DNA of 64,000 bases from Alphaproteobacteria bacterium. GTDB lineage: Bacteria; Pseudomonadota; Alphaproteobacteria; UBA828. The stretch covers positions 1,952,001 through 2,016,000 of the forward strand of contig OZ243972.1 in assembly GCA_965214705.1 (NCBI GenBank). Reading direction: 5' to 3'. Below the pieces are notes generated by a model. The model searched no databases, was not told the origin of the DNA, and worked only from the letters and a program-made list of their open reading frames with translations. A program made the position numbers and the translations under genes. Below are positions 1-64,000 of this stretch, piece after piece. The first letter of the stretch is position 1. The number at the start of each line of letters is the position of its first letter.

Positions 1-123
1 TTCAGGGGCTGGATCCAGGTCGTGAAACTCTTGAGATTCGCTTATTTTTCGGAAATGTTCTTCGAGATCTTCAAGAGTCCGAAGAGCGAGAATCTCTTCA
101 AGGGTAGGGTTATAGGACTTCAT
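1..123 (-). CDS. Partial ORF (runs off window), probable passenger gene of the IS1595 element
   Basis: ATG at 123, 4 nt after the transposase stop. 41 open codons (MKSYNPTLEEILALRTLEDLEEHFRK...) to the window edge; AT-richer than its neighbours. Confidence 0.45.
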   Translation of the reverse strand, partial: MKSYNPTLEEILALRTLEDLEEHFRKISESQEFHDLDPAPE

Positions 124-127
124 ACCC

Positions 128-1120
128 CTACTTAGTCGCCCTCGCCCCACTGTCCAGCCCGTTATCGGCAATCAGCGCCTCGTAGGTCAGTCGCTTACCG
201 ATCATGCGCGCGACGGTCTCGGCCATCATGACCTCGGTGTCCCGCGGCCGCATGTTGTGCCGGGTCGCGAACTCGTTGACGTATCGGTGCAGGTGCTTGG
301 GGCTGATCTTGTGGAAGGTGCCGTGGTACCCGCGCTTCAGGACCGCCCAGAAGCTCTCGATGCCGTTGGTGTGGGCCTGGTCCCGAACGTACTCGCTGGT
401 GCTGTGGCACACCGCCTCGTGCTCGTAGCCCGGGATCCCCTTGTAGGAGCGTGACTCGTCGGTGTAGAGGGTGGCCCCCGCCGCGGCCCGCTCCCGCACG
501 AAGCCCTGCAGCTCGTCCTTGCCGGTACCCTCGACGACCTTGACCGAGACCCGGTTCGACCCCCGGTCCTTGATCCCCGCGACGGCGGTCTTGCCTACGG
601 ACCCCCGCCCCGTGTCGGCAAGCTCCCGGCGCTTGGCGTTACTCATGTTCTTGCGCTTGCCCCCGAAGTAAGCCTCGTCGGCCTCGACCGGACCGGACAT
701 GGACTCCGGGGTGTCGGACCACGCCTCCCGCAGCCGCTGGACCATGAAGTAGGCCGACTTCTGCGTGATGTTCAGATCCCGGTGCAACCGCATGGACGAC
801 ACGCCCTTGAGCGACACCGACCAGAGGTAGATCCCGATGGCCCACTTCTGGTAGCCGATCTTGGAGCGGTGCATCACGGTCCCCGTCTTGACGCTGAAGT
901 TGCGCCGGCATTCACCGCACCAATAGGGCAGCGGACGACGGGAGGGAACCGGCTTCACGCGGTCCGTGCCGCCGCAAAGGGGGCAATAGGAGGGGACCCC
1001 GGCCTGACCCCACCGCTGCTCCTCGAACCAGGACTCGGCGGCCTTGTCGTCGGGGAACCGCCGAAACAGGTCGATGAGGCTGATGCCTTCGCGGTGGGAC
1101 TTACCGGGCGCTTTCGCCAT
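128..1120 (-). CDS. IS1595-family (ISXO2-like) DDE transposase
   Basis: N-terminal zinc ribbon (CPLC...CGEC); VEADEAYFGG, LYTDE, HTNGIESFW and YVNEF motifs. Confidence 0.93.
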   Translation of the reverse strand: MAKAPGKSHREGISLIDLFRRFPDDKAAESWFEEQRWGQAGVPSYCPLCGGTDRVKPVPSRRPLPYWCGECRRNFSVKTGTVMHRSKIGYQKWAIGIYLWSVSLKGVSSMRLHRDLNITQKSAYFMVQRLREAWSDTPESMSGPVEADEAYFGGKRKNMSNAKRRELADTGRGSVGKTAVAGIKDRGSNRVSVKVVEGTGKDELQGFVRERAAAGATLYTDESRSYKGIPGYEHEAVCHSTSEYVRDQAHTNGIESFWAVLKRGYHGTFHKISPKHLHRYVNEFATRHNMRPRDTEVMMAETVARMIGKRLTYEALIADNGLDSGARATK

Positions 1121-1228
1121 GTGCTGTGTCCTTCAAGCCATTGATCTTGAAGGGGACTCTAGCACAAGGCGGGTGCATAGTCAAGTATATAATTCCCCAT
1201 TGAAGCCTACTCCACATTATCTTGCCTC

Positions 1229-4186
1229 TCATATTCCCAGATCATGCTCGAACCGTTTCGGCGCCGGCGTCTTCTCCAGCCCCCGCCCCGACGCACGCCC
1301 TGGCGATTGCGCGCGATCCTGCCCCGCGTCCTTCGCGGCATCGCGGCCTGCGCCGTCCGTAAGCCCCACTGCTTCAAGCGCGGCGATGCGCTCGCCGGTC
1401 ACGGCTTCGAGCTGCTCCCTGAGCGCGTTCCTGTCGTCGGTGACGAGCTCGGCGCGGTCGCGCGCGCGGCTGATCTCGACGTAGAAGGATTTCTGCGTCG
1501 TCAGTTTCGCGTGATTGGCCTCCATCGCCGCGATGACGTTGTCGACTGTGCGGCCCTGGAACGCATGCACGGTCGCGGCCCATGCGCGGTCGACGTGGCG
1601 GAGCTGCGGGTCGTCGGGGCGGAGATCGAGCATGCGCCCGTCCTCGAGGCGAAACGTCACTCGTCCATCCCTGACGGAGGTCACCTCGGCGATGCCGCTG
1701 TTGAGCAGCCCGAGGCCCATGTCGTTGCGGGTCCATCGGATGCGGTCACCGGCGCGGAGCTCGATCTCCTCGGCGCGGTAGACCTCGACCCCGCTGGTGC
1801 GGGCCGCGAGACGGTTGGGGTCCCACGAGACCGTCCCGCCGCCCTTCCCCTGGAGCGTCACCGTGTGGGCCTTGCGGTCGACGCCAAGGACGCGGAGCTC
1901 GTCGCCCTTGTCGACGCCGAGCCGCTTGTAGGGGCGGTGGAACACCACCACGTCGCCGCGCGCGTAGTTGGCCGCCAGCGTCTTCTCGGCGTTCGTATAG
2001 CCGCGCGAGACCAGCCGTTCTGCGTTCATGGCCGGCCCGTGCACGGCGCCGTCGCGCACCAGGCGCTCGCGCACGATCTCGTTGATGCGCTCGCGGAGCC
2101 CGTGGCTCGGCGCCATCAGCCCGGTCCTCGCGCGCTCGTCCGGAGACAGCGCGAGCCACCGCGCGGCGGCGGCGCCCGCGAGGTTGTCGGGCTTCACTTC
2201 GGCGACGTTCGGGCCGAGCTTCTCGAACGCTCGTCCGATTTCGCCGGCGAGGCTCGCCTCGACGGCTTCCTTCAGCGCCGGGTCGCGCTGACGCATGATC
2301 TCGTCCATGACGGCGGTCTTCATGCCGGCGGCCTGGAGCTGGGCGAAGGGCTTTCCGGCATCGACGGCGTCGAGCTGCTTCGCATCGCCCACCAGCACCA
2401 CGCGGGGGATGCGGAGCGCGTCGGCGATCCTGAGCAGGTCGCGGGTCTGGACGGTCGACGCGAGCGAGCCCTCGTCGACCACCAACGCGGTGTTCCTGAA
2501 CGCCGCGCGCATTTCGCGCGCGCCCTTCCTTGTCATGCGCCCTTCGGCGACGCCGGCGTAGCGCGCGAGGAAGCGCTGCAGCGTCTCCGATGCGATGCCG
2601 GCTTCCGATTCGAGCGTGCGGGCGGCCGAGGCCGAAGGCGCGAGGCCCCGGACCTCGTAGCCCTTCTTCTCCATGAGCGCGCGGGCGCGCCTGAGCATGG
2701 TGGTCTTGCCGGTGCCGGCATAGCCCTGGACGCCCACGGTGCGGTCGTTCGCGGACAGGATGAGCTTCACCGCCTCCTTCTGCCCATGGGTGAGAGGGCC
2801 GTTGCGGAGCGCCTTGTCGACGGCGCGGGCGCGCATCGGGACGGCGCCGCGCCCCTGTCCGGCCTCCATGAGGGAAGCGGTCTCGCGCTCGTCGGCGAGG
2901 GCGCGATCGGTGGTGAGCAGGCCGTCCATCCCCGGCAGGCGGGCGGCGTGCAGGGCTCCGGTCTTTTCCAGCGCCGCGACCTCGCGCTCGATCTCTCCCG
3001 CGGGCGCGGCGCCGGGGCTGAAGGCGAGCGCGGCGGCGAGCAGGTCGGTACGAGAGAACACCGCGTCGCGCTCGGCGATGTGGGCGACGGCCCATTGCAC
3101 GGCCTCGGCCGCCACGCCCTTCGCTCCCGCCGCATCGGACGCGGCGTCCGCTTTCTCCGTGGCGATCCCGGCCTTCGCGTCATCGACAGGGGCCGGTCCC
3201 GCCGCGCGGACGGAGCCGTCGGCCCGGCCGGCCTCATGCGTGGCCTCCCTGCCCGCCGTCCTGGCCGCCGCTTCTGCGGCGAGCCCGCGGGCATCGAAGC
3301 CCAGCGTCGCCGCCTGGTCGAGCCAGCTCTCGCGGAGCGCGGCGCGGTCGACGTCGCGCTTGGCGGCGCGGGTGAACAGCGCCGCGCGCTGGGCCAGGCG
3401 CTGGTTCTCCGCCGTGCCGCCGGCCCCCTGCCGGGCGAGTTCGGCCTCGATCTCGGCGCGCCGCGTCGAGTAGGCCTCGATGACGGCGCGCGGGACGCCG
3501 GCGATCTCGAACCGCCCGTCGGCATGCGTCTTCTCGATGCCGTATCCGAGCTTCGCGAGCTCGCCCGCGAGCTCGTTGCGGTACATGGCGCCGAGCAGCA
3601 TCTTCGAGGCGTAGAGCCTCTCGTTCGCCATCGAGCGCCATTTTCCGTCTTCGCCCCTCACCATGTTAGCGATGACGGCGTGGGTATGGAGCGCGGGATC
3701 GAGATTCCTGGATGCGTCGTGCCGGAAGGTGGCGATCACCGCCTTCTGGTTTCCGGTGCGCGCCATGCAGCCCGTTACGGGGTCTTTCATCCGGGTCTCG
3801 GCGGCGTTCCGCTCGAACCAGTCGAGCGCGCGGCCGACGGCGCGGTCGTGGGCGTCGATCGCGCGCGCGTCGCCGCCGACCAGCGCTGCGAGGGAGACGG
3901 ATTTGGGGGCGCTGAATGTGAGGTCGCGACCGGGACGGTGATGGATTCCGCCGTCCCCGCCGCACCTGCCGAGCTGCCTTCCGGAGCCGTCCGGCACGCG
4001 GCCTTCGAGGACCGCCCGGAAGGTGTCGGGGTCGACCGGGCCTTCGAGACCGAGTTCCGCCGCGCCGTGCCCGGCCCAGGCGCTGGCTTCCCGGTGATCG
4101 GGCGAGTCCCGGGCGTAATACCCGTCCCTTTCGTAATAGCTCGCCCCCTGCGCCGGCGCTGCCACCGCCCCGATCGAGGCCACCAT
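1229..4186 (-). CDS. traI: MOBF relaxase-helicase (TrwC/TraI family)
   Basis: N-terminal YY...YY (SYYERDGYY), DLTFSAPKSVS, HUH motif HDASRNLDPALHTH; helicase GYAGTGKTT, VDEGS, LVGDAKQL, TVHAFQG. Confidence 0.96.
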   Translation of the reverse strand: MVASIGAVAAPAQGASYYERDGYYARDSPDHREASAWAGHGAAELGLEGPVDPDTFRAVLEGRVPDGSGRQLGRCGGDGGIHHRPGRDLTFSAPKSVSLAALVGGDARAIDAHDRAVGRALDWFERNAAETRMKDPVTGCMARTGNQKAVIATFRHDASRNLDPALHTHAVIANMVRGEDGKWRSMANERLYASKMLLGAMYRNELAGELAKLGYGIEKTHADGRFEIAGVPRAVIEAYSTRRAEIEAELARQGAGGTAENQRLAQRAALFTRAAKRDVDRAALRESWLDQAATLGFDARGLAAEAAARTAGREATHEAGRADGSVRAAGPAPVDDAKAGIATEKADAASDAAGAKGVAAEAVQWAVAHIAERDAVFSRTDLLAAALAFSPGAAPAGEIEREVAALEKTGALHAARLPGMDGLLTTDRALADERETASLMEAGQGRGAVPMRARAVDKALRNGPLTHGQKEAVKLILSANDRTVGVQGYAGTGKTTMLRRARALMEKKGYEVRGLAPSASAARTLESEAGIASETLQRFLARYAGVAEGRMTRKGAREMRAAFRNTALVVDEGSLASTVQTRDLLRIADALRIPRVVLVGDAKQLDAVDAGKPFAQLQAAGMKTAVMDEIMRQRDPALKEAVEASLAGEIGRAFEKLGPNVAEVKPDNLAGAAAARWLALSPDERARTGLMAPSHGLRERINEIVRERLVRDGAVHGPAMNAERLVSRGYTNAEKTLAANYARGDVVVFHRPYKRLGVDKGDELRVLGVDRKAHTVTLQGKGGGTVSWDPNRLAARTSGVEVYRAEEIELRAGDRIRWTRNDMGLGLLNSGIAEVTSVRDGRVTFRLEDGRMLDLRPDDPQLRHVDRAWAATVHAFQGRTVDNVIAAMEANHAKLTTQKSFYVEISRARDRAELVTDDRNALREQLEAVTGERIAALEAVGLTDGAGRDAAKDAGQDRAQSPGRASGRGLEKTPAPKRFEHDLGI

Positions 4187-4187
4187 G

Positions 4188-6209
4188 TCAGGGTTGCCTC
4201 AGGCGGTCACCGCCCGGCGCCTTCTCCCCGGTCTCGTCGCCCGCCGCGTCCGCGCCGGCGTTATCGCCGGGCGGCGAGGTCGCCGCACCGGACTCACCCG
4301 TCCCGGATTCCGCACCGTCCCGCGGCTCCGCCGCCGCCTGGTGCGGGGACCCGAGCGCCAGCTCGCCCTGTCCCGCGTCGCCATCCTGCCCCGCGCCTTC
4401 GCGCGATCCGGCCGACTGCCCGGCCTTCTCCGCCTCGGGCGCGTGCGCATCGCGCCGCGCCGCGAAGCGCTCCGCCCGCTTCGGCCGATCGACGTAGTCG
4501 AGCGCGATCGTCGCGGCCGGCAGCGGTCCGGGGAAGCGGAGATAGCCGTGCAGGCTTTCGAGCCGCATGATCTCGGACGCCAGCGCCAGCGGGCGCAGCT
4601 CGCGCCGCGGCGTGAGCGAGACCCCGTCGCGGATGGTGTTGGCGCCGTAGGAGAGCCCCTCGACCGCCTCCTCGACCTCGGCCCGCCCGAGCGAGGCCGC
4701 CGACCAGCGCGCGGTGTCCTCGTCGGGAGCGGAGAGCACCGCGCGGGTGCCGCAGAGCCCGGAGATGGTCTCCGCGCCGTTCCGGCCGTAGAGGTCGCGG
4801 AGCGCGGAGATAACCTGGATGCCGAGCACGAAGCAGCCGCCGAACTGGCGGGACTCGGCGAGCCCCGGCTGGAGCGAGGGCACCTGGTGCAGGGTGGGGA
4901 GCTCGTCGAGCACGATCCAGACCCGCCGCCCGTCGTCCTGGTCGAGGGAGAGGAGCGCGTTGACCGCGATCTCGATCCAGGTGGAGATGAGGCCGCGCAG
5001 GCTCGCGTGCTGGTCGGCGCGCGAGGTGAGGAACAGGAAGCCGCCTCGGTGGCCGCCCCGGTGGCCGCCGCGGTTCTCGTCGGCGATCCAGTCGCGGATC
5101 GAGAACGGGGTTCCCTCGTCGGACAGCACTTCGAGCGCGCCGAGATGGGCGGTCAGCATGGCGCGGACCGAGAGCGCGGTCTTGGGGTTCTCGGGATCGA
5201 CGATGGACTGCGCGACGGTGCCCTCCATGGCCTCCGCCAACGCGGCAAGCTCGGTCTTGAGCAGGTGGTCGACCAGTACGCTGTTTTCCGTGACGCCCTT
5301 CTCCCGCAGCACGCCCGCCCCGTTGGCGAAGAGCTGGCGGGCGGCGGTGACCCAGAAGGGATCGACGGTGTCCTTCTGCTGCGGGATCAGCGCCGCCGCC
5401 ATGGTGTCGAAGTCACGCGGGCTTCTTGCTTCGTGGAAGGGCGACCAGCGGGGCGCCCTGGCATCGAGCGGATTGAGCAGCACGTCCCGGTCGGGATCGT
5501 AGAAGCTCCGCGTGTAGCTCCCCATCTTGTCGTAGACGACGCAGCGCTCGCCGCGGTCCCTGATCTGGGCCACCAGATCCGAGATCAGCACGGTCTTGCC
5601 CGATCCGGTGGTGCCGGAGACGATGGTATGGCGGGTCTCGGCCCGGTCCGGGAAGGGCACGCCCGCGATCGTGTACGGTGCGGGGCGTGCGAACAGCGCG
5701 TCGCGCAGCCGCCGGTGCGCGGGCCGCACCCGCCGGCGGAGCTGCCGCGCGGTGGCGAGTTCGGCGCCCCGGATGCGCGTCGCCCGGTTGAGCCGGCGGC
5801 CCCGGAACCAGAACAGCGCCAGGATCAGCGGCATCGCCGCCGCCGACGCCAGGGCGCCGTCGCGCGCGCCCGCGAACACCCGGTCCCTCAGCCTCTCGCG
5901 GGTCCGGAGCGCGTCGGTCGAGGCGGCGAGGTCGAGGATGGACATCGTCTCGTACCGCCCGTCCCGCATCTTGACCTCCTGGCCGGAGGTCTCGCTGTAG
6001 CCGAGGGCGAGCTTGGCCTCGGCGAGGGTCGCCATGCCGGACGCGTACCAGTCGTACCATTCGGTTTCGCGGTAGGTGTTCCAGGCCGGGAAGGCCACCA
6101 CGCAGAGCGCGGTCACGAACAGCGCGGGGCGCACCATCTGGCCCCACATGCGGAGCCCGTGGAAGAAGGTCTGCCCGCCGCGCAGGGTATTGCTGCCCAC
6201 CTTGCTCAT
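4188..6209 (-). CDS. traD: Type IV coupling protein TraD (start MSKVGSN, 673 aa)
   Basis: Two N-terminal TM segments, Walker A GTTGSGKT, DPFW, LDELPTL, ESRQFGGCFVLGIQ. ATG at 6209 overlaps the ssb stop. Confidence 0.93.
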   Translation of the reverse strand: MSKVGSNTLRGGQTFFHGLRMWGQMVRPALFVTALCVVAFPAWNTYRETEWYDWYASGMATLAEAKLALGYSETSGQEVKMRDGRYETMSILDLAASTDALRTRERLRDRVFAGARDGALASAAAMPLILALFWFRGRRLNRATRIRGAELATARQLRRRVRPAHRRLRDALFARPAPYTIAGVPFPDRAETRHTIVSGTTGSGKTVLISDLVAQIRDRGERCVVYDKMGSYTRSFYDPDRDVLLNPLDARAPRWSPFHEARSPRDFDTMAAALIPQQKDTVDPFWVTAARQLFANGAGVLREKGVTENSVLVDHLLKTELAALAEAMEGTVAQSIVDPENPKTALSVRAMLTAHLGALEVLSDEGTPFSIRDWIADENRGGHRGGHRGGFLFLTSRADQHASLRGLISTWIEIAVNALLSLDQDDGRRVWIVLDELPTLHQVPSLQPGLAESRQFGGCFVLGIQVISALRDLYGRNGAETISGLCGTRAVLSAPDEDTARWSAASLGRAEVEEAVEGLSYGANTIRDGVSLTPRRELRPLALASEIMRLESLHGYLRFPGPLPAATIALDYVDRPKRAERFAARRDAHAPEAEKAGQSAGSREGAGQDGDAGQGELALGSPHQAAAEPRDGAESGTGESGAATSPPGDNAGADAAGDETGEKAPGGDRLRQP

Positions 6210-6736
6210 CGGCCGGCCTCCGCGCCGGAGGGCGGGGCCGGGGGCGCCGGCTCCCCGGCCCGAGGGTCTTCGGCTCGAGAGTCTCCGGCCCGAGGGTCTC
6301 CGGCCCGAGGGTCTCCGCCTTCGTCGTCTCCCTTGCCGTTCGAACCGCGGCCTTCCGCCGCCGGAGCCTCCGCCGCATCCGTGCCGCCCGCGGGCCTGGG
6401 TGAGAGCACGTTGACGATCCCCTGCGGGCCGGCGACGACGATCTCGGCGATTTGCCGGTCCCGGCCCTCGCGGTCCCTGAACTCGCGGTGCGCGAGACGG
6501 CCCTCGACGAGCACCGCGGCGCCCTTCCTCACCATCGCCTCGACCGGGTCGACGGCGGGGCCGTAGACGGCAATGCGGTGCCACTCGGTGCGCTCGGCGC
6601 TGCCGCCGTCGGCGCGCTTCCACCTCCCGGTCGTGGCCAGGCTGAACGCGGCGGCGCGGCCGCCGTCCGGCAGGGCGCGGATGTCGGGATCGCGCCCGGC
6701 ATGGCCCGGCAGCGTCACTCGGTTGATGTGCAGCAT
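6206..6736 (-). CDS. ssb: Single-stranded DNA-binding protein
   Basis: INRVTLPGHAGRDP, ERTEWHRIAVYG, RKGAAVLVEGRL; RBS GGAGGA. The tail is built from 15-bp repeats and lacks the usual DDIPF tip. Confidence 0.92.
   Translation of the reverse strand: MLHINRVTLPGHAGRDPDIRALPDGGRAAAFSLATTGRWKRADGGSAERTEWHRIAVYGPAVDPVEAMVRKGAAVLVEGRLAHREFRDREGRDRQIAEIVVAGPQGIVNVLSPRPAGGTDAAEAPAAEGRGSNGKGDDEGGDPRAGDPRAGDSRAEDPRAGEPAPPAPPSGAEAGR
6257..6316. repeat. 4 x 15-bp quasi-palindromic tandem repeat (GGCNCGAGNGTCTCC) in the ssb tail
   Basis: Units: ggcccgagggtcttc / ggctcgagagtctcc / ggcccgagggtctcc / ggcccgagggtctcc. Confidence 0.9.
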
Positions 6737-6984
6737 CGTTCTGTCCTCCTCCTGGTTGAGACGAACCGCGCCGGCCCTGCCGGCGTGGGCGTAATGGGTG
6801 CGCGAAGGTCGCGGGCAACGCTGCCGCGGCGGACCGTCGCGATCGTTCGGGGTTTGCCGGCGGGCGCCGGCAGGAGGCCGAGCCGGGCCGGGAGGGGGCG
6901 AAGGGGCCTAGGCGGGAGAGGGAGCGGCGCTCCCGGCTCCAGGCCTTCCGTCCCGCCCCGCACCCCGCAACGGAGATCTCCGTC

Positions 6985-7398
6985 ATGGCACGCAACTCCC
7001 GACGCGCGTCCCGCCGTCCCGAACCGGATGAGCCGCCGCGCCGCGCCGCCTGGCGCGAGCGCGCCGTCGTGCTGGGCGGCCTCACGCTTGCCGTGCCTGC
7101 CACCCCTGTCTCGTTCGCCCTCGGCGCGGACGGCGGGATCGTCGGGTTCATGTGGCTGGTTGCCGTTGCCTGGACGGCACTCGCCAGCCTCGCCTGCGCG
7201 CTCCGGAGCGGCTTCCTTCACGGGGACTGGTCCGCTTTCAGCGGCGGCGGGCGCCGGCACGGGTGCGTGCCCGACATCCGTGGAGAGAGCTTCGACTGGA
7301 ACACCCGGACCGGCGCGTTCGCGTACATGCGGATAGCCGACGGCCGCGAGCGCCTGCTCGGCGACGACGGGCTCCGCAACCCCGACCAGGATCCCTGA
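6985..7398 (+). CDS. Small two-TM membrane protein convergent with traG; candidate entry-exclusion protein
   Basis: 137 aa with two hydrophobic segments and an upstream GGAG. Its stop lies 11 nt from the traG stop, the same layout as eex in SXT/IncC elements. Confidence 0.55.
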   Translation: MARNSRRASRRPEPDEPPRRAAWRERAVVLGGLTLAVPATPVSFALGADGGIVGFMWLVAVAWTALASLACALRSGFLHGDWSAFSGGGRRHGCVPDIRGESFDWNTRTGAFAYMRIADGRERLLGDDGLRNPDQDP

Positions 7399-7409
7399 GC
7401 ACCGATTTG

Positions 7410-10328
7410 TCACCGCGCCTCTCCCCCCGCCGCGCCCCGGTCGTGGGCCGACGGGTCGTCGGCCGGCCGGCCCTCGACCCCGTCCGGCGCGGCATTTTCG
7501 GCGGTGCCGAACAGCTTGTCGGCGAGCCAGCCGCCGATCAGCGGCACGCTCTCCGTGGCATGGCGCTCCAGCGGCTTGTCGGCCTCGACGCCCGTCGCCG
7601 CCTGGCCCTCGCGCGTCCGTTCCCGCGCGATCCCGGTGCGCGCCTCGCGCCCGGCCTCGCTCACCGTCATGTCCGCCTTGGTCGCCGCGCGCTCGCGGAT
7701 CGCGTCGCTCTCGACCTCACCCGGCCCGGGCGCGCCCGCCGCGCCGGCGCGCTCCCGCGCGTCCCGGCGCCAGCCCTCGCTGGCTCCGGAGATCTCGCGG
7801 ACGTTGGACTCTGCATACCCGTCCCGCACCGCGTCGTACTCGGCGCGCCCGCCGATCTCCGCCGGGTCGGGGCCGGCAGGAGCGGGGAAGCGCTCGGCGA
7901 CGAAGGCTGCCGCATATTCGCGCAGTACCTGCGCGTCCTCGGGCGTCTGGACCTCGCCGATGCGGATCGCCCCGGCCGTGCCGATCGGCCTGCCGTCCGC
8001 GCCCGGACGATCGGCGAGCCAGACGAAGAAGGCCTGGCCCATGTCGCGGTCGACCGTCTGCGCCCGCGCCTCGACCCGGGCGGACTGCTCCGACCAGCTC
8101 TCGGCTTCCGTGTGCGCCATCGAGGCGCGCTCGCTGAAGCTCCGCATCCGGGTGAGGTTGGCCGAATAACTCTCGTCCAGGCTCGCCGCCTCGCTCTCTC
8201 CGGTGCTGGTGGAGTAGCGCCTCGATGCGTCCATCACCCGGGACCAGAGGTCCGTCACCTGGCGGCTCTCGGCGTAGTCCTTCACCCGGTTCCAGTCGTC
8301 GGACTCGATGGTCTGGCCGCGCCAGGTGGCGGAGCCCCCGGCGCCCAGGCTCACGATCTTGTCCCAGCTTCCGCCGATCTTCGCCTCGCCGGTCAGCATC
8401 AGCGCCTGGCTCTTCGAGATCCCCGCCGTCTCGGCGAGTTTCTGCATGTGCGATTCGAGCGCCTGCGCCTGCGCGCTCTCGCTCTCCGTGACGCCCCTGG
8501 CGAAGGCTTCGCCCGTACTCACGTCGTGGCTGTAGCGCTCGACCAGCGCGGTAGCGTCGGTGACGGCGGCGTTGCGCGCGCTACCGGCCTCCATCGACAG
8601 GTGCCGCGCGAGGGTGCGCGCCTCGCCGGCGCGCTCCTCGAAGTGCGTCGTGAGCGACTCCGACATCCGTATGCCGGCGGCGGGGATGCGGCTGGTGGCG
8701 CTTCCTGCGTCGACGACGACGGTGCCGTCGCCGGTCACGGTGAACAGCGCCCCGCCCGGGGTGTAGCCGGTATGGCGGTCGGCATCGACATGGGCGGAGG
8801 TGCGGACCTGGCGACCCTCCAGCGTCGCATAGCGGTGGACGTCCGTCGCCGTGCTGGCGAGCGAGATGTTGCCGGTGGTGCCCTCGTGGGCCGCCGAGGA
8901 CGCCGCGTCCTGGCCGACCGCCAGCACCGAGGTGGCCAGCACCGTCGCCTTGGAGAGCCCGTAGGCGAGCGCGGCGGCGAGGAACGGCACCGACATGGAG
9001 AGATAGCCCGACATCACCGCGACGTCGGAGGCGAGCGCCCTGATCCCGGCCTGGGCGACCAGCGAGATGCCGATATCGCCCCCCGGCATCAGGGCGGCGG
9101 CCTGCATGCGCTCCGCCGCCTCGCCCATGGAGATGCGGTGGAGGATGGCGTAGAGCGGCCCCCAGGACTGGAGCCAGATCAGCCCGGTGACGTACGACCG
9201 GAATATCGCCGCCCCGGCCGGCGTCAGCATCAGCAGCACCGCCATCGGGAAGGCGCCGACATAGAGGCACTCGAACACGATGCGCAGCAAGGGCACCCAG
9301 GTCTCCGCCTGCCTGCCGATCGCCCGGTAGGCGGAGACGGTCTGGGCCTCGGCCCGCGCCTCGGTATAGGCCCGGAGTGCGGCGGCGTTGCCGGCCTCGG
9401 CCGCCCACTGCTCGCCGGCGTTGTGGACCGCGTTCAGCACCATCTGCTGGCGCATGATCTCGGCGGCCGAGCGCGAGGCGCCGATAAGGAAGCCGTGCGC
9501 GGCGGGAAGCGCGGCCAGCAGCTCGGCCCGCGCCAGCGCGTCCGTCCTCGCGTCGGGGAAGATGCGCCGCCCGAACACCGTGCCGGCCCGGTTCATCTCG
9601 GCGGTCCATTGCGCGTTCAATCGTCCCGCCGCATCGCGGCAGGTGACGATGGCGCGGTCGATGGGCGTCGCGCCGGTGCCCGAGGCCGCCTGCCGCGTCG
9701 CGAACTCCATCATGCGCGCGGGCGAGGCGCCGGCGGACGGCGTGCCCGCCGCGGTCACCAGCGACCAGAGGTCCGTCGACTCCCTCAGATCGTCGGCCGA
9801 GACGTGCCCCAGCAGCAGCGCGTGGAACACGCACTGCCTTGCGTAGTTGCGCATGTTGCGCGCGAACACCGCGTCGGTGATCTCGAGCCGCGTCGCCTTC
9901 GCCGCGAGCCGCGCGCCGAAGATCAGACCGTGGCGCCGGTAGGCGAGGTCGTTCGGCAGCGCGAACGCCTGCTCGGTCAGCCTCGTGAGGCCATCGCCGA
10001 CCTGGCTGGTCACCGAGGCGAAGAGCGCGAGACCCATGGGCACGTTGGCCACCACGGCCGGCGCCAACGCCGGGTCCAGCCGGTCGACCACGCGCACGGT
10101 CGCCTTCGGCACGATCATCGCGCCCCAGACGGCGACGAACAGGAGGATCCATTTCGCGTTGTCCTTCCACGAGCCGCCGAAGGCGGTGCGGAACAGCACC
10201 CAGGCGAGCCCGGCGACGCCGGCGAGCTGGGCCAGAAGCACGTACGCCCCGCCGCCGGTAATCGCTACGACCGCGTTCAGCAGGTCGACCAGGTAGGTCC
10301 CGCCGCCGAGGGTGACGAGCTCGAACAT
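7410..10328 (-). CDS. traG: Mating-pair stabilisation protein TraG (start MFELVTLGGG, 972 aa)
   Basis: TraG N-terminus (VVANVPMGLA, WLQSWGPLYAIL), multiple TM segments, long Ser/Ala-rich C-terminus; follows traH. Confidence 0.92.
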   Translation of the reverse strand: MFELVTLGGGTYLVDLLNAVVAITGGGAYVLLAQLAGVAGLAWVLFRTAFGGSWKDNAKWILLFVAVWGAMIVPKATVRVVDRLDPALAPAVVANVPMGLALFASVTSQVGDGLTRLTEQAFALPNDLAYRRHGLIFGARLAAKATRLEITDAVFARNMRNYARQCVFHALLLGHVSADDLRESTDLWSLVTAAGTPSAGASPARMMEFATRQAASGTGATPIDRAIVTCRDAAGRLNAQWTAEMNRAGTVFGRRIFPDARTDALARAELLAALPAAHGFLIGASRSAAEIMRQQMVLNAVHNAGEQWAAEAGNAAALRAYTEARAEAQTVSAYRAIGRQAETWVPLLRIVFECLYVGAFPMAVLLMLTPAGAAIFRSYVTGLIWLQSWGPLYAILHRISMGEAAERMQAAALMPGGDIGISLVAQAGIRALASDVAVMSGYLSMSVPFLAAALAYGLSKATVLATSVLAVGQDAASSAAHEGTTGNISLASTATDVHRYATLEGRQVRTSAHVDADRHTGYTPGGALFTVTGDGTVVVDAGSATSRIPAAGIRMSESLTTHFEERAGEARTLARHLSMEAGSARNAAVTDATALVERYSHDVSTGEAFARGVTESESAQAQALESHMQKLAETAGISKSQALMLTGEAKIGGSWDKIVSLGAGGSATWRGQTIESDDWNRVKDYAESRQVTDLWSRVMDASRRYSTSTGESEAASLDESYSANLTRMRSFSERASMAHTEAESWSEQSARVEARAQTVDRDMGQAFFVWLADRPGADGRPIGTAGAIRIGEVQTPEDAQVLREYAAAFVAERFPAPAGPDPAEIGGRAEYDAVRDGYAESNVREISGASEGWRRDARERAGAAGAPGPGEVESDAIRERAATKADMTVSEAGREARTGIARERTREGQAATGVEADKPLERHATESVPLIGGWLADKLFGTAENAAPDGVEGRPADDPSAHDRGAAGGEAR

Positions 10329-10330
10329 TT

Positions 10331-11758
10331 CTATCTGGCCCCCGCCCCGGCACCGCCGCGAGAGAATGCGAGCGCGGCCCGGAGATCGGCACTGAGCGCG
10401 CCCGCGAGCTCGGTCTCGATCAGGCGCAGCTTCTCGATGACGCCCAGCGCGACATTGAAGCGCCTCAGCCCCTCGCTGCGATGCCGGGACAGCGCCGTGC
10501 GGTTGGCGCGCAGGCCCTCGCGCCAGCGCCGCAGCTGATCGCCGTCGGCGATGTCGAGGGCGCCCGCGCGCTCCTCGACCGTGCGATGGAGATCGGAGAG
10601 CCAGACCTGGAGAATGTCGAGCGCCACGGCTTCCGCGAGCGCGTCCATCTCCTGGTCGACCACCGCGCCGCGGTAGGCGGCGGCGACGTTGGCGATGCGG
10701 TAGACCGGGAGCGTGGTGAGGTTGACCAGACCGAGCGCGGCGGGCGTGGGCGCCGTGTCGGCCCTCACCGCATCGACGAGGTCGCGGAGCAGGGTTGCGA
10801 CGCGACCCCGGAAGCCGTCGCCCGCGGGAATGTTCACCCGCCCGAGCGTGGGGTTGAGGCAGAGATCCGCGGTGTCGCAGCGGTAGACGGGGAGATCGCC
10901 GCCGCCCTCCATTAGCACCTCGGTGATGCGCCGGTCCAGCGCGAGCGGCTCGAGGATGCGGACCCTCGGGCCCGACGCGTCGCCGTCCGAGGTCGGCGCG
11001 GTGACGATCACCGTGCCGGTGATCGACATCGCGAACTCGGCGAGCTCCGTGTCGCCCGAGAGCAACGACGACGCCCGCACCGCCTTCCAGGCGTAGTTGA
11101 CGTTGACCGGCACCTGGTCGGCGATTTCCCCGGAGGCCGAGGCCAGCGTCGAGTTCCTCTTGCCGTCGGCGCCGCAGCCGTGCTTGGCGGCGGCATAGTC
11201 CGAGAAGATGCCCTGGCTGGTCCCGACGGCGGCGCAGATCGCCGCAGACGCCCGGTCGTTCTTCGACCACGCCGCGCCCACCAGCGCCTGGGCGGTCTCG
11301 CAGCTGTTCAGGTTCTGGCTGTTCACCCATTGCGCCAGCGCGCGGAGCTTCGACATGGTCTCGGCGATCACCGGCGAGATGGTTTCCAGGGCGAGCTCGA
11401 AGGCGAAGCCGGCGGCGTTCTGCGCGACCGCGCGGGCGAAGGCCACGAGCTGGTCGGAATCGATGAACGAGAAGGCGCCCGCGAAGGCGTCGATGCCGCC
11501 GCAGCCGGCGCGAAAGGAAGGCAGGTTGACGGTGGCGATCTGCTCGGAGCGTACAGGCGCCCGCATGTAGAGGTTGCCGAGCGTCCAGTGACCCGAGGCC
11601 TGGCCGTCGAAGGCGGTCGGGCCGGTCACGTTCGAGACCGTGCCCTGCCAGAAGGACTGCATCTCCGAGAGAACGTCGGCGCGGCCGGGCACGGAGGCGG
11701 TCAAGGCGAGCGACATCGCCGCCGCGACGATCGCGGTCTTCCCTGCATCAATAGTCAT
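10331..11758 (-). CDS. traH: F-type pilus assembly protein TraH
   Basis: LPSFRAGCGGIDAFAGAFSFI, AFELALETISP and NSCETA motifs. Confidence 0.95.
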   Translation of the reverse strand: MTIDAGKTAIVAAAMSLALTASVPGRADVLSEMQSFWQGTVSNVTGPTAFDGQASGHWTLGNLYMRAPVRSEQIATVNLPSFRAGCGGIDAFAGAFSFIDSDQLVAFARAVAQNAAGFAFELALETISPVIAETMSKLRALAQWVNSQNLNSCETAQALVGAAWSKNDRASAAICAAVGTSQGIFSDYAAAKHGCGADGKRNSTLASASGEIADQVPVNVNYAWKAVRASSLLSGDTELAEFAMSITGTVIVTAPTSDGDASGPRVRILEPLALDRRITEVLMEGGGDLPVYRCDTADLCLNPTLGRVNIPAGDGFRGRVATLLRDLVDAVRADTAPTPAALGLVNLTTLPVYRIANVAAAYRGAVVDQEMDALAEAVALDILQVWLSDLHRTVEERAGALDIADGDQLRRWREGLRANRTALSRHRSEGLRRFNVALGVIEKLRLIETELAGALSADLRAALAFSRGGAGAGAR

Positions 11759-12587
11759 CGCCGGTCTCCAGTCGCGTCAGCACGAAGATGCGCTCCGCCA
11801 GCTGGTCTTCCGCGAGCACGCCGTAGCCGACCGGCAGCGCCCGCTTCGTCCTGGTGTCGAACAGCGCGACGGCGGGGAGCGGCGAGCCCGAGAGCCCGAG
11901 CCGGGCGGCCCGCCCGTTGTCGGGCACCGCTTCGGGCCAGCCCTCGAGCGGGCCGCCGGTCATCGACACGGCCAGCACGTCGAGGCCGTGGCGGAGGCTG
12001 AAGGCGCGCAGCAGTGGCCCGAACACCCGGCAGCCGCCGCAGTCGGGATGGCCGAGATAGATCAGCCCGTAGCGCTCCCCGAGCGTCGCCAGCGCGTCGG
12101 CGATCTCACCCCGGCGCTCGTCCGACCAGAACCGCTTGGCAAGCGCGCCCACGGGACGCGTCAGCGTGTAGTCGAGCGCGGGCGTCGCCCACACCGTGCG
12201 GCGGAAGGCGTCCGAGAACACGGCGGCGCGCTGCAAGGCATCGCGCTGGAGCGCGAGATAGGCCGCGACCTTCTCCGGCGTGGGGTCGAGAATCGCCTCC
12301 GCGCGCGCCTCCTCCAGGCGTACGCGCATCGTCGCGATCCGCGCCGTGGCGGTCTTGGACGCAGAGGGCGGTGCGGACAGAACGGGCGCCTGTTCCTCGT
12401 CGCGCTCCTCCTCGCGGTCGCAGTAGAAGTGCCAGCCGAGCGACGGACCCTCGCCCGGCGCACCGCCGCACCAGGGGCGCCACTCCCCGCCCGCCGCGGA
12501 GGCTCCGAGCGCGGCCCAGACGCCGAGCGCCGCGAGGATCCGTGGGAGGGCGCGCATGACGGCCCGTCCGGGAGCGAACGCCATCAT
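11748..12587 (-). CDS. traF: F-type pilus assembly thioredoxin-like protein TraF
   Basis: Signal peptide, GWHFYCD, CGGC thioredoxin-like motif, PVGYGVL; between traN and traH. Confidence 0.88.
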   Translation of the reverse strand: MMAFAPGRAVMRALPRILAALGVWAALGASAAGGEWRPWCGGAPGEGPSLGWHFYCDREEERDEEQAPVLSAPPSASKTATARIATMRVRLEEARAEAILDPTPEKVAAYLALQRDALQRAAVFSDAFRRTVWATPALDYTLTRPVGALAKRFWSDERRGEIADALATLGERYGLIYLGHPDCGGCRVFGPLLRAFSLRHGLDVLAVSMTGGPLEGWPEAVPDNGRAARLGLSGSPLPAVALFDTRTKRALPVGYGVLAEDQLAERIFVLTRLETGDDY

Positions 12588-13753
12588 TGCCCCCTCTCGT
12601 AGAAGTCGCGCACCCGGTCCCGCATGAAGGTCTGCGTGCCGCCCTTGTCCGGGAGAGAGATCGACGGCTCCATCGATCCGTCGATCAGGTTCTCGGTGAA
12701 CTCGGTGAGGTCGAGCCGGTCGAAGTCGATGCGCTCGATCTCGGCCACCGAGAAGCCCCGGCAGCTCGACCAGCCGAGGCCCAGCTGCGGCCGCGCCTGC
12801 TGGTGCAGGATGCGCCCGAGCTTCGAGCCGAACACGCACCAGGCGCGCGAGCGGCGGATACAGACGCCGAAGAGGGTGCGCTTCGAGCAATACTTGCCGA
12901 GATAGTGGGTGTTGCCGGCGTGGCGCTCCTCGGCGAGCTCGCGCTCGGAGGCCGAGCAGTTGGCGAGTCCGACCAGCAGGCCGGAGTTGCTGCAGCAGTC
13001 GGCCAGCCCGAACAGCTTGATGTGGCAGGCGCGGCGCTCGCCGGAGAAGAAGCGGAGATTGCCGCGGTCGAACTCGTCCGTGCCCATCTCCAACGCCATG
13101 TTGAGTCGCGCGGCGGCGTCCACGAACCCGGTGTTGGCCTCCGGCGCGACGCTCTCGCAGCCGGCGCCCACGCAATACGACACCCGCCCGCAGGACCCAC
13201 CGCGTTCCGCATCGGCCACCCGCGCCGTGCAGTCGGCGACGCTGCCGGAGGCAAGCCCGGAGGCGCCATGGCCGGGAGCCTGTGGAGTATCCGCGACGGC
13301 CTCCGCGCGCACCGCAATGGGATCGTTCGCGGCGACGGGGATATCGGGCCGGACCGTCACGCCCTCGATCACCGCACGGCCGGCCGCGCCGCCGGGATCG
13401 TTCGGGTCGGCGAGGCGCGCCCGCGCCGCGTCCTCCATCTCGTTCGCGCCGACGTTGCGCTCGGGCACGTTCGTGCCCGCATGACCCGGCACCGCCGCGG
13501 CGCTCGATGGATCCCGCGCGATGGCCGAGGCCGCCGCCGTGCCGGCCTGGCCCATTGCCCGGGCTTCCGCCTTGGGATCGCCCGCCCACGAGGCGCCTGC
13601 GAACAGCAGCCAGATCAGGGCGCACCAGACACTCGTGGCGGGGAGCGCAAGCCTGGCGGTCCACGCCAGCAGGCAGGCGAACCGGGTCATGCGCTCCACG
13701 GCAAGGTCAGCTCGGGTCGACCGGGAGTGCGTCGGCTTCATCATGTCCGTCAT
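12584..13753 (-). CDS. traN: Short Cys-rich mating-pair stabilisation protein TraN (about 389 aa)
   Basis: C-terminal FSGERRAC, DCC, HYLGKYCS, WCVFGSKLGRILHQQ, CRGFSVAEIERIDFDRLDL motifs. Confidence 0.88.
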   Translation of the reverse strand: MTDMMKPTHSRSTRADLAVERMTRFACLLAWTARLALPATSVWCALIWLLFAGASWAGDPKAEARAMGQAGTAAASAIARDPSSAAAVPGHAGTNVPERNVGANEMEDAARARLADPNDPGGAAGRAVIEGVTVRPDIPVAANDPIAVRAEAVADTPQAPGHGASGLASGSVADCTARVADAERGGSCGRVSYCVGAGCESVAPEANTGFVDAAARLNMALEMGTDEFDRGNLRFFSGERRACHIKLFGLADCCSNSGLLVGLANCSASERELAEERHAGNTHYLGKYCSKRTLFGVCIRRSRAWCVFGSKLGRILHQQARPQLGLGWSSCRGFSVAEIERIDFDRLDLTEFTENLIDGSMEPSISLPDKGGTQTFMRDRVRDFYERGQ

Positions 13754-14529
13754 CGCTCTCCGTCGAGGCGTTCGAGCATTTGCCGCGCGGCGCCGCGCCC
13801 GGCGTCGCCCTCGGCGGAGATGATCTCCAGCGCAGCGGCGAGGCCGATGTTTCCGGTGACGAGATCGTGCGGCGGAGCGGGATCGTTCGCGCAGCCCCGG
13901 CTCGTGCAGGGCGGCACGCCTCCCGGAACCGCGACCACCACCGGGACGCGCTCGACGCCGAACAGGCGGAACAGACGCGGGTCGATGGCGACGCCCGCTT
14001 CGAGATCGCCGAGGCGTTCGCCGACCGCCTTCACGATCTCCCGCAATCCTCCGTCTCCGACGCCGCGCAGCACCAGCGGCGCTCCCGCCCGCGCGGCGTC
14101 CCGCGCCCACTGCCGCCAGCTCTCCGGCGGCACGGCGAGGCTCATGAAGACGAGGATTTCCGGCGTGTCCGGGCGGCCGCCGATGCCCTCGGCGATCCGC
14201 GCCGCTTGCCTCTCGGCCGGGAGCGGCGGGGCGGCGGTCCCCATTCCCGCAGTCGTCTCCCGCGCGGCCGCGCCGGCCCGCTCCAGGGCGCGGTCGACGA
14301 TCGAGCGGGTCCACGCGCCGAGACCGCCATTCCCGGTTTCGCGGATGATTTCGGCGGCTAGCTCGCGCGCCTGAGATTCCGGCGAGGGCTCTTCGGCAAG
14401 CACGGCGCCGGCGCAGAGCGCCAGCGCCACCACCGCGGTCAGCCCGCCTCGGGCAAGGGCAGCGGCACGAGTGTCTCCGGCACGGGTGTCTCCGGCGCGC
14501 TGTCGGAGGTTTCCTACAAGATGCAGCAC
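13750..14529 (-). CDS. trbC: F-type pilin assembly protein TrbC (start uncertain)
   Basis: ILVFMSLAVP, LVLRG, IDPRLFRLFGVERVP, GNIGLAAAL motifs; between traU and traN. Confidence 0.85.
   Translation of the reverse strand: MLHLVGNLRQRAGDTRAGDTRAAALARGGLTAVVALALCAGAVLAEEPSPESQARELAAEIIRETGNGGLGAWTRSIVDRALERAGAAARETTAGMGTAAPPLPAERQAARIAEGIGGRPDTPEILVFMSLAVPPESWRQWARDAARAGAPLVLRGVGDGGLREIVKAVGERLGDLEAGVAIDPRLFRLFGVERVPVVVAVPGGVPPCTSRGCANDPAPPHDLVTGNIGLAAALEIISAEGDAGRGAARQMLERLDGER
14464..14493. repeat. 2 x 15-bp repeat units at the trbC 5' end
   Basis: Units: ggcacgagtgtctcc / ggcacgggtgtctcc. Confidence 0.85.
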
Positions 14530-15515
14530 GTGCGTTTCCTCCACAGCAGGTACCCAAAACTCTCGCCCGAGACGGGCACCTCCCGGAGCGATTCCCAGAG
14601 CACCGAGGAGCGCCCCGTGGGGTTGCAGCCGGTCATGGGTGTGGTCGCGGGCACCGGCTGGGTCATCTGCCAGCGGTACTGGCTCTTCTTCATGATCGGC
14701 ATCGGGTAGCGCCCGCAGAGCGCGGCCGATCCCGACGTGCCCCAGGCGAGCCCGGCCCGATGCAGGCGGTAGACCAGCCGCTGGGCCGCCAGCAGGGAGG
14801 CCTGGACGCCGCCGACATGGGCCGCCACGTTGCCGGTCAATGGATACATCCCGCCCTGGCAGCCGGCGCACCAGAACATCGGATCGAGCGGCAGTCCGGC
14901 CGAGGCCGCCGCGCAGTCGGCGGCGCAGGCCGCCTGCGCCGGCAGGTTGGCGAACAGCGCCGCCTCCGGGTTCAGCAGGAACGACAGCTCGTCGTCGAGC
15001 CAGGCCGGGTCGAGCTCCGAGGTCCAGGCGATGTCGAGCGAGCCGCCTTCGAGGCAGCCGAGATCGAGCAGCGCCCCGATCCACGACAGCAGCGGGTACA
15101 CATAGTAATGTACGTGCCAGACCGAGCCCGCGGCGCCGTCGCCGCCCGAGGACCCGGTGCGCCCGCGCGCGGCGGGCAGCCCCGGGTCGATGGTGAGCCC
15201 GCCGAGATTGGGGAAGCACCACGGCGTCCTCGTGACGTCCACCAGCCTTGCCGGCTCCCACACCCCGAGCGAGAGCCCGATCCGGGGGATGGGCGAGCCG
15301 CAGAGGCAGATCGGCGAGGACGGGTTCGGGGTATCGGGCGCGCCCGATACGCTCCCGATGCGGATCGGCCCGATCGAGATCGGGAACAGGCATTCCCAGC
15401 AGACGTCCGCGATCGGATTGACGAAGCGCCCCGTGCAGGCCTGCGCCGAGGCAGGCCCGGCCGGCAGGAGGGCGAACAGCGCGGAAACAAGCAGGAGAAG
15501 ACGGACGGTTCTCAT
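14514..15515 (-). CDS. traU: TraU (start MRTVRLL, 333 aa)
   Basis: CTGRFVNPIADVCWECLFPI, WEPARLVD, WHVHYY, SELDPAW, WCAGCQG, LLWRKRTCC. Confidence 0.96.
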   Translation of the reverse strand: MRTVRLLLLVSALFALLPAGPASAQACTGRFVNPIADVCWECLFPISIGPIRIGSVSGAPDTPNPSSPICLCGSPIPRIGLSLGVWEPARLVDVTRTPWCFPNLGGLTIDPGLPAARGRTGSSGGDGAAGSVWHVHYYVYPLLSWIGALLDLGCLEGGSLDIAWTSELDPAWLDDELSFLLNPEAALFANLPAQAACAADCAAASAGLPLDPMFWCAGCQGGMYPLTGNVAAHVGGVQASLLAAQRLVYRLHRAGLAWGTSGSAALCGRYPMPIMKKSQYRWQMTQPVPATTPMTGCNPTGRSSVLWESLREVPVSGESFGYLLWRKRTCCIL

Positions 15516-16201
15516 TGCCTGCCCCCGACACGAGTGTCCCTCCCGTCCACGACGGCGTCGTCGAGCGCGATCTCCGTGATGCGCAGATGCGCGCCCGTGC
15601 GCGTGACCAGCGACGGCGTGAAGCGGAGTCCGAGCCGCGCGGCGAGCCGTCCGCCCTGGTCGAAGTGGAAGGGCCGCCCATGGCGCCGCGCGAGATCGAG
15701 CGGCCGCCCCGCCAGCAGGACGATCTTCGAGGGCCGTCCGTGCGCCAGCGCCCAGGCGATCTCGGCGTCGCGCCTGCCGTCGACGAACAGGAGGTCGCGG
15801 CTGAGCGGCACGTACGCGAACGGGTCGATGCGTGTCTCGGCGGCGGCGATTAGCGTGCCGTCGACGGCGCGGATGTCCCGGGCCACCGTTATCGAGGGGT
15901 CGAAGGTCCACGAGCGCGCCTGTCCGGCCGGCGCGATGCCGGGCACCGGATTCGGCTCCTCCAGCATGCCGCTCGCCCGCTCGCGCGCCTCCGCCTCGAA
16001 GCGGGCGAGCTCGCCGGAGCGTTCCATCTCCGCCAGCCGCACCTCGATCTGCTTGAGAAGATCGGGCTCGGCGACAGGCCAGGTCGCGCCACGCACACCC
16101 AAGTCCTTCGCGGAGACCGACGCGGAAGGCCCCGCGGCAAGCATTGCCAGGAGGCAAAGGACCGCGAGGGGCCGAAAGGACAATGGCGGAAAGCGCGTCA
16201 T
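15512..16201 (-). CDS. traW: TraW
   Basis: KDLGVRGATWPVAEPDLL, FDPSITV, FHFDQGGRL motifs. Confidence 0.93.
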   Translation of the reverse strand: MTRFPPLSFRPLAVLCLLAMLAAGPSASVSAKDLGVRGATWPVAEPDLLKQIEVRLAEMERSGELARFEAEARERASGMLEEPNPVPGIAPAGQARSWTFDPSITVARDIRAVDGTLIAAAETRIDPFAYVPLSRDLLFVDGRRDAEIAWALAHGRPSKIVLLAGRPLDLARRHGRPFHFDQGGRLAARLGLRFTPSLVTRTGAHLRITEIALDDAVVDGRDTRVGGRQ

Positions 16202-16767
16202 CGCCGCGTCTCCGCCGGCCCGATATCGTCCGGCCCCACCAGCGGCCCCGCGAGGCCGAGCCAGGGGAGGTCGGGGAGCGCCAGCGCCCGCCCGAGAATG
16301 CGGTCGCGGGGGACCGGCCCGACCTCCGCATAGCGGCTGTCGTGGCTGTCGCGATGATCGGCGTGGACGTAATAGTGCCCCTCGGGAACGGCGCCCGGCC
16401 GGATCGCTTCAAGCGGCCGTCCGTCGAGGGCGTGGCTCTTCGCGCGCGCGACAGGCGCACCGTCGAGGCGCACCGTCCGGTCCGCGTCCACGGTCACGGC
16501 CGCGCCCGGCAGGCCGCGCACGGTCTTGAGCCACGGAGTCCGCGCGCCGAGCGCCGGCGGCGGCTCGAACAGCACCGCGTCGCCGACGGCGGGCTCGCCG
16601 ATGGGCAGCACGAGATAGCCCCAGGCATCGTCCGACCAGCTCGCATTGACGTGCACGCGCGAGGCCGCCGCCAGCCACAGCGAGGCGAGCACTGTCATGA
16701 GCGCGAGCCCGATCCAGGCGCGCTTCCCGCCGCGCCCGCGGGCGGCCAGGATCGCCCGACCCGTCAC
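16198..16767 (-). CDS. S26-family conjugative pilin-processing peptidase (TrhF-like)
   Basis: N-terminal TM, NASWS (Ser), LKTVRGLPG (Lys), DSHDSRY motif; upstream of traW. Confidence 0.85.
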   Translation of the reverse strand: MTGRAILAARGRGGKRAWIGLALMTVLASLWLAAASRVHVNASWSDDAWGYLVLPIGEPAVGDAVLFEPPPALGARTPWLKTVRGLPGAAVTVDADRTVRLDGAPVARAKSHALDGRPLEAIRPGAVPEGHYYVHADHRDSHDSRYAEVGPVPRDRILGRALALPDLPWLGLAGPLVGPDDIGPAETRR

Positions 16768-17138
16768 GGCCGGTCCTCCCGGCCGGACGTGGCCTGTTTC
16801 ATCCTGTCCTCGATCATGGAGCGCACGACATCGGTCACGTCCGGCGCGCCGGCAGCGACTGCGCGCGAAGGCAGCAGCACCACGTCCCGGCGCCCGACGA
16901 TGTCGCCGAGCGTCCGCTCCAGCGCCGCCGCCCAGAGCCGGGTCGAGGTCTGAATCTCGTCGGCTGAAGCGCCCCTGTGCGCGGCCCTCTCGGCATGCTC
17001 CGCCGCGAGCTCGGCGAGGCGGACGCTCGCGATGCGCGGTCCTTCGTCCACGGACAGGCGCACCGCGCCGGCGGCGACCGCCGCAGCAACGCCGGCAGCG
17101 AGCAGCATGGCGGAGAGGACCACCCGGACCTCGCTCAC
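16764..17138 (-). CDS. trbI: F-type TrbI-like protein
   Basis: 124 aa, N-terminal TM, C-terminal VVLLPSRAVAAGAPDVT; typical position. Confidence 0.75.
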   Translation of the reverse strand: MSEVRVVLSAMLLAAGVAAAVAAGAVRLSVDEGPRIASVRLAELAAEHAERAAHRGASADEIQTSTRLWAAALERTLGDIVGRRDVVLLPSRAVAAGAPDVTDVVRSMIEDRMKQATSGREDRP

Positions 17139-17392
17139 CGCGCTTGCTCCGCGGCCCGCTGCCGGGCCGTCATCGAGACGTACGAACGCGTGTCTCGGTG
17201 CTTGAACCAGGCGGTGCCGTCCTCGTCGTGGAACATGTAGAGGTAGTGGCCCGCCCAGTCGCGCTTCGAGCGCTCGGCGGACAGCACGCCCGCCAGGATC
17301 GCCGCGCGGAACACCTCCTCGGCGTCCCGCACCACCCGGATGCCGGGGGCAATGCCGCCCCGGTTCTCACGCCGCCTGCCGCGCCGCGCCAT
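17135..17392 (-). CDS. Hypothetical protein inside the tra operon (alternative start 17452)
   Basis: Globular-looking core (YLYMFHDEDGTAWFKHRDTRSY); stop overlaps the trbI start. Confidence 0.6.
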   Translation of the reverse strand: MARRGRRRENRGGIAPGIRVVRDAEEVFRAAILAGVLSAERSKRDWAGHYLYMFHDEDGTAWFKHRDTRSYVSMTARQRAAEQAR

Positions 17393-18095
17393 GGTCCGAT
17401 TCCTCCGTTTTCCGTTCGCCGGCACGAGTGTCCGCCTGCATGCCTTCGTCATCGCCGGTCCCTCCCTTCATTTCTCCGGTTGACGTTGTTCCCGTCGCCG
17501 CGCCGGTCTGCCGTGGCGGCTCGGAGAGCGCCTCGAAGCGGGCGAGCCAGAGCCTCGCGGCCCGTCCTGGTCCCACTGCGCGGATGCGCCGCCTCAGCGG
17601 CGGGAACGCCGCGCCCGAACCGGCATCGGCGTCCGCGAGGTCGCGGCGCTCCGCCGCCGCCGTCATGCGGAAGACGAAGCGGAGCAGCTCCGCGTGGTCC
17701 TCGCCAAGCACGGGATCGAGCCCCGCCGCCTCGCGCACCGCGCGTTCGATGGCGTCGGCGAGCTTCGCCGCACGCTGGGACGATCCCTCTCCTCGCAGCC
17801 ACGCCGATGGCGCGTCCGCGATCAGCGCGCAAAGCGCGAGGTTCCGCCGCTCGTCGGCGCCGAGCCCGTCGAGCGCCTCGATCTCCTCGCTGGCGATCAC
17901 GGCGTGCGCCGCCAGCGAGTGGTACTGCCGGGTGCGTCCGCCGAAGCGGCAGGTGTTGGCCAGCACGTGCGCCAGCGCCTCGAAGTCGATATCGGCGGGG
18001 GTCGCGCCCTCCGGATCGCCAGGCCAGGCGAGGCGCCCGCCGGCAGCCCCGGCGGTGGCGAGGGTTCCCCGCTCGTCTTCCGCTCGTGCGTTCAT
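17367..18095 (-). CDS. YfbR/YfdR-like HD-fold protein with a degenerate HD motif
   Basis: IDFEALAHVLANTCRFGGRTRQYHSLAAH matches the family N-terminus. The expected LLHD reads LIAD. ATG overlaps the traC stop. Confidence 0.75.
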   Translation of the reverse strand: MNARAEDERGTLATAGAAGGRLAWPGDPEGATPADIDFEALAHVLANTCRFGGRTRQYHSLAAHAVIASEEIEALDGLGADERRNLALCALIADAPSAWLRGEGSSQRAAKLADAIERAVREAAGLDPVLGEDHAELLRFVFRMTAAAERRDLADADAGSGAAFPPLRRRIRAVGPGRAARLWLARFEALSEPPRQTGAATGTTSTGEMKGGTGDDEGMQADTRAGERKTEESDHGAARQAA

Positions 18096-20794
18096 TCGCC
18101 GTCTCCTTTCTTGTCCGCATGTTCGATGTCGCCATCGGCGCCGGCGCTGTCGTCTCCGCCGGCTGTCTCCTGGATGCCGGTTTCGCCGCCGGTTCGGCCG
18201 GAGCCGTCCCCAGGCCTCGCGCCGTCCGCGACGGGAGCGTCCCCCGCGAGCCGGTCGATGGCCTCGACGGTGGAGAGCCCCTCGGCCTTGAGCCGCTCGA
18301 CGGCCGCGAATGCGGGTCCGCGCGAGGAGAACAGCGCCACCGACCAGAGATCGAGCACGAGGCGCGCCACGCGCCAGCCGTCGGGACCGTGCAGCAGCAG
18401 CTCCGCATGGCGGCCCTCGGCGGTGGTCAGGCTCTTCAAGGCCCGCTCCATGCCGGGATCGCAGTGGATGCGCTTTTCCTGCTTCAGCAGCTCGACGGAT
18501 TCGTCCTTCTGGGCGAGGAAGATCGTCCAGTCGGAGTTCTCCCAGGCCGCCTGCGCCGCCGGGTTGGCGTAATAGTCGTTGACCGACTGGGTGCCGGTGA
18601 TGAGCGAGCCGCGGTATTTTCTGGCCCTGCGCGCCGCGCCTTCGAGGAAGGCCCGGCTGTTCTCGCCGGAGAGCAGGTCCCAGGCCTCGTCGATGACGAT
18701 GGCCTTCGCCCGCGTGCGCTCCCCGTGATACATGCGCTGGGTGGCGAGGAAGACCACCAGCATCAGCACCACGGCCTGGACGTCGCCCCGGCCCTTGAGC
18801 TCGGCCAGCTCGAACACGGTGAGCGCGGCATCGAGCGCCGGCGTCTCCGCGCCCGCGAACAGCCGTCCCATGGCGCCGCCGGGGCACCACGGACCGAGGG
18901 AGGTCGCCATGTCGGCGGCGCGGCGGTCGCCGCGGGCGTCGAGATGCCGGCGTACGGTGCCGAGATCGGCGTCGTTCCCGGCTTCGTCCCAGGCGGCCGC
19001 AATGGCCTCGGCGATCAGCGCCGCCTCGATGTCGTCGATCGACCCTCGCCTGCGGCACATGCGTCCGATGACGCCCGCCAGCATGGCGAAGCACTCTTCC
19101 CTGTAATCGCCGTCACGGTGCGCCGTGGCGGCGTCGATCATGGCGAAGGGATTGAGGCAGGCGGGATCCTTGCCGAAGGCGATGAAGGCGCCGCCCAATG
19201 CTTCCGCCGTGTGCTGGAAGGACCGGCCGTCGTCGATCACCACGGCCTCGCCGCCCGCGCCGACGATGCCGGTGACCAGCTCCTGCATCAGCACCGACTT
19301 GCCCGAGCCGGATTTTCCCGTCACGGCGACGTTGTAGTTGCCCGCCTCGTTGGCAAACGGCGACCAGCCGGCCGGCTGGCCGCGGCGGCCGATCAGGAAC
19401 AGAGCCGGCGGGTTGTCGAGATTGACGGGCTGTCCCCGCCACTCGCCGTGCAGCGGAGCCAGGTTGACCGCCGAGGAGCTCAGCAGGGTCTTCACGCGGC
19501 CCATGCGCGCGAGATCGCCGTTGAGCCCGCCCGCCGGGACCATCGGCAGGCAGGAGAGCCAGGAGGGGAGCTGGACGTAGCGCTCGGCGCTCACCCGCCA
19601 GCCCTGGCCGTGATAGATCGCGCGCACCGCCTGCTCGGCCTCGTCCAGCGCATCGAGCGGCGCGTAGACCGCGGCGAAGTAGCAGGCCTTCACCAGCCGC
19701 TCGCCGTCCTTGAGGCGCTCGGTGACGAACTGCCAGTCCCGTGCCTTCTCGGGCAGCCCCGGCAGGTATCGCGCGATCCCGGTGCCGGCCTGCTGGGTGG
19801 CGCGCGCGGACTTGAGGAACGCCTTCTCCCCGTCGGCCGCCTCGCCGGTCATAACGGTGAGACAGGTCAGCACCGGACATCCGGGCTGCAGGAAGTCGCG
19901 GTGGAAGTCGCCGATCAGCGCGTTGCCGCGCCAGCCCGGCCACACCTCGGGAAAGGTAGCGGCCGTCAGCACCCGCACCGCAACGTCGCCGGCACGCGTG
20001 TCGCTGCCGCTCCCTCCGTGGAATACCAGGCCCGTGGGCGCGACAGTGAGCGCGCGGCCGGGCGCGGCGCATTGCAGGTGAATGGGATCCCTCGGAGACC
20101 AGCGGCGGCGCGGCCGGTGGAGCGGGGTGGCCGTGCCCGGTTCGGCATCGGGCGCGATCGCGGGCGCGATCAGCTCGGCAGCGAGCGACAGCAGCGCATC
20201 GGGACCGAGCCTCCGCGCCACGGCCCCGGCCGAGGCGAGCGTCCCTTCGAGCGCCCGCCGGAAGGCCGAGAGCGCGGTCTCGGGAGCCGGGCCGGGAGGA
20301 CCCGCCAGCGAGGCGCAGACGAAGGCCCGGTAGTCCGACAGCGTGAATGGCGGCCCGCCCGGATGCAGCGCCCGCCAGCCCGCGCCGCCGAGGAGACGAA
20401 GCCTGCGGCGCGCCATGCCGGCCTGGACGGGACCCGCGTCCCCGCGCGGCCCGGCCCAGGCATCGAGCGCCGCGCCGAAGCGCGGGCTCGCCCAGTGGAT
20501 CACCTGCACCGTGCAGCGCTCGGGCGCGGCGTCGGCCAGCGTGCCCGCGAGCGCGCCGAGCGTCTCGGCGTCGATCCCGGCGAAGGGCGGGATCTCGACA
20601 ACGAACCCGACCGAGCCCGCGTTGACATAGAGCTCGCCCCGCTCGTCGAAGGCGCGCCAGGGCAGCAGCTCGCAAAGCGCCGCGCCGGTCTCGGGCGGCG
20701 ACCAGGGCTCCAGCCCGGCCGGACCCTCGAACAGGTCGAGCAGGCGGCGCGCGATGCCGGAGCCGGCGCCCGGCGGCGTCACCGCAGCCTCCAT
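18092..20794 (-). CDS. traC: VirB4-family ATPase TraC
   Basis: ELLPWRAFD, NYNVAVTGKSGSGKS, IDDGRSF, IDEAWDLL, RRARKYRGSLITGTQS. Confidence 0.96.
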   Translation of the reverse strand: MEAAVTPPGAGSGIARRLLDLFEGPAGLEPWSPPETGAALCELLPWRAFDERGELYVNAGSVGFVVEIPPFAGIDAETLGALAGTLADAAPERCTVQVIHWASPRFGAALDAWAGPRGDAGPVQAGMARRRLRLLGGAGWRALHPGGPPFTLSDYRAFVCASLAGPPGPAPETALSAFRRALEGTLASAGAVARRLGPDALLSLAAELIAPAIAPDAEPGTATPLHRPRRRWSPRDPIHLQCAAPGRALTVAPTGLVFHGGSGSDTRAGDVAVRVLTAATFPEVWPGWRGNALIGDFHRDFLQPGCPVLTCLTVMTGEAADGEKAFLKSARATQQAGTGIARYLPGLPEKARDWQFVTERLKDGERLVKACYFAAVYAPLDALDEAEQAVRAIYHGQGWRVSAERYVQLPSWLSCLPMVPAGGLNGDLARMGRVKTLLSSSAVNLAPLHGEWRGQPVNLDNPPALFLIGRRGQPAGWSPFANEAGNYNVAVTGKSGSGKSVLMQELVTGIVGAGGEAVVIDDGRSFQHTAEALGGAFIAFGKDPACLNPFAMIDAATAHRDGDYREECFAMLAGVIGRMCRRRGSIDDIEAALIAEAIAAAWDEAGNDADLGTVRRHLDARGDRRAADMATSLGPWCPGGAMGRLFAGAETPALDAALTVFELAELKGRGDVQAVVLMLVVFLATQRMYHGERTRAKAIVIDEAWDLLSGENSRAFLEGAARRARKYRGSLITGTQSVNDYYANPAAQAAWENSDWTIFLAQKDESVELLKQEKRIHCDPGMERALKSLTTAEGRHAELLLHGPDGWRVARLVLDLWSVALFSSRGPAFAAVERLKAEGLSTVEAIDRLAGDAPVADGARPGDGSGRTGGETGIQETAGGDDSAGADGDIEHADKKGDGE

Positions 20795-21579
20795 TCGGCC
20801 GGCGCGATCACCGCCCGCACGTAACTCCCCTCGCGGTAGATGCCGTCGGCATCCACGAAGGGCGCGATCCAGATGCGCGCCACCACCTCGCCGGTACGGA
20901 ACGCATCCGATGCGGCCGGATCGGGCGCGTTATCGGCGCGGGCATCGCCGGCCGCCTCGCCCTCGGCCGTGGGCGGCGCATCGTCCGGGACCGGCGGCGC
21001 GATCGCGGCCGAACCGGCTCTCAAAGCACCGGACGCGGAATGGCCGGTAGCGGCGGAGGAGTCCCGGACGGCGCCCGCTACCGGCGCGGCGCGACTTACT
21101 CTCGGGCCGGCGGTCGCATCGGTCGCGACATCGTTATTTCGCCGGGAGAGGCCCGTTTCCGAATCCGCGTCACCGGCATCGCCGATGCCCGAGAACAGCG
21201 ACCCGAGCCAGGCGAACGGATCGCAATCCGATTCGCAGGCCGGTTCGTCGGCAGTCCCGGCCGACAGGCCCGCAACGATGCGACCGCTGCCCTGTCCGTG
21301 GCGCGGGATTGCACCTGCGAGCCTCGTCCCATCTCGCGTCTCCGGCACGAGTGTCTCCGGCACGAGTGTCTCCGGCGCGCGCGTCTCCGACGCGCGCGTC
21401 TCCGACGCGAGTGTCTGCGGCACCGCCGGGTCGGCGGCGAAGACGGACGCGCACACCTTTCCCTGCGCCAGCGGGCATTGCCAGTCGTCGCCCACATGGG
21501 TCGCCGAGCAGCCCGCCAGCGCCAGCGCGGCAATCAAGGCCGCCCCCGCTGCAGGCGGCCGGTTCCTGCGTTCAGTCAT
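20779..21579 (-). CDS. traV: Lipoprotein TraV with an expanded low-complexity middle
   Basis: Lipobox LALAGC, WQCPLAQGKVCASV, C-terminal RIWIAPFVDADG. Confidence 0.88.
   Translation of the reverse strand: MTERRNRPPAAGAALIAALALAGCSATHVGDDWQCPLAQGKVCASVFAADPAVPQTLASETRASETRAPETLVPETLVPETRDGTRLAGAIPRHGQGSGRIVAGLSAGTADEPACESDCDPFAWLGSLFSGIGDAGDADSETGLSRRNNDVATDATAGPRVSRAAPVAGAVRDSSAATGHSASGALRAGSAAIAPPVPDDAPPTAEGEAAGDARADNAPDPAASDAFRTGEVVARIWIAPFVDADGIYREGSYVRAVIAPAEWRLR
21344..21418. repeat. 5 x 15-bp repeat units in traV
   Basis: Units: ggcacgagtgtctcc x2, ggcgcgcgcgtctcc, gacgcgcgcgtctcc, gacgcgagtgtctgc. Confidence 0.9.
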
Positions 21580-22828
21580 TCCTCTTCCCCTTTTCGGTCC
21601 TTCCGTCGAGCCACGCGCCCTCGATGAACACCACCGTCACCCGGGTCCCGGCCTGGAGCTGGATCACCGGCTGGTACTGTTCGGCGCGCCGGATCAGGTA
21701 GTCGGCGACCTTGCGGCCCGCCGACGAAGCCCCGGAGCCGAGCCCGGCCCGGCCGATATCGTCGAGACCGGTATTGGCCATCGAAGCTCCCGTGCCGGTG
21801 GCGACGGCCTGCGGCGCGAACGCGCCCGAGACACCCTCGCCGAGCCCGGAGACGAGGCCGGCCAGGAACGCCTTCTCGACCAGCGCGCCCTCGCGGCTCA
21901 CCACGGGGCCGCGCACACCGGTCTTGCCGGCGCCGGCGACGAACCCCGCAACCTGTGTTTCCAGCACCGTGCCGGGGTGTTCCCCCGTGCCGGGCTCGTC
22001 TCCGACGCAGGTGAGCGTCCTGAGCCTCGCGTAGACCTTCTCCGACGAGAGGTCGCCATGGGCGGCGCCGGTCACGGTGCAGCCGTCGATATCGACGGCG
22101 AGCGCCCTGCCATCGACCGCCGCGGTCCATGCGGGACCGACGATCCTGAGCAGCACCGGGCGCGGGTCGCCCTGCGACGAGACCCCCGCCGAGGCGTCGA
22201 CGCCCGCGAGCACGATCGCCTCGGCGTGGCTCCCGGCCGGAAGCCAGGCGCCGATATCCCTGGCGGGGGGCGCGTCGAACGGCTCCTCCGAACCGTCGAG
22301 CCGGAAGGTCTCGATCAGAGACCCGGTCTCCGGCACGGCCCCGGACGCGGCATCGCCGGCCGTCGGGGCTGTCCGCCGCCCCGCGCCCCGCTGGAACAGC
22401 TCGCCCTTCGGCGCGCCCTCGGCCGGGGCGGCTTCTGAGCCCGCCCCCGCGCGCTCCATCTCGGCGATCTTCGCCGCGAGGCCGTCGATGACACGCTTCG
22501 CGTCCTGGGCATTGGCGGTAAGCTGGGTCCGGAGGCGCTCATTCTCCTGGTTCACGCGATTCGCCCTGGTCTCCATGTCGCGCAGCCGCGCGTCCATGTC
22601 GCCGAGTCGGGCTTCAGAGCGCCGCGTCCAGCTCTCCTCGGCCGTCCCCGGCGTCGCGAGCTCGGCATCGATGCGCGCCTCCGGCCGGGGCGCATTGCCG
22701 CCGCCCGCCGCGAGCCAGAAGGCGAACACCATCAGCACCGCCGCCGCGATCACCGAGAACAGCACCAGCTGCCGGTTGCGGGCGCGGCGCGACTCGCCGT
22801 CGCGCGCCTTCGCGGTGCGCGCGCTCAC
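21572..22828 (-). CDS. traB: TraB (VirB10 family), GTG start
   Basis: TM + coiled coil + WLPAGS, GDLSSEKVYAR, YLIRRAEQYQPVI. Confidence 0.93.
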   Translation of the reverse strand: MSARTAKARDGESRRARNRQLVLFSVIAAAVLMVFAFWLAAGGGNAPRPEARIDAELATPGTAEESWTRRSEARLGDMDARLRDMETRANRVNQENERLRTQLTANAQDAKRVIDGLAAKIAEMERAGAGSEAAPAEGAPKGELFQRGAGRRTAPTAGDAASGAVPETGSLIETFRLDGSEEPFDAPPARDIGAWLPAGSHAEAIVLAGVDASAGVSSQGDPRPVLLRIVGPAWTAAVDGRALAVDIDGCTVTGAAHGDLSSEKVYARLRTLTCVGDEPGTGEHPGTVLETQVAGFVAGAGKTGVRGPVVSREGALVEKAFLAGLVSGLGEGVSGAFAPQAVATGTGASMANTGLDDIGRAGLGSGASSAGRKVADYLIRRAEQYQPVIQLQAGTRVTVVFIEGAWLDGRTEKGKRND

Positions 22829-23811
22829 CGTGACTCTCCCGCGTGCGGCGGATCGGCAACCGGACCGTCTCCGGCGCGAGTGTCTCCGGCACGGGCGTCC
22901 TCGTACACCGCCACCGCGAGCCTGCCGCCCGAGGGGCCGGTGCCGGGCGCCGCCAGCCAGAGAGCGGCGAGGCGGCCGATGCCCGCCAGCCCGCCGATGG
23001 TCTCCGGCACGCGTGTCTCCGGCACGAGTGTCTCCGGCACGAGTGTCCCGGCGAGGCCCGCGGCGCCCTCCGCGCCCCCTGAGGCCGAAGGGCCGGCCTC
23101 GAACACGAACGCCGAGAAGCGCGATCCACGCCAGGTCTCGATGACCTTCAATCCTGAGACACCCGTGCCGGGGACACTTGTGCCGACGACCGCGCGCCCG
23201 GCATGGACCGCATAACCGGCAAGCGGCTCGCCCCGCGCCGCCGCGCGGATCAGGCGCACCAGCGCGCCGATGCGATCGTCGCCGGCCGCCGCCGTTCGAT
23301 CGGACGTGGATGCGGTCGCAGGTGCCGGCGAAACGACCGCCGGGTTGCGGATCAGGATCTGCGTCGCGCCCACGGACACGGGCGTCAGAGCGAGCCGGTA
23401 GGTGAAGCCCCGCTCGGTGCCGATGAACAGCACCTCGGGCCCCGCCGCCGCCGCGCCGTCGCCCCCGAGGGGGCGCAGGTAGAGATCGCCGCTCGCCGGG
23501 TCGTGCTCGACGCGCAGGCCGCCGGGCGCCCGGATCACCTTGGCGACGCGGTCGCCCGGCAGCGCGATGCGAACAACCCCGGACATGGAGATGTCCGCCG
23601 CAAGCTCGGCATGATCCGCCGCCTCCAGGACACTTGTGCCGGAGACACTCGTGCCGGAGACACTCGTGCCGGCGGCATACGCGCACGAGGCATCCATGGC
23701 GGCGGCCACGGAGCCGTACGCCATACATATAAGGAGTGCCGCCGCCATCGCCGCGACGCGGCCGAAGCGCGCCATGGAGTGCGGTCCGGCCGTCACCGAT
23801 CCTGTATTCAT
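22825..23811 (-). CDS. traK: TraK (secretin-like, F-type)
   Basis: Signal peptide, GVVRIALPGDRV, SGDLYLRP, LFIGTERGFTYRLAL; between traE and traB. Confidence 0.85.
   Translation of the reverse strand: MNTGSVTAGPHSMARFGRVAAMAAALLICMAYGSVAAAMDASCAYAAGTSVSGTSVSGTSVLEAADHAELAADISMSGVVRIALPGDRVAKVIRAPGGLRVEHDPASGDLYLRPLGGDGAAAAGPEVLFIGTERGFTYRLALTPVSVGATQILIRNPAVVSPAPATASTSDRTAAAGDDRIGALVRLIRAAARGEPLAGYAVHAGRAVVGTSVPGTGVSGLKVIETWRGSRFSAFVFEAGPSASGGAEGAAGLAGTLVPETLVPETRVPETIGGLAGIGRLAALWLAAPGTGPSGGRLAVAVYEDARAGDTRAGDGPVADPPHAGESR
22873..23670. repeat. Four arrays of the 15-bp repeat in traK, in both orientations
   Basis: Forward: 22873-22902 (2 units), 23006-23050 (3 units). Inverted: 23155-23184 (2 units), 23626-23670 (3 units, ggagacactcgtgcc). 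Confidence 0.9.
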
Positions 23812-23813
23812 CC

Positions 23814-24365
23814 TCAGTCCTCCATCTGCTCGAAGCGCAGCAGAGCGAGCCGGCCCGCGTCGATGCGGAAGGCGAGGCGGTAGCGCCGCTTCTGCCGCGA
23901 AGCCTCCTCGCGCCCGATCCAGGTCACCAGCTCGCCCGCGATCTCGGCGCTGAGTTCGCGCCCGTCGCTCTCGATGCTCCTCGGGTAGAACGCGGTCGAG
24001 AGGTCGCGCCGGGCCATCCGCTCGGCTTCCGACGCCACCCAGGCGCCGATAGCGCCCCGGGCCTCGGCATGGGCGAGGCGCGCGACCGCCTCGCGCACAT
24101 GGGCCGCGTTTTCGGGCGTGAGCGTGAGCAGCGTCACCGCTGCGGTGCGCGCCGCATCCTCCAGGTAGCGCCGCCCCGCCCAGCTCTCCCCCACCTCCCA
24201 GGCGGGACCCGAGACGGCGGGAACCAGCACGGTCACCCGTTCGCGGCTGGTCAGCCCGTGCGCCAGCACCAGGTTGGAGAGAACCGCGAGCGCCAGCAGC
24301 CCGGCGAGAACCGCCCGCGTGTCCCGCGCCCGGCGGCGCTCCGCGTCCATCGCCTCGCGCCTCAT
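23814..24365 (-). CDS. traE: TraE
   Basis: N-terminal TM, VTVLVP, YLEDAA...LTLTPEN; position after traL. Confidence 0.85.
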   Translation of the reverse strand: MRREAMDAERRRARDTRAVLAGLLALAVLSNLVLAHGLTSRERVTVLVPAVSGPAWEVGESWAGRRYLEDAARTAAVTLLTLTPENAAHVREAVARLAHAEARGAIGAWVASEAERMARRDLSTAFYPRSIESDGRELSAEIAGELVTWIGREEASRQKRRYRLAFRIDAGRLALLRFEQMED

Positions 24366-24655
24366 CCGAAGTACCGCCTGACATGGCTTGGCGGGGTGCC
24401 ACGGAGCCGCAGCACGAACTCGGGCAGGAACCAGTAGAGCGCGTAGAGCGCGATGTTGGCCCCGCCGCCGCGCTTGACGCGGCGCAGCAGCAGCCAGCCG
24501 GCGATGCCGGCCACCAGTCCCGCGACGAACTGGTTCGCCGCGAGCCCGAGCACCGCCGGTCCCAGCAGTGCCGCCGCCTCGTCGAAGGTCCAGAACAGCC
24601 AGCGCTCCGGGTCGTCGAGACGGCGCGGGATCGCATGGCGCGCGGTGTCGTTCAC
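24362..24655 (-). CDS. traL: TraL
   Basis: IPRRLDDPERWLFWTFDE, LYWFLP, TPPSHVR. Confidence 0.93.
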   Translation of the reverse strand: MNDTARHAIPRRLDDPERWLFWTFDEAAALLGPAVLGLAANQFVAGLVAGIAGWLLLRRVKRGGGANIALYALYWFLPEFVLRLRGTPPSHVRRYFG

Positions 24656-24664
24656 TGTGGCCTC

Positions 24665-24988
24665 TCAGACGATCGCCGTGCCGACCAGGCCGGTCACGAT
24701 GCCGGTGCCCGCGCCCGCCGCCACGCCGACGCCGACCGCGCCGAGAAGCTGCATCGCGTTGAAGCGCAGAACCGAGCCCACCAGGGCCGCGCCCACCGCG
24801 AGCGCCGCCGCGAGCTGACCGCCGGTGCCGGACACCATGCCCGTCACCGTGTCCAGCGGATCCGTGAAGGTGGTGTCCGTCGTCGCCAGCGCCGCATCGA
24901 TGCCGAGCAGCGCCAGCGCCAGCGCGACGATCGCGCCCACGGCGATGCGGAGTGCGCGCTTCCTGCGGTCGTTCGAGATTGCAGTCAT
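24665..24988 (-). CDS. traA: Conjugative pilin TraA (start MTAISND, 107 aa)
   Basis: Leader peptide plus two hydrophobic Gly/Ala-rich helices; directly upstream of traL. Confidence 0.75.
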   Translation of the reverse strand: MTAISNDRRKRALRIAVGAIVALALALLGIDAALATTDTTFTDPLDTVTGMVSGTGGQLAAALAVGAALVGSVLRFNAMQLLGAVGVGVAAGAGTGIVTGLVGTAIV

Positions 24989-25710
24989 CACCTGTCCTCC
25001 TTCCCGGTGTCGTCCCTGTCCGGCGGCGAGGTCGCCGCTCTCTCCTCGCGCTCCTTCTCGTCGGCCTCGGTGGTCGAGCGCGCCTCGCGCGCGGCCGCCC
25101 ACTCCGCCACCTTCGAGCGCAGATAGCGCGCCCGGTTGCCCATACGGCTGAACGGCGGTCCCTTGCCGCTGCCCCGGTAAGCCTGAAGCGTGCGGGGCGA
25201 CAGTTTCAGGAACTCCGCCGCCTCCTCGGTGCTCATGTAGCCGTCCTCGGTCATCTCCATCTCCTCATTGCCTTCCTTCCCCACCGGAACCGCCGGCGCC
25301 CCGTCCTCGACCGCCGCCCTGATCGCCTCGCGCTGGGCCGGGTTCGTATGCTCGGCCATGACGGCGTCCGCCTTGTCCATGGTGGCGAGCCGGGGCAGGC
25401 CGCCATCGAGCAGCCAGGTCGCAAAGGACCGGTTCCTGTTGACGTCGCGGCTGAACTCCGAGCGCTTTATGCCGGTGACCGCCAGGAACGCCCTGACCTC
25501 GGCCACGAAGCGGTCCCCGACCGGTTCGCGGCCCATCCCGACCAGCAGCTTGTCCACCGTATCCAGGCGCGGATTGCGCCCCTTCTTCTTCACCCGAAAG
25601 ACGAAGGTGGGATCGCGCATCGTCTCCCGGCCGAAGCGGCTGGGGGACATGTCGTGACGCTCCATATGGGCGTCGATGGCGCCGAGGAAGTGGGTGCGGT
25701 ATCGGGTCAT
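24988..25710 (-). CDS. Triple-HTH regulator: two tandem Cro-like domains + C-terminal excisionase/AlpA-like HTH
   Basis: Repeated domain (MSPSRFGR...NPRLDTVDK and IKRSEFSR...LPRLATMDK), then YMSTEEAAEFLKLSPRTLQAYR...GPPF. Its TGA overlaps the traA ATG. Alternative start at 25746. Confidence 0.8.
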   Translation of the reverse strand: MTRYRTHFLGAIDAHMERHDMSPSRFGRETMRDPTFVFRVKKKGRNPRLDTVDKLLVGMGREPVGDRFVAEVRAFLAVTGIKRSEFSRDVNRNRSFATWLLDGGLPRLATMDKADAVMAEHTNPAQREAIRAAVEDGAPAVPVGKEGNEEMEMTEDGYMSTEEAAEFLKLSPRTLQAYRGSGKGPPFSRMGNRARYLRSKVAEWAAAREARSTTEADEKEREERAATSPPDRDDTGKEDR

Positions 25711-25716
25711 GGGCCG

Positions 25717-25731
25717 GAACGTAGGTGGAAC
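25717..25731. promoter_or_regulatory. Candidate alphaproteobacterial-type LexA (SOS) box GAAC-N7-GAAC
   Basis: GAAC gtaggtg GAAC, 6 nt upstream of the ATG at 25710. Confidence 0.6.
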
Positions 25732-25739
25732 ATTCCGGC

Positions 25740-25769
25740 TTGACAATATATTTCAGTCTTCAATACACT
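25740..25769 (+). promoter_or_regulatory. Sigma70-like promoter for the cI-like gene
   Basis: TTGACA-N18-TACACT in an AT-rich divergent intergenic region. Confidence 0.55.
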
Positions 25770-25801
25770 ACTGTTCTACGCAGCAGATACGAGCCACGAC
25801 C

Positions 25802-26488
25802 ATGCAAAGCGACCCGCTACGACAAAAAATCAGGGATCTGCTATGGCAGCGCGGCCTCACCATGAAGGAGGCCTCCGCCGCCATCGGCCGCAGCCCGAGC
25901 TACCTGAACCAGTTCATCGCCCGCGGCACGCCCAAGGCGCTCGGCTATGCCGACGCCCAGAGCCTCGCGAAGCTGCTCGGCTGCGAGGCGTCCGAGCTGC
26001 GCCATCCCGAGCCGCCCAGGCGCAGGCCGCAGAAGCGCCGCCGGCGCACCGCGCCCCCTGCCGGCGCGCCGCTCGTCGCCATCCCCGAGGTGGCGGTCGA
26101 GGCCGCCGCCGGGCCGGGCGCGCTCAACGAGGAGTTCGTCGACGAGAAGGCGCGCTGGTACCTGCCCGAGGGCATGATCCGCCACGAGGGCGACGCCGAC
26201 CCCGGCACCCTGCGCGTGCTCCGCGCCCGCGGCGACTCCATGGAGCCGCTGGTCTCCGACGGCGACCGGCTGCTGGTCGACCTCGCCCGGCGCACCCCCG
26301 GCACCGGAGAGATGGCGGTGCTCTGGGACGGCTCGGGGCTGGTGGTCAAGCGGGTCGAGGTGATGCCCCATGCCGAGCCGCCGAGGCTCCGCCTCCACTC
26401 CGCCAACCCCGACTACGAGCCCTACAGCTGCCTCGCCGAGGAAGCCCACATCGTCGGCAAGGTCGTCTGGACCGTGAGGAAATGCTGA
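25802..26488 (+). CDS. CI/LexA-like repressor (HTH + S24 autopeptidase), start MQSDPL
   Basis: HTH LTMKEASAAIGRSPSYLNQFI, Ala-Gly site EAAAGPG, GDSMEP (Ser), VVKRV (Lys), IVGKVVW. Confidence 0.93.
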   Translation: MQSDPLRQKIRDLLWQRGLTMKEASAAIGRSPSYLNQFIARGTPKALGYADAQSLAKLLGCEASELRHPEPPRRRPQKRRRRTAPPAGAPLVAIPEVAVEAAAGPGALNEEFVDEKARWYLPEGMIRHEGDADPGTLRVLRARGDSMEPLVSDGDRLLVDLARRTPGTGEMAVLWDGSGLVVKRVEVMPHAEPPRLRLHSANPDYEPYSCLAEEAHIVGKVVWTVRKC

Positions 26489-26586
26489 CGGGTGCGGCGC
26501 ACGGCGCCGGCGGCGGGTTCGGCCGCGACCCGGCGGGCGCGCCCGCGGCTGAGCCGGGAAAATGCACGACGGAGCGCGGTCCGGCG

Positions 26587-26721
26587 CGCGACAATCTTCG
26601 GCATCGGCCCCGGCAGCACCGTATCTCGCTCGCCGCCGCCTCCCTCGCCATCGGCAGGAACAAGGCTTGGCTCCAGCAGTATCTCGCGCGCGGCATCCCC
26701 CGCGTCCTCTCCCGGAGGGAA
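26587..26721 (+). pseudogene. Remnant of a second, paralogous repressor HTH
   Basis: ISLAAASLAIGRNKAWLQQYLARGIPRVL aligns with the cI HTH. No proper start; similarity ends abruptly at about 26720. Confidence 0.7.
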
Positions 26722-27018
26722 TGGCCATTCACACCGGTGCGGCGTTCCTCTCGGCCGACCTTCGAAGGTCCCTGCCAAACGAGTATCGTTCCGAAGCCGC
26801 GGACCCGCACGATGGCGTCGTCGCCGCAATTGGCGCGCACCGTATTTGGTGCCCCGTCATCCTCTCCTCGTTTGGTGATCGTGCCGCTCGACATGACGCA
26901 ACGTGCGCACCGATCCGCAGGAAAAGCTGGCCTCGGTGGCGACGGGCGGCCGAAAGTCGCAGTCTTGGCAAAGCGATCACGCCGATTCTCGCATGCCTCC
27001 AGAAGGCCGCGTTCGATG

Positions 27019-28680
27019 TCAAGAACGCACAAGAGATTGGTGACGTCTCTCCGAGTTGCCTCCGGCCGGTAGAATCATCTGATTCAGGTCTAGGGATTCC
27101 GCCAGAACCTGAATACCCGTCGGTGCTTTGCCGGTTTCAAAGACCTTTTCCCAGAAGTCCAGATTCTGCTTTGGCCCGAACACCGTCGTACTCAAGTTCC
27201 TGTCGCACCAGCAGGGAAGATTCGCCAGGCTCACGAGGAAATTCCGCATGTGATCCCAGAGCGCATCGGGTAGCGGTCGATGCAGCAACCGGTCCTTGTC
27301 ATACATTTGAGCCGTAAAGGCGAAGTAATGTTCAATGACAAGCCGAAGCCAGCGCATCACATTTGCCAAGACTTCCTCCCGCGCCACACGCCATGCTCGC
27401 AAATGATCGTCCTGGATCGCGTCGCCCGCCTGTATCCGGGTTTCGATTCTGCGGCCCCCGGTTTCCGGGTCCCATTTTCCAATGAAGAAAACTTCGGCGA
27501 AGAGACTCATGATGCGGACGAGTTGTTCACGCTCGAGCTGACGCGGATTAGTGCCCTGCTCAAACTCCTGATCGATCGGCGTGCCAAGCGCCTTCTTGTA
27601 TAGGAACTCTTTGAAGAAGGACCGCTCGATGGCGTTGTAGGAGAGCGGTCGATCCGCACCCTTTCCGGCCCACTCGACAAATTCTAACAGGCTATTTGCG
27701 GACGCATGCATAACCGCGTCGCGCTGTGCATCAACGATGTATCGCTCCATCTCGCGGCGCTCACCACGGAAAAATCGCACAAGATCTTGCTCTGAGAACG
27801 AGTAGTCATCGTCAGAGAGACCTCGCAGATTTCGATATTGGTTGAGGCGTTCAGCGTAGAGGGTGCTTCCCAAATGCCGCATCACGGCCGTGTCGAACGC
27901 GACTTGGCGCAGTTTGCCGCCAGCGTTGGTGTTGGCCTGGAGCAGAACGTTCGTGTCAGGATCGACGAAAATCCGTACGGGCAACTCGCGCACGCCCAAG
28001 AGAATTTGTGCTGCTGCCTTGTGCTGCCCATCGAACACCCTGATCTCGCCCGCCCCATCGCCCGACGCTTTCCACCAAGCGAGTGCTATGTGGAGCTGAG
28101 GGCGGGAATCCTTGAATTCTTCGATCAGACCGCGAATGTTCGAGCCGATGCTTCGCGGGTTGATGCGATCGTCGTGGTGCAAGTATTCGAGAGGAAGCGA
28201 TGTGAAGAAGGATCGCATGCCACTCAGCTTGTCGTGAAGGAGCGGAACACAGCGGATTTCGTTCCGGTCAACATCTGGAAGGCTGAATTCAGCATTCTCA
28301 TCCTGGCATCGGATTCGCAACCGTGCCTTGGCTCCTCCGTGACGTTCCAGGATGTCGCCGAGATTCGCGCCGCGCTTCCCGGCTTGACGCGCCTGTTCCT
28401 GGAGCCGCTCAAACTCAGCTAGGCGACGAGCCACTTCTAGGTTCGAGGCTCCTTTTTTCCGATTGCATGAAGAATGGGTCAGCGCGAAGTTGTTCTCTGC
28501 ATCCAAACCGTCCTTCACCAGCGGATCGATATGGTCGATGTCGAGTTGTCCCTTGTGCAGTATCAAATCGATCGCCTCGTTGCATATGAAGCACAGCATG
28601 GTCTGTCGGTTATGCAGCCGCTGCTCGAGCTGTTGACGTTGCTCATCGGTCAGCGATGACAAGTATTGAGAGCGTGGCAT
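27019..28680 (-). CDS. HNH endonuclease fused to a DGQH(K) ParB/Srx-like domain; candidate defence protein (start MPRSQY, 553 aa)
   Basis: CFIC...DIDHIDP...NFALTHSSCNRKKG at the N-terminus; central VFDGQHKAAAQILLG...LPVRI; visibly lower GC than the flanks. Confidence 0.8.
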   Translation of the reverse strand: MPRSQYLSSLTDEQRQQLEQRLHNRQTMLCFICNEAIDLILHKGQLDIDHIDPLVKDGLDAENNFALTHSSCNRKKGASNLEVARRLAEFERLQEQARQAGKRGANLGDILERHGGAKARLRIRCQDENAEFSLPDVDRNEIRCVPLLHDKLSGMRSFFTSLPLEYLHHDDRINPRSIGSNIRGLIEEFKDSRPQLHIALAWWKASGDGAGEIRVFDGQHKAAAQILLGVRELPVRIFVDPDTNVLLQANTNAGGKLRQVAFDTAVMRHLGSTLYAERLNQYRNLRGLSDDDYSFSEQDLVRFFRGERREMERYIVDAQRDAVMHASANSLLEFVEWAGKGADRPLSYNAIERSFFKEFLYKKALGTPIDQEFEQGTNPRQLEREQLVRIMSLFAEVFFIGKWDPETGGRRIETRIQAGDAIQDDHLRAWRVAREEVLANVMRWLRLVIEHYFAFTAQMYDKDRLLHRPLPDALWDHMRNFLVSLANLPCWCDRNLSTTVFGPKQNLDFWEKVFETGKAPTGIQVLAESLDLNQMILPAGGNSERRHQSLVRS

Positions 28681-28764
28681 CCTCGATGTCCTCTTGGGAG
28701 GTTTCGAAACTCGGGTTGAAGTGGCTGCGGACGATGGGCCTGCCATATCTGCCCAACTGCGGAC

Positions 28765-29937
28765 CTATAATACATCCGCGGCGATGCCGTCCGCGATCCG
28801 GGCCGCCGCCTCGTGCACCGACTCGCGCGCGAGATGCGCATAGCGCGCCGTCGTCTCGACCTGACTGTGGCCGAGCAGCTTGCCGATCATCGGCAGGGAC
28901 TCCCCCAGCGCGAGAGCCCGAGAAGCGTAGCTGTGACGAAGGTCATGAAGCCGCACGCCGCCGAGCCCGGCGCGCGCCCGGAGCGTCTGCCAGGCGCCGT
29001 CGATATCGCGCATGTGCGTGCCCGGCTTGTGTCCCGGAATGACCCAGGGATTGCCGGGCTTGCGGGGCAGCGCCGCCAGCAGCCGCGCCGCCGACGGCGG
29101 GAGCGGCACCGCGCGCGGGCCAGTCTTCGCATCCGCCAACGCCAGCTCGCCCGCGTCGAGGTCCACGTCCCGCCAGCGCAGGCTGAGGATCTCGTTCTTG
29201 CGGCACCCGGTCAGCATCAGCAGCCGGATCGCCGTCACCGCGCCCGCCGACGCGCCGCCCCGCGCCTCCGCCTCGTCCAGCACCCCGCCCAGCTTCTCGA
29301 ACTCCGCGTCGGTCAGGAACCGCTCGCGGCGCTTCGACGGATACCTCGCCACCGACCCGCACGGGTTGACCCCGTCCGCCACCATGCCCCAGCCCTCGGC
29401 CAGACGGTACATGTGCGACAATGTGGCCACCGTCATGTTCGCCATCGCGGGTCGGTCGCTGAGACCGTGATGCAGCTCCAACACGTCGCGGGGCTCGACC
29501 GCCGCCAGCGACAGACCGCCGAGCCTGGGCACGATGTGCCGTTGTACAATGCTGCGTGTCGTCCTCGCGGTCTTCGGCTTGCAGCGCACCGCCACATGCT
29601 CCTCGAGATAGCGCGCCGCGAGATCGGCCACCGTCGGCCCCTGCGACAGCTTCGCCGCCAGCGGCTCGGGCACCGGGTCCTCGCCCGCCTTGACCCGCGC
29701 GATGATGAGCGCCGCGCGCCGCTTCGCCTCCTCGGCGTTGAGCACCCCGTGACGCCCCACCGTGACGCGCCTCGGCCCCTTGGGCCCCCGCGCCTGGACG
29801 ACATAGACCCTGCCGCCGCCGGGATAGGCCCGTACCCCGAAGCCCTTCAGCTCGCGGTCCCAGAACACCGTGTCCCACTCGACCTCCAGCGCCGCGACCA
29901 TGCGGTTGGAGATCGTCCGCCTACGCGTCCCCTTCAT
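28765..29937 (-). CDS. Tyrosine integrase with arm-binding (DUF4102-like) N-terminus, 390 aa
   Basis: FWDRELKGFGVR; catalytic GCRKNEI, AKTG, HDLRH, LLGH, TARY. Confidence 0.93.
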   Translation of the reverse strand: MKGTRRRTISNRMVAALEVEWDTVFWDRELKGFGVRAYPGGGRVYVVQARGPKGPRRVTVGRHGVLNAEEAKRRAALIIARVKAGEDPVPEPLAAKLSQGPTVADLAARYLEEHVAVRCKPKTARTTRSIVQRHIVPRLGGLSLAAVEPRDVLELHHGLSDRPAMANMTVATLSHMYRLAEGWGMVADGVNPCGSVARYPSKRRERFLTDAEFEKLGGVLDEAEARGGASAGAVTAIRLLMLTGCRKNEILSLRWRDVDLDAGELALADAKTGPRAVPLPPSAARLLAALPRKPGNPWVIPGHKPGTHMRDIDGAWQTLRARAGLGGVRLHDLRHSYASRALALGESLPMIGKLLGHSQVETTARYAHLARESVHEAAARIADGIAADVL

Positions 29938-31115
29938 GCCGCGCTCCGCTCCGGCGCCACATGGACGCCTATGCTGTCGCCCACCCGGCCCGCCGCCGCC
30001 CTCTCCGCGTCGCGCACCAGATGCGCATAGCGCGCCGTCGTCGCCACCCGGGAATGGCCCAGCAGCCGCCCGATCATGCTCAGGCTCTCCCCCAGCGCCA
30101 GCGCCCGGCTCGCGTAGCTGTGACGGGCGTCGTGAAGGCGCACGTCCTTGAGACCGGCTCGCTCCGCGACGCACTTCCAATAGTAGTCGAGGGTGGCTAG
30201 GTGGGAGTCCGGCTTGCGGCCGGGCACGACCCACGGACTGCCGTCCGTTCGGTCGATGCCGTCGAGCACCTTCAGCAGCGGCGGGGTCAGCGGCACCATG
30301 CGAGGCCCCGACTTCGCGTCCCTCAACCGCAGCTCGTTCGCCACCCGGTCGATGTCGTCCCACTTGAGCGTCAGGATCTCGCTCTTGCGGCAGCCGCTCA
30401 GGATCAGGAGCCGGATCGCCGCCACCGCCTGCGGCCACGGCGCCGATTTCGACGCCGCCTCGCGAAGCGTCACGCCCAGCCGGCGGTATTCCTCCGGCGT
30501 CAGGAAACGCTCGCGCGTGTGCTCGCGGTAGTAGTACAGCAACCGGCACGGGTTGGACCCGCGCGGCACCAGCTCCCAGCTCTCCGCCAGCTTGTACATC
30601 TTCGACAGGACCGCCGCGGCGGTGTTGGCCATGTAGGGGGTGTCGCGCAGCCGGTGGTGCAGCTCGGCCGCGTCTTCCCGCCCCACCTCCCCGAGCGCCT
30701 TGCCGCCCAGCGCCGGCAGGATGTGCAGGTCCAGCGCCGTCCGGTAGAGTCCCGCCGTCTTCGGCTTGCAGTGCATCGCCACATGCTTCTCCATGTAGCG
30801 CTCCGCCAGCCCGGCCACCGTGAGTGCCGGCGCCGGAGGCGCCGGGAAGGGATCCTCGCCCCGCTTGATCCGGTCGATCGCCGCCGCCGCCCGCGTTCTC
30901 GCCTCCTCGACGGTGATATCGCCATGCTTGCCAACCCTGGCGCGCTTCAGCCCGCCCGGCCCCCTGGATTGCACCACGTAGACCTTGCGTCCGGTGGCGT
31001 GCACGCGTACGCCGAAACCGGCAAGATCGCGGTCCCAGAAGGTTGCGTCGCCGCGATCGACGCGGAGCGCATCGACGGTGCGCTTGGCGATCTTGAGGGT
31101 ACTTCGCTTGGGCAT
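29934..31115 (-). CDS. Tyrosine integrase with arm-binding N-terminus, 393 aa
   Basis: FWDRDLAGFGVR; GCRKSEI, AKSG, HDARH, LLGH, TARY. Stop overlaps the next ATG (ATGA). Confidence 0.93.
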   Translation of the reverse strand: MPKRSTLKIAKRTVDALRVDRGDATFWDRDLAGFGVRVHATGRKVYVVQSRGPGGLKRARVGKHGDITVEEARTRAAAAIDRIKRGEDPFPAPPAPALTVAGLAERYMEKHVAMHCKPKTAGLYRTALDLHILPALGGKALGEVGREDAAELHHRLRDTPYMANTAAAVLSKMYKLAESWELVPRGSNPCRLLYYYREHTRERFLTPEEYRRLGVTLREAASKSAPWPQAVAAIRLLILSGCRKSEILTLKWDDIDRVANELRLRDAKSGPRMVPLTPPLLKVLDGIDRTDGSPWVVPGRKPDSHLATLDYYWKCVAERAGLKDVRLHDARHSYASRALALGESLSMIGRLLGHSRVATTARYAHLVRDAERAAAGRVGDSIGVHVAPERSAA

Positions 31116-31244
31116 TGGCTTCATCCCGTGATCAAACCGCACATGTGCGGCATCGAACCGAGGCGTATTCAAGCGTATTCTCCGCGCAGGTGCAAGAGGG
31201 TCGTGTCGCTAAAGAATCAAGAATAAGGTAGTTTATATAATGCT

Positions 31245-32078
31245 TTATGTCTCGACAGCGTAGCAGACCGTATGACCAGCGTAGCTGTCGAAAAGTGCCC
31301 CTGTCTTTCTGTCCGTCAGATAGAGCCGCCCCTCCCGGTAGGAGCGCCATTGGAGGGTCAGGATCTCTGACTTGCGGCAGCCGGTGAGCAGCAGCAGGCG
31401 CACGGCGGCCACGTGCAGGGGGCGGCTGGCCTCGTGCCGGCCCAGCACGCAGGCGAGGCGGCGATACTCCTCGGGGGTCAGGAAGCGCTCGGACCGCCCC
31501 TGCCGGTAGCGGCGGATGCCGGCACAGGGGTTGCTGTTCTCCGGGCGGTATCCCCACGCCTCGGCCTGCTGCATGATGACCGAGAGGATCGGCGCCGAGC
31601 GGTTCGCGGCGGCGGGCGTCGCGTGCAGCCCGCGGAACCAGGCCCGCACGTCCTCCCTGGTTATCTCTCCGATGGGCCTGCCCGCGAAGAAGGGCAGGAT
31701 CTGCCGATGGAGGTAGTCGCGGTTCACTTGCATGGTGCGCGGCTTCCAGCGGCGCCCGTAGCGGCCGAAGACCTCCTCGGCGATTGTCTCGAAGAGGGTG
31801 CCGCCGGGGTCCGCCGCATCTGGCTCCCGACCGTCGCGCAACGCGGCGAGCATGGACCTGGCCCTGGCCCGCGCCTTGGGCTCGGTGATCGCCGTCGCGT
31901 CGCCTATGATTTTCCAGACCCGTTTGCCCCTGTGCTGGCTGTGGATGAAGTAGCGTCTGGCGCCGGAGGGCATGATCCGGACGCCGTACCCCTTCAGCTC
32001 GGCGTCTCGGACATCGCGCACCTTGCGGCGGGGCCGAAGGGCATCGACGCGGCGCTGGGTGAGGCGGATGGTTGGCAT
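31245..32078 (-). pseudogene. Third tyrosine integrase, C-terminally truncated
   Basis: MPTIRLTQRRVDAL, DAELKGYGVR, GCRKSEI, then ends just after DRKTG; no HxxR, His or Tyr. Confidence 0.85.
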
Positions 32079-32169
32079 GATCGCGCGTCTCCGATCTGTT
32101 GCAGCGGGGTGCGGAATGGGCTTGCATTCCGCGCCCGGTGGCACTAGAAACGGATGACTATCGCAATCG

Positions 32170-32182
32170 AATCAGTCACTTA
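32170..32182 (+). promoter_or_regulatory. Candidate IHF-binding site upstream of the integrase cluster
   Basis: AATCAGTCACTTA fits WATCARNNNNTTR. Confidence 0.35.
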
Positions 32183-32254
32183 GCACCGAAGGTGCGTGAG
32201 CACGTGTGACACAATGGGACATCACGTCGGTGGCGCCTTTAACTCCCCCCAAGC

Positions 32255-32560
32255 GGCGCCAGCCGCTTCGCGGCCGAGGACGGGAGCGCAGACCGCGAGC
32301 GCGCCGGAGCGGAGGGCCGGGAAGTGGTGCGGCCCGCAGCGAAGCGAGGACACGGTTCCCGGCCTGGAGCGGACAGCGCGTTGCCGAAGGCCGAGCGGTC
32401 GAGCACCCGCCCGCAAGGCCGCGACCGCCGGAGGCGGTGGCAAGCGCAGCGCGCAAGGAGCGCAGCGACTGGAGGCGCGAGGGATAGGAGCGGTTATCGG
32501 AGCGAGCGCCAGCGAGTGGAGATTCGAGCGGATAGCCCGGTCGCGAAGCGACGCGCCCAG
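32255..32560. other. Non-coding tract dense in mini-hairpins (candidate ssDNA origin, ssDNA promoter or oriT region)
   Basis: Clustered GCGAAGC, GCGCAGC, GCCGAAGGC and CCGCCGGAGGCGG motifs; no convincing ORF. Confidence 0.45.
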
Positions 32561-32611
32561 AGTCCCCCACCGCACTCGATGGGCTGCCGATCGGAACTCT
32601 GGCATGGCCAC

Positions 32612-32839
32612 TCAACCCCATAGCGGATGCGAGAGGACCAGGCGCTCGGTCACCTCCCGGATCCGGTTGCGGTCATGGACGCGGCAGGGACCGCGCGGGT
32701 CTTCGTCGAGATGCACCACGAAATACCGCGCGCCCTCGCGCAGCGGATCGTCGAGCGCGTAGACGTCGCCGACAGGGTCGCCGTCCTGGTAGATGCGGGA
32801 TTCGTCCGGAGCGATGCGTCGGAAGGCGATGGCGCTCAT
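32612..32839 (-). CDS. Hypothetical protein (75 aa, MSAIAFRR)
   Basis: ATGA overlap with the upstream gene; globular composition. Confidence 0.7.
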   Translation of the reverse strand: MSAIAFRRIAPDESRIYQDGDPVGDVYALDDPLREGARYFVVHLDEDPRGPCRVHDRNRIREVTERLVLSHPLWG

Positions 32840-33180
32840 GACGCGCCCCCGTCGACCCGCTCCGCCAGTTGCTGCGAGGCCCAGGCCGCCGCCCGCGCGA
32901 GCACATCCCCATGACAGGGGAGCGGTTCGCACCAGCAGGCGAGCCAGCAACCGTCGAGCTCGGCGAGCTCCTCCAACGCGATGTCGCCCGCCTGGATGTG
33001 GCGCCACAGGTGCGCGCGGTAGCGGGCGATCACCTCATCCCTCGAACCGTCCTCGCCGATTCTGAACGGATTGCCCCACTTCGTGCGGCGGTCGACCAGC
33101 ACTGTGTTGTTCACGACATGCGCATATTGAAACTCGTCGCGCAGCTCCGGCGCGTGCTTCAGGTTGATGACGGCTCTCAT
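32836..33180 (-). CDS. DUF4326-family protein (114 aa)
   Basis: VDRRTKWGNPF...LACWCEPLPCHGDVL signature; RBS GGAG. Confidence 0.9.
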   Translation of the reverse strand: MRAVINLKHAPELRDEFQYAHVVNNTVLVDRRTKWGNPFRIGEDGSRDEVIARYRAHLWRHIQAGDIALEELAELDGCWLACWCEPLPCHGDVLARAAAWASQQLAERVDGGAS

Positions 33181-33365
33181 GGACTCCCTCCTCCTTCCGG
33201 GTCGGCTCGCCCGACCCTCCGCTCTTCTCTTCCTCCCCCGATGTCGCGGTCGAGGCAGCGGGGGTTGTCGCACCAGGGCTCCATGCCGAGCGCATCGGCG
33301 GTTTCGCAGTCGTGGCAGTAGTCGTCGCCGGGACCGGGAACCGGGGCGGGTTCGGGTACGTGCAT
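33177..33365 (-). CDS. Small Cys-rich hypothetical protein (62 aa)
   Basis: RBS AAGGAG, CHDC...CDNPRC, ATGA overlap with the DUF4326 gene. Confidence 0.5.
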   Translation of the reverse strand: MHVPEPAPVPGPGDDYCHDCETADALGMEPWCDNPRCLDRDIGGGREERRVGRADPEGGGSP

Positions 33366-33472
33366 CGCGTCGTCTCCTTTGCTGCGCCATTGCCGGGGTC
33401 TCCCGCGACCTCCGGCCTTCCACCCTTCCCCTTCTTTGCCTTGACTCCGGAGACGCGGAAGCGGACGCGCGG

Positions 33473-34274
33473 TTACGCGCGGCCGCGGAACAGCGGCGCG
33501 AAGCGGGCGCGGAGCGCCGCTGAGCCGAGTGCGACCAGATCGTCGTTGAAATCGTTGCCGGCGGGCACGATCACTGTCGCGCCGATGCCGAGCCGCGCGC
33601 AGCGCCGGGCGAGGCGTTCGGCCGCGAGTGCGCCGTCCTCGTCGTTGTCGCGGGCGATCACGAGGTGCGCGAGGTCGAAGGGAGGCGCGAACGCGCCCAG
33701 GCTCCCGGCGGAGAGCGCGGCGGCGGCCGTGATCTCGGGCACGGCGGTGACCAGCGAGAGCACCGTCTCGATGCCCTCGCCGGCGACGAGCGGAGCGAGG
33801 CCGGAAGGGGCGCCGAAGCGCACCGCGAGGCCGTGGATGCGGCCGAGCGCCTTGCGCGGCGCGGCGACGCCCGCCTTGGCGGGTGCGCGCGGATCGAGCC
33901 AGGTGCGCTGCACGCCGGTAATCGCGCCGTCGCCGCCGGTGACGGCGGCGACCAGCGCCGGGAAGCGGCGCACCGACGAGCCTTCGCGATAGCGAAGCTC
34001 GGGATGGAAGCGCAAGGCCGCGAAGCGGCAGCGCGACAGCCCCCGGGCGTGGAGATAACGCTCCGCGTGGCTGCCGTCGATGGCGCGGCAGCGCCGCCAC
34101 AGGCGGCGCGCCGCTTGCGCTCCGTCGTAAGGCGCGTCCGGCGCTGCCGCCGGCGAAGCCGGCAAGGCGAGGAACGAGCGCGCCTCGTCCTGCGCCGCGC
34201 GCAGCGTCGGCGCGTTGATGCGGTAGCGGATGAGGTCGAGCAGGTCGCCGTGCTCGCCCGTGGCCGCATCGGTC
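33473..34274 (-). pseudogene. Toprim-domain primase-like protein, 5'-truncated
   Basis: TDAATGEHGDLLDLI, AERYLHARGL, GVQRTWL, GEGIETVLS, ARDND, DFNDDL. The N-terminus is replaced by foreign sequence at about 34275. Confidence 0.85.
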
Positions 34275-34605
34275 TTATGTGCAGTTGAACATAATGAATT
34301 GGCCTGTATCGGTCGTGCGCAGCAGGACCGATACAGGCATTGAGCTGAGCCGCGCTGCACGGCCGTAGTGCCGGGCTATGGGGAAAGTAACCGCTGGGTG
34401 GGAGCCGATTAGGCCGAAGCGGTGCAACCTGTTGGTGTCGCTGGCGGCGCCGGCACTCTGAATCTCCACTTATCAGGTTGCGACGCGGCTGTGCAGGGGC
34501 TCGCGACGATGTTTCGCCGCCGGGCAGCACGAAGCGGGCGCAGGAGCGGTCGCGGCGCGGCGGCCGGGGGGACTGTTGTCGGACCTTGTCGGTTCTGACG
34601 CATCG

Positions 34606-35826
34606 TCACGGCGGTCGGGTATTCGTCGCCCGCATGGCTGCTTGGGGCTGCGGCTCAAGAATGACGGTTTGCCGCAGCGTTGCCTCGCCGCACTGGCGGC
34701 ACACGGTGATGTCGATCCCCGTCAGTCGCAGCATCATCTGCTGCGTCGTTTCCGGCTCCCGCGGTTCAGGGGCAGGCTGGCCGAGCAGGTCTCGGCAGCG
34801 GGCGAGCTTGCGAGCCCGGCAGCGATTGGCGAGCAAGCCGTAGTGGCGCAGGCGGGTGAAGCCGCGCGGGAGGACGTGCAGGAGGAAGCGGCGGATGAAC
34901 TCGTCGACGTCGAGACGCATCACCTTGACCTTGTTGCCGTCAGCGTAGTCGCGCCAACGGAAGCGAACGTGCTCGCCGTCGAAGTCGACGAGGCGATGAT
35001 TGGCGATGGCAGCCTTGTGGGTGTAGCGCCCGAGATAGGCCAGAACGTGCCCGGCGCCGGCGAACGGGGCCTTGGTGTAGACCACCCAGTCGTTCGACCG
35101 CAGCGCGGTCTTCAGACACTCGAACTCGCGGCTGTCGTCACCACCGCCGACGACCTTGAGCCGGAGTTCGCCGTCGCGGTGCGCGGCGCCGAGGAAGTCG
35201 AGATACTTGCCGCGGAAGACCTTCGAGAGCGCGACCGTGGGGAACAGGAAGCCCTTGCGCGCGGGAGTGAGCCAGCGCTCTCTGTCCGGGCTCAGACCGC
35301 CGTCGGTGACGATACAGTGGACATGGATGTGCTGTCCCAGATTCTGCCCCCAAGTGTGCAGCACCATGGTGATGCCGAGCTCGCCGCCGAGCCAGCGGGG
35401 ATTGCGGCCGAACTCGAGCAGGGTCTGGGAGGCGGCCTTGAAGAGCAGCCTGTAGATGAGCGCGGCATTGCCCTGGGCCACGGGGTTGAGCTCGTGGGGC
35501 AGGGTGAACACGACATGCCAGTAGTCGATGTCGAGCAGATCGGCGCACTGACGCTCAACCCACCTGGTCTGCGAGAGGGTCTGGCACTTGGGGCAATGAC
35601 GGTTCCGGCACGAGGCGTACTGGATCGTCACCGCCCCGCAGTGATCGCATTCTGCCTTGAACCCGCCGAGCACAGCGGTGCGGCAGTTCACCAGCGCGTC
35701 GACGACCCTCTGCTGCTGGGCCGAGAGCAGATGTGTCTCGCCATAGGCGTCGCCGCGCTCGCGCAGGATGTCCGCGACCTCCAGCGCCGGCCGTGTGGCT
35801 GGCGCCGCGTGGCCGACATGAGCCAC
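34606..35826 (-). CDS. IS91-family transposase
   Basis: CRTAVLGG, SCRNRHCPKCQ, HVVFTLP, LHTWGQ, HUH HIHVH, YLGRY, C-terminal CRQC. Confidence 0.95.
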   Translation of the reverse strand: MAHVGHAAPATRPALEVADILRERGDAYGETHLLSAQQQRVVDALVNCRTAVLGGFKAECDHCGAVTIQYASCRNRHCPKCQTLSQTRWVERQCADLLDIDYWHVVFTLPHELNPVAQGNAALIYRLLFKAASQTLLEFGRNPRWLGGELGITMVLHTWGQNLGQHIHVHCIVTDGGLSPDRERWLTPARKGFLFPTVALSKVFRGKYLDFLGAAHRDGELRLKVVGGGDDSREFECLKTALRSNDWVVYTKAPFAGAGHVLAYLGRYTHKAAIANHRLVDFDGEHVRFRWRDYADGNKVKVMRLDVDEFIRRFLLHVLPRGFTRLRHYGLLANRCRARKLARCRDLLGQPAPEPREPETTQQMMLRLTGIDITVCRQCGEATLRQTVILEPQPQAAMRATNTRPP

Positions 35827-35829
35827 CGG

Positions 35830-36684
35830 TCAGGCCTGGGCAGGACGCGGAAACTCCAGCAGGTCCAGGGGCGACGGCGTGGCGGACGTCTTGTCGTGAG
35901 CAAGGTGAAGGTAGCGCATGGTCGAGCGGATTGAGGTGTGCCCGAGGCGGCGTTGGATGACATGCAGCTCGACGCCGGCCTCGAGGAGCCCGGTGGCGTA
36001 GCAATGGCGCAGCGTGTGGATCCCGCCGGGCTTGGCGATCCCGGCTTTGTCCTTGGCTCGATCGTAAACGTGTGCTGGCCCATGGCGCGTCATCGGCCGG
36101 CCGGGAATCCGACCGGGGAACAGCCAGTGCTCGGGCCGTACCCGCTGCCAGTACTCGCGCAGCTCGTCGAGCAGCCGGGGCGAGAGCGGGACGTAGCGGT
36201 CCTTGTTGCCCTTGCCCTGATCGACGCGCAGGCACATCCGCTGTGAGTCGATATCGCTGATCTGCAACCGGCCGAGCTCGCTCGCCCGAAGCCCCGCTGC
36301 ATAGGCCGTCATCAGCAAGGCGCGGTGCTTGCGGTTGATGGTGACGCTGAACAGCCGCACCAGTTCGTCTTGGTTGAGCAGTACGGGCAGGGTGGAAGGC
36401 GTCTTGGCGAAGGGCAGATAGAAGTGCGGCTCGGGCAAGCCCAGCGTGATGCGATAGAGGAAGCGGATCCCTTGGCGAGCGCTGTTGCAGCTCTGCCAAG
36501 CCAGCCCCCGCTCTTCGTGAAGAAAGATGAGGTACTCCTGGACTTCCTCCGCTGAGATGTGCTCGGGGCTGCGACCGTAGTGAACCGCGAGCCCGGAGAC
36601 CGAGTTGAGGTAGGACTTCCTGGTGTTCTCGGCGAAGCCGCGAACCGTCATGTCGTTGATCATGCGCTGGCGAAGTGCCGTCAT
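35830..36684 (-). CDS. Tyrosine recombinase associated with the IS91 transposase
   Basis: MTALRQRM, GLRASE, GKGNKDR, HTLRH, LGH, TMRY. Confidence 0.95.
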   Translation of the reverse strand: MTALRQRMINDMTVRGFAENTRKSYLNSVSGLAVHYGRSPEHISAEEVQEYLIFLHEERGLAWQSCNSARQGIRFLYRITLGLPEPHFYLPFAKTPSTLPVLLNQDELVRLFSVTINRKHRALLMTAYAAGLRASELGRLQISDIDSQRMCLRVDQGKGNKDRYVPLSPRLLDELREYWQRVRPEHWLFPGRIPGRPMTRHGPAHVYDRAKDKAGIAKPGGIHTLRHCYATGLLEAGVELHVIQRRLGHTSIRSTMRYLHLAHDKTSATPSPLDLLEFPRPAQA

Positions 36685-36908
36685 GGGGCGTCTCCCTCTG
36701 GGTTTGGTCTGTCACGAAGACACGCCCATGCTCTTGCTCGCCGGCTTGGCGGTCGACGACCATCGATCAACGAGGGAGAAACAGGATTCGACCCTGCGCC
36801 CAGACGCTGGAGCGAACGGCCACACTCAACTTACGCGCGGCAAGGAGATCACTCTGGGCACCCGGCGGCCGAGGCGCCCCGCCGCGGAACGCGGCTCAGT
36901 TCAAGGTT

Positions 36909-36950
36909 AAGGGTTGGGCAGGCTCTCTCTCGAGAGCCTGCCCAACCCTT
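36909..36950. repeat. Perfect 19-bp-stem hairpin, loop TCTC
   Basis: AAGGGTTGGGCAGGCTCTC-tctc-GAGAGCCTGCCCAACCCTT. Confidence 0.95.
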
Positions 36951-37212
36951 TTGAACGAAGCCGCGGGCCACGAGAGGCGAAGTTGAGCTATGTGGAAAGT
37001 GCGCTGATGTCAGCGTCAGGCGGCATCCACCGGCAGCAGAGTTGCGCATAAAATCGACGCTCGCGCCGGTCTTTCGGCAGGCATGCGGGCGCACGCTGCG
37101 AGGACTGAGCGGGGTGTGAGCCGAGGGCTGTCAGCCCGGCTCAAGCGGAGACAGGTTCGGTCGTGCGTCGGCGCTTTGGCGCCGTTGCGCGGGGCCGAAG
37201 CGAGCGGGCGTC

Positions 37213-38454
37213 TCACGGTTTCCCCCTGTGGGTCGGCGGCAGCGCCGGCGGGCCGCGCGTCGAGCGGGGCTCATGGCGGCGGCGGATTTCGCGGACGAGG
37301 CGCATGACGCCGCCGCAGTGGGGGCAGGCCACGGGCGCGGTGCCGATCTCGGGCTCTTCGTCGGGCTCGGCCTGAGCGCCGTCCACGCTTCCCTCGGGGG
37401 CGGCGCAGCCGAGGGCGCCGAGAGCCTGGCGTGCTCTCTCCAGCGTGCTGGCGCGGCAGCCGTTGGCGAGGATGCCGAAGTAGCGAATGCGGTGCATGCC
37501 GTCCGGCAGGACGTGCCTCAGGAAGCGGCGGATGAACTCGTCGGCGCTCACGGTGGCGATGCCGTAGCGCGGCTTTCTCTGCCCCGGCGCCTTGGGCTTT
37601 CGGTGGCGGAAGGAGACCGTCTCGCCGTCGAAGGAGACGATGCGGCTGTCGGAGATGGCGATCCTGTGCGTGTAGTGCGAGAGGTACCGGAAGACCTGCT
37701 CAGGCCCGCGGAAGGGCCGCTTGGCGTAGACCACCCAGTCCCTGGCCCGGGCGGCGGCAAGCGTGGCGTGGAACTCGCCGGGATTGGCGAGGTGGGCGAG
37801 GGTGCCGTGGAACTCCAGGTCCCCCCGGCCGTGGGCGCGGGCGAGCTCCTCGAGGAAGAGGCGGCGGAACAGGCTGCCGAGGACCTTGACGGGGGCGAGG
37901 AAGGTGGTGCTCCCCGTCTTCCACTCGCCACTGTCTACGTCGAAGCCCGCGTTGGGCACGACCACGTGCAGGTGCGGGTGGAAGCGGAGCTTCTGATCCC
38001 AGGTATGGAGGACCGCGGTGCCGCCGATGCGCATGCCGCCGTGGCGGGGATCGGCGGCGATGGTGCGCAGGGTCTCGGCGACGGCCCGGAAGAGGATGTC
38101 GAACACCACCCTGCGGTTGCAGAAGGCAATGGCGGCAACCTCCTTGGGCAGGGTGAAGACCACATGGAAGTAGGGCACCGGCAGGATGTCCCCGGCGCGC
38201 TCCTCGCTCCAGAGGTTGGCGGCGAGACCCTGGCAGGTGGGGCAGTGGCGGTTGCGGCAGGAGTTGAAGAGCGGATGCTCGCGCCCGCAGCCCTCGCAGG
38301 CGTACATGTGGCCGCCGAGCACGGCGGTGCGGCACGCCTCGATGGCGCCCATGACCTTGAGCCGGGCGGCGTCGATGCGCCCTTTGTGGCGCTCACGGAA
38401 AGCGGCGCCGGCGCGGCGGAAGATCTCCGCCACGCCCGCGCGTTCGGCCTCCAC
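37213..38454 (-). CDS. IS91-family transposase
   Basis: CRTAVLGG, SCRNRHCPTCQ, HVVFTLP, HPHLH, YLSHY, CPHC. Confidence 0.95.
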   Translation of the reverse strand: MEAERAGVAEIFRRAGAAFRERHKGRIDAARLKVMGAIEACRTAVLGGHMYACEGCGREHPLFNSCRNRHCPTCQGLAANLWSEERAGDILPVPYFHVVFTLPKEVAAIAFCNRRVVFDILFRAVAETLRTIAADPRHGGMRIGGTAVLHTWDQKLRFHPHLHVVVPNAGFDVDSGEWKTGSTTFLAPVKVLGSLFRRLFLEELARAHGRGDLEFHGTLAHLANPGEFHATLAAARARDWVVYAKRPFRGPEQVFRYLSHYTHRIAISDSRIVSFDGETVSFRHRKPKAPGQRKPRYGIATVSADEFIRRFLRHVLPDGMHRIRYFGILANGCRASTLERARQALGALGCAAPEGSVDGAQAEPDEEPEIGTAPVACPHCGGVMRLVREIRRRHEPRSTRGPPALPPTHRGKP

Positions 38455-38460
38455 GCGCCG

Positions 38461-39339
38461 TCAGTTGCGCAACGCTGCGAAGCCTGAGATCGGGTGGTCG
38501 AGGCCCTCGAACATCTTGCCGGTGACGCGGGCGTAGTGACGGGTCGTGTTCGCGCTTCGATGGCCGAGCATGTCCCGGATCACCTCGATATCGCCGCCGC
38601 GCTCGAGGAGATGGGTCGCCGCCGAATGGCGCAGGCAATGGAAGGTGTAGCTGCGGTCGAGCTCGGCAATGTCGCGCGCCCTCCTGAAGGCGGCCTGCAA
38701 GGTCTCCGTTGCGATGGGCCTGTCGAGCGAGACGCCGTAGAAGAGCCAGCTCGTCGGACGCGGCCAGATGTTCCTGTAGTAGACGCGCAAGTAGTGGATG
38801 ACGATGTCCGGCAACGGTGCCATTCTCTCGGTGCCGCCTTTGCCGGAGGGGATGTGCAGCAGCTTCTTCTCCGACAGGATGTCGCCGACCTTGATGGCCA
38901 AGGTCTCGGAGATGCGGAGCCCGCCGCCATAGCCGGTGACAATGGCAGCACGGTGGCGGAGGTCGGGTGTCGCAAGGATGAGGTGCTCGACCTCCTGCTC
39001 CGACATGTAGCGCGGCAGCTTGCCGGGCTTCTTGCGGGAGCGCAGGCCGGCGACATGGTCAGGCCAGCCGAGTGTGTCGATGTAGAGGAAGTTCAGCGCG
39101 GCGAAGGAGACGTTGGTCGTGCCCGGACTGAGCCCCTTGTCGATCCGCCCCAGGTACCACTGGCGCACCTGCTCGGCGTCGAGCTCGTCCGGCGAGGCGT
39201 CGTAGTACCTGGCCAGGTTCTTGATCTCGCAGATGTAGGCCTTGGACGTGCTCGCGGCCAGATTGGCGATGCGGAGCTGCTCCTCCATGCGCTGGCGAAG
39301 AGGGGTGACGGTGTTCGTGTCGCACGCGGTCCCGGTCAT
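38461..39339 (-). CDS. Tyrosine recombinase associated with the IS91 transposase (start MTGTAC)
   Basis: TPLRQRM, GLRISE, GKGGTER, HCLRH, LGH, TRHY. Confidence 0.93.
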   Translation of the reverse strand: MTGTACDTNTVTPLRQRMEEQLRIANLAASTSKAYICEIKNLARYYDASPDELDAEQVRQWYLGRIDKGLSPGTTNVSFAALNFLYIDTLGWPDHVAGLRSRKKPGKLPRYMSEQEVEHLILATPDLRHRAAIVTGYGGGLRISETLAIKVGDILSEKKLLHIPSGKGGTERMAPLPDIVIHYLRVYYRNIWPRPTSWLFYGVSLDRPIATETLQAAFRRARDIAELDRSYTFHCLRHSAATHLLERGGDIEVIRDMLGHRSANTTRHYARVTGKMFEGLDHPISGFAALRN

Positions 39340-39570
39340 TATCGATCTCCCTGGATCGCGACGGCGCGCCGCCGGACCGATCCGGCGACGGTCCGTCGCA
39401 GGGGTCGATGCTAACCACTGGTGATCGGGAGGCTGCTGGGGATCCGCCACCCGACGGGCGGAGCGCCACTGACGCAACCGGGAAGCGAACGCACAGAACA
39501 AACGGCACCCGCGACGCCTCGGAAATGAATGAACTCTACGCCGCTAACTCCGCGTAGCGGCTTCGTTCAA

Positions 39571-40134
39571 ATCTCCGATGGTCAGCGGCGGCGTCCCGCC
39601 ATCGCCCTCTTGTCGCGCCACGAACCAACTCAGCTGGCTCTCCTGTGGGTAGGTCGGAAACCAGAACGAGTCGGCCAACACGTTTGCCCGCCAATACTGC
39701 AGTTCGAAGCCGTCTGCGCAGGGCTGCAAGTGAAGCCCATCCGCCTTTCGCGCGTAGAACACCGTCTCGGGCAGCGTTCGAAGACGTGCCGAGATGCGCG
39801 CTCGTGCTTTTGGAAACAGCGTGGAGAAGCGCTCGCGGGCCGACGCGATCTTGTCATTGTCCCAGAACCAAACCATGGCCACGCCGCCGGACCACACGGC
39901 GTGATGGCCGGTGTGCTCGAAGGGACTCCAGACCGGAAGCTTGAACTCCAGTGCCGCGCGGCGCCGGCTGCGGGGAACGGCACTGAAGTCCTCGCAGCGA
40001 AACATGCAAAGCCCCCGGCCCACGATCCAGTTGGGCGTGGACGACCGCAAGGGCAGCCGGCGGGCGCCGGCCTGGGTCTGGATCGCGTTCGGTCTACCGA
40101 AGAAGAGGCGTCGCAGCTTCGAGAGGAGGATCAC
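39571..40134 (-). pseudogene. GspL-like T2SS gene, 3'-truncated by element 2
   Basis: Follows gspK. The frame runs into the element end and stops 8 codons later; no C-terminal TM. Confidence 0.6.
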
Positions 40135-41134
40135 TGGGAATGCCTGAATCTTCGCGCTGGGGAGCAGGTTCCGAATACCGGTAATCTTTTCGCCACGGGG
40201 CTATGTCGCCGAACGGCGTCAATTCGATGCCGACAACCGAGCGCGGGCCCACGGTCTCATGCCAGACCGCCAACTTCATGAAATTCGACGGTAACACGGC
40301 CACTTCCATTTCGTCGATGTCCAGATGTTTCCCGCTCAGCATCGCAAGCTGGGTCCGCCGAGACAGCGGCCCCTTTTTCCGTTCCTCCAGAACGCCGCGA
40401 ACGCCGTACGCGTCAAGCTCAAGTACAGCCGCCAGGATCTCGGGATGCATCGTGTTGAAATTGTAGTTGGACACGGGACGCATCGTGAGCAACGGCCGCA
40501 GCTGCGGCCAGCTTTGAGGAGGAATCAAATCCTCGACACCAAGAACCTCACCCAGCTCCATTGGGCTCGACATGATCCAATTGAGCGGTGGCGCTTTGCC
40601 TTGGCGCCGGTAATCGTGATGTTCCGCGCCACCCACATTGATGGCGTCGTCGGTGTCGATGTAGTCGTCGATCCGGGCGATGACCTGGCGTGTATCCTCT
40701 TCGGCAAGCCCGATGCGTTCCAGAAAGGCCGCGAATGGTGGAAAGCGTGGCGCGTTGACCGAAATCAGTCCGCCCTCGTCCTGGATGGAGAAGCGGGTTT
40801 CTCCAAGGCCGGCATAGGCGGCGCCGGTGACCTGCAACTCTCCTCGAACGTTGAAAGGAGACGGCGTCTGGTTGCGCCTCGGATCGAAGAACTGCTGCTC
40901 CTCTTCCAGGATCAGAGCGTGATGGTTCATGCGTCCGGTGGCGAGAAGGTAGATCAACGTCGACTCCGTACTGCGCCGTTCGAGTTCGGCCTGGAAGGCA
41001 CGCTTTTCTTCGATGGCGTGGTCGACGTCGGTCGCCACCACATGGTTGATATAGGTGGCGAGCAGCCCGAGCGCTGCCAGCGCCCATAGCGTGACGACCA
41101 GCACGAAACCGTTCGCGTTTGCGCGACCGACCAT
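40094..41134 (-). CDS. gspK: T2SS minor pseudopilin GspK
   Basis: GFVLVVTLW leader, FSIQDEGGLISVN, DYIDTDD, NFNTM. Confidence 0.9.
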   Translation of the reverse strand: MVGRANANGFVLVVTLWALAALGLLATYINHVVATDVDHAIEEKRAFQAELERRSTESTLIYLLATGRMNHHALILEEEQQFFDPRRNQTPSPFNVRGELQVTGAAYAGLGETRFSIQDEGGLISVNAPRFPPFAAFLERIGLAEEDTRQVIARIDDYIDTDDAINVGGAEHHDYRRQGKAPPLNWIMSSPMELGEVLGVEDLIPPQSWPQLRPLLTMRPVSNYNFNTMHPEILAAVLELDAYGVRGVLEERKKGPLSRRTQLAMLSGKHLDIDEMEVAVLPSNFMKLAVWHETVGPRSVVGIELTPFGDIAPWRKDYRYSEPAPQREDSGIPSDPPLEAATPLLR

Positions 41135-41721
41135 CAGAATTCCTCCCGGTAGTTGGGGACCGGCTCGGGGTAGAGGTCGAAGTGCGCGAGCCAGAGGGTC
41201 CGGCCGTCGGCCGACAACAGGCGGACCATGCGCGGGATGTGCTCCCGGCTCCCCTCTATCGGCCACCGCTCGAGCCACTGCCTCGATGAATCGGCATACT
41301 GAAAGCTGAGCCCGCTGCCTTGCTCGCCGAGAATGGTCCAGGGCTCCGCGCCGTATTCGCTATAGAGGACGCGGCCGCCCTCGATGGACCAGCGAACGTG
41401 CAGCGGCCGGCCGGCCGCGGCGGCCAGCGGCTGCAGAGTGACGCCCTCGAAGAACGTGCCGTCGCCGACGAAGCGTCTCGCTTCCTGTCGGGATGGCAGG
41501 ATGGCCTCGACGGTCGAGGCGAACCAATGATCTCGGAGATCGGCATGGGCCGCCTCGCGGTGAACGCGCTTCACCGTTGCGAACTGGCCGAGGAAGAAAC
41601 CCGTACCTTGGATCACGAGAGTGCCCAGGAGCGAGACCAGAACCAGGACGACGAGCATTTCCACCATGGTCAGCCCCCGGGGCGCAGCCTGGGTTGTCCT
41701 CCTTCGGCGGCGACGCGTCAC
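41134..41721 (-). CDS. gspJ: T2SS pseudopilin GspJ-like
   Basis: Prepilin site GLTMVEML; position in cluster. Confidence 0.75.
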   Translation of the reverse strand: MTRRRRRRTTQAAPRGLTMVEMLVVLVLVSLLGTLVIQGTGFFLGQFATVKRVHREAAHADLRDHWFASTVEAILPSRQEARRFVGDGTFFEGVTLQPLAAAAGRPLHVRWSIEGGRVLYSEYGAEPWTILGEQGSGLSFQYADSSRQWLERWPIEGSREHIPRMVRLLSADGRTLWLAHFDLYPEPVPNYREEF

Positions 41722-42152
41722 GGCACCGGCTCCCGCACTTTCCTGTAACCGGGGACCCGCAATCGCCAGGTGCCCAGCGACCGTCCGTCTTCACGCGGCT
41801 CGAACAAGATCTCGTAGAGGCCAACCTCGAAGTACCCGCGCTCTGCGGTCACGGTCTGGCTCTGGCGCACCGGCTCCAGCAGCGTCGCGGACCAGACGAT
41901 GTCGATCCCATCCACGCTTATCTGCCCCGCGCGCTCCTCATGCGGATTGATGCCGGCGAGGTATTCGACCGCATGATGGGCCGCCGACATCTGTCGCGAC
42001 GCGTCGTGAGCGCGTCCCAGCGCGATCAGGTTGGTGTTGAAGAGGCCGTAGAGCGCCGTTGCGGCGCCGGCGAAGATCACCATCGCAACCATGGTCTCCA
42101 GGATCGAGAAGCCTGCAGACAGTGACCCTGCCGAGGAAGGCTGGCTAGGCAT
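41718..42152 (-). CDS. gspI: T2SS pseudopilin GspI-like
   Basis: Prepilin site GFSILETM; start uncertain. Confidence 0.75.
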   Translation of the reverse strand: MPSQPSSAGSLSAGFSILETMVAMVIFAGAATALYGLFNTNLIALGRAHDASRQMSAAHHAVEYLAGINPHEERAGQISVDGIDIVWSATLLEPVRQSQTVTAERGYFEVGLYEILFEPREDGRSLGTWRLRVPGYRKVREPVP

Positions 42153-42669
42153 GCGCCGCGACGTGGCAGTAGGGCGCTTCGAGAGCGAGACGCGCTTCGA
42201 TCCTGCCTTCGTGAAGCAGGGTGACCTCGGCCCCGAAGCAGACACCGTTCGCACCGATCACGAGGGGCCGGTCAAGGTCGATGGTCCAACCCTCCGGCAG
42301 GTCGATGACATAGGGCTTGGTATCCGCGTGGAACGGCGGGGCGGCGCGCGCTGCCGATGAGGCTGCGGCCGCCTCCGGCCCATCGGGTGCGGGGGGAGAG
42401 ACCACATAGGCCTGACCGTGACGTAGGGCTATTCGGCCGAGGCTCGCGAACTGGTCCAGGATGTATTCGCGGTCCGTCTTGCCTGCGATGCTTGCGTAAA
42501 GGCGCTCCGTATTGGGCGCCACCAGCGCGGTGATCATCGCCACGAGAAACAGGACGAACAGCATCTCTATCAACGTGAAGCCGCCCGCTGCACGAGTGCG
42601 GCTCGATCGGCCGGAGCGGTGGCGGTCGTGCGCAGTCTCCGCCGCATCACCACCGTCATGCCCGAACAT
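42145..42669 (-). CDS. gspH: T2SS pseudopilin GspH-like (start uncertain)
   Basis: Prepilin site GFTLIEML; follows gspG. Confidence 0.72.
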   Translation of the reverse strand: MFGHDGGDAAETAHDRHRSGRSSRTRAAGGFTLIEMLFVLFLVAMITALVAPNTERLYASIAGKTDREYILDQFASLGRIALRHGQAYVVSPPAPDGPEAAAASSAARAAPPFHADTKPYVIDLPEGWTIDLDRPLVIGANGVCFGAEVTLLHEGRIEARLALEAPYCHVAAHA

Positions 42670-42762
42670 GCCCGGACCCGTTCCGGGTATCCGGGCATCC
42701 ACGTTCTTTGTACCGACCGCAAAAATAACCCGCGGGTGGCCGGGACAAGTCCGGTCATGACG
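42654..42762. repeat. CGTC-tagged REP-like palindromic doublet
   Basis: CGTCATGCCCG...CCGGGCATCCACG and GGGTGGCCGGGACAAGTCCGGTCATGACG in inverted arrangement, as in alphaproteobacterial CGTC repeats. Confidence 0.75.
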
Positions 42763-42806
42763 TGTGGAGTGCGGCGCAAACGGATAGAAACGTCTCGAAC
42801 GGGTCA

Positions 42807-43349
42807 CTAGCGCGACTGCGGCTCTGTCGGAAGGTAGCCGACATCGGCATCGGTGCCGTCTCCACCATCCTGCGAGTCGGCGCCGAGCGAATAGAGAGCG
42901 AAGCCCTGAAGGTTGTCTGCCGGATAAAGGTATCGATAGGGCGCGTTCCACGGGTCTTCCGGCACCTCGCCGTCGAGATAGGGTCCGCTCCAGAAGTCTG
43001 TGGCCTCCGGCGGGGGGCGGACCAGGGCGGCGAGCCCTTCCGCAGTGGTGGGATATCTGCCCACGTCCAGGCGAAACGCCTGCAGGGCGCCACGCAGCAT
43101 TTTGACTTGAGTCTCGGCCGTCTTCACCTTCGACGTGTCGATCCTGCCGAAGAGTTGTGGTCCGACCAGCCCCGCCAGCAGGCCGAGTATGACGAGAACC
43201 ACCATGAGCTCGATGAGGGTGAATCCTGCATTGGGGGAACCTGCGACCGCCGCCTTGGATGCCCGGCGTCCCTTGCCCGGGCGCGGCCGGCGCGGCGTTG
43301 CTTTCCGGGTCCCCCGCTTGCGCGTTGACTGCGGTTCTGTGCCGGGCAT
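42807..43349 (-). CDS. gspG: T2SS major pseudopilin GspG
   Basis: GFTLIELMVVLVILGLLA, FRLDVGRYPTTAEGL, WSGPYL, DPWNAPY, SLGAD. Confidence 0.96.
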   Translation of the reverse strand: MPGTEPQSTRKRGTRKATPRRPRPGKGRRASKAAVAGSPNAGFTLIELMVVLVILGLLAGLVGPQLFGRIDTSKVKTAETQVKMLRGALQAFRLDVGRYPTTAEGLAALVRPPPEATDFWSGPYLDGEVPEDPWNAPYRYLYPADNLQGFALYSLGADSQDGGDGTDADVGYLPTEPQSR

Positions 43350-43368
43350 CGCGGATCTCTCCGTCCGG

Positions 43369-44565
43369 TCAAAACGCGATATCGTTGACACTGGTGATCG
43401 CAAGAATGATTCCGATCATGATGACACCGAGGAATCCACCGACCAGCACGACGGCCAGCGGTTCGATCAGGGTGAGGAACCGCTTCATGCGCCGGCGGCT
43501 GTTCTCGTCATAGAGCGTCGCGAGCGCCCTCAGCATCTCGGCAAGCTGCCCCGATTGCTCGCCGACGCGAAGCAGGCTGTAACCGGTGGGCGTGAGCGCG
43601 CGGCGCTTCTCTAGTGCCGCCGAAAGCGAGGCGCCGCTGCGGACGTCGCTCGTCGCCTGCTCCAGCATTGCCTTGCGTCGGGTGATTCGCACGCTGCTTG
43701 CGGCAAGGCCCAGCGCGTCCAGGAGACCCACCCGACTCGCCAGCATGGCGCTCATGAGTGAAGCCCACTTTGCGGTATCCGTCTCGGTAAACCAGTCGGA
43801 AAGGATCGGCAGCGTGGAGAGGCTGTCCCGGACTCGCTGACGGACACCTTCGCGCCGTACGAGCAGAGCAATGGCAAGGGTGATGACGGCAAGAGCTGCT
43901 GCCAGCTGCCAGCCGTTGGCATTGAACCAGAGACCGGTGTGCATGACGGCTTCCGCCAGCACGGGCAGTTCATTTCCGGTCTCGAGCAAATTGGCGAATT
44001 GAGGGATCACGAAGACAAAGACGAGGAGCACTGCCGCGCAGCCGGCGACGATCAGGATCGACGGGTAGAGCAGCGCGCCGCGCATCTCCGTGGCGACCCG
44101 TTGATCGTACTGCATCTGATCGACGGCCTGGCGCAAAGCCCCCGCGAGCTGACCGTTCAATTCGCCGGCCTCCACCAGGCGATAAACGTAGTCCGGAAGA
44201 GCCAACTGTCCGGCGCGCAGGGCTTCGAGAAAGCTCTCTCCGCGCATGAGCCCCCTGGACATGGCCTCGAAGGCCTGGGCCAGCGAGGGATGCCGGGTGC
44301 CGCTGACTTGAGCCTGCACCGCATTGCCGAGCGAGACACCCGATTCAAGCAGTGTCGCCAATTCGTGAAGTGCCATCATCTGGTCTTGGGCGCCGAGCCG
44401 GCGGCGCAACAGCGGAGGCCGCGTTGCGCGGGGCTCCGTCACCTCGACCACGGTATGGCCCTCGGCACTCAGCTCGCGAACCAGGTCGGAAACAGAGGCG
44501 GCCTCAGCGACTCCCTTCACCACTCGACCGCTGCGATCGACGATCTCGTACTGATACTCCCGCAT
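43369..44565 (-). CDS. gspF: T2SS inner-membrane platform protein GspF
   Basis: ELATLLESGV, AGELNGQL, ALLYP, VGEQSGQL, LIEP. Confidence 0.94.
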   Translation of the reverse strand: MREYQYEIVDRSGRVVKGVAEAASVSDLVRELSAEGHTVVEVTEPRATRPPLLRRRLGAQDQMMALHELATLLESGVSLGNAVQAQVSGTRHPSLAQAFEAMSRGLMRGESFLEALRAGQLALPDYVYRLVEAGELNGQLAGALRQAVDQMQYDQRVATEMRGALLYPSILIVAGCAAVLLVFVFVIPQFANLLETGNELPVLAEAVMHTGLWFNANGWQLAAALAVITLAIALLVRREGVRQRVRDSLSTLPILSDWFTETDTAKWASLMSAMLASRVGLLDALGLAASSVRITRRKAMLEQATSDVRSGASLSAALEKRRALTPTGYSLLRVGEQSGQLAEMLRALATLYDENSRRRMKRFLTLIEPLAVVLVGGFLGVIMIGIILAITSVNDIAF

Positions 44566-44571
44566 CGTGGA

Positions 44572-46287
44572 TCACTCCTCGAGCGTGAGGCGGGTCACTT
44601 CTTCCGCAGTGGTGCGACCATGGGAAGCCTTGAGCAGGCCGTCTTCCAGCAGGGTTCGATGACCCTGCTGCAAGGCCAGCGTCTTCAGTTCATTGAGTTT
44701 CGCCCCTGAAACGATGAGCTCCTGGAGTTCGCCGGTCACCGGAACGAGTTCGTAGATGCCGGTCCTGCCGGTGTAGCCGGTCCGTTCGCAGGCGTCGCAG
44801 CCGTGGACCGTCACCCAGCGGTCGCCGAGCAAGTCCGGAGGGATTCGCTCGAGGCTCTCGCCGAATGCGGAGGGCGGATCGATGGGCTCCGAGCAACGCG
44901 GACATGCCCTGCGCACGAGCCGCTGCGCCTGGACCCCGCGCACCGATGCAGCGACCAGAAACGGCTCCACGCCCATGTCGATCAGTCGCGTGAAGCTGGA
45001 CAGCGCGTCGTTGGTGTGGGCCGTGGACAGCACCAGGTGGCCAGTCATGGCCGAACGGATGGCGATTTCCGCCGTCTCCAGGTCGCGGATCTCGCCGATC
45101 ATGATGACGTCCGGATCCTGACGCAGAATGGCGCGCAAGGCGCGGGCGAAGGTATAGCCGATCTCCGCGTGCGTCTGAATCTGGGTGATGTTGGGCATCT
45201 GGTGCTCGACCGGGTCCTCCACCGTGATGAGCTTCTTGACGCCGTCGTCGATCTCCGTGAGCGCCGAGGCAAGCGTCGTGGATTTCCCCGACCCCGTTGG
45301 TCCGGTCACCAGAATGATGCCGCTGCTGGTCTGGAACCAGCGCCGGAACTGGGAGAGATGATCCGCCTCCATGCCCAGATTCGTCAGGACAAGGTCCGCC
45401 CGCTCCTTCGCCAGCATCCGCAAGACCACGGACTCCCCGAAGGCGCAGGGCACCGTCGACACACGGATGTCCATCTCCTGGCCGGCAATCCGGGTCGAGA
45501 TCCGCCCGTCCTGGGGCAGCCGCCGTTCCGCAATGTCGAGGCCCGATACGAGCTTGATGCGGGATGCGACGGCCGGAAACCGCTCGACCGGTTGCGTCTG
45601 CTTGGTTTGCAGCACGCCGTCGACGCGCATGCGAACCAGGAAATGCTCCTCCGTCGGTTCGATGTGGATGTCCGAGGCCTTCACGTAGACGGCCTGCGCA
45701 AGAAGATTGTTCACGAACTCGATGATCGGCGCCTCTTCGGCCATTTCCGTCAGCTGCCTGGTATCGTCGCCGGAGTAGGGAGCCTGGCTCGCCCGCTCCT
45801 TCTTCACGAACTCGAGAAGATGGTCGATCTGGTGGCCGGTAGCGAGACAATACTTGACCGTTTCGTCCGGATAAAAGTAGCTGAGAACGGCCAGAACGCC
45901 ATGATCCATGATGTCCCGCGCGATACAAAAGAGCTGGCCGTTGCGGCGCCACATCAGCACGCCATTGTCGAGAAACCACTCCTTCTTGATCGGTGCCTCG
46001 GAAATGAACTCATAGACGTCTTTCTTTCCGGGAAGCTCCTCCGCGTTGCGGAGATATTCCGCTCCCTGTATTTCGGCGATTCTTTGAAGAAGAAGGTCTT
46101 CGGAAATGGTGCCGGTCCGCAGAAGTACGGCGTCGAGCCTGCCGCCGATCGAGCGTTGTATCTGCAGGGCTTTGTCCATGTCGGCCTGCTGAACATCGTT
46201 TCTCTCAACCAGCAGTTCGGCAAGGCGCTGCCCGGAATACCCGCCCGATGTTGCGGCGTCCGACACGCGTTCCGGCGACTTGGGCAT
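44572..46287 (-). CDS. gspE: T2SS ATPase GspE (alternative start 46389)
   Basis: ASDIHIEP, LDIAERRLPQDGR, GPTGSGKST, TVEDPVE, LRQDPD, GHLVLSTAH, two CxxC. Confidence 0.96.
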   Translation of the reverse strand: MPKSPERVSDAATSGGYSGQRLAELLVERNDVQQADMDKALQIQRSIGGRLDAVLLRTGTISEDLLLQRIAEIQGAEYLRNAEELPGKKDVYEFISEAPIKKEWFLDNGVLMWRRNGQLFCIARDIMDHGVLAVLSYFYPDETVKYCLATGHQIDHLLEFVKKERASQAPYSGDDTRQLTEMAEEAPIIEFVNNLLAQAVYVKASDIHIEPTEEHFLVRMRVDGVLQTKQTQPVERFPAVASRIKLVSGLDIAERRLPQDGRISTRIAGQEMDIRVSTVPCAFGESVVLRMLAKERADLVLTNLGMEADHLSQFRRWFQTSSGIILVTGPTGSGKSTTLASALTEIDDGVKKLITVEDPVEHQMPNITQIQTHAEIGYTFARALRAILRQDPDVIMIGEIRDLETAEIAIRSAMTGHLVLSTAHTNDALSSFTRLIDMGVEPFLVAASVRGVQAQRLVRRACPRCSEPIDPPSAFGESLERIPPDLLGDRWVTVHGCDACERTGYTGRTGIYELVPVTGELQELIVSGAKLNELKTLALQQGHRTLLEDGLLKASHGRTTAEEVTRLTLEE

Positions 46288-46389
46288 TGGCGGTTGGACT
46301 CCAGCGTCTGGTGTCGGTTCACATACCGTAGCAATTACGCCTGCGTCTGACGAGAGGCGCGCGCTCGGACGGCACGGGGATTCAAGCAT

Positions 46390-47088
46390 CTACCACTCCC
46401 ACACACCCGTCGATTTTAGGCCCCAGAGCAGCAGGGCCACACCGCCGAGATAGGCGCCGAAGGCGACCCTGCTCGTCGCGGGAACCCCGGTTCCCCGGCG
46501 CCAGGACTGCAGCAGAACGACCATGAGTCCAGCCACGGCAGCGATGAGGACCAGGGGCGGCAGCCAAGCCGGGCCGAGCCAGGCGCCCAGTCCGGCCATC
46601 AACTTCACATCGCCCAGGCCGAGCCCCTCGATGCCGCGGTAGCGGAAATAGAGGAAGCGCAGCAAGAAGAAGCTACCGCCGCCGATCGCCGCTCCGATCA
46701 GCGCCTCGGTGAAGCCCGGTGACGGCAGGAACAGCGCCGCCAGCAAGCCGCTCGCCAGCACTGTTGCCGTCAGGCTGTCTGGTAGAATTTGGTGCCGCAA
46801 ATCGGCGATCACCAGCAGAACGAGCAGCCATCCCAGGAAGCATCCTGCCGCGGCTTGTGCATCGTCTCGCACCAGCACAGCGGTGACGATCACCACAGCG
46901 ATCATCGCGAATTCCAGAACCGGAACGACGGGCGAGATTTTCGCGCCACAATGAGGGCATCGGCCGCGACGCATAAGCCACGGGATCAGAGGCACCAAGT
47001 CAGGGGATACGAGCCTGAAGCCCGAGTCCTGGCAGCAATAGCGCGCGCTAATCACGGCGGTTGTTCCGCCACACGGCACAGCCGGCAT
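46390..47088 (-). CDS. gspO: Prepilin peptidase (GspO/PilD family), N-terminus degenerate
   Basis: GRCPHCG, IADLRHQILPD, GLGLGDVKL, AFGAYL. The first CxxC and the N-terminal TM are not evident. Confidence 0.82.
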   Translation of the reverse strand: MPAVPCGGTTAVISARYCCQDSGFRLVSPDLVPLIPWLMRRGRCPHCGAKISPVVPVLEFAMIAVVIVTAVLVRDDAQAAAGCFLGWLLVLLVIADLRHQILPDSLTATVLASGLLAALFLPSPGFTEALIGAAIGGGSFFLLRFLYFRYRGIEGLGLGDVKLMAGLGAWLGPAWLPPLVLIAAVAGLMVVLLQSWRRGTGVPATSRVAFGAYLGGVALLLWGLKSTGVWEW

Positions 47089-47297
47089 CCGACCTTCGGG
47101 CTTACGGTCGGCTCACTGCTCGGGCTCTGAATACCCCTTGTCATCCGGAGCATTCCTCGAGCATAGAGCCGTGTCTGGCGGAGCCCATCGATCACCGGCT
47201 CGGAGGCACAACGTACGGCGAGAGGCCAACACTCTCAGCAAATAGAATTTGCGCACCAGGAAAATGCGTCGCACCTACCACACGTCCGAAGCGGAAA

Positions 47298-49406
47298 TTA
47301 CTGACCACCAGGCAGGAGCGGCGGTCCAGGATCGTCGGCGATAAACGAATGCAGGTCCAGACGGTCTCGGATCTGCCGCGTCAGCTCCCAGCCCTCTTCG
47401 TGATTGGTGATCACGTACGGCGTCACCATGATCAGCAATTCCGTTCGATCTTCCTGAATGGAGTCGGCACGAAATAGCTGGCCAATCCCTGGCAGTTGCC
47501 CGAGGATGGGAACGCCAGTTTCGCCTGCACTTTGGCTGCCGGAAATGAGGCCGCCGAGCAGCAACGATCCGCCGTCCTTGAGCGTCAGGCTGGTGCTGAT
47601 CTGACGGTTCAGGATTGTGGGAGTGCCCGCTAGGCTCGTCGCTGCGGTCGGCCGCGCTTCGCTGAGTTGCTGCGAAATCTGCAGGTCGACTAGCCCGTTG
47701 GCCTGTACAACCGGCTTGATCTCAAGTTGCACGCCGGTCTTGCGGTAGGTGACGTCCTGCAGGATGTTGACTGAATCGACGGTCTGACGATCCTCTTCCG
47801 AAATTCGTGTGATTATAGGGATCTCGTTGCCGACATCGATCGTTGCAGTCTCACCGCTCTTGACGAGAAGGCGCGGCCGAGACCGGATTACGACCCGGTC
47901 GTCCCTGTAGAACAGGTTCAACGCCGCGCGCGTCTCTCCGGCATTGTCCAGAGTCACCGTCAAGCCTGAGCCGCCAAGACCCAGGCCGCCCAGCGTGCCG
48001 GCAAGACCATAGTCATCGACGCTGCCCCTCAAGAGAAACTCGATACCCGATTTCTCCTGATCGGACAGCGTGACTTCCGCAATCAGCACTTCGATCAACG
48101 CCGACGGCACGGACCTGTCGAGTTTTTCGATCACGCTTCGAATCTCGGCCCACTCCTTGCCGGAGCCCCGGAAGAGCAGCATGTTGCGATTCTTGTCGAC
48201 GACGATTCTGGCGCTGGCCGGTTGCGCCTCGGTGGGCCGGGACCCCCGTTCGCCTTCGCCTGCGGCCATCGCGTCCGGCTGAGGTTCGCCGGCCAGACCG
48301 GAGCCGAACATGCGGTTCAGGGTATCGGTCAGCTCTTCTGCCTGGGTATTGAGAACCTCGTACGCAAAAACCGCCGAATCGATCGACTCCTTGCGGCGGG
48401 AATCCAGAAGACGCGCCCATTGCTCGACGTGGTCGAGCGTGGCCTGGTCTGCCGCGAAGGCGACCATCTTGTCCACCTCCGTCAAGGCGAGAAGTATAAT
48501 CGAACCGCCAACTCCGCCGGTGCCGATGCTCGCCTGATACCCTTCGGCGTTGAGAACTTCGTTCAGCGCCCGTGCCAAGTCCTGGGACCGCATGAAGACG
48601 GGTTCGATAATGACGCCGTAGCGCCCGCGCAGTAACGGCTGGTCGAGCACCTCGATCATGGCGAGAGCACGCGCAAGCATGTCGCTGTTGCCCTTGAGCA
48701 GCAGGGCATTGCGATCGGGGTCCTCGATGACTTCCAGGTCCTGGCGGTCGAATGCCGCACTCAACCATCCCCGGACTTGCGGACCGCGAACCACCTTGAG
48801 CTGCACCAACTGGAAAATCACGCGATGGCTGGGCGGAACATCCGGCAACGCACGACCGCTGACGAACAGGGGAACATCGCGCGAGGCGATGTCCTGGCTC
48901 GGAACGAAGGTTAGGATACCTTCCTCTGCCGCTACGATGTCGACGCCGTACTCGCGCAGAACCCGACGGGCCGTCGCAAAGAGCTGGCGCGGCGGCAGTG
49001 GCTCCGTCAACTTGAGAGTCACGAGATCCGACTTGCGTCGCAAGCCCGGTGAAATCAAGAACGACATCCCCAGCTCTTCACCAAAAATTTCGTTGATGAA
49101 GGGCACAAGAGGAATGTTGTGAAAGCTGACACGGATGGGATTTCCGGAGAGATCTTCGCCCAGCCGGTCGGTAATGCCCTCAGCCACCGAACGCTGGATC
49201 ACCACCCCCGGGGTTCGGGACGTGCGCAACTCCTGCTCCACCGGTGTCTCCGCCGGCACTGGCTCCTCCTGCGCCGCGGACACATATTCCTTTGGCGGGC
49301 GGATCGGTTCCGGTAACGGGTCAACCCGAAGTTCCGCACATGCCGACAGTAGCCCCATCACCACCACCAGCATGGCCGAAAAAATGGCGGGACTAGGAAT
49401 TCTCAC
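47298..49406 (-). CDS. gspD: T2SS secretin GspD (lipoprotein type)
   Basis: Lipobox LLSAC, LIEVLIAEV, IDVGNEIP, YRKTGVQLEIKP, GVPILGQLPGIGQLF, ELLIMVTP. Confidence 0.95.
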   Translation of the reverse strand: MRIPSPAIFSAMLVVVMGLLSACAELRVDPLPEPIRPPKEYVSAAQEEPVPAETPVEQELRTSRTPGVVIQRSVAEGITDRLGEDLSGNPIRVSFHNIPLVPFINEIFGEELGMSFLISPGLRRKSDLVTLKLTEPLPPRQLFATARRVLREYGVDIVAAEEGILTFVPSQDIASRDVPLFVSGRALPDVPPSHRVIFQLVQLKVVRGPQVRGWLSAAFDRQDLEVIEDPDRNALLLKGNSDMLARALAMIEVLDQPLLRGRYGVIIEPVFMRSQDLARALNEVLNAEGYQASIGTGGVGGSIILLALTEVDKMVAFAADQATLDHVEQWARLLDSRRKESIDSAVFAYEVLNTQAEELTDTLNRMFGSGLAGEPQPDAMAAGEGERGSRPTEAQPASARIVVDKNRNMLLFRGSGKEWAEIRSVIEKLDRSVPSALIEVLIAEVTLSDQEKSGIEFLLRGSVDDYGLAGTLGGLGLGGSGLTVTLDNAGETRAALNLFYRDDRVVIRSRPRLLVKSGETATIDVGNEIPIITRISEEDRQTVDSVNILQDVTYRKTGVQLEIKPVVQANGLVDLQISQQLSEARPTAATSLAGTPTILNRQISTSLTLKDGGSLLLGGLISGSQSAGETGVPILGQLPGIGQLFRADSIQEDRTELLIMVTPYVITNHEEGWELTRQIRDRLDLHSFIADDPGPPLLPGGQ

Positions 49407-49960
49407 CTCGCCTCCCCAACATCTTGGTCATGTGCCTCGGTTCTCCCAGCCCGCTGTGCGTCATTCGCGATGGAGGGGAACAACAACAGCTCCTCTTCCG
49501 GAAGATCCTCCGCTTTGATCGTGAGACTGTTGTCCGTAACGGAGACCAGAACGCGGCCATCCGGCAGTGTATCGCCGGCGACAAATCTCTCAATTCCGAC
49601 GTTCGGAACGGCAAGCAACACTGTGCGCTGATCCTGCACGGTAATCAACCCAACAAAGTTCATCTTCAGGAGTTCGGGATTGATCCTCGGAGCAGATTGC
49701 GGGTTCGACGTGCTCGGTTCGACGGGCTCTTTCGATGACGGCTGAACATTGCCCCAGCGCCGGCTCGCGAGCAGGGACCCAAGATCTTCTCCGGCTGCCA
49801 GAGCGGCAACGTGGCTGGACAACGCGTCGACGGGCGCCGAGCGAACCGTCACATCGACTTCCGGCACGTGAACGGGCGTAGCGTACGCCGCCGCGATGGT
49901 GGCGCAGCAGGCCAAACCCGCAAGAAGCCAGCGCCGCCAGCCCGATAGTAGCCAGTTCAT
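49403..49960 (-). CDS. T2SS accessory protein (GspC/PilP-like), start MNWLLSG
   Basis: N-terminal TM, C-terminal FVGLI...VAGDTLPDGRVL beta domain; stop overlaps the gspD start. Confidence 0.6.
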   Translation of the reverse strand: MNWLLSGWRRWLLAGLACCATIAAAYATPVHVPEVDVTVRSAPVDALSSHVAALAAGEDLGSLLASRRWGNVQPSSKEPVEPSTSNPQSAPRINPELLKMNFVGLITVQDQRTVLLAVPNVGIERFVAGDTLPDGRVLVSVTDNSLTIKAEDLPEEELLLFPSIANDAQRAGRTEAHDQDVGEAR

Positions 49961-49979
49961 TGTACTCCCCGCGGCGGCG

Positions 49980-50828
49980 ATGAGATCCGGGACAGCCGTC
50001 GCATGTACGCCACGGCGATCGGCAGAGTTGCCTGTGCTTAAGTTTTGCCGCAAGTATAGACGACACTTCAACGACGGGAAGCAATTACTTGGCTCAACGG
50101 TCGGCCAACTGATCAATTCGCAGGCGTCTTCGCGGCCCTCCCTCCTAAAATACGCAGCGGTTTGCTACGACCAAAGCAATGGGGCTTTCGATATCACGTC
50201 GGGTGTGTTTCGTCGCGTATGGCACGCAGCCCGGCAAACCCTGCCGTCACACGGGGAAATCGACGCTTGTTTGACCAAAGTTGGTTGGGACAAGGTTCAA
50301 CATTCCGATGGAAAGGTATACCTGTCTGTGCCGGGTATGGAACTGGATTTCGGAGGCGTTGTGAAGGAATACGCCGCCGATGCGGCCGCCGTTCTCGCCA
50401 GACAACTCGGTATTCGCCATGGTCTGATCAATCTCGGCGGCGACATCTGTATCGTCGGTCCGCAGGCGAGTGACGAGCCTTGGCCGATCGGCATCGTTCA
50501 TCCGCTGAAGACGAACTCTCCAATTGCCACGGTTTGGCTCTTGGAAGGTGCGCTCGCGACCTCGGGCGGATATGAGCGATTCATGGAAATAGAAGGACGA
50601 CGGTACAGTCACCTGATCGATCCCCGGACCGGCTGGCCCATCGACGGGCTGTTGAGCGTCAGTGTTGTTGCGGCCCAGGCGGTTGTCGCAGGTTCCATTG
50701 CTTCGGTGGCGTTGCTGCAACAGCAAGGGAACGGCTTGGAATGGCTTGAGCGATGCGACACGCCCTATCTTGCCATCGACTCGGAGCTCTCTTGCCATGG
50801 CCACCTGGTTGACAGAGTGACGACATGA
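49980..50828 (+). CDS. apbE: ApbE-family FAD:protein FMN transferase, probably 5'-eroded
   Basis: GAFDIT, LDFGGVVKEYAAD, NLGGDI, LATSG.YER, YSHLIDPRTG. The N-terminal ~50 aa are not ApbE-like and there is no export signal. Confidence 0.8.
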   Translation: MRSGTAVACTPRRSAELPVLKFCRKYRRHFNDGKQLLGSTVGQLINSQASSRPSLLKYAAVCYDQSNGAFDITSGVFRRVWHAARQTLPSHGEIDACLTKVGWDKVQHSDGKVYLSVPGMELDFGGVVKEYAADAAAVLARQLGIRHGLINLGGDICIVGPQASDEPWPIGIVHPLKTNSPIATVWLLEGALATSGGYERFMEIEGRRYSHLIDPRTGWPIDGLLSVSVVAAQAVVAGSIASVALLQQQGNGLEWLERCDTPYLAIDSELSCHGHLVDRVTT

Positions 50829-50941
50829 GACGGCATTACCTGGGGAACGTTGAGAATATGTTCAGTTGACGATGACTGCCAACGTGCCTACTCGCCAACG
50901 GGATTACACAGCTTATTTGACTGTCAGGCGCCCACGACTAA

Positions 50942-52207
50942 TCAGACGAAGAACGCAAAGTCTTCGGTATTGTTGAGTGGGAAGCGCACGGCACCCGCCG
51001 AGTGCTCGACGCCGAGGTAGCGGCGCAGCGCCTTGTGCACGTGCTTCGGGTAGATGATCGTGCCGTAGGTGTCGTCGCGGCGGAGCGTCGCCGGGTCGAT
51101 CTTGTAGGCGAAGTGCAGGCCGTCCGTCTCGCCCACCGCGCGCCCGGTCCATGACCGGTTCTTCTCCATGACCGCGTAGCTGCCGATCGGCCAGTGATCC
51201 TTGCCGTTCACCGAGTTGTAGAAGTTGGTGCGCCCGAAGTCCGAGCCGATCACCACCACCATGCGGTCGGCCACGCCGTGCTCCTCGGCGTAGTCCCAGA
51301 GGTAATCCACCGCATCGGTGAGGTTCTCGAACAGCCATTCGTGGAGGGGATCATGATTGGAGTGGGTGTCGAAGCCACCGAGCCACAGGTCTGCGCTGAC
51401 CGCGACCCCGGTCTTGAAGGCCAGCACCGTGAGCTGCGCCTGCCGGCGCAGGGAGCTGCGGTTGTCCTGCGTTTCCACCGGCTGCTCGAGTTGGTCTTCC
51501 GGCGGGATGGCATCGGCATAGGCCTTCAGGCCCTCGGCAGCAAAGGACGAGCCATAGAAGCCGAGATGCATCTCGTCCCCCGGCAGCAGGTCCGGGGCCG
51601 CAGAAAGACGTGCCACCGTCGCCGCCCGGTGCGATGCCATCGCCTCCCAGTCCTCGTCGCTGAAGAACGACCCCATGTCGTCGATGGGAGAGGCGATCTC
51701 GTGCAGCAGACGCGGATCGTCGAGGCGGGTGAAGCGTGTAAGCCCCGCGGTGTTCGAGAAGCCGCCGAAGCTCAGATAGGGCACCGGAAGCGTCGGCGCA
51801 TAATGGGCGGCGCAGAGTGCGCCCAGCGTCGGATAGCCCTCGGAGTTCCGCCCGCTCCAGTTGTGGACGATGCCGACCGAGTGCGCGTTCGTCTGGGCGT
51901 CGACGCCGTTGATGACCAGCATCATGCGGTGATACTTCTCGAAGAACACTTGGTTGCCGGCGAAGGGGGCATAGGGGATGTTGCCGGCTTGGCGGATCTC
52001 GTCGGTCTCCGCCCAGTGGTTGATGACCTTCTCGCCCGGTGTATTGGCCTTGGGGTCGCAGAAGCTGGTGGGGTCCCAGCCGCCATCGGCCTGCACGAAG
52101 ACGAAGAGCTTGCCGGAATGGTCTGCGGCATGGACCAGCGGCAGGCGGAAGCCCGGCGCCGCAGCTGCGAGGGCCAGCAGACCCTTGAGCACGGAGCGTC
52201 GGTTCAT
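50942..52207 (-). CDS. DUF1501-family protein with Tat signal
   Basis: MNRRSVLK, GGWDP..FCDP, GGFDTH, SDFGRT, GKDHW. Confidence 0.9.
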   Translation of the reverse strand: MNRRSVLKGLLALAAAAPGFRLPLVHAADHSGKLFVFVQADGGWDPTSFCDPKANTPGEKVINHWAETDEIRQAGNIPYAPFAGNQVFFEKYHRMMLVINGVDAQTNAHSVGIVHNWSGRNSEGYPTLGALCAAHYAPTLPVPYLSFGGFSNTAGLTRFTRLDDPRLLHEIASPIDDMGSFFSDEDWEAMASHRAATVARLSAAPDLLPGDEMHLGFYGSSFAAEGLKAYADAIPPEDQLEQPVETQDNRSSLRRQAQLTVLAFKTGVAVSADLWLGGFDTHSNHDPLHEWLFENLTDAVDYLWDYAEEHGVADRMVVVIGSDFGRTNFYNSVNGKDHWPIGSYAVMEKNRSWTGRAVGETDGLHFAYKIDPATLRRDDTYGTIIYPKHVHKALRRYLGVEHSAGAVRFPLNNTEDFAFFV

Positions 52208-52217
52208 CCCCGGCCTC

Positions 52218-55200
52218 CTACAGATAGAGATACCGGTAATCCATCAACAGATACGCCAGAACCACGACCCACGAGTAGGCGGTATAGTGAGTATCCTCGA
52301 AGTCGGTACTCTGCATGAAGGAATCTTCACGATCCCAATCTAGTTCATAGTAGAGGTTCCCGTTTTCATCAAATTTCTCCAATATGATATCATCCAATAT
52401 TCCGTCAAAGAAATGTATGTCGTCATATCCACATTCCCACCAAAGAAAGTAATTCATTTCTGAATCTTGTCTACGTTCAGCGATATCAAGAAAGAGCTCG
52501 AATGCGGCGTCTACGTCCGGGGAGTAAGGCGTAACTTCAATGCCCAAGAGTTTGTCATACAACTCAACCATCTTGCCCCTGATCGCCTGGGCGCCGCTGC
52601 CGGAATTCGTTGCATTCAGCACGACTATATCCAGCCGGGGAAGTTCATCTCCGGCCTGATTGGCCCATGCGACGACCTCGATCGTGTATCGTCCTGCCGT
52701 CGGCACGCTGATCGGGACATCCAACGAGCCTTCACAGTGAAGCGAGAAAGTTTCATCGAGTGGACGGTTGCAGTCATCTATCGGCTCCATTGTTTCGAGC
52801 TCGTAACTGGCAACGATTCGGCCCGCTGCGTTGCGCAGATCGAGGCGATCGAGATGAACACTGCGATCCGTCGCAGAACTAACGCCATAATAGTCGTTCA
52901 GGTAGCTCAATCTCACCGTGTGAGAACCTTCGGCGAGCGAGCCTTCGAGCGACAAGGTCTCTCTCCCCGTATGGGAGGCAGCCTCGATCTCGAACGATGC
53001 ACCAAAATTCAGGTCCGGTCTGGTAGAGCGGTCGATGCCCCCAAACAGGCGGCGCCCCTTATCTGGCAACAGATAAAGCTCGCGCAGTACGACTGGACAA
53101 CTGGTCTTCGCAGCGTGTCTCTTAGCCACACCGGCCATGACCGACGTCGCGTTCCGCGCGCGTTCAGTGATCCCGTCCGAGTCGATACCGCCATAAAGTA
53201 ACTTGAATTCTCTATCGAGGCGGCGGGACTGAGCAGCACAATCTTCCCTGCAATCGGTTCTGATATACCGGCCCCACTGATAGCCGGTCAGGGCGGCGGT
53301 CTTGCTCGCCAACTCTTCTGGCGTCAGCAGCCGGCGTGCACCGGCATCGCGCAGCGCAACCCCGCGCACAGGATCGGCGAGGCCGAGCGCATCCGCCCTG
53401 AACCACTTTGAGAGCACCATCTCGACCAGCAGGTCCTTGAGGTTGTAGCGCGCTCCAAAACGGAAGCCCTGCCGGAACCCGTCCGCCAGCCGCCTCACCT
53501 CGGCGCCCTGGGCATTGGCAGCGAGAAGCTGGCCATCGAAATCGGCGTCGCCTTCTTCCGCCGGCGGCTCCGCCACCTCGCTCCCCATGACCGCCGGCCA
53601 CCAGAACTTGACCGTCGCCTCGGCGAAGCGCGGGTCAGCGACGATCTTCCGCGCCAACCACTGCAGACTGTCCTCGCCCTCCGGCGCCTGCTCGCCGCCG
53701 AAGCCGGGGATTCGCATGTCACGATACCACGTGTCGCCCTGTTCATACGGATTGGCGATGAGCGCCAGCCTGGCATACCCATCGTCGCCGTACCGCACAT
53801 CATGCCCGGTCGACCAGGCAACCACTTCGGCGCTGAAAACACCCGACTCCGGAACATTGATGTCGATACGCAGCGCGCACTCGTCGCCACCCCAATTCAG
53901 TCTGAGGTATTCCCCGTGCCCGGTGGCAGAATTATTCGGCTTATCCGCACAATGGGCCTCCCAATCCTCCCCTGGTGGGAGCGGCGGATCCAAGTCCTCG
54001 AACTCCACGCTTGTAACCCGTCGTCCCTGATCATCGAGCACGTCAAGACGGTCGAGATATACGTGACCTCGGTAGTGGGCTTCTCCGTCGTCGTAGTACC
54101 AAGGGTTCGTGTAAGTCGCCTTTATCGACTGGGTGCCGGCCGACAGCGCCAGCGGCCAAGTCAGCGTCTCCCTATCTTGCCAGGATGTGGCTTCGACATT
54201 CTGTTGGGTTCCAAAATCATTCTTGTAGAGTTCATGAAGCGAATCCACGCCGCCACGCTGATCCTTGTAAAGTCCTTCGTCGCCATAGTCCTGGAACGCC
54301 CCTGCGACGGGATCCATGACGGTGTGGCAGACGGTGCAGGCCGGGTTGCGCATGGTTGGATTGTTCGTGTCCGCCAGTGCGACCGCGTCCATGGTCCGCG
54401 AGGCGGAGTTCTCGATATCCACGCCGAGAAAGTGATAGTAGGTCCAGCGCGCCCGCGCCCGGTTGCGGTTGGTGGCCGTCGTGGGATAGCGCTTGAGGAA
54501 CGTCGTCGTATTGAGAATACCGGCGTGTGGATAATTTGTGCGCAGGGAACCCGGATCAGTAATGAGTGTTGCGCCAATTATGGGATCATATTCATGTATG
54601 AAATCCTCACCTTCCCGATAGTAAGAGACTATTTTTGACGGCTTGAACTCTCGGGGATCATCAGCATCGTCGAACGTCGTCGAGGCACCGTAGGCTTTCG
54701 CCGAATACGGGTTGGCCATGATGTAGTCGGCTGTCAGGATTTCCGTGTAGGGACGGTCGTTCTCTACTACATACGCAATCAACTCCAGAGGCGCTCGGCG
54801 CGCACCATGCTGCACTCTTCGCGCCCAGTGGCCAAAAATGTCATCGTTTCCACTCGCTTGAGCTGCCTTCTTTTGACGATATTCTTCTCTGATATAATCG
54901 ACGAACTGGATGCCGCCGATGATTCCCCCGTCGTCTCTATCAGTGAGCAGCCTGTCGTTCGCACCTCTGATGATGAACTCGTGGAACTCGGGCCCTGTCA
55001 TGAGGTTGCGGATGGTTCTGCGCAGCGCCGTGGGGCCGGTGTAGATCGAGGCGTACTCCGCCTCCGTCGGGATGCGGCCCGCGAATATCAGCGCCGCCCG
55101 GCGCAGCGTCTTGCGCAACGACGCCATCCGCACGGGATCGAACAGCGTCTCAACCGTGATCGCCGCAGGTACGACGTCCGCATCCAGCTTCCCCAGGAAG

Positions 55201-57461
55201 CGCTCCATCTGCGCGAACTCCGCGCTGTCTGCCGGCACCTGTGCCCCGCCTCCGTGCGACACCCCCTGGATCTTGCTCAGGATGAGAGACGCCCCGCTCT
55301 CGACCTCCGACAGGTAGGTCTCGAAGGCCGCAAGGTTCAGCGCCTCGTGGTCCGCAGTCGTGGACGGCGCGAACACCAGGCGCGTGTTGCCCGACACGCC
55401 GCCTTCCACATGGCAGGCGATGCACTTCGACTGCACCACCGCCTCCGAGATGTGCTGGCCGAACAGCGCCGACGGGCCGTCAAGCTTCCCGAGGAAGCGC
55501 TCCACCTCCGCAAATGCCGCGCTCCCCGCCGGAACCGGCGCCCCACCCCCGTGCGACACACCCTGGATCTTGTTCAGGATGACAGAGGTCCCGCCGTCCA
55601 CCTCCGACAGGAAAGTCGAAAAGGCCGCAAGGTTCAGCGCCTCGTGGTCCGCCGTCGAGGAACGCTCGAACACCAGGCGGGTATTGCCCGACACGCCCCC
55701 TTCCACGTGGCAGGCGATACAGAGCGACTGAACCACCGGCCCCGAGATTTGCTCACCGAACACCGCCGCCGCCGTCGCCGTGTCCCCGGACCCTCCCGAC
55801 GCATCCGCCAGTGCGCCAAGGCTGGCGTTCGGTGCCGTGGAGAGATTGGCAAGATGCCCGCTCGGGCCGGACAGCAGGCTCATCACCTGCAGACGCCGGT
55901 TCGCCGTCACCCCCAGGTGCCATTCACCCTCGCCATCGCCGAACGAGCCCGAAAGCCCCGTCCCCGTGCCCTCCTCAAGCTCCGATACCGTCACCTCGCG
56001 CGACGCGCCTGCCGCCAGCGTCATCTGCACCGCGCCGCCAGCCATCGCGCCCGTGCCGTCAACGCCCCGGATGGTGATCCCAGCCTCCGTCGCCGACGGA
56101 TTGATCAGCCGGAGCGTCCCCGTCTGCCCCGGTGTCTCCGCCGCGTCCAGAAGCGTCACCTGGTGACCCCACGCCCGGCGCGGCACCAGGTCGTGCATCG
56201 CCGACAGAAGACCGTCCTGAACACCCAGCGGGTGGACATAGGAGAGAACCGCAATGTCGAGCGAGGTGCTCAGCCGCAGCCGCCAGTCCCCGCTGCCCGC
56301 GCCGGTGCCCACGGAAAGACCCTTCGCCGCACTGCCCTCCTCGAGCTTGCCGGAGTTGATGACGAGGCTTTCCAGCGCGCCGATCCAAAGCGTCACCGGC
56401 CCGTACGACGTCCCCGTGTCGTCGATCGCCTCGATGCTCACACTGCCGAACTGGTTCGTGCGGTTGACGATGCGCAGCACGCCTTCGAGGTCCGTGCGCG
56501 AGGCCGAGGGGAACAGGCCCACCGTGTGGATCGTCGTCGCCCCGTCGCCGCCGTCCACCGCAGCAACCGGACCGCTCGACAGGTTGCTCATCGCCCCGCT
56601 GCTCGAACTCGCCAGCAGGTTCATCACCGCGATCGGCCGGTCCGCCGTCACCACCAGACGCCACCGCCCCGATCCATCGCCGAGCGACCCGCTCAGACCA
56701 TCGCCGTCCCCCGTCTCAAGCTCGGACGCCGTGACCATCCGCGACGCCCGTGCCGGTAGAGACAGGCGCACGGCTCCACCCGGCGAGGCGCCCTCATCAT
56801 CGATCCCCTCGACGGTCACCGCCGCCGCCATAGCGCCGGGGTTGATCAGGCGCAACCGGCTCACCTGCCCGGTGGCGCTCGCGGGATTGAACAGGGCGAT
56901 CCGGTAGCCCGAGCCCCCCTGCCGCACAACGTCCTGCATCCCGCTCACCAGACCGGCCTCGGTCCGGGCGTAGGAGAGGACCTCGATATCCAGCGTGCTG
57001 CTCAGCTCCAGGCGCCAGGCACCTGTGCCTGCGCCGGTGCCTGAGCGGAAGCCCGTCTCCGTATCCCCTTCCTCGAGATCGCCCGCATCGAAATGCACCG
57101 TCTCGCCGGCGCCGATGGCCAGCGTCACCGGCCCATGGCGCAAGCCCGTATCGTCGTAGGCCACAATGCTGACCGTGCCTGCCGCCATCGCGTGATTGAT
57201 GACACGCACATGGCCGACGCTGCCCGTCGCCGTCGACTGCGTGAGAAGCGGCACCGTGAGCGTAGAGGACGCACCGGTCGAGGTCGTCGCCGTGCGATCA
57301 ACCGCGCCATAAACAAACGCAGCGGACACGCAAAAAACTCCGGCGAACACCACAGGAATCGCCAGAGACTTGCGCAGGCCTCGTATCAGTCGCCGCGGAT
57401 ATAGCCCCGCGACCGCAGCCAGCCATGTTCTTGCCAGCATCCTAACCTGCCAGAATCTCAA
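52218..57461 (-). CDS. Large exported multidomain protein: 4 beta-rich repeats, 2 CIACH repeats, DUF1592/DUF1588-like core with CTVCH, 2 CBM-like inserts
   Basis: 1747-aa ORF with N-terminal hydrophobic segment; LRRAALIFAGRIPT, HAGIL, TNRNRARA, CTVCHTVMDP, C-terminal YLLMDYRYLY. Adjacent to DUF1501, as is usual for this family. Confidence 0.85.
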   Translation of the reverse strand: MRFWQVRMLARTWLAAVAGLYPRRLIRGLRKSLAIPVVFAGVFCVSAAFVYGAVDRTATTSTGASSTLTVPLLTQSTATGSVGHVRVINHAMAAGTVSIVAYDDTGLRHGPVTLAIGAGETVHFDAGDLEEGDTETGFRSGTGAGTGAWRLELSSTLDIEVLSYARTEAGLVSGMQDVVRQGGSGYRIALFNPASATGQVSRLRLINPGAMAAAVTVEGIDDEGASPGGAVRLSLPARASRMVTASELETGDGDGLSGSLGDGSGRWRLVVTADRPIAVMNLLASSSSGAMSNLSSGPVAAVDGGDGATTIHTVGLFPSASRTDLEGVLRIVNRTNQFGSVSIEAIDDTGTSYGPVTLWIGALESLVINSGKLEEGSAAKGLSVGTGAGSGDWRLRLSTSLDIAVLSYVHPLGVQDGLLSAMHDLVPRRAWGHQVTLLDAAETPGQTGTLRLINPSATEAGITIRGVDGTGAMAGGAVQMTLAAGASREVTVSELEEGTGTGLSGSFGDGEGEWHLGVTANRRLQVMSLLSGPSGHLANLSTAPNASLGALADASGGSGDTATAAAVFGEQISGPVVQSLCIACHVEGGVSGNTRLVFERSSTADHEALNLAAFSTFLSEVDGGTSVILNKIQGVSHGGGAPVPAGSAAFAEVERFLGKLDGPSALFGQHISEAVVQSKCIACHVEGGVSGNTRLVFAPSTTADHEALNLAAFETYLSEVESGASLILSKIQGVSHGGGAQVPADSAEFAQMERFLGKLDADVVPAAITVETLFDPVRMASLRKTLRRAALIFAGRIPTEAEYASIYTGPTALRRTIRNLMTGPEFHEFIIRGANDRLLTDRDDGGIIGGIQFVDYIREEYRQKKAAQASGNDDIFGHWARRVQHGARRAPLELIAYVVENDRPYTEILTADYIMANPYSAKAYGASTTFDDADDPREFKPSKIVSYYREGEDFIHEYDPIIGATLITDPGSLRTNYPHAGILNTTTFLKRYPTTATNRNRARARWTYYHFLGVDIENSASRTMDAVALADTNNPTMRNPACTVCHTVMDPVAGAFQDYGDEGLYKDQRGGVDSLHELYKNDFGTQQNVEATSWQDRETLTWPLALSAGTQSIKATYTNPWYYDDGEAHYRGHVYLDRLDVLDDQGRRVTSVEFEDLDPPLPPGEDWEAHCADKPNNSATGHGEYLRLNWGGDECALRIDINVPESGVFSAEVVAWSTGHDVRYGDDGYARLALIANPYEQGDTWYRDMRIPGFGGEQAPEGEDSLQWLARKIVADPRFAEATVKFWWPAVMGSEVAEPPAEEGDADFDGQLLAANAQGAEVRRLADGFRQGFRFGARYNLKDLLVEMVLSKWFRADALGLADPVRGVALRDAGARRLLTPEELASKTAALTGYQWGRYIRTDCREDCAAQSRRLDREFKLLYGGIDSDGITERARNATSVMAGVAKRHAAKTSCPVVLRELYLLPDKGRRLFGGIDRSTRPDLNFGASFEIEAASHTGRETLSLEGSLAEGSHTVRLSYLNDYYGVSSATDRSVHLDRLDLRNAAGRIVASYELETMEPIDDCNRPLDETFSLHCEGSLDVPISVPTAGRYTIEVVAWANQAGDELPRLDIVVLNATNSGSGAQAIRGKMVELYDKLLGIEVTPYSPDVDAAFELFLDIAERRQDSEMNYFLWWECGYDDIHFFDGILDDIILEKFDENGNLYYELDWDREDSFMQSTDFEDTHYTAYSWVVVLAYLLMDYRYLYL
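55186..55770. repeat. Tandem 297-bp duplication encoding two CxxCH domains
   Basis: Two 99-aa units, each with VVQS.CIACHVEGGVSGNTRLVF...KIQGVSHGGG. Confidence 0.92.
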
Positions 57462-57487
57462 CCGACCCGGCCCATAAAACCACTAGA

Positions 57488-59647
57488 CCCAAGTTGGCAC
57501 TTTTTCCGGTTGCTCAATGCCGGTCTGCCCATATTTTGCGGACCGAAGTACCACATATTGGGGTAGCTCCGAGATGATGCCACTATATGTGTAATTGAGG
57601 CGCTGGAAGCGCGTTGTAGTGCCAGGAGTTGTTAGGTATTGACGATTTTCCCTTGACCCCAGACCCCAAGCCGACAAATCTTGGCCCCTCGCAACAATCT
57701 CGCGACGGGCGACATGTTCATCAGGGCAACCAAGACCCACACCACCGACGGCAAGCCCGTCCGAAGCCATCGCCTCGTGCTTTCCCAGCGCATCGGCGAC
57801 AAGGTCAGGCAGCGCACGCTCCTCAACCTCGGCACCGACTATCCGGTGCCGAAGGAGAAATGGCGCGAAGTGGCCGAACTCGCCGAGGCGCTGCTGCACG
57901 GCCGCCCGCCGCTGCTCCAAGCCGTCCCGGACGTGCAGGCCGCAGCCGAGGACATCGTCGCCAAGCTCAGGGCCAGGGGGTTCCGCGTCGAGGCGATGCA
58001 GGAAGAGGCGCGCAAGCCCGAGATCGCCACCGTCGACCTCGATACCCTGGAGCACGAGAACCCGCGCACCGTCGGCTGCGAGCGCCTGTGCCTCAAGGCC
58101 CTCGACGACCTTGGCTTCGCCGACATCCTCCACGGCCTTGGCATCAAAGGCCGAGACGGGCGCATCGCGAGCGCGCTGATCGTCGCCAGGATGGTCCATC
58201 CCGCCAGCGAGCGTGATACCAGCCGCTGGCTCCGCCACGACAGCGCGGCCGCCGAGCTCCTGGGCCTGGAGGGCGACCGCAAGGCGCTGCGGCGCAAGAC
58301 GCTCTACCGCATCGGCGACCTGCTCTGGCGCCACCGGGCCGCCATCCAGAGGGAACTGTTCAACCGTGAGCGCGCGCTGCTCGACCTGCCCGAGACGATC
58401 GCCTTCTACGATCTCACCAACGTCCACTACCACGGCCACACCCACGGCGAGCTTCCCAGGTTCGGGCGCTCCAAGCAGAAGCGCGACGACTGTCCCCTCA
58501 TCACGCTGGCGCTGGCGCTCGACGGCGCGGGCTTCCCGCGCAGTTGCGAGATCCTGCCGGGCAACGTGAGCGAGCCGGGCACGCTGCACGAGGCGCTGGC
58601 GCGGCTCGAGGCGGTGTGCGGCGGCACGGCGGCGAAGCCCACGGTGGTCATGGATGCGGGCATCGCCACCGAGGAAAACATCGTCTGGCTGGGCGAGCAG
58701 GGCTACGACTGGATCGCGGTCAGCCGCGGTGCCAGGCCTGCGCCGCCCGAGGGCGGACCCGAGGCCCTGCTGATCACCAGCGCGCGCCACGAGGTGCGGG
58801 CCTGGCGGCTTGCCAGCGAGGACGGCGAGGCGCGGCTCTACGTCGTCAGCGAGGGCAAGAAGAAGGCCGAGAACGCGATCATCGGCCTGAGGCGGAACCG
58901 CTTCGAGGCGGCGCTGGAAAGGCTCCACAGCGGCCTCCCGGTCAAGCGCCGCCTCAAGCGCTACGACAAGGTGCTGGAGAGCATAGGCCGCCTCAAGCAG
59001 CGCTTCTCCGCCGTCGCCAGGCACTACGAGATCACGGTCGAGAAGGCGAAAACCGGCCCCAATGCCACCGCCGTGCGCTTCAAGCGCAGGCCGCGATACG
59101 ACGAGGCCGATGAGGGCGCCGGCGCCTATGTGCTGCGCACCAGCCACGTCGACTGGGATATCGAGACGGTCCTGCGGACGTACTGGCGGATCACGGATAT
59201 CGAGGCGACATTCAAGAGCCTAAAATCCGAGCTCGGCCTTCGCCCGATCTGGCACCAGCTCGACCGGCGCATCGCGGCCCACCTGCTGATCGCCGTGCTG
59301 GCCTACCACGCCGTGCATCTGATCCGTACCCGGCTGGCCGCGCGCGGCATCCACAAGTGCTGGGCATCGATCCGCGAGAGCATGCGGACCTGGGTGCGGA
59401 TCACCACGCGCCTGCGCCAGACCGACGGCACGTTGATCGTCAATCGACAGGACACGCGCCCGGCCGCTGAGGTAGCCGCAATCTCCTCGGCGGCGGGCGT
59501 GGAACCCGCCATCCACCGCACGAGGACCCGCCTGCCGAACTGACAGAATCCAACAAAATGTAGTGCCATGTTGGAATCGGCCGAGAGAAATATCGCGTTA
59601 CATCAACATGATAAAGGACATGGGTAGGACAAAAGTGCCAACCTGGG
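57488..59647 (+). mobile_element. IS1634-family insertion sequence
   Basis: 17-bp TIRs CCCAAGTTGGCACTTTT / AAAAGTGCCAACCTGGG (16/17 match), flanked by TAGA on both sides. Confidence 0.92.
57714..59543 (+). CDS. IS1634-family DDE transposase (609 aa)
   Basis: MFIRATK, QRTLLNLG, FYDLTN, FGRSKQKR, VMDAGI, IEATFKSLKSELGLRPIWH. Confidence 0.94.
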   Translation: MFIRATKTHTTDGKPVRSHRLVLSQRIGDKVRQRTLLNLGTDYPVPKEKWREVAELAEALLHGRPPLLQAVPDVQAAAEDIVAKLRARGFRVEAMQEEARKPEIATVDLDTLEHENPRTVGCERLCLKALDDLGFADILHGLGIKGRDGRIASALIVARMVHPASERDTSRWLRHDSAAAELLGLEGDRKALRRKTLYRIGDLLWRHRAAIQRELFNRERALLDLPETIAFYDLTNVHYHGHTHGELPRFGRSKQKRDDCPLITLALALDGAGFPRSCEILPGNVSEPGTLHEALARLEAVCGGTAAKPTVVMDAGIATEENIVWLGEQGYDWIAVSRGARPAPPEGGPEALLITSARHEVRAWRLASEDGEARLYVVSEGKKKAENAIIGLRRNRFEAALERLHSGLPVKRRLKRYDKVLESIGRLKQRFSAVARHYEITVEKAKTGPNATAVRFKRRPRYDEADEGAGAYVLRTSHVDWDIETVLRTYWRITDIEATFKSLKSELGLRPIWHQLDRRIAAHLLIAVLAYHAVHLIRTRLAARGIHKCWASIRESMRTWVRITTRLRQTDGTLIVNRQDTRPAAEVAAISSAAGVEPAIHRTRTRLPN

Positions 59648-59664
59648 TAGAGAAGAGCCACTTG

Positions 59665-60110
59665 CAAGGTTAAGGGTTGCGCAGGTTCTCGAGAGAGAGC
59701 CTGCGCAACCCTTTTGAACGGAGGCGCGGGCCACGAGAGGCGAAGTTGAGCTAAGTGGAAAGAGCGCTGATGTCAGCGTCAGGCGGCATCCACCGGCAGC
59801 AGGGTTGCGCATGAGATCGCGCTCGCGCCCGTCTTTCGGCAGGCATGCGGGCGCACGCTGCGAGGACTGAGCGGAGTGTGAGCCGAGGGCTGTCACCCCG
59901 GCTCAAGCGGAGACAGGTTCGGTCGTGCGTCGGCGCTTTGGCGCCGTTGCGCGGGGCCGAAGTGAGCGGCCGTCTCACGGTTTCCCCCTGTGGTTCGGCG
60001 GCAGCGCCGGCGGGCCGCACGTCGAGCGGGGCTCATGGCGGCGGTGGATTTCGCGGACGAGGCGCATGACGCCGCCGCAGTGGGGGCAGGCCACGGGCGC
60101 GGCGTCGATC
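59665..60110 (-). mobile_element. Remnant downstream (oriIS-like) end of an element-2 relative, incl. last codons of the transposase
   Basis: Highly similar direct repeat of 36902-37349, again starting at CAAG. Hairpin 59672-59713 has loop GAGA. Confidence 0.9.
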
Positions 60111-60128
60111 TAGTCACCTGAATCTAAA

Positions 60129-60892
60129 CCCAAGTTGGCACTTTTCCGCTGTCTGTGTTCCCTATTGGTTTGATTCAACGCGATATATTTCTCGGCTGAA
60201 TCCAACATGGCCCCACATTTTGTGAGATTCTGTCAGCTTGGCAGGCGGGTCCTCGTGCGGTGGATGGCGGGGTCCACGCCCGCCGCCGAGGAGATTGCGG
60301 CAACCTCGGCGGCCGGGCGCGTGTCCTGGCGGTTGACGATCAAGGTGCCGTCGGTCTGGCGCAGGCGCGTGGTGATCCGCACCCAGGTCCGCATGCTCTC
60401 GCGGATCGATGCCCAGCACTTGTGGATGCCGCGCGCGGCCAGCCGGGTGCGGATCAGATGCACGGCGTGGTAGGCCAGGACGGCGATCAGCAGGTGGGCC
60501 GCGATGCGCCGGTCGAGCTGGTGCCAGATCGTGCGAAGGCCGAGCTCGGATTTCAAGCTTCGGAATGTCGCCTCGATATCCGTGATCCGCCAGTACGTCC
60601 GCAGGACCGTCTCGATGTCCCAGCCGACGTGGCTGGTGCGCAGCACATAGGCGCCCGCGCCCTCGTCGGCCTCGTCGTATTGCGGCCTGCGCTTGAAGCG
60701 CACGGCAGTGGCGTTGGGGCCGGTTTTCGCCTTCTCGACCGTGATCTCGTAGTGCCTGGCGACGGCGGAGAAGCGCTGCTTGAGGCGGCCTATGCTCTCC
60801 AGGACCTTGTCGTAGCGCTTGAGGCGGCCCTTGACCGGGAGGCCGCCGAGGAGCCTTTCCAGCGCCGCCTCGAAGCGGTTCCGCCGCAGGCC
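60129..60892 (-). mobile_element. Partial inverted IS1634 copy (one TIR + 3' third of transposase, 60233-60892)
   Basis: CCCAAGTTGGCACTTTT at 60129; protein from GLRRNRFEAALERL onward is nearly identical to the intact copy. Confidence 0.92.
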
Positions 60893-61059
60893 CAGGTTCC
60901 CTTTGTACAAACTGCCGTATCCGGTCAGCCGCTTGTGACACGCTCTCCCGGTCCTGCGTCCGGCGCGTGCTTTGGCTTTCCAGATTCCCCTTGGGCTCGG
61001 CCCTTGGCTCCACCGGCTCCGCCGGGGCAGGTGCCCCATTGTTCGCCGGCTTCATCGCT

Positions 61060-63067
61060 GTCGGGTCGGAGGAGGCGCCCCGCGAGGCTAGCCTCCGTCC
61101 GCCGCTCAAACGGCCCGTACGGTTTTCCCGTAAGCCGCTTTCACAAAGGTGTCTCAACGAAGGTTCAAGGACGGAACCAGTGAAATCAGGCGAACAAGCC
61201 CGTATTCGTCGATCAGCTTGCGCTCCGGCAACTGTTTCCAGCCAGCGTTGCGCCAGCGCTTGCGACGATGCGACCAGAGCCGCCGCACGATCCAGCCGTC
61301 AAGCTGGTGGAAGAGCCCGCGGACGTGGGCCTTGCAATAGTATTGGCCCCATCCCCGAATGATCGGGTTGATCTCGTCAATCAGCCCCTGCGTGCTGACA
61401 GGAGCCTTGCGCCGGGTACGCTGGCGAATCTGGTTCTTGAAGTGCCGGATGGATTTCTCACGCGGAACCGCGTAGCGCGCTCCCCCGCGAACCCCGCTCT
61501 TGATCTTGGAGGACGACAGCCGGAGAGGCCGCTCGCCCTGCTTGATCTTGTAGCCGAGGAACTCAAACCCGTGCCTGACATGGACAATGCGGGTCTTCCC
61601 GGCGTTGAGGGACACACCCAGCTTTGCCAGAATCCGCCTGGCCGTCTCCAGTGCTGCGCGGGCTTCCCCGCGTGTGCGGCACGTGATCAGCCAATCATCG
61701 GCGTATCGCGTTAGTCGATAGCCGCGACGACGCATTTCCCAATCGAACGGGGTCAGCAAGATATTGCTGAGCAGCGGTGAAACGATGCCGCCCTGCGGAG
61801 TGCCCTGTTCGGTCGGCAGCCTCTTACCGTCGGCCACCACCCCGGCCGTGAGCATCTGCCTGAGCAGACCTAATACCCGGCCATCCGAGACTCGCTGGTT
61901 GACGAGTTCGAGGAGCTTTTCGTGGTCCACGGACCCGAAGAAGTCTTTCAAATCCGCATCGAGAACCCACTCGTTGCCCTCGTCCAGTTCCCTCCATATC
62001 TTGCGTAACGCTCCATGGGCAGACCTTCCTTGCCGGTACCCGTAGTTGGCATCGTCGAACACCGGCTCGAAGATCGGTTCCAGCCGGTTCAGCAGCGCCT
62101 GCTGGCACACCCGGTCGTAGATTGTCGGGATGCCGAGCGGGCGGAACTTCCCCGGCTGGCCCGCCTTGGGGATCAGGCATTGGAGAACCGGCTGCGGGTG
62201 ATACTCACCGTCCCGCAACTCCCGGTGCAGGCGATCGAGATTTGCATCCAGCGATGCCTCGAACGCCGCCAAATCCTCTCCGTCCACGCCACCGGCACCC
62301 CGGTTGCGCTTCACCTTTTCCCAGGCCACCTCAAGGTTCTTCCGCTTGTACACCTTGTCCACCAGTGAGTGGACCTTCCTGTCACCCGCCGGGTTGATCC
62401 AGTCGATGAGTCTCCTCGGGCCATGATGTCCGAACTTGTCCGCGTCATGGTCCTTACTCACTCATCGCTGTCTCTCGCCGACCACCTCTGCCAACCGACT
62501 TCCCCGGCCCACACGGCCGCCGCTCGCGCGGTCACCCGGCTTTCGCCGGGCTTCAGGTACTATTCGGTTGTCCGATTGCTCGCCGCGCATCCTTTCCCAT
62601 TTCGCCTTTCGGCTTATAGGGTCCGTTATCCCGGTGCCACCCGAGAACGCGGCGAGCCCTCCTGGGGTCACGTCCAGATCTTCCGTACCGTGCCGCTCGC
62701 AAACACCTTGGTGCGACGGGTGGGTAAGAACGCCTTCGCCGCCATAGTGCCGGCTCGACCTTGCCCCGTCTTTGGCCGACCGATTCATCATGGGGTGGCC
62801 CCCTCGATTACGGCCCGGTACTTCTCCGCAAGCCCTTCAGATTCCACCTCGCGGTGGACACCCTGCCTTCCGGTTGTCTTTCGACAGTGGACCAACTTAG
62901 CTCCTCCCTTGGCTGTCTCCGCCGTTTCCGGCTTCGTGCCCGTTTAGAGTTTCGCTTATCGGCTCACTCCGGCCAGTGAGGAATTACCCCCACTTTTGGA
63001 TATGGCGCCCCTTACCCGAGCGCCAGTGGGACTTGAACCCACCTGATCTGGGCGCTGCCCAGCACAC
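61060..63067 (-). mobile_element. Inner, apparently intact group II intron (about 2.0 kb)
   Basis: 5' GTGTG, domain V AAAGCGGCTTACGGGAAAACCGTACGGGCCGTTT, domain VI ending CCGACCCGAC. Confidence 0.88.
61154..62461 (-). CDS. ltrA: Group II intron reverse transcriptase/maturase, no endonuclease domain
   Basis: GAGGVDG, RPLGIPTIYDR, GTPQGGIVSPLLSNI, RYADD, FEFLGY, INPIIRGWGQYY. Confidence 0.95.
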   Translation of the reverse strand: MSKDHDADKFGHHGPRRLIDWINPAGDRKVHSLVDKVYKRKNLEVAWEKVKRNRGAGGVDGEDLAAFEASLDANLDRLHRELRDGEYHPQPVLQCLIPKAGQPGKFRPLGIPTIYDRVCQQALLNRLEPIFEPVFDDANYGYRQGRSAHGALRKIWRELDEGNEWVLDADLKDFFGSVDHEKLLELVNQRVSDGRVLGLLRQMLTAGVVADGKRLPTEQGTPQGGIVSPLLSNILLTPFDWEMRRRGYRLTRYADDWLITCRTRGEARAALETARRILAKLGVSLNAGKTRIVHVRHGFEFLGYKIKQGERPLRLSSSKIKSGVRGGARYAVPREKSIRHFKNQIRQRTRRKAPVSTQGLIDEINPIIRGWGQYYCKAHVRGLFHQLDGWIVRRLWSHRRKRWRNAGWKQLPERKLIDEYGLVRLISLVPSLNLR

Positions 63068-63463
63068 ACTATGGCCGAGTCTGATTTCTCCATGTCGTTC
63101 ATCTTCGGTTACGGACTCCTCCTTTCCTCAGCGTTCCCGCCACGACTCAGCGGGATGACATGGAGACCTCCCAGGTCCCGGTGCAGTGCGTACGTACGTG
63201 CGTGGGTTCTCTGACACCGCGGGATTCAGACCCCCCTCGCCATATCGGTGGGCCAGATGCGACCTTCGGCCAACGAAAGAGCCTCGGCATCCCGGATGAT
63301 GTTTCTTTCGGTGCTCAATAGCCCCGCCCACACGCGCCCCTGTCAACGCTTGACCCTCGCCCTCGCGAGCGACGGCCCATGACTCGGGGTGGAAGTGGTG
63401 GCTCACCTTCTCCTTCCTGTTGGACTTTCACCAACTGCACTCGCACCAGTTCGCCTGGCGCAC

Positions 63464-63539
63464 CCCGCTCCCACTCCGCATCGGTGGCCATGACCGCGCG
63501 CTGGCGCCGTCCGCCGGCGTCCTCCCTCATCGTGGCCAA
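63464..63539 (-). pseudogene. 5' exon of a small gene interrupted by the outer intron (possibly ribbon-helix-helix-like)
   Basis: MATMREDAGGRRQRAVMATDAEWER runs directly into the intron GTGCG. The 3' exon is absent from the window. Confidence 0.4.
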
Positions 63540-63789
63540 CCGCCCGTAGGGACCTGCTGCAACCGCGACACGCGGCTACCCCTGAATGTAGAATAGATCG
63601 CAAAACTCCTATGTTATTCCTCGTGCCTGATATTATATGCCATTCGTGTGTCCTGATCAAGTGATCCGCTTCCGCCACAACAGCCATGTCCCCTCTCCAC
63701 AGGACAATCCACATCCCGGCTTCCCCAAATGCAACTCCTTAAAGACACAAGATCAGCCGATGTGTCCTCCACCCCCGCTCCATTCGCCC

Positions 63790-63818
63790 TTGACGTCAGC
63801 CATAACTCATTGTAACAT
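63790..63818 (+). promoter_or_regulatory. Sigma70-like promoter candidate
   Basis: TTGACG-N17-TAACAT in an AT-richer intergenic region. Confidence 0.35.
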
Positions 63819-64000
63819 AGCTCTAGTACAGGAGGAAGCTGCAACCCTACGTCACGGTGCGCTCGCCAGATATTCGCCACTGTAAGTGCACACCTGACGC
63901 TCCGCTGCCGTTGCTGCGGCATTCGCCGGCGCATTCGCGCTGCTCCTTACGACAGGCGCGCCATCCGCAACCGCCGCGGACGTCTACACCCCGGCGCCGC

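Follow-up and report, generated by a model that had tools for sequence, protein, structure and literature searches.

The subterminal origin hairpin of an IS91-family insertion sequence, present in about 95 copies in a single genome, carries a 4-nt loop that lies in either orientation. The polymorphism is real and affects a conserved type of origin hairpin that is already on record, and a known mutational process explains it best: the two states probably represent rare, heritable loop inversions that arose by quasi-palindrome template switching within the IS91-family oriIS palindrome. Judged by these roughly 95 natural copies, the loop of an IS91-type origin can lie either way without stopping the spread of the element, so it is the stem, not the loop, that the element keeps. 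The genome is also a clear natural record of template switching at a palindrome, with examples of loop inversion, of a stem change at its half-step and at completion, and of a palindrome made perfect. The window referred to throughout is the whole 64,000-nt stretch of DNA that was analyzed, and coordinates without a contig label refer to it; the genome comprises 7.92 Mb in 3 contigs.

Structure and Coding Content of Element 2

The hairpin lies near one end of a two-gene element, element 2, whose features in the window are listed below.

36905–39570, plus strand (the presumed transferred strand): whole element 2, 2,666 bp; most copies align over reference positions 1–2666
36902–36904, plus strand: target trinucleotide CAA beside the origin end, also the last 3 nt of the element 1 terIS; CAA, AAA or GAA in most left flanks
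36905–36908, plus strand: GGTT, element 2 bases 1–4, between the putative oriIS nick (CAA/GGTT) and the hairpin
36909–36950, plus strand: oriIS subterminal hairpin, copy A, perfect 19-bp stem, loop TCTC; exact-stem sites n = 92 in the genome, covariation in relatives
36951–36964, plus strand: inner inverted repeat TTGAACGAAGCCGC, 14 nt, reverse complement of the terIS end GCGGCTTCGTTCAA; the box is also found in metagenomes
37213–38454, minus strand: IS91-family HUH (Y2) transposase, 413 aa; Pfam Y2_Tnp 2.7e-54, Zn_Tnp_IS91 4.2e-30
38461–39501, minus strand: tyrosine recombinase, Xer/integron-like, 346 aa; Pfam Phage_integrase 6.7e-33, Phage_int_SAM_4 7e-12
39540–39570, plus strand: terIS end, a 7-bp palindrome GCCGCTA/TAGCGGC followed by TTCGTTCAA; element end at 39570

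Element 2 starts at 36905 (GGTTAAGGG...) and ends at 39570 (...CGTTCAA). GGTT was constant in all element-2 ends and the sequence to its left was variable, while the ter ends were identical up to GTTC in 94 of 95 and mostly continued with AA. The flanks of 89 paired copies had mostly CAA, AAA or GAA before GGTT, corresponding to a VAA preference; no target-site duplication was visible in these 89 flank pairs, and a search of the genome for empty sites of element 2 found none. The hairpin is on the oriIS side, downstream of tnpA, with GGTT on one side and the 14-nt TTGAACGAAGCCGC box on the other. The transposase translation contained HLH (the HUH motif) and YLSHY (Y-x3-Y). The best solved relatives of the recombinase were XerC-like, XerD and IntI4 (7.6e-22 for IntI4), and in an alignment with the XerC-like structure 4a8e, GLRISE, GKGG, HxLRH, LGH and the tyrosine were in place.

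In the account given in PMC13181058, IS91-family elements have an oriIS that differs from the terIS and insert without duplication at a short, specific target; the oriIS contains two subterminal palindromes in IS91 and IS801 and one in IS1294 and IS1294b, and the terIS contains one palindrome beside the cleavage site, which is GTTC in three of these four elements. Because it has HUH/Y2 and zinc domains, distinct ends with palindromes, a GTTC-type terIS and no duplication, element 2 is, as judged from its sequence, an IS91-family insertion sequence. The hairpin is its oriIS subterminal palindrome, 4 nt inside the origin end. An earlier, sequence-only reading had held that a hairpin-ended or folded single-stranded intermediate departs from the standard IS91 model; this loses its force, since subterminal oriIS palindromes are on record for IS91, IS801, IS1294 and IS1294b in that same account (PMC13181058). 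One head-to-tail tandem junction was found genome-wide; this, with common left flanks whose right flanks differ, gives indirect signs that element 2 would move by rolling-circle transposition. The possibility that the hairpin is a pre-existing REP-like target was considered and rejected: solo sites numbered 1 and occupied sites 91, and the hairpin is homologous in relatives.

A common left flank (...GGAAGTTCG) preceded element 2 at 5 + 3 loci, 8 copies in all (e.g., C3:1555900, C2:60053 and C1:3004315), with different right flanks. This suggests that element 2 and the end of another repeat may move together as a composite.

The Origin Hairpin in Copies A and B

In copy A, arms at 36909–36927 and 36932–36950 enclose the loop TCTC at 36928–36931, and 19 of 19 pairs are Watson-Crick, so that the perfect stem and TCTC loop first described from sequence alone were confirmed. 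The single-stranded DNA fold had an energy of −30.7 kcal/mol, compared with −11.2 ± 2.5 for 200 shuffled sequences (z = −7.8; 0/200 as good). The related copy B is the following feature.

59665–60111, plus strand: copy B, a diverged, truncated element-2 origin end, about 91–97% identity; hairpin 59672–59713, loop GAGA

Copy B has arms at 59672–59690 and 59695–59713 and the loop GAGA at 59691–59694, the exact 4-nt reverse complement of the loop of copy A. It shares the flanks of copy A without any change of orientation (left, CAA-GGTT; right, TTGAAC). The arms differ by a two-sided change, G36917/C36942 in copy A and C59680/G59705 in copy B, which replaces G:C with C:G. The flanks, orientation, loop and matched arm change had been reported correctly by the sequence-only reading, but it overlooked that the copy B stem is imperfect: T59686 lies opposite G59699 as a T·G wobble, from a C>T change on the left arm alone. 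The copy B fold was −25.7 kcal/mol (single-stranded DNA; z = −6.4).

Because the stem is perfect, only the loop reports orientation, and inversion of the whole hairpin is not distinguished from inversion of the loop alone; the T·G asymmetry of copy B was present in that copy only. The G:C to C:G swap is not expected from a flip, since a perfect palindrome is unchanged by inversion, and is a compensatory or templated change.

That the hairpin acts chiefly as an intrinsic terminator, shielding the element from transcription that enters from outside, was considered very unlikely. In favor of such a function, the G+C-rich stem is followed by TTTT on the plus strand, but the hairpin was not called by a terminator scan, and the T-run is missing in element 1 and weak in the subfamilies.

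Loop States across the Genome

Origin ends were located with a 60-nt anchor just inside the hairpin, which gave 102 matches, 100 of them with an intact hairpin side. Among these 100 ends, the loop was TCTC in 84 and GAGA in 9 (including copy B and C1:465158), and two diverged subfamilies accounted for 4 and 3. The exact-stem pattern occurred at 92 sites in the genome, one of which was a solo palindrome without an element body. This palindrome, at C1:3505985–3506030, reads GGTT-arm-GAGA-arm-AACC, has a 23-bp stem and adjoins an element-1 ter end, and no element-2 body accompanies it; it might be a footprint or might have been left by a deletion or an aborted event. A count of loop orientations across copies, which the sequence-only reading had proposed, thus gave both states (84 TCTC and 9 GAGA, plus the solo GAGA) rather than one orientation only.

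Near-identical copies, defined by ≤10 differences from the window copy (n = 85), comprised 78 with TCTC and 7 with GAGA. Over positions 1–50 of these copies, the sole change besides the loop was one AACC insertion, and private variants numbered 18 in 85 × 2,666 nt. Five common SNPs were found in 16 of the 32 possible combinations, so the copies have recombined. GAGA occurred on 4 of the 16 SNP haplotypes, every one of which was also held by TCTC copies; only SNP 2506 showed an association with the loop, and a weak one (uncorrected Fisher p = 0.036). Within the burst, GAGA could have had one origin followed by recombination or up to four origins, and flipping could be more frequent than "rare." The mixing of SNPs among near-identical element-2 copies is also a sign that recombination or conversion between copies of the IS is frequent.

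A diverged clade marked by 54G/57G contained 5 TCTC and 2 GAGA copies; a sixth diverged TCTC copy did not carry the marks. Since both states were present in this clade and in the main burst, at least two inversions have taken place; gene conversion that transferred just the loop would need a tract of ≤18 nt. The origin ends were co-oriented with the inferred leading strand in 62 of 100 cases, as read from GC-skew curves that were irregular.

Assembly or polishing errors at a palindrome in a repeat of about 95 copies are an extremely improbable source of the two states. Repeats and palindromes are hard to polish, and the contigs of four public runs over 36600–37300 contained the majority form only; rare variants are, however, dropped from such contigs by construction. 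The exact 4-nt reverse complement was found at 10 sites, and it was linked to private stem changes (copy B and C1:465158) and to the AACC insertion.

Probable Template Switching at the Origin Palindrome

The AACC insertion was found in C2:646579, which has a GAGA loop followed, after the arm, by 4 inserted nucleotides that are the reverse complement of GGTT. In this copy and in the solo palindrome, GAGA + arm + AACC is the exact reverse complement of GGTT + arm + TCTC, and in C2:646579 the sequence forms, with the upstream tandem copy, a perfect 78-nt palindrome with a 37-bp stem. A GAGA loop together with an AACC that perfects a 78-nt palindrome is a signature of template switching. Stem changes were found at two stages, as the half-step T·G wobble in copy B and as a completed T:A pair in C1:465158. 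According to PMC8794818, a single template-switch event can invert a loop, extend a stem or introduce multiple compensatory changes, and the correction of imperfect inverted repeats to perfect ones is argued for proteobacteria in PMC5941160 and likewise stated in PMC8604942.

By analogy with IS91 and IS608, the HUH transposase would nick the plus strand at CAA/GGTT, 4 nt upstream of the hairpin, and the plus strand would be displaced toward the terIS end (...GTTCAA). The hairpin may help to mark the origin, as in other HUH systems, whether it folds in the displaced strand or is extruded from duplex DNA. A DNA polymerase that switches template across the perfect 19-bp palindrome, in ordinary replication or in the transposition step, would then give a rare, heritable loop inversion, and the same process would also change both sides of the stem and add insertions that make the palindrome perfect. 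The nick site, the strand and the function of the hairpin are in this scheme putative. Since copies with either loop state appear to transpose, the sequence of the loop is probably not recognized.

The inversions and the perfected and solo palindromes could instead be by-products of rolling-circle transposition itself, a tentative alternative that we consider possible but unlikely. A leading-strand polymerase primed at the oriIS nick would jump at the palindrome onto the displaced, transposase-held strand, copy the loop, at times continue to the 5′ end (GGTT to AACC) and then jump back. Such coupling would account for the inserted AACC, which equals bases 1–4 of the element in reverse complement, but in the tandem copy the flanks are palindromic anyway (GTTCAA/TTGAAC), so that copying from the template need not have ended at the 5′ end. 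The solo palindrome without a body beside an element 1 terIS (C1:3505985–3506030) is also consistent with it, but may derive by deletion from a variant of the C2:646579 type, which would make the two one event. No single point change was nearly as common as the inversion (7 flipped copies versus 18 private variants in 85 × 2,666 nt); even if all GAGA copies were independent, however, inversion would accompany at most about 8% of transpositions.

Rolling-Hairpin and Recombinase Alternatives

The sequence-only reading had taken the two loop states for flip and flop forms of a parvovirus-like rolling-hairpin or hairpin-ended intermediate, with hairpin transfer in each round. An HUH nuclease is present, a terminal-proximal palindrome occurs in two orientations, and the inner edge of the palindrome carries, on the opposite strand, the terIS-like GCGGCTTCGTTCAA, an arrangement reminiscent of a terminal resolution site. 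The states were, however, split 84:9 and not near 1:1 (9/93 or 7/85; binomial p ≈ 2e-16), and one state was common to 78 of the 85 near-identical copies, which fits stable inheritance through transposition. In the genome assembly, 0 sites had element body on both sides of the hairpin, so head-to-head junctions, as expected of dimers with a replicated hairpin end, were absent; the element is integrated, has IS91-type ori and ter ends and gave the head-to-tail tandem that a rolling circle predicts. The hairpin of element 1, described below, was flipped in 0 of 11 copies. The flip/flop claim was thus left unsupported, and a rolling-hairpin intermediate is highly improbable.

An equally improbable proposal is that the tyrosine recombinase uses the palindrome, or a folded ter-ori junction of a single-stranded DNA circle, as its site and flips or processes the palindrome. 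IntI acts on folded attC. The predicted ter-ori junctions of both elements would fold into a long stem, a bulge starting at the nick (GGTT or TGAATTGG) and the hairpin, which fits the proposal. On the other side, we know of no tyrosine recombinase that inverts a 4-nt spacer within one site, and a core-site motif was not found. In bioRxiv 10.1101/542381, IS91-linked recombinases fall in an integron-like subgroup, but according to PMC13181058 oriIS palindromes are also present in the recombinase-less IS91, IS801 and IS1294.

A broader reading makes the hairpin a built-in strand-switch point of rolling-circle transposition, at which jumps of the polymerase would invert the loop and, on run-off, add AACC to give perfected or solo palindromes; the substrate of the recombinase would then be the ter-ori junction, folded within a single-stranded circle. 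This reading is doubtful and we hold it to be quite unlikely. If it were true, loop state would be a natural counter of strand-switch events and the role of the recombinase could be tested on a folded substrate. The predicted folded ter-ori junction is in any case a concrete substrate on which a role of the recombinase in IS91 elements that carry one could be tested. For the loop polymorphism, quasi-palindrome template switching is the preferred explanation.

Element 1, a Sister Element

A second element of the same two-gene kind directly adjoins element 2: the terIS end of element 1 abuts the first base of element 2.

34295–36904, plus strand: element 1, sister IS91 + recombinase element; ends fixed by paralogous empty sites
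34606–35826, minus strand: element 1 transposase
35830–36684, minus strand: element 1 recombinase
34302–34338: element 1 hairpin, 13-bp stem (34302–34314 with 34326–34338), 11-nt loop; z = −3.9

Comparison with two paralogous empty sites showed that the element 1 insertion was simple and without duplication. The unrelated 13-bp hairpin just outside the TTGAGC box of element 1, which the sequence-only reading had pointed out, held up under folding (z = −3.9). Its loop was the same in 11 of 11 copies, with 0 flips, and one diverged copy had a compensated stem change.

Of the 11 element-1 insertion sites, that at 34270–34300 in the window and 10 others in the genome, 8 had the element inside a short palindrome, in its 3′ arm (e.g., TTATG...CATAA, ATTACGTTGAG/CTCAACGTAAT), and paralogous empty sites exist. 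Element 1 thus seems to prefer hairpin-forming targets and can enter either strand of them. A second "flip" beside element 1, in which the 12-mer GTGCAGTTGAAC is replaced by its reverse complement, was examined and rejected; it is accounted for by insertion into either strand of a palindromic target. A primase-like gene with DUF7146 and Toprim domains (33473–34360, minus strand) ends beside the element 1 insertion site, and paralogous copies of the DUF7146/Toprim region are found elsewhere in the genome.

Conservation of the Hairpin among Relatives

The exact-stem hairpin pattern was found in none of 40 relatives searched. When 400 genomes of the class were searched with a 496-nt query, one homologous origin end turned up, a single decayed copy in G184, and a plasmid collection contained no copy of the element, giving just matches of 66–68% identity to the transposase gene.

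In 11 distinct hairpins of relatives, 92% of cells were paired and 7 of 19 pairs had changed on both sides. This level of two-sided change was reached by 0 of 500 shuffles, and controls slid along the sequence were 28–50% paired. The expectation that structure would be conserved where sequence is not was thereby borne out. The covariation count is nonetheless weaker evidence of selection than it appears, as template switching can mimic covariation.

The loops of the relatives, read on the plus strand, were mostly the purine-rich GAGA, GCGA, GTGA and GGGA; that of G184 was GTTA. Since the loops of close relatives are mostly purine-rich on this strand, TCTC, the most successful form, is probably the derived state. 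A low-depth contig of public run X1 aligning at 36932–37024 carried a diverged relative of the hairpin with the loop GGGA (plus strand).

Metagenomes were scanned for the 16-nt box, and 81 matches with 70 nt upstream were obtained; in 27 of the 81 a transposase homologue was encoded downstream, on the opposite strand, accompanied in 17 of these 27 by a recombinase. For the 27 matches, the 70 nt located 5′ of the TTGAACGAAGCCGCGG box had a median fold of −17.4 kcal/mol, compared with −9.5 kcal/mol for shuffled sequence, and a stem of ≥10 bp was present upstream of the box in 14 of the 27. Two findings argue for a real role, which would most simply be that of an oriIS signal: element 1 has an unrelated hairpin in the equivalent position, and the hairpin is widespread among relatives.

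Neighboring and Nested Elements

An IS110-family element of 1,650 bp (DEDD_Tnp_IS110 + Transposase_20) was found inside the element-2 transposase gene in at least 13 copies, at an identical position, exemplified by C3:1766890–1768538 and 12 further element-2 copies; the equivalent position in the window is approximately 38265. Three of the IS110-bearing copies contained a further nested insertion (4,410 bp in all). Insertion at one position fits sequence-guided targeting of one IS by another.

The homology of copy B to element 2 ends at 60111, beyond which a group II intron lies within 60112–63430 (minus strand), with the following features.

61154–62461, minus strand: group II intron reverse transcriptase/maturase
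63205–63428, minus strand: group II intron D1–D4, Rfam match

A 331-aa open reading frame at 60162–61157 had no Pfam match. Elsewhere in the window, 15-nt tandem units (GTCTCCGGCACGAGT-like) were found at 6251–6328, 14443–14505, 21323–21430 and 22852–23062; these are presumably coding repeats.

Comparison with Known Systems

Element 2 resembles the IS91 family, as that family is characterized in PMC13181058, in its Y2 HUH transposase with a zinc domain and its oriIS downstream of tnpA with a subterminal palindrome, in a small terIS palindrome by a GTTC-type sequence, as in IS801 and IS1294, and in a short target abutting oriIS, the lack of target duplication and the presence of tandem and composite products. 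Compared with IS91, IS801 and IS1294/IS1294b, it has one perfect 19-bp stem with a tetraloop where theirs are imperfect palindromes, and a target ending in VAA where theirs are GTTC or CTTG. It further differs from these elements in having an extra, upstream tyrosine recombinase gene and a 14-nt inner repeat that copies the ter end.

In the IS200/IS605 family (IS608), the Y1 TnpA binds imperfect, strand-specific subterminal hairpins on single-stranded DNA. Element 2 would resemble IS608 in having, on the strand that moves, a hairpin within a few bases of the point of cleavage, given the site and strand proposed above; it differs in that its stem is perfect, its loop may lie either way round and its enzyme is Y2 rather than Y1.

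The palindromes of parvovirus and AAV flip-flop repeats are the physical ends of linear single-stranded DNA genomes, and flip and flop are nearly equal at resolvable ends. Element 2 has in common with these viruses an HUH nuclease and a near-end palindrome in two orientations, but it is integrated, its states are split 84:9 and inherited, and dimer junctions were absent from the assembly.

With integron attC/IntI, element 2 shares a recombinase of the integron-like subgroup that has IntI4 among its best solved relatives; the subgroup placement is that of bioRxiv 10.1101/542381. That preprint has the link of the IS91 transposase to integron-like recombinases on record via ISfinder and describes the IS91-linked recombinases as without the IntI-specific insertion. 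No attC-like R/L boxes were seen. The Helitron, as presented in PMC4778049, is likewise a rolling-circle transposon with a subterminal hairpin as an end signal, but its 3′ hairpin marks the terminating end, whereas the long hairpin of element 2 is at the initiating end.

Quasi-palindrome template-switch mutation, as in the Ripley model, matches element 2 in loop inversion, two-sided changes, a half-step and a perfecting insertion. It differs from such mutation in general in that the palindrome lies inside a transposon origin that is single-stranded part of the time, so that the process may be boosted by transposition, and in that the inversion has here been fixed in several transposed copies.
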